Shown here one piece after another: positions 1 through 17,388 of a stretch of DNA of 17,388 bases. Below the pieces are notes generated by a model. It did no database searches. It saw only the letters and a program-made list of their open reading frames with translations, and had not been told where the DNA came from. Each line of letters begins with the position of its first letter. Positions within the stretch are counted from its first letter, which is position 1. The stretch is taken from NCBI GenBank assembly GCA_964593795.1, contig CAZQJC010000017.1:1-17388 (forward strand), in the 5' to 3' direction. Source of the DNA: an uncultured Myxococcales bacterium (GTDB lineage Bacteria; Myxococcota_A; Polyangia; JAHFDS01). Both the position numbers and the translations under genes were made by a program.

Positions 1-86
1 TCGGGCTTCAGGCCTCGGGCTTCAGGCTCCGGATCCGGGTCAGAGACCCGAAGCCTGAAGCCTGGAGCCTGAAGCCTCTTCGCATG
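1..86. repeat. Composite GC-rich palindrome. Two direct copies of GGCTTCAGGC (4-13, 18-27) face two inverted copies GCCTGAAGCC (53-62, 67-76). They flank the nested perfect palindromes CCGGATCCGG (29-38) and GGGTCagaGACCC (36-48). The element may be cut by the window edge.
   Basis: Read directly: rc(GGCTTCAGGC)=GCCTGAAGCC is present twice on each side of a palindromic core. It lies about 200-280 nt downstream (minus strand) of the ftcD stop, so it could be the operon terminator or a REP-like element. Confidence 0.6.
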
Positions 87-182
87 ACAGCTCGCAAGTC
101 CGCGTTGCAGCACACGGTTCAACATGATCGGTGCTCTAGGAGCTGCCCGGCCGGCTCGCGACCGGCCGGCTCCGGACCCCGG

Positions 183-222
<40 letters not shown>

Positions 223-277
223 TTTCCCGACGGCTCTTGAGCTGTGTTTCCCCCCACCGAGCCACGAGCGAGGGCGG

Positions 278-2095
278 TCAGCCGATGAGCGCTCTCACCT
301 TCGTCATGGTCTCGTCGCACGCCGAGCGCGCCGAGGCCTCGAGCGCTGCGCAGCGGGCGCGCATGTCGGCCACGTAGGCCGCGTCGTCGATCTGCCGCAG
401 GTTGATGAGGACGTTGAGCGCGCCGCCGACGACACCGGCGAGGCCCATCTGCGCGCCGACGCCCGCGTCCGAGGCGCTCGCCGGGTTGCCGAGCGCGGCG
501 GCGCTCCGGCACAGCTCGATCGCGCGCAGCGACGCCTCCGCCGTGCCGAACGGCACGCGCACCGCCTCCTTGAGCCCCGCCTGCATCGCCGCCTTGCGCG
601 CGGCCTGCTCCGCCGGCGTGGCCTTCGGCAGCCGCATCGCCGCCATGTAGCCCGCGAAGGCGTCCGTGTCGGCGTCGACCGCCACGAGGAGCGCGTCCTT
701 GATGCGCTGGCCCTCGTCGGCGAGGGCGCAGAGCTCCGCCTCCTTGGCCGCGTCCTTGGGCTTTCCGATGACGAGGTTCGCCACCATCGTGGCGAGCGCC
801 GCGCCGAGCGCGCCCGCGAGCGCCGCCACCGAGCCGCCGCCCGGCGCCGGCGAGTCGCGCGAGACCTCGTGCACGAGCTCGTCGGTGCGCTTCGACACGA
901 GCGCACCGGGCCTCGGGACGCCGATGACCTTGTCCGCGATGGAGAACGGCGCCACGTCGCCGAGGCCCATCGATTGCGCCGCCGTGCGCAGGAGGTCCTC
1001 GGCCGGGACGCCCGTCGAGCGGCCCTGCTGCGCGAGGTAGAAGCGGCCCGCGGCGCGCATCGCGCCAAAGGGAATCAGGCCGACCACCTCGCTGCCCGTC
1101 ACGACGAGCCCGCGCTCGGCGGCCAGGCGGCGCGCCTCCTCGAGCACGACGTGCGGAGGCGTCACGTTCCAGTCGGTGAGGTTGATCGAGATCTGCGCGC
1201 GGTCGTACTGCGGGACCTCCCAGCCGATCGCGCGACAGTGCGGGAACTTGCCTGGCTTGAGCGCCGACTGCCCCTCGAGCCGCGCGGGATCCTGGTCGTG
1301 CAGGCGCGCGAGCGCGCGGTAGTCGTAGCCGTGCGCGTGCTCGGTGTGCGCGAAGAGCTCGTCCGCGGTGCCGAAGGTCGCGTCGCAGCTCCCGCAGGAG
1401 AAGCGCCCCGGCGCCTGCTTGACGAGCTCGCCCTTGTAGTAGAAGGGGCGCGTGGCGCCGCGACGCGCCGAGCGGCCCTTCTCGCGCAGCTCGAACGCGA
1501 TGTCGGTCGCGTGGTCCTTGGCGCGCGAGTTGAGGTTCACGTTGTAGGCGATGAGGAACTCGCGGGCGCCGATGACCGTCGCGCCGCTCCTCGCGTTGTG
1601 CGTGGCGGGACCGAAGTCGGGGCGCCACGCGGGATCGGCGAGCTTGGCGGCCAGGCCCTCGTATTCGCCTCGGCGGATGTTTGCCAGGCTGCGCCGCTCC
1701 GGGGACGCTGCGGCCGCCTCGTAGAGGTAGACGGGGATCGCCAGCTCGTCGCCGACGCGCCGGCCGAGCTTGCGCGCGAGCGCGGCGCAGTCCTCCATCG
1801 TGACGCCCTCGACGGGGACGAAGGGGCACACGTCGGTCGCGCCCATGCGGGGGTGCGCGCCCGAGTGCCGCGCCATGTCGATGCGCTCGGCCGCCTTGGC
1901 GATGCCGCGGAAGGCCGCCTCGAGCACCGCCTCGGGCGTACCGAAGAACGTGACGACGACCCGGTTCGTGTCGGAGCCGGGGTCCACATCGCGCAGGTCG
2001 ATCCCGTCGACCGCGCGGATGGCCCCGCAGATGTCCTCGATGACGGCCTTGTCACGGCCCTCGGAGAAGTTCGGCACGCACTCGACGAGCTTCAT
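278..2095 (-). CDS. ftcD: Bifunctional glutamate formimidoyltransferase / formimidoyltetrahydrofolate cyclodeaminase (FTCD-like), 605 aa. It carries an insertion of about 80 aa with a C2H2-like motif.
   Basis: The true start is ATG at 2095, giving [15 protein letters not shown], the canonical formiminotransferase N-terminus. HPRMGATDVCPF and GEYE...DFGP follow. The C-terminal half has SPAPGGGSVAALAGALGAALATMV...DADTDAF...MRLPK, the cyclodeaminase signature. Stop is TGA at 278-280. The 871-aa ORF in the track continues upstream only as an out-of-frame shadow across alaX. Confidence 0.85.
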   Translation of the reverse strand: MKLVECVPNFSEGRDKAVIEDICGAIRAVDGIDLRDVDPGSDTNRVVVTFFGTPEAVLEAAFRGIAKAAERIDMARHSGAHPRMGATDVCPFVPVEGVTMEDCAALARKLGRRVGDELAIPVYLYEAAAASPERRSLANIRRGEYEGLAAKLADPAWRPDFGPATHNARSGATVIGAREFLIAYNVNLNSRAKDHATDIAFELREKGRSARRGATRPFYYKGELVKQAPGRFSCGSCDATFGTADELFAHTEHAHGYDYRALARLHDQDPARLEGQSALKPGKFPHCRAIGWEVPQYDRAQISINLTDWNVTPPHVVLEEARRLAAERGLVVTGSEVVGLIPFGAMRAAGRFYLAQQGRSTGVPAEDLLRTAAQSMGLGDVAPFSIADKVIGVPRPGALVSKRTDELVHEVSRDSPAPGGGSVAALAGALGAALATMVANLVIGKPKDAAKEAELCALADEGQRIKDALLVAVDADTDAFAGYMAAMRLPKATPAEQAARKAAMQAGLKEAVRVPFGTAEASLRAIELCRSAAALGNPASASDAGVGAQMGLAGVVGGALNVLINLRQIDDAAYVADMRARCAALEASARSACDETMTKVRALIG

Positions 2096-3276
2096 GGCGC
2101 GGGAAGATACCTCGCGACGGCTTCCCAGGGGGTCGCGGCGGGCAGGGTCACCTCGGCGCGATCGGGGCGGCCGCCGCCCTTGCCCCCGAGGGCCTGCGCG
2201 ATTGCGCGCGCGAGCGTCCCGCAGTCCGCGGTGGCGCCGGGGCCGCGGCCGAGCAGGACCCTGAGCGCGTCGCCGCCGCGCCCACCGAGCATGAACAGCA
2301 TGCCCGCGCGGCCCTCGAGCCGGCGCGCCACGACCCGCAGCGTCTCCACGTCGGCGCCGTCGATGCATTCGCATATGCGCATTCGTTCGGGATCCGCGAG
2401 CGCGGCCTCCGCCACGGCGTCCGCCACGCGCGCGCGCAGCAGGCCCGCCGCCTCGCGCGCCGCGCCGAGCTCCACGCGCAGCCGCTCGATCGCAGAGGGC
2501 ACGTCGCGCGGCCCGCAGGTCAGCGCGCGGGCGAGCCCCGCGAGCACCTCGGCGTCGCCCGACAGCGCAGCCCGGGCGCGGGGACCGGCCTCGAACGACA
2601 CGCGCCGCTTGCCCTTGTAGCGCTCGGTGCCGGTGACGCGCAAAAGGCCGATCTGCGCCGAGCGCGTGCAGTGCGTGCCGCCGCAGGGCGACAGATCGAA
2701 GTCGCCGATGCGCACCACCCGGATGCCGGCATCGACCTTGGGCGCCCGCCGCAGCCGCAACCCCGCGAGCACCTCGGGCGTCGGGAAGAACGCCTCGACC
2801 AGCACGTCGTCGTCGACGATCTCGTTGGCGAGCGCCTCGGCGCGGGCGACGAGCGCGTCGGGGACATCGTCGCGATCGAGGTCGATCGTGCACGCCGTCT
2901 CGCCGAGGCGAGACGACACCGTCGCCGCGCCCGCCGCCTCCACGAGCGCCGCCGACAGGAGGTGCTGCCCGGTGTGGAGCGCCATGTTCGCGCGCCGCCG
3001 CGGCCCGTCCACCGTGCCCGCGAGCCGCGCGCCCACGGCCGGCGGGGGCCCCTCCACGCGGTGGTGGATGACGCCTGCGTCGTCGATCTGCACGTCGAGC
3101 ACCGCCATGCCACCGAGCGTGCCGCGGTCCGCCGTCTGCCCGCCCGACTCGGGGTAGAGCGCGGTCGCGGCGAGGACCACCGACGCCCAGTCGCCGTACC
3201 GCCCGTGCGCGATCACCTCGGCCTCGAAGGCGCGCGCGAACGGGTCGTCCCAGTAGAGCTTGCGCGTCGCGGTCAT
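2092..3276 (-). CDS. alaX: AlaX-L type alanyl-tRNA editing protein (standalone AlaRS editing domain with a DHHA1-like C-terminus), 394 aa.
   Basis: Starts [21 protein letters not shown]. It has the zinc motifs HTGQHLL (HxxxH) and SPCGGTHC (CxxxH), plus a Gly-rich [10 protein letters not shown]-terminal domain. The stop TGA at 2092-2094 overlaps the ftcD ATG at 2093-2095 (ATGA). Confidence 0.8.
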
Positions 3277-3968
3277 GGCACGAGCCGGTAGCCCTGCCCG
3301 TATACGGTCAGGATGTGCCGGGGCTCCTTGTGGTTCTTCTCGATCTTGCGGCGCAGCTTCACGATGAAGTTGTCGACGGTGCGGTTGTTCGGTCCGGGTC
3401 GGTGGAGCCCCCAGATCTTCTCGAGGATCTCGTCCCTGGGCACGGGCTCGCCCTGCCGCTCGGCCAGGAGCTTGAGCAGCTCGTTCTCGTAGAAGGACAG
3501 CGCCTCGGTCTTGCGCGCCCGCGTCACGGTCTGCTTTCGCAGATCGATCGTCGCCTCCCCGATGCGCAGGACCTCCGTGAAGGTCGCGCTGCGCTCGAGG
3601 CGGCGGAAGATCGCGCCGATGCGCGCGAGGAGCTCGGCCACGGAGAAGGGCTTGGTCACGTAGTCGTCCGCGCCGACCTCGAACCCTCGCACCTTGTCGC
3701 TCTCCTGGCCACGCGCCGTCAGCATGACGATGGGCACGAGCGCGTTGTCGCGGCGGACCTCGGAGCACACCTGATAGCCGTTCATGTCGGGCAGCATGAG
3801 ATCGAGCAGGATGCAGTCCGGCTGCTCGCTCCGCGCGAGCGCGACCCCCTCCGCGCCGGTCGACGCCGACCGGACCTCGAAGCCCTCGAACCCGAGGGCG
3901 TCGCCGAGGCCCCGGACGATGTCCGGCTCATCCTCGATGAGGAGTAGCTTCTTCCGCGACGTAGACAT
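3273..3968 (-). CDS. OmpR/PhoB-family response regulator (receiver domain plus winged-helix DNA-binding domain), 231 aa.
   Basis: [18 protein letters not shown]...[12 protein letters not shown]...VTKPF is the receiver domain. The C-terminus reads ...[15 protein letters not shown]...[11 protein letters not shown], a winged helix. The preferred start is ATG at 3968, with GAGGAA 7 nt upstream. An in-frame GTG at 3986 is an alternative. The stop TGA at 3273-3275 overlaps the alaX ATG (ATGA). Confidence 0.85.
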
Positions 3969-5577
3969 GCTCGGTTTCCTCGTCACCCCTTAGCACGGGC
4001 AGGCGGATCGTGAACGTCGCTCCCTCGCCCGGCGTGCTGTCGATCTCGGCGGAGCCGCCGTGCGCCTCCGCGATGTGGAGCACGAGGGCGAGGCCGATGC
4101 CGCTGCCGCGCACCGGCTTGGTGCGCTGCGCCTTGCCCCGGTAGAAGCGCTCCCAGACCTTGTGCTGCTCGTCGTGCGAGATGCCCGGGCCGCGGTCGGC
4201 CACCGAGAGCAGGACATCCCCACCGGCGGCCGCCACGCGCACCGTGATGGCGGTGCCCTCGCCGTACTTGAGCGCATTCTCGAGGAGGTTGAGGAGCGCG
4301 AGGGTCAGGGCGTTCTCGTCCATGCGCACGCGTGGCAGGTCGTGCTCGATGTGCGTCTCGAGCGGCACCTTCTCGCGCTCGAGCCGGTGCCGGTAGAGGT
4401 CGAGCGCGCGCTCGACCACCTCGGAGACGTCCCCGGGCGCGAACTCGTAGGCGACCTTGCCGCGCTCGATGCGCGCGAAGTCGAGCACGTTGTCGATGAG
4501 GCGCGCGAGGCGATCGCTCTCGCGGGTGATGATCTCGGCGTACTCGGCGGTCTTCTCGCTCGACTTGACCTTGCCCATCGCGACGAGCTCCGCGAACATG
4601 CGGATGAGCGACAGCGGCGTCTTGAGCTCGTGCGAGACGTTCGCGATGAACTCGCTCTTCAAGGCATTGGCGCGGCGCTCCTTGCGCACGGCGAGGAGCA
4701 GCACGACGATGCCGACCGTCATGACGACGAGGCTCACCGAGACGGTCGTGATGTCGAGCAGGCTCCGGATGCGCGCGCGCTCGAGCAGGCCCTCGATGTC
4801 GCGCGGCGCCATCTGCACGCGCCACTGCCAGAGCGTGGTGGGGAAGTGGCGCTCGTAGAGATAGCCGCGCGCCGTCGCCGCGAGGTTGGCCTCGCCGAAG
4901 ATCAGCTTGCCCTGGTTCGACACCACGGCGAAGCGATGCGCGCGGCCGAGCTCGCGGAACTCGCTCGGCAGCACGTGGTCGAGCACGTAGTCCACCGACA
5001 CCTTGAGCACGATGTAGAAGTGGCGGCCGCTCGGTGACTGGCGGTGCGTGTACGAGATCAGGAACGACTCGCCGTCGAGGCGCTGGTGCCAGTGCATGTG
5101 CCCCGAGAGCGCCAGGCGATCGAGCTGCAGCTCCGGCAGGAGCTTGCCCTCGAGCTTGCTCCGGAACGTCTCGCGCTCGCGGCGCGTGCGGGCGCGAGAC
5201 GCGAACTTGAGGATGTTGGTCGGCGTGTCGAGCACGGCCACGGCCTCGACCACCTGCGAGGTGCGGACGTTCTCCTCCCAGCGCTTCTCGAAGCCCTCGA
5301 GGTGATCGAGATCGACGAGCTCGAAGAGCGTGTGATCGGCGACGAGGATGTCCTTCTCGACCGCGCGGATGACCTGGTCGGTGACGTCGCGGTTGGCGGC
5401 GACGACGCTCGCCTCGACCTGGCTCGCGAGGCCCTGCGCCGCGCGGTAGCTGTAGCGGCCGAGCAGGAGCGCGCTCGCGAAGATCGCGGCGATCGTGGCG
5501 CCGAACGCGAGCTGGCTCCAGCTCGGCCAGCGACGCGCGAGCCCGCGAGGGAGGCGGCGACGAAAGCCCTCGACCAC
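3928..5577 (-). CDS. Membrane sensor histidine kinase, 549 aa. Layout: TM1, a periplasmic domain of about 230 aa, TM2, then HisKA and HATPase_c.
   Basis: Hydrophobic segments [18 protein letters not shown] and [23 protein letters not shown]-box SHELKTPL, N-box [12 protein letters not shown], and G-boxes DRGPGI and [12 protein letters not shown] start at 5577, with an in-frame stop 3 codons upstream. The 3' end overlaps the response-regulator start by 41 nt. Confidence 0.8.
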
Positions 5578-5604
5578 GACCGGTCAATGTAGCAGGCTTC
5601 GGCG

Positions 5605-6903
5605 GTGCTTCACCCCGCGCCTGTCCGAATCCTGCGCGCCGGCGAGCCCGAGGCAGACGCCCGCATCGACGCCCTTTGCCGGCGCGGTGTGGCCGCCGAC
5701 GCCACGGTGGCCGACCGTGTCCGCGCCATCCTCGGCGACGTGCGAGCGCGCGGTGACGCCGCGGTGCGCGAGCTGACGCAGCGCTTCGAGGGGCGCGACC
5801 CGGCGCCGATCGAGCTCGCCCGGGCCGACGTCGCTGCGCTGGCCGCGCGCACCGCGCCGGCCGTGCGCGCCTCCCTCGAGCGGGCCGCCGCGCGCATCCG
5901 CGCGTTCCACGAGCGCCAGCGCGAGGCCGGCTTCGAGTACGCCGAGGGAGGCTGCCGGCTCGGCGTGCGCGTGACGCCGCTCGCACGCGTGGCCGTCTAC
6001 GCCCCGGGCGGCACGGCGCGCTACCCCTCGAGCGTGCTCATGACGGCGATCCCCGCGGTCGTCGCGGGCGTGCGTGAGATCGTGCTCCTGACGCCCGGGC
6101 CCGCGCCCGAGACGATGTGCGCGGCGGAGATCGCGGGCGTCCACCGCGTGATGCAGATCGGCGGCGCGCAGGCGATCGGCGCCGCGGCCTTCGGTACGGA
6201 ATCCGTACCACGGGTGGACAAGATCGTCGGACCCGGCAACGCGTACGTGGCCGAGGCCAAGCGCCAGGTCTTCGGCGACGTCGCCATCGATGCGGTGGCC
6301 GGGCCGAGCGAGGTGCTGCTCGTCGCGGACGACTCCGCGCGGGCGGACGTGCTCGCGGCGGACCTGCTCGCGCAGGCCGAGCACGGGGCCGACTCGTTCG
6401 CCGTCCTCGTGACGACCGACGCGGCGCTCGCCGAGGCCGTCCTGCGTGAGCTGTCCGCGCAGCTCGCCGAGCTGCCTCGCCGGGAGCTCGCCGCGCGGGC
6501 CCTCTCCGACCACGGCGCGCTCGTCGTCGTCCGCGACCTCGATGCCGCGCTCGCGCTGGCCGATCGCTTCGCGCCCGAGCACCTGGGTCTGCACGTGCGG
6601 GCCGCGGCCGCGGTGGCCGCGCGCCTTTCGAACGCGGGCGCCATCTTCGTCGGCGACCACAGCCCCGAGGCCGCGGGGGACTACCTCGCCGGCCCGAACC
6701 ACGTCCTGCCCACCGCGGGCACCGCGCGCTTCGCCTCGCCCCTCGGCGTGTGGGACTTCATCAAGCGGACGAGCCTCATCGAGTACGACGAGGCCACGCT
6801 CGCGGACCAGGCCGACGACATCACGCGGCTCGCGCGCGCCGAGGGCCTCGAGGCGCACGCCCGCTCGATTGAGATCCGCCGGCGAGGTAGAAAGGGAGCA
6901 TGA
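5605..6903 (+). CDS. hisD: Histidinol dehydrogenase, 432 aa.
   Basis: [61 protein letters not shown]...AEHGADS...APEHL...[13 protein letters not shown] aligns motif for motif with E. coli HisD. GTG start at 5605, only 27 bp from the divergent kinase start. Confidence 0.9.
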
Positions 6904-7487
6904 GCCAGGACGAAAAGCCCGGCGCCGAGGAGCCCAAGGGGTTCGTCGTGCGCGATCGCCGCTTCTGGAACCGCGAGGGCGACGAGGGCGCCTCGCCGAG
7001 CCAGCCGACCTACATCGAGCAGCTCCAGCAGGCGCTGCGCGACAAGGACGACAAGCTCCGCTCGGTCGCGGCGCGCGTGGCCGCCATCGAGAGCGAGTAC
7101 GACGAGGCCCGCGCCCGCATGCGCAAGGAGCTCGGCGTCGAGGTCGAGCGCGCGCGGCGCTCGCTGCTCTCCGAGCTGCTCGAGGTCGTGGACAACCTCG
7201 ACCGCTCGATCGGCGCCGCGCGCGGCTCCGAGCACTTCGACGCCCTGCGAAAGGGCATCGAGCTCGTGCGCGGCCAGTTCCTCGCGACACTCGGCAACCT
7301 TGGCGTGCAGCCGTTCGCCTCCGTGGGCGAGCCCTTCGATCCCTCACGCCACAGCGCCGCCTCCGCCGTGCCCGTCACCGACCACGCCCAGGACGGGCGC
7401 GTGATCGGCGTGATCAAGGAGGGCTACCGCATCGGGGAAGAGGTGCTGCGGCCGGCCACGGTGGCGGTGGGCAAGCTCTCGAGCTGA
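6900..7487 (+). CDS. grpE: Nucleotide exchange factor GrpE, 195 aa.
   Basis: Acidic N-terminal tail, then a coiled-coil region ...LQQALRDKDDKLRSVAARVAAIESEYDEARARMRKE...LLEVVDNLDRS..., then a C-terminal beta domain ...VQPFASVGEPFDPSRH.AASAVPV...VIGVIKEGYRIGEEVLRPATV. AAGGGAG sits 6 nt upstream. The ATG at 6900 overlaps the hisD TGA (ATGA). Confidence 0.85.
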   Translation: MSQDEKPGAEEPKGFVVRDRRFWNREGDEGASPSQPTYIEQLQQALRDKDDKLRSVAARVAAIESEYDEARARMRKELGVEVERARRSLLSELLEVVDNLDRSIGAARGSEHFDALRKGIELVRGQFLATLGNLGVQPFASVGEPFDPSRHSAASAVPVTDHAQDGRVIGVIKEGYRIGEEVLRPATVAVGKLSS

Positions 7488-7492
7488 TTCGG

Positions 7493-7617
7493 GAGAAGGC
7501 CAACAAGGAACAGGCAACAGGCAACAGATCAGCACGGAACAAGGAGTGATCGGAGCCTTCGCCGTTCCGCACTCCGTGTTGCCTGTTGTTCTATTGCTCT
7601 GTTCCTTGTTCCTCCGG
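7493..7617. terminator. Long imperfect palindrome (a putative bidirectional terminator or structured element) between convergent grpE and pspA. It is built from GCAACAG/GGAACAG heptamer-like units.
   Basis: AACAAGGAACAGGCAACAGGCAACAG (about 7502-7527) pairs with CTGTTGCCTGTTG...CTGTTCCTTGTT (about 7577-7612). The arms share perfect 12-13 bp blocks, and an inner stem CACGGA...TCCGTG is present. The region is markedly less GC-rich than its surroundings. Confidence 0.55.
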
Positions 7618-7622
7618 GTCCG

Positions 7623-8387
7623 TCACTTCTTGACGTCCTCGGCCTCGACGACCTCGTCGTGAGCCGTGAGCTGCGCGGGCGCCTTGGTGCTGCCGGGCCC
7701 GAGCAGGCCCATGCGCTGCTTGAGGGCCGCGAGCGCGTCGTCGTCGCCGGCCTTCGCGCCCTCGAGCTGCTTGAACTTCGAGTCGAGCGAGTCGCCCGCG
7801 CCGATCTGCCCCGCCACCTGCCCCATCTCGGTCTCGGCCTCCGCCTCGGCCTCGATCTGATCGACCTTGTCGGACATGCGCGAGAACGTGTCGACCGCGC
7901 TCGTGTCGGACAGGCCCTGCATCGTCGCCTGGATCGCGCGCTGCGCCTCGGCGCGCTTCTGCCGCGCGACGAGGATGTTCTTCTTGCGCTTGGCTTCCTC
8001 GATCTTGTCGTTGAGCAGCCGGAGCTGCTCCTTGAGCTTGTCGACGGCGGCCTTCTGCATCTGCCACTGCTGCTCGTACTGCGCGAGGATCGTGTTGTGC
8101 TCCGCCTGACGGCCGAGCGCCTGGCGCGCGAGATCGTCCTCGCCGGCCTTGACCGCGAGGATGGCCTTCCGCTCCCACTCGTCGGCCTTCTTCTTCTCGT
8201 CGTCAGCCTGCTTGCGCAGCTTCTTCTCGTCGGCGATCGCGACGGCCACCTGCTTCTTGGCCTCGACGAGCTGGTTCTGCATGTCGATCAGAACCTGATT
8301 GAGCATCTTCTCGGGATCTTCGGCCTTCGAGATGAGGTCGTTCAGGTTCGATTTGATGAGCGTCCCGAGGCGCGAAAAGATTCCCAT
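7623..8387 (-). CDS. pspA: PspA/IM30 (phage shock protein A / Vipp1) family protein, 254 aa.
   Basis: MGIFSRLGTLIKSNLNDLISKAEDPEKMLNQVLIDMQNQL is the hallmark N-terminus, followed by a long heptad-rich coiled coil. ATG at 8387 with GGGAGAG 8 nt upstream. The longer 314-aa ORF in the track is an upstream shadow extension. Confidence 0.85.
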   Translation of the reverse strand: MGIFSRLGTLIKSNLNDLISKAEDPEKMLNQVLIDMQNQLVEAKKQVAVAIADEKKLRKQADDEKKKADEWERKAILAVKAGEDDLARQALGRQAEHNTILAQYEQQWQMQKAAVDKLKEQLRLLNDKIEEAKRKKNILVARQKRAEAQRAIQATMQGLSDTSAVDTFSRMSDKVDQIEAEAEAETEMGQVAGQIGAGDSLDSKFKQLEGAKAGDDDALAALKQRMGLLGPGSTKAPAQLTAHDEVVEAEDVKK

Positions 8388-8469
8388 GGCGGCTGTCTCT
8401 CCCGATCCTCCCAGTGTAGCCGATCTTGCCCGCGTCGCTCGACCCGGCCTTTGACCCCGGCGGCCGGGC

Positions 8470-9219
8470 GTGGTAACCGCCATCGCGATGGGCGGAGATC
8501 CGCGCCACGTCGGCATCATCATGGACGGTAACGGCCGCTGGGCCGAGGAGCGCGGCCTGCCCCGCATCGAGGGGCATCGGCGGGGCGCGGACTCCGTGCG
8601 CGATATCGTGCGCTTCGCGCGCGAGCGCGAGCTCGGCGCCCTGACGCTCTACGCGTTCTCCGAGCAGAACTGGGCGCGCCCCGTCGACGAGGTGGCGGCG
8701 CTCATGGACCTCTTGCGCGACTACCTCACGACCGAGCGCGCGGAGATCATGGACAACGACATCCGCCTCGTCAGCGTGGGCGCCATCGATCGCCTCCCGC
8801 AGAAGGTGCGCGCGCCGCTCGACGCGCTCGTGCGCGACAGCGCCGGCAACCAGCACCTCACGCTGTGCCTCGCGCTCTCCTACGGCGGCCAGGAGTCCAT
8901 CGTGGAGGCCACCCGGCGCCTCGGCGCGGCGATCGAGGCCGGCCGGCTGCGCGCCTCCGAGATCGACCTTCCGCGCCTGTCCGCAGAGCTCCAGACCGGG
9001 CGCCTCGGCCTGCCGCCCCTCGATCTCGTCGTGCGCACCTCCGGCGAGCAGCGACTGTCGAACTTCCTCCTGTGGGAGTCGGCCTACGCGGAGCTCTACT
9101 TCACCGACGTGCCGTGGCCGGCGTTCCGCCGCGAGCACTTCGCGATCGCGCTCGACGACTTCGCGCAGCGGCAGCGCCGGTACGGCCTGACGGGCGCGCA
9201 GCTCGGCGGCGTGGAGTGA
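8470..9219 (+). CDS. uppS: Undecaprenyl-diphosphate synthase (cis-isoprenyl transferase).
   Basis: HVGIIMDGNGRWA...GHRRG...LTLYAFSEQNW.RP..EV..LM.L...ERAEIMDN.IRL...G...LP......L..........LTL..ALSYGG...IV...LDL.VRTSGEQRLSNFLLWESAYAELYFTDV.WP.F aligns with E. coli UppS end to end. The start is ambiguous. The longest ORF begins at GTG 8470. An in-frame ATG at 8488 (MGGDPRHVGIIMDG) lies just downstream of a TTGACC-N17-TAACCG promoter-like element, which would make the mRNA nearly leaderless. Confidence 0.85.
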   Translation: MVTAIAMGGDPRHVGIIMDGNGRWAEERGLPRIEGHRRGADSVRDIVRFARERELGALTLYAFSEQNWARPVDEVAALMDLLRDYLTTERAEIMDNDIRLVSVGAIDRLPQKVRAPLDALVRDSAGNQHLTLCLALSYGGQESIVEATRRLGAAIEAGRLRASEIDLPRLSAELQTGRLGLPPLDLVVRTSGEQRLSNFLLWESAYAELYFTDVPWPAFRREHFAIALDDFAQRQRRYGLTGAQLGGVE

Positions 9220-9238
9220 CCTGGCATCGAGGGATCTG

Positions 9239-10063
9239 ATGGGCCTTTCGGCGAACAACAAGAACTTGCTGCAGCGCCTCGGCACCGCCGCCGTGCTCGT
9301 CCCCGTGCTCATCGCGCTCATCGCGTGGCACGAGCCCCTCGGCTGGGCCGGCGTCGTCGCGTGGGCCGTGCTGACGGGCCTGCGCGAGTTCTTCACCATC
9401 GTCTCGGCGGACGCTCCCGGGCTCGTCGTGCCCGGCATGCTGGTCGGCGGAGGCCTCGCCGCCGGCATCTACTTCCTGCCCGGGCACGCGCTCTCGCTGC
9501 TCGGCGCCGTGCCGCTCCTCGCGTTCGCGTTCACGCTGGCGCGCCCCGGCGAGCTCCGCACCGCACCCGCGCGCGTGGGCCTCTTGGCCCTCGGCATCAC
9601 GTACGTCGCGGGCCTCTTGACGCCGCTCGCGCTCCTCAAGCGCGACACCGGCGACCGCGGCGCGCAGTGGATCTTCCTGCTCCTGACGATCGTGTGGTTC
9701 GCGGACACGACCGCCTACGCCTTCGGCCGCACGCTCGGCCGACACAAGCTCTACCCCGCGGTGAGCCCCGGCAAGACCGTCGAGGGCGCGCTCGGGGGCC
9801 TCGTCGGCAACGTGGGCGCGGTGGTGCTCGCCAAGCTCTGGTACATGCCCGAGCTGCCCTGGTCCGCGGCCGCGGCGCTCGCGCTCCCGGCGGGCGTCTT
9901 CGGCCAGGTCGGCGATCTCTGCGAGTCCCTCCTCAAGCGCGCCTACGGCGTCAAGGACTCGGGACGCCTCTTGCCCGGCCACGGCGGCATGCTCGATCGT
10001 GTGGACGCCCTCATGTTCGCCGCGCCGTACACCTACCTCTACGCGCGCTACCTCGTGGGATGA
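9239..10063 (+). CDS. cdsA: Phosphatidate cytidylyltransferase (CDP-diglyceride synthase), 274 aa, polytopic membrane protein.
   Basis: Multiple hydrophobic helices. The signature SPGKTVEGALGG (SPxKTxEG) and C-terminal PGHGGMLDRVDAL are present. GAGGGA lies 6 nt before the ATG at 9239. It directly follows uppS, a conserved uppS-cdsA pairing. Confidence 0.9.
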   Translation: MGLSANNKNLLQRLGTAAVLVPVLIALIAWHEPLGWAGVVAWAVLTGLREFFTIVSADAPGLVVPGMLVGGGLAAGIYFLPGHALSLLGAVPLLAFAFTLARPGELRTAPARVGLLALGITYVAGLLTPLALLKRDTGDRGAQWIFLLLTIVWFADTTAYAFGRTLGRHKLYPAVSPGKTVEGALGGLVGNVGAVVLAKLWYMPELPWSAAAALALPAGVFGQVGDLCESLLKRAYGVKDSGRLLPGHGGMLDRVDALMFAAPYTYLYARYLVG

Positions 10064-11043
10064 GCCGCAAAGCCCGCTCGACCGAGCTGCCCGCGGTCGA
10101 GTTCGACGGCGGCGTCCACCTGCCGGGCACGCTCCTCTGGTTCGACCCGGCGAGGCGCCGAGACCTCTGCTTCCTGTCGAGCGCGCTCTCGGACAGCCCG
10201 CGCAGCCACGGCCAGGTCGTCACCACCGCCGAGACCGCCACGCTCGTGGGGCTGCGGCCGGGCGAGGCCCTCATCGCGCGGACCGAGCGCCCCTTCGTGC
10301 TCGGCAAGCTCAAGCTCGAGCTCTTCGCCTCCGGCTTCGTCCTCGGCGGGGCGCAGGTCCGCGTCCAGCACGCGGGCGCGCGCGTGGTCTACGCCGGCTT
10401 CGTCAACCCCACGCCCCGGCCCGTGGCCGCGCCGCTCGTCCAGCCGGCCGCCGACGTGCTCGTCCTCGGCGCGCGCTATGGCGCGCCGCGCGACCGCTTC
10501 CCGCCGCGCCCAGCGCTGCTCGAGCGAGCCCGCGCGTTCGTCCGCGAGACGCTCTCGAGCGGACGCACGCCGGTCCTGCTCGCCCAGCCGCTCGGGACCG
10601 CGCAGGAGCTCGCCCTCGTCCTCGCCGACGAGGGCGTGCCGGTCGCGGCGAGCCTCCGCATCGCCGCCCTCGCGGAGGCGAGCCGCACCCTCGGCCTGCC
10701 GCTGCCGCAGATCCGCAAGTACCGCGGTCGCATCCGCCCCGGCGAAGCGCTGCTCTGGCCCGCCAATGGCCCGCTGCCCAAGGGCCTGTCCGCGCAGACG
10801 CGGACGCTCGTCTGCTCCGGTCGCGCGCTCGACCCCGACTTCGTTCGCAGGGCAGGCGCCGACGAGGGCCTCGCGCTCTCGAACCACGCGGACGCCGCGC
10901 AGCTCGCCGAGTACGTGGCCGCGTCGGGGGCCACGAAGGTGTACCTCTTCGGCCAGGCCGCCGAGCCGCTCGCCGCCGAGCTCCGCCGCGCCGGCCGCGA
11001 CGCGACCGCCTTCGGCTCGACCCGCCAGCTCGAGCTCTTCTGA
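10060..11043 (+). CDS. Conserved hypothetical protein, 327 aa, translationally coupled to cdsA. It may be a catalytically degenerate metallo-beta-lactamase / beta-CASP-like fold.
   Basis: The ATG at 10060-10062 overlaps the cdsA TGA (ATGA). It is in frame with the downstream part of track ORF 9325..11043; the upstream part of that ORF is a cdsA shadow. Codon usage matches the neighbours. LLWFDPARRRDLCFLSSALSD resembles the 'DxxR..hhh-HxHxDH' stretch of ligase-associated/beta-CASP MBL exonucleases, with every His replaced. The C-terminal LSNHADAAQLAEYVAASGATKVYLFGQAAE resembles beta-CASP motif C with the His lost. Confidence 0.6.
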   Translation: MSRKARSTELPAVEFDGGVHLPGTLLWFDPARRRDLCFLSSALSDSPRSHGQVVTTAETATLVGLRPGEALIARTERPFVLGKLKLELFASGFVLGGAQVRVQHAGARVVYAGFVNPTPRPVAAPLVQPAADVLVLGARYGAPRDRFPPRPALLERARAFVRETLSSGRTPVLLAQPLGTAQELALVLADEGVPVAASLRIAALAEASRTLGLPLPQIRKYRGRIRPGEALLWPANGPLPKGLSAQTRTLVCSGRALDPDFVRRAGADEGLALSNHADAAQLAEYVAASGATKVYLFGQAAEPLAAELRRAGRDATAFGSTRQLELF

Positions 11044-11071
11044 CCTCCCTCACCCCGATTTCGCTCCGGCC

Positions 11072-11114
11072 GTAGCCCGTAGCCCGTGGCCCCTGGCCCG
11101 TACGCGAGTATGAT
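11072..11114 (+). promoter_or_regulatory. Four tandem heptamers (GTAGCCC, GTAGCCC, GTGGCCC, CTGGCCC; 11072-11099) immediately upstream of a TATGAT -10-like hexamer (11109-11114), which sits 8 nt before the kinase-gene ATG.
   Basis: Read directly. No Shine-Dalgarno sequence precedes the ATG at 11123. The spacing fits a leaderless transcript whose -35 region is occupied by the repeat array. This is a candidate operator/promoter. Confidence 0.4.
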
Positions 11115-11122
11115 CGGCGCCG

Positions 11123-14100
11123 ATGCGCGTCTGTCGCAGCTGTCGCGCCGCGTGCCCCGAGGCGGCCAGGTTCTGCCTGACCTGCGGCGCCGAGCTGCCG
11201 TCCTGGTCCGGGGACGACGCCGAGCGCTTGCTCGGGCAGGTCATCGCCGGCAACTTCCGCATCGTCGAGTTCGTGGGCGAGGGCGCGATGGGCCGCGTCT
11301 ACCGCGCCGAGCAGCTCTCGCTCGGCAAGTCGGTCGCCGTCAAGCTCCTGCACCCACGCCTGCGCTCGGACGCGTCGTTCATCCGCCGCTTCGAGAACGA
11401 GGCGCGCGCCGCGAGTCGGCTCAACCACCCGAACTCCATCGCCGTCATCGACTTCGGCCTGCTGACCTCGGGCGAGCCGTTCATCGTGATGGAGTACATC
11501 CGCGGCCTCACGCTGCGGCAGGTCAACGACGAGTCCTTCCCGCTGCGACCCTCGCGCGTCGCCCACATCACCGCGCAGATCGCGGGCGCGGTCGGCGAGG
11601 CCCACGCGCTCGGCGTGTTGCACCGGGACCTCAAGCCCGACAACGTGATCGTGCAGCAGCTCCGGGACGGCCGCGACCACGTCAAGGTGGTGGACTTCGG
11701 CCTCGCGGCGCTCATGAAGTCGTCACCGCGTACGAGCTCGACGGGCCAGATCTGGGGCACCCCGCAATACCTCTCGCCCGAGCGCCTGCGTGGCGAGGTC
11801 GCGACGCCGCAGACAGACGTCTACGCCATCGGCGCGATGCTCTACGAGCTCCTGACCGGCGTGCCCCCGTACGACGGCGGGACCCCGCTCGAGGTCGTCT
11901 CCGCCACCCTCGCCGGGCCGCCTCCTCCACCGTCGGCCCGGCGCGCCGACCTGCGCATCCATCCGGCCCTGGAGGGCATCGCGCTGCGCTGCCTCGAGCG
12001 CGATCCGCAGGCCAGGCTCGGCTCGGCCAACGAGCTGCGCGAGCGCCTCGAGGCGTTCGTGGCCGTCCGCGCGACCGACCGCTCGATCGAGTGCCCGCGC
12101 TGCGGCAGCGAGAACCGAGGCCGCGCGCGCTTCTGCTCCGAGTGCGGCCTGCAGCTCGCGAGCGCCTCGACCGCCGACGAGGCCCTCTTCCGCGAGCAGC
12201 CGACGACGCTGACGCAGGCGAACCCTCTCATCCAGCTCGCGAGCCTGCAGAGCCAGCCCATCCCGCCGGCCGCGCCGCCCGTCCTCGTCGTCGAGCCGGC
12301 GCCGCTCGTCGGGCGCCGCCGCGAGCTGCAGCGCCTCGGGGAGTGGCTCGACGTGGAGCGCTCGAGCGCGTTCCTCGTGTCGGGCGAGCCCGGCATCGGC
12401 AAGTCGCGCCTGGCCGAGACCGCGATCGCCGAGGCGGTCGTGCGCGGCTACCGGACGCTCGTCACCCGGCCCGACCCCTCGCGCGCCGGCGATCCCTGGT
12501 ACCCGGTGATCGGCGTCTGCCGCGCGGTGCTCGCCCTGCCGGACGATGCCTCGAGCGGAGACCTGGTCGTGGCCGCCGAGCGCCTCGGCGTCGAGCGCGC
12601 AGATCTGCTCGGCCTCGGCGAGCTGCTCGAGCTCGGGGAGCCGACCGGCGAGCTCGAGCGCACCGTCCGCCTGCGCGAGCTCCGAACCGCGTTCCGCCGC
12701 ACCATCGAGGCCGTCGCGATGACGCAGCCGACGCTCCTGCTCGTCGAGGACGTCGATCGGTTCGACCGGCCGTCCCTGTCGGTCTTCGCGGAGCTCGCGG
12801 TCAAGCCGCCTGCGGGTTGCCTCAAGATCCTCGCCACCGCACGCGAGACCGACCCGGTCGGGGTGCCCGATCGCGTCGAGCGCATGCAGCTCACCCCGCT
12901 CGGCCCGAACGACATGGCGGCCCTCGGCGCCGCACTCGCCGAGCCCGCAGGGCTCGAGGTGGCCGCGCTCGAGCGCGCCTGCGCCGCCCTCACCCCGGGC
13001 TTGCCGCTCAGCGCCGAGCTCGTGCGCCTGCTCTGGGCGTCCGGCCGTCAGTCACTGCCGACCACCCTCGGCGAGCTCGTCTCGTCTCGCGTCACCTGGC
13101 TCGCTCCGGCGTCGCGACAGGTCCTGCAGGCCGCCGCCGCCATCGGGCTCGAGGCCCCCATCGACGTGCTCGCAGATCTCGCGTCCGACAAGGGCGCCTT
13201 CGAGGGCGTTCTCGGCTACCTCATGGACCAGGGCTGGCTCCTGCGTTCGGGTGGCCACGTGCGCTTCCACCACGACTTCGTCGAGGAGGTCGTCTATGCC
13301 ATGACTCCCCGCGCCGTCCTGCAGGAGCTCCACCGCTCCGTCGCCGAGGCGCTCGGCCGGCGCCGCGCCCCGGCGACGGCGATCGCGGCCCAGTGGTTCC
13401 GCGCGGGAGAGGCCGCGGGCGCAGCGCTCGAGGCGGCCGGGGATCGCTGCGGCCGCCGCTTCGACGACCACGCCGCGGCCGACTGGTACAAGCGCGCCTA
13501 CGCCGCGGTCGGCGATGACGCCGATCAGCGCGCGGCCCCGCGGGTCGCGCTCAAGCACGCGACCGCGCTGCGCTTCTGTGGCGAGGCCGTGAGCGCCGAA
13601 GCGGCTGCGCAGGGCGGACTCGTCCGTGCCGAGCACCTCGGCGACGTGATCGGCCTCCGCCGGCTGCTCGCGACCCTCGCCATCGACCGCGCCGCGCTCG
13701 ACGTGGCGCGCGCGGAGCTCGAGGCGGCCCTGCAGGCGGCGCGCGACGCGGGCGAGCCCGACGCCGAGGCGAGCCTCGAGACGGACCTCTCGGTCGTCCT
13801 CGCCTCCGAGAACCGCGTCGACGACGCCATCGAGCTCCTCGAGCGAGCGGTCGCCCGTCACCGCTCGAGCGGCACGCAGGCCCCGTGGCGCACCCTCGCG
13901 CGCCTCGGCGAGCTGTGCTGGTACTCCGACCGCACCGAGCGCGCCAGGGGCTACCTCGGCGAGGCCCTCGAGCTGGCCCGCGCGGCCGGCTCGGCGATCG
14001 GCGAGGCCCGTGTGCACGCCCTGCTCGCGGGCCTGCTGCAGCGCCTCGGCGACGCCTCGGCCGCGGAGTCGCATCGCACCGACGCGGTCGTCTCGCTGCG

Positions 14101-14182
14101 CGCCATCGGGGACCGGGCCGCCGCGCTGGAGATGGAGCTCGACGGCCTCACCGCGACGCAGCGCATCCCCGAAGCGCCTTAG
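11123..14182 (+). CDS. Multidomain Ser/Thr protein kinase, 1019 aa. Layout: N-terminal zinc ribbon, Hanks-type kinase domain, second zinc ribbon, STAND/AAA_16-like P-loop NTPase, then a C-terminal TPR-like helical repeat region.
   Basis: CRSCRAACPEAARFCLTCG and CPRCGSENRGRARFCSECG are paired CxxC ribbons. The kinase carries GEGAMGRVY, VAVKLL, HRDLKPDNV, DFGLA and GTPQYLSPE. Walker A is GEPGIGKSRL (aa 421-430) and Walker B is LLLVEDVDRFD. The C-terminal 350 aa are Ala/Leu/Arg-rich helical repeats. The first in-frame ATG is at 11123; stop TAG at 14180-14182. Confidence 0.85.
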   Translation: MRVCRSCRAACPEAARFCLTCGAELPSWSGDDAERLLGQVIAGNFRIVEFVGEGAMGRVYRAEQLSLGKSVAVKLLHPRLRSDASFIRRFENEARAASRLNHPNSIAVIDFGLLTSGEPFIVMEYIRGLTLRQVNDESFPLRPSRVAHITAQIAGAVGEAHALGVLHRDLKPDNVIVQQLRDGRDHVKVVDFGLAALMKSSPRTSSTGQIWGTPQYLSPERLRGEVATPQTDVYAIGAMLYELLTGVPPYDGGTPLEVVSATLAGPPPPPSARRADLRIHPALEGIALRCLERDPQARLGSANELRERLEAFVAVRATDRSIECPRCGSENRGRARFCSECGLQLASASTADEALFREQPTTLTQANPLIQLASLQSQPIPPAAPPVLVVEPAPLVGRRRELQRLGEWLDVERSSAFLVSGEPGIGKSRLAETAIAEAVVRGYRTLVTRPDPSRAGDPWYPVIGVCRAVLALPDDASSGDLVVAAERLGVERADLLGLGELLELGEPTGELERTVRLRELRTAFRRTIEAVAMTQPTLLLVEDVDRFDRPSLSVFAELAVKPPAGCLKILATARETDPVGVPDRVERMQLTPLGPNDMAALGAALAEPAGLEVAALERACAALTPGLPLSAELVRLLWASGRQSLPTTLGELVSSRVTWLAPASRQVLQAAAAIGLEAPIDVLADLASDKGAFEGVLGYLMDQGWLLRSGGHVRFHHDFVEEVVYAMTPRAVLQELHRSVAEALGRRRAPATAIAAQWFRAGEAAGAALEAAGDRCGRRFDDHAAADWYKRAYAAVGDDADQRAAPRVALKHATALRFCGEAVSAEAAAQGGLVRAEHLGDVIGLRRLLATLAIDRAALDVARAELEAALQAARDAGEPDAEASLETDLSVVLASENRVDDAIELLERAVARHRSSGTQAPWRTLARLGELCWYSDRTERARGYLGEALELARAAGSAIGEARVHALLAGLLQRLGDASAAESHRTDAVVSLRAIGDRAAALEMELDGLTATQRIPEAP

Positions 14183-14356
14183 TTGCGTCTGGATGGCCAG
14201 GAGCCGCCATCGTCATTGCCGCGCGACCTACGACGCACTGCGGCATTGGCACGACCCGGGGAAATCCGGGAATTTTGCACCTCGCCCCTTGCCAGACGCG
14301 CAAAGAATGTCAGATTTCATCCCAAGAGCGTGCGCATCTATGAGCGTCCGCTCCCG

Positions 14357-14403
14357 CACCCCTGGCGCTCCCCCCCTCTGCGCCAGGGGTGTTCTTTATT
14401 CTG
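14357..14403 (+). terminator. Rho-independent terminator. A perfect 12-bp GC-rich stem (CACCCCTGGCGC / GCGCCAGGGGTG) closes an 11-nt C-rich loop and is followed by TTCTTTATTCT.
   Basis: Read directly: 14357-14368 is the reverse complement of 14380-14391, and a U-rich tract lies at 14392-14403. It is oriented for plus-strand transcripts, about 175 nt downstream of the kinase-gene stop. Confidence 0.8.
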
Positions 14404-14465
14404 AGGCCGGGGCCGACGCGAGCCGGACGGCCGGCCGCGCGTGGGTCTTCATCTGGGAGTGAGCG

Positions 14466-14487
14466 CGGGGAGCGCGAGCGCTCCCCG
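14466..14487 (-). terminator. Perfect 10-bp GC hairpin (CGGGGAGCGC ga GCGCTCCCCG) 15 nt downstream of the metK stop. No U tract follows.
   Basis: Read directly. Its position immediately 3' of metK on the minus strand suggests it is the metK terminator or 3'-end stabiliser. The lack of a U tract lowers confidence in intrinsic termination. Confidence 0.5.
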
Positions 14488-14501
14488 GAACAGGCGGGCG
14501 G

Positions 14502-15761
14502 TCAGGCGTTGGCGGAGGTGCCCTTGGCGGGCTTCTTCTTGGCCTTGCCGGCGGCCTTGGCGGCGCTGCCGTTCTTCGCGTGGCCATTGCGCCCTGCGTG
14601 GGCCATGCCCTCCGCGAGCGCCTGAGCGCGGTCCGTGCGCTCCCAGGTGAACGTCTTTTCGCTGCGGCCGAAGTGCCCGTAGGCCGCCGTCGCCTTGTAG
14701 ATCGGCTTGAGCAGGTCGAGCTCCTCGATCAGCGCTCCCGGGCGGCAGTCGAAGTGGCCGCGCACGAGCTTGGCGAGCTCCTCGTCCTTGTGCGGGCTCG
14801 TGCCGAACGTGAAGCAGTTGATCGACACCGGCTCCGCGACGCCGATCGCGTACGCGAGCTGCACCTCGCAGCGGCGCGCGAGCTTCGCCGCCACGATGTT
14901 CTTGGCGATGTAGCGCGCGTAGTACGCCGCCGAGCGATCCACCTTCGACGGGTCCTTGCCGGAGAACGCGCCGCCACCGTGACGCCCCATGCCGCCGTAG
15001 GTGTCGACGATGATCTTGCGGCCCGTCAGGCCCGAGTCACCCATCGGCCCGCCGATGACGAAGCGGCCCGTCGGGTTGATGAAGAACTTGATGTTCCCCT
15101 TGAGGAGGTCCGCAGGGATCTCCTTCTTGATCACCTCGTCGATGATCGCCTCGCGGAGCGTCTCGTACTTGACGTCCTCCGAGTGCTGCGAGGAGACGAC
15201 GATGGTGTCGAGGCCGACCGGCTGGTCGTTCTCGTAGCGCACCGAGACCTGCGACTTGCCGTCGGGGCGCAGGAACGGGAGGATCCCCTTCTTGCGCACC
15301 TGCGAGAGGCGACGCGCGATGCGGTGCGCGAGCGCGATCGGAAGGGGCATGAGCTCCTTCGTCTCGTCGCTGGCGTAGCCGAACATCATGCCCTGGTCGC
15401 CGGCGCCCTGGTCCTTCTTGGTGTAGACGCCCTTGCCATCGACGCCGCGCGCGATGTCCACCGACTGCTGCTCGATGGCCGTGAGCACGCCGCAGGTGCG
15501 GTAGTCGAAGCCCATCGCGGAGTCCGTGTAGCCGATCTCCTTGACCGCCTCGCGCACGATCTTGACCGTGTCGACCCAGGCCGACGTGGTGATCTCGCCC
15601 GCGAGCATCACGAAGCCGGTCTTGGTGACCGTCTCGCACGCCACGCGGCACCCCGGATCCTGCGCGATGATCCCGTCCAGGATGGCGTCGGAGATCGCGT
15701 CGCACATCTTGTCGGGATGTCCCTCGGTCACACTCTCGGAGGTGAAGACGTAGTCAGCCAT
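14502..15761 (-). CDS. metK: S-adenosylmethionine synthetase, 419 aa, with an extra Lys/Ala/Pro-rich C-terminal tail of about 35 aa.
   Basis: [29 protein letters not shown]...[12 protein letters not shown]...[43 protein letters not shown] matches canonical MetK motifs. AAGGAG lies 9 nt upstream of the ATG at 15761. The tail is ...[36 protein letters not shown]. Confidence 0.92.
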
Positions 15762-15892
15762 TCGAACCTCGGCTCCTTGTTGCCGCGAGATCGCCCGCGC
15801 CTGTTGGTTTCCGGTCTGCTCTTCGTGCGGTCACTCTGCGCAAGGCAGAATTCTCGTGCGAGGGGGTCGAATATCACCTGAATGGGCAGCGG

Positions 15893-16546
<654 letters not shown>

Positions 16547-16563
16547 CTGTTCCTCTCGTCCTC

Positions 16564-17388
<825 letters not shown>

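Follow-up and report, generated by a model that had tools for sequence, protein, structure and literature searches.

The window, a stretch of 17,388 nucleotides of DNA from an uncultured Myxococcales bacterium, encodes an FtcD enzyme with a surface arm that is probably a β-hairpin onto which a C2H2 module was grafted, serving as an architectural, zinc-stabilised cap and not as a reader of nucleic acids. By sequence comparison, this putative finger-bearing form is the standard FtcD of a large clade with members in about 10 phyla. FtcD (FTCD) is a textbook channelling enzyme, and the solved structures we know of are exclusively mammalian and without the finger element. Searches of the searchable literature for formiminotransferase or formimidoyltransferase together with zinc finger or C2H2 returned no description of a zinc finger in FtcD, and a predicted eukaryote-style C2H2 finger on the arm of a bacterial FtcD appears to be previously undescribed.

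FtcD and its insert

The translated ftcD gene was matched to the Pfam models FTCD_N, FTCD, and FTCD_C in the expected order, with E-values of 2e-73, 1e-43, and 4e-57 and scores of 246, 149, and 193 bits against gathering cutoffs of 27, 24, and 24.5, respectively (Table 1). The NCBIfam equivalog model TIGR02024 scored 336.8 bits (cutoff 221.25), its match falling into two stretches with the insert between them. Mammalian FTCD (rat, 1tt9 and 2pfd; formimidoyltransferase domain of pig, 1qd1) shows the same order of the three Pfam domains, and the protein is 38% identical to the rat enzyme, which was recovered in a sequence search with an E-value of 2.5e-115 (1tt9). The full-length AlphaFold2 (AF2) model, with an overall pLDDT of 94, was matched by Foldseek to 1tt9_A with an E-value of 1e-45 and a TM-score of 0.89 normalised to the target. 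In an alignment of 60 sequences (58–92% identity), H81, the counterpart of the HPRMGA His in the pig and rat proteins, was invariant, and the H81-P-R-M-G and SPAPGGGS motifs were conserved. Both activities are predicted from these conserved motifs, suggesting a normal, catalytically intact bifunctional enzyme. The start of ftcD is overlapped in the window by an AlaX-like gene, which none of the 80 compared genomic loci has.

The insert lies between the landmarks ELREKGR (aa 202–208), which ends a helix, and AIGWEV (aa 289–294), which forms a strand. As originally predicted, it is situated within the formimidoyltransferase domain, and more precisely in its C-terminal subdomain, where both the PF02971 match and the alignment to rat FTCD are interrupted; the coordinates proposed for gene and insert were likewise correct when checked against the landmarks and the ligand codons. 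The PF02971 match spans aa 180–391 yet covers only 143 profile positions, residues 210–279 are unmatched in rat FTCD, where residue 209 joins residue 212, and the HMMER alignments to 1tt9 and 1qd1 both split at aa 209/280. The insert had been estimated at about 80 extra residues; 80 residues do lie between the landmarks, but mammals have 12 there, which leaves a net gain of about 68. These roughly 68 residues are missing from every solved structure, 1tt9 and 1qd1 included, and from both curated models, TIGR02024 among them. The reading frame of the insert runs unbroken into the Pfam domains on either side.

Table 1. Positions of ftcD, its enzyme domains, and the parts of the insert in the window
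Feature	Position in window	Strand	Assignment and basis
ftcD gene	278..2095	minus	Bifunctional glutamate formimidoyltransferase / formimidoyl-THF cyclodeaminase, intact, 605 aa; coordinates include the stop codon
Formimidoyltransferase N-terminal subdomain (aa 3–178)	1562..2089	minus	Pfam PF07837 over aa 3–178
Formimidoyltransferase C-terminal subdomain (aa 180–391), broken by the insert	923..1558	minus	Pfam PF02971
Cyclodeaminase domain (aa 405–583)	347..883	minus	Pfam PF04961, 3.9e-57; matches 7vg4 and 1o5h
Whole insert (aa 209–288), ELREKGR to AIGWEV	1232..1471	minus	Landmarks, 1tt9 alignment, hairpin alignment
N-terminal limb of the β-ribbon arm (aa 209–230), basic	1406..1471	minus	Counterpart, by alignment, of strand 1 in the ~22-aa hairpin of ~560-aa FtcDs
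C2H2-type ββα finger (aa 231–255)	1331..1405	minus	Ligands C234, C237, H250, H255
Second helix and loop of the module (aa 256–275)	1271..1330	minus	Helix 259–265; G-Y-D, L262, D269-P270, and G275 conserved
C-terminal limb of the β-ribbon arm (aa 276–288)	1232..1270	minus	Counterpart, by alignment, of return strand 'xVxIPGxLKxVK' in short-hairpin FtcDs

The predicted finger and its candidate zinc ligands

In the AF2 model, the insert forms a two-stranded β-ribbon arm whose tip consists of a ββα finger and a second helix. The limbs of the ribbon hold several of the best conserved positions of the insert in the 60-sequence alignment: R211, Y219, and G222 in the N-terminal limb are invariant or nearly so, and the C-terminal limb has an invariant G282 and a nearly invariant F284 and C287. 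At the tip, the motif FSCGSCDATFGTADELFAHTEHAH (aa 232–255, window positions 1331–1402) carries the four candidate ligands, whose codons were read in the DNA at positions 1394–1396 (C234), 1385–1387 (C237), 1346–1348 (H250), and 1331–1333 (H255). Their spacing, C234-x2-C237-x12-H250-x4-H255, fits the pattern C-x2-4-C-x12-H-x3-5-H. The ββα fold that the original prediction called for was present in the model, with strands at 231–233 and 240–241 and a helix at 244–255; the insert had a pLDDT of 93–97 in the full-length model and a mean of 87 when folded alone. Solved classical C2H2 fingers (CTCF, ZFAT, and SALL3) superpose on the predicted finger at 0.6–1.4 Å. The AlphaFold model carries no metal; the finger would bind one structural Zn(II) through C234, C237, H250, and H255.

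Conservation of the Cys and His residues among orthologues bearing the insert had been named as the other point on which the finding would stand or fall, and it was borne out. All four ligands were kept in 120 of the 120 closest database homologues (116 with x12 and 4 with x14 spacing) and in 25 of 26 genomic loci with the insert, and C234, G235, C237, H250, and H255 were invariant in the 60-sequence alignment; the second Cys is replaced by Asp or Glu in L009, P0130, and P0247. The C2H2 spacing of the motif is classical, as described, but the Phe at Cys+4 that completes the exact consensus occurs only here and in a few relatives: PROSITE PS00028, which has a hydrophobic residue at that position, fits the protein itself, 12 of its 120 close homologues, and 1 of 120 sequences of the L016-type clade. 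The conserved aromatic of the family sits instead at Cys+2 (F239, 42 of 60 sequences). All Pfam scores for C2H2 models were below gathering, the highest being 22.5 bits for zf-C2H2_ZN142 (cutoff 27) and 17.1 bits for zf-C2H2 (cutoff 25.2). Across 51 family members, every Pfam match was to the C2H2 clan (best E-value 1.2e-5), and an exhaustive search with a profile of the insert retrieved thousands of multi-finger proteins through positions ~18–50. The short length of the pattern and these sub-threshold scores are what could be said for a fortuitous CCHH in a poorly conserved or mistranslated linker. The pattern is expected only 2e-4 times per protein from composition and was seen in 37 of 200,000 shuffles of the sequence, the ligands are invariant in over 140 sequences that represent about 10 phyla, the fold is predicted with confidence, and the frame is continuous with Pfam domains on both sides. 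Given the low expectation, the conservation of the ligands, and the predicted fold, we consider a chance motif or artefact refuted, its probability being negligible.

Distribution and evolution of the module

The insert had been described as unusual; it is indeed absent from mammalian FTCD, but it is not peculiar to one protein, as it was found in 26 of 80 genomic loci from about 10 phyla. These loci belong to Myxococcota, Acidobacteriota, Calditrichota, Ignavibacteriota, Gemmatimonadota, Planctomycetota, Neomarinimicrobiota, and WOR-3, to one gammaproteobacterium, and to a Thermoplasmatota archaeon. Cultivable bacteria with an orthologue include Geothrix and Caldithrix abyssi. FtcDs of ~560 aa from Bacteroidota, Aminicenantes, Cloacimonadota, Spirochaetota, and others share the enzyme and a basic β-hairpin arm at the same position ('GRVKREGNPITGKIVKDxxGNxVxIPG'). 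In these proteins the hairpin closes in a tight 'GN' turn, whereas the FtcD of the window has a 48-aa finger-plus-helix module in its place. Because the ~560-aa FtcDs have the bare β-hairpin only, the finger can be described as a module of ~48 aa grafted at the tip of the hairpin. Both states occur within Neomarinimicrobiota, with the module in L022 and L027 and none in L026, L041, and L047. Tandem repeats of finger plus helix are found in P0122. A sister clade of Gemmatimonadota/KSB1 type has a module of the same length. Of 120 sequences there, about half read CCHY or D-S-[YFH]-Y at the ligand positions, the C, C, H, H of the main clade being replaced by D, S, Y/F, Y; P0311 is a D-S-Y-Y member.

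A stepwise origin may be proposed from these states, although gain and loss were inferred from an NJ tree and are correspondingly crude. In the C-terminal subdomain of the transferase, a surface loop would first have been extended into a β-hairpin arm of ~22 residues, the end state in the ~560-aa FtcDs, and an autonomous module of ~48 residues, comprising a classical-type ββα Cys2His2 finger and, after it, a short helix, may then have been added at the hairpin tip. The natural series would thus run from loop to hairpin, zinc finger, Cys-Asp-His2 site, and zinc-free finger, and would allow one to study how enzymes gain small metal-stabilised domains that later become independent of the metal.

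The module shares the ligand spacing and the predicted ββα fold with the classical C2H2 finger (Pfam clan C2H2-zf, PS00028). It differs from that finger in being single, located inside an enzyme domain, acidic rather than basic, and aromatic at Cys+2, in the conserved extra helix with G-Y-D...L...D-P that follows, and in its sub-threshold Pfam scores. Ros/MucR domains also contain bacterial Cys2His2 sites, and some of them have Cys-Asp-His2 ligands or need no zinc to fold (PMC9779718). The FtcD family has both Cys-Asp-His2 and ligand-free members as well. Membership in the Ros/MucR family was nevertheless rejected on the basis of spacing (in Ros/MucR, C-x2-C-x9-H-x3-4-H in a ~58-aa βββαα DNA-binding domain) and of fold rank. 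Adenylate kinase offers a further comparison: the Gram-positive enzyme has a Cys4 zinc 'lid', and that of E. coli a zinc-free, hydrogen-bonded lid. Like the FtcD arm, this lid is a small metal-stabilised excursion whose ligands became polar or aromatic in some lineages while the excursion was kept, but it is a zinc ribbon or knuckle, whereas the FtcD finger is ββα.

Role of the finger

Nucleic-acid binding, with autoregulation or moonlighting, had been suggested for the finger, which would then act on the enzyme's own mRNA or promoter or on other RNA or DNA; we regard this as highly improbable. The classical spacing and predicted fold would suit such a role, as would the basic limb, with a mean net charge of about +3.5 over the 24 residues ahead of the finger; some single fingers with basic flanks bind DNA, an example being GAGA factor, which was among the Foldseek matches to the finger. 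Against this, the core of the finger is acidic, with a net charge that averages −2.5 and ranges from −7 to +1, and the contact positions −1/+2/+3/+6 of the helix are mostly Thr/Glu/Glu/Ala-Asp (Thr at aa 243, position −1, in 34 of 60 sequences), so that neither charge nor contact positions correspond to the basic or polar recognition helix of DNA-binding fingers. The finger is also single, without a TGEKP-type linker, and no part of the protein varies more than its surface: the non-ligand residues of the finger show 28% identity, compared with 60–79% in the catalytic domains. Moreover, the basic limb is common to finger-less FtcDs, the module persists in members of the sister clade that lack the ligands, and no gene neighbourhood or regulatory context was found to be conserved, with 10 loci inspected for neighbours. 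The designation 'C2H2' should accordingly be read with caution, as it need not mean nucleic-acid binding.

The acidic core, the variable surface, and the existence of ligand-free versions of the module favour a structural role over one in recognition. By exclusion, and with moderate confidence, we infer that the finger most likely caps an architectural arm as a structural element stabilised by zinc. Zn(II) would serve only to keep the tiny domain folded, and the finger may aid in subunit packing or, placed close to the folate/polyglutamate path of the oligomer, serve as a lid or guide.

A docking function, in which the finger recruits a partner such as a histidine-utilisation or folate enzyme or provides a required contact with a neighbouring subunit, is possible but unlikely. 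The C2H2 fingers of EEA1, which binds Rab5, and of PRMT3 are known to bind proteins and provide models for this, and the strict length of the module and the persistent acidity of its helix may point to a specific interaction partner. A surface with such low identity argues against a universally conserved external partner, and no co-occurring neighbour or conserved partner gene was found near ZnF-type ftcD in 10 inspected loci. Docking is likewise not favoured by the residues specific to the ZnF clade outside the insert, which are few and mostly either neighbour the insert along the chain or lie dispersed over the cyclodeaminase (CD) domain; these residues carry no evidential weight of their own, as they are confounded by phylogeny.

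Zinc occupancy or oxidation of the Cys2His2 site could alternatively tune the stability or activity of FtcD and tie histidine catabolism to oxidative stress or zinc status. In favour of such a switch, histidine buffers zinc in the cell, a labile Cys2His2 site lies on an enzyme of histidine breakdown, and the main clade conserves its ligands strictly. About half of the sister clade has nonetheless replaced all the ligands and kept the module, so that the metal cannot be essential to the module's role, and the gene context gives no sign of zinc regulation; being otherwise purely speculative, this explanation is very unlikely.

It is rather doubtful, though conceivable, that the FtcD module represents an ancient bacterial lineage of the classical finger, perhaps also with a specific enzymatic function such as gating or guiding polyglutamylated folate between the active sites or coupling stability to zinc. 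If it did, the family would bear on the origin of eukaryote-type fingers, which has so far been debated mainly around Ros/MucR. Practical impact would be modest unless a specific function emerges; the natural swap between the finger and the 'GN' turn provides a clean handle on the effect of the arm on oligomerisation or folate channelling.

FtcD and the position of its insert

The window (G+C, 72%) encodes an intact bifunctional FtcD. All three of its Pfam domains scored far over threshold, the protein passed the NCBIfam equivalog for glutamate formimidoyltransferase, rat FTCD (PDB 1tt9) was matched with an E-value of 2.5e-115, and the body of the predicted AlphaFold2 model was superimposed on the rat enzyme with a TM score of 0.89. 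Translation, the codons in the DNA, and the alignment with rat FTCD bore out the original prediction as to the coordinates of the insert and its C2H2 motif. The proposed excess of ~80 residues over mammalian enzymes amounts to a net gain of only ~68, since in mammals these landmarks are already 12 residues apart. In the rat alignment, residues 210–279 were unpaired, with rat 209 continuing at 212, and the Pfam FTCD match used 212 query residues for 143 profile positions. The motif is not a chance occurrence: CxxC-x12-H-x3-5-H is expected 2e-4 times per protein of this composition and was seen in 37 of 200,000 shuffles.

Features of the window and of FtcD
Feature	Window position	Strand	FtcD residues	Remarks
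ftcD	278-2095	minus		605 codons
FTCD_N			3-178	Pfam
FTCD			180-391	Pfam
ELREKGR			202-208	landmark
FSCGSCDATFGTADELFAHTEHAH	1331-1402	minus	232-255	ligand codons legible directly in the DNA
AIGWEV			289-294	landmark
FTCD_C			405-583	Pfam
ORF with (ST)n run	84-377	plus		run spurious
(ACGAGC) x 6.7	183-222			perfect hexanucleotide tandem repeat
ATGA overlap	2092-2095	minus		ftcD start, AlaX-like gene stop
AlaX-like editing protein gene	2092-3291	minus		tRNA_SAD; upstream of ftcD
OmpR-type response regulator, HisKA/HATPase sensor kinase	3276-5577	minus		two-component pair
hisD	5605-6900	plus		histidinol dehydrogenase
Ser/Thr protein kinase gene	11123-14179	plus		1019 aa
grpE				neighbour of ftcD

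Predicted fold and evolutionary setting of the module

AlphaFold2, run on the query with a 60-sequence alignment, gave a model (mean pLDDT, 94; pTM, 0.87; insert pLDDT, 93–97) in which strands at residues 231–233 and 240–241 precede a helix bearing both His (244–255) and a second helix (259–265). The same elements appeared when residues 209–288 were folded alone (pLDDT, 87 overall and 91–95 in the core), and the anticipated beta-beta-alpha finger was thus found in both predictions. The insert was not present in any solved structure when the query was compared with PDB sequences. From the predicted fold and the ligand spacing, we conclude that the finger is of the classical beta-beta-alpha Cys2His2 type, with zinc binding predicted. 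The query insert and 51 homologous inserts matched C2H2-clan families only, all under gathering scores, which leaves the insert outside formal Pfam C2H2 membership. A search of 1.84 billion representatives with the insert profile matched 3,193 proteins; the 150 matches listed were mostly poly-finger proteins, each matched 6–26 times at profile positions ~18–50. Two proteins from the representative search, P0122 (856 aa) and P0121 (965 aa), have 10–12 tandem units consisting of a C2H2 finger, then a helix, with a D/N-P loop (sample unit, YHCGHCGFRSRDEDKVRDHWVEKHGMAADEAARVMTAQNPDLSLD). As these units match the FtcD module past the finger proper (profile positions 14–58), a wider family of such finger-and-helix modules may exist.

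The best 120 database homologues (58–100% identity, all 605–622 aa), with named sources in Myxococcota, Acidobacteriota (Geothrix, Holophagaceae), Calditrichota, and Bdellovibrionales, all kept the four ligands, spaced by x12 in 116 cases and x14 in 4. In the 60-sequence alignment, C234, G235, C237, H250, and H255 were invariant and Y257, D258, L262, G275, and F284 nearly so; the expected conservation of the Cys and His residues among insert-bearing orthologues therefore holds in this main clade. Judged by its homologues, the insert is not private to the query: when genomes were scanned at one per species, 80 ftcD loci were found, 26 of which carry it (Thermoanaerobaculia, Holophagae, Myxococcales, Calditrichota, Ignavibacteriota, Gemmatimonadota, Planctomycetota, Steroidobacteraceae, WOR-3, Neomarinimicrobiota, and one Thermoplasmatota archaeon). 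Bacteria are the suggested source, by transfer, of the finger-type FtcD in the archaeal metagenome-assembled genome (locus L020, positions 5536-7377 and 9943-11592). A gene ~2.5 kb from that ftcD has an N-terminus that resembles, by eye only, urocanate hydratase (HutU).

The remaining 54 loci (Bacteroidota, Aminicenantes, Cloacimonadota, Spirochaetota, and others) encode FtcDs of ~560 aa with a ~22-residue hairpin, GRVKREGNPITGKIVKDxxGNxVxIPG, at the insert position. In the 80-locus alignment, the two hairpin limbs align with query residues of about 209–230 and 276–288, and ~48 residues including the finger stand in place of the GN turn, marking the finger as a separate module set on the end of an arm that predates it. 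A crude neighbor-joining tree with the insert masked, on which we put little weight, placed most finger-bearing FtcDs in one clade. Neomarinimicrobiota formed a separate clade with both states, the module being present in L022 and L027 and absent from L026, L041, and L047; these closely related FtcDs share an unusual limb, RIPNPLSxNLLDGKI, which suggests that the 48-aa module was gained or lost cleanly as a unit at the hairpin tip.

Ligand loss and the role of the module

With the Gemmatimonadota member L016 as query, a homologue search retrieved 120 proteins (602–635 aa) whose insert is full-length; only 42–50 of them kept CCHH at the ligand positions, 8 had CCHY, and ~60 had D-S-[Y/F/H]-Y (for example, ...YPDGNSDFVAGSFEELAEYYRKQYGGDL...). 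In this Gemmatimonadota/KSB1-type clade, the ligands have been lost stepwise, from CCHH through CCHY to D-S-[Y/F/H]-Y, with insert length kept. Ligand replacement was noted in the L016-type set P0288-P0389 (such as P0311 and P0318) and in L009, P0130, P0247, P0177, and P0204; in L009, P0130, and P0247 the second Cys is replaced by Asp or Glu. Such Cys-Asp/Glu-His2 and ligand-free variants have parallels among Ros/MucR proteins, for which both Cys-Asp-His2 spheres and folding independent of zinc have been documented (PMC9779718). The module is a finger and helix grafted onto an ancient hairpin arm, with invariant ligands, a confidently predicted beta-beta-alpha fold, an acidic variable surface, and ligand-free derivatives. 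Because a sister clade keeps it without zinc ligands, its role, whatever its nature, is possible without metal, which favours shape or packing and argues against zinc or redox sensing as the general function.

The original prediction also envisaged a nucleic-acid-binding finger, possibly autoregulatory. Fingers that read DNA do so with basic or polar side chains at -1, +2, +3, and +6 of the helix; these positions correspond to FtcD residues 243, 245, 246, and 249, where Thr, Glu/Asp, Glu/Ala, and Ala/Asp/Glu, respectively, predominate. Averaged over 144 sequences, the net charge of the finger core is -2.5, and there is one finger only, with no inter-finger linker. The preceding limb is basic (+3.5), but finger-less FtcDs share it, so this charge does not belong to the finger itself. 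With the ligands and G235 excluded, pairwise identity of finger residues is only 28%, against 60–79% in the catalytic domains, a pattern that marks a scaffold with a freely drifting surface and not a conserved recognition surface. Taken together, these features indicate that the finger probably does not bind nucleic acids. The gene context gave no sign of regulation either; the window neighbours are not conserved at related loci. There is no evidence of a new function for the finger.

FTCD is a homo-octamer built through interfaces between formimidoyltransferase domains and between cyclodeaminase domains. One structural Zn(II) per subunit would steady the tip of the arm, and the arm may be an architectural part of the oligomer or of the surroundings of the folate/polyglutamate path. 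We infer this architectural role. In the literature searched, no FtcD was described as containing a zinc finger, and finger-bearing proteins are named simply glutamate formimidoyltransferase in their sources. Enzyme and mini-domain are each of a known kind, and their combination appears to be new. Its interest lies in evolution and structure: a finger of eukaryotic style is widespread among bacteria, and one enzyme shows a natural progression whose steps are loop, hairpin, zinc finger, and zinc-free finger.

Other features of the window

The ATGA overlap suggests translational coupling of the AlaX-like gene and ftcD. None of the 80 related loci has the AlaX-like gene, not even the 91%-identical Myxococcales locus L002; there, an OmpR-type response regulator lies directly upstream of ftcD. 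The hexanucleotide repeat lies a short way past the ftcD stop codon, in the spacer on its 3' side, and gives rise to the spurious (ST)n run. A distance of 3.5 kb separates hisD, of histidine biosynthesis, from ftcD, of histidine catabolism, and the two-component pair between them is on the same strand as ftcD. The Ser/Thr kinase is a fusion protein that also contains a zinc ribbon, AAA_16 ATPase domain, and TPR repeats, an architecture typical of Myxococcota signalling proteins.
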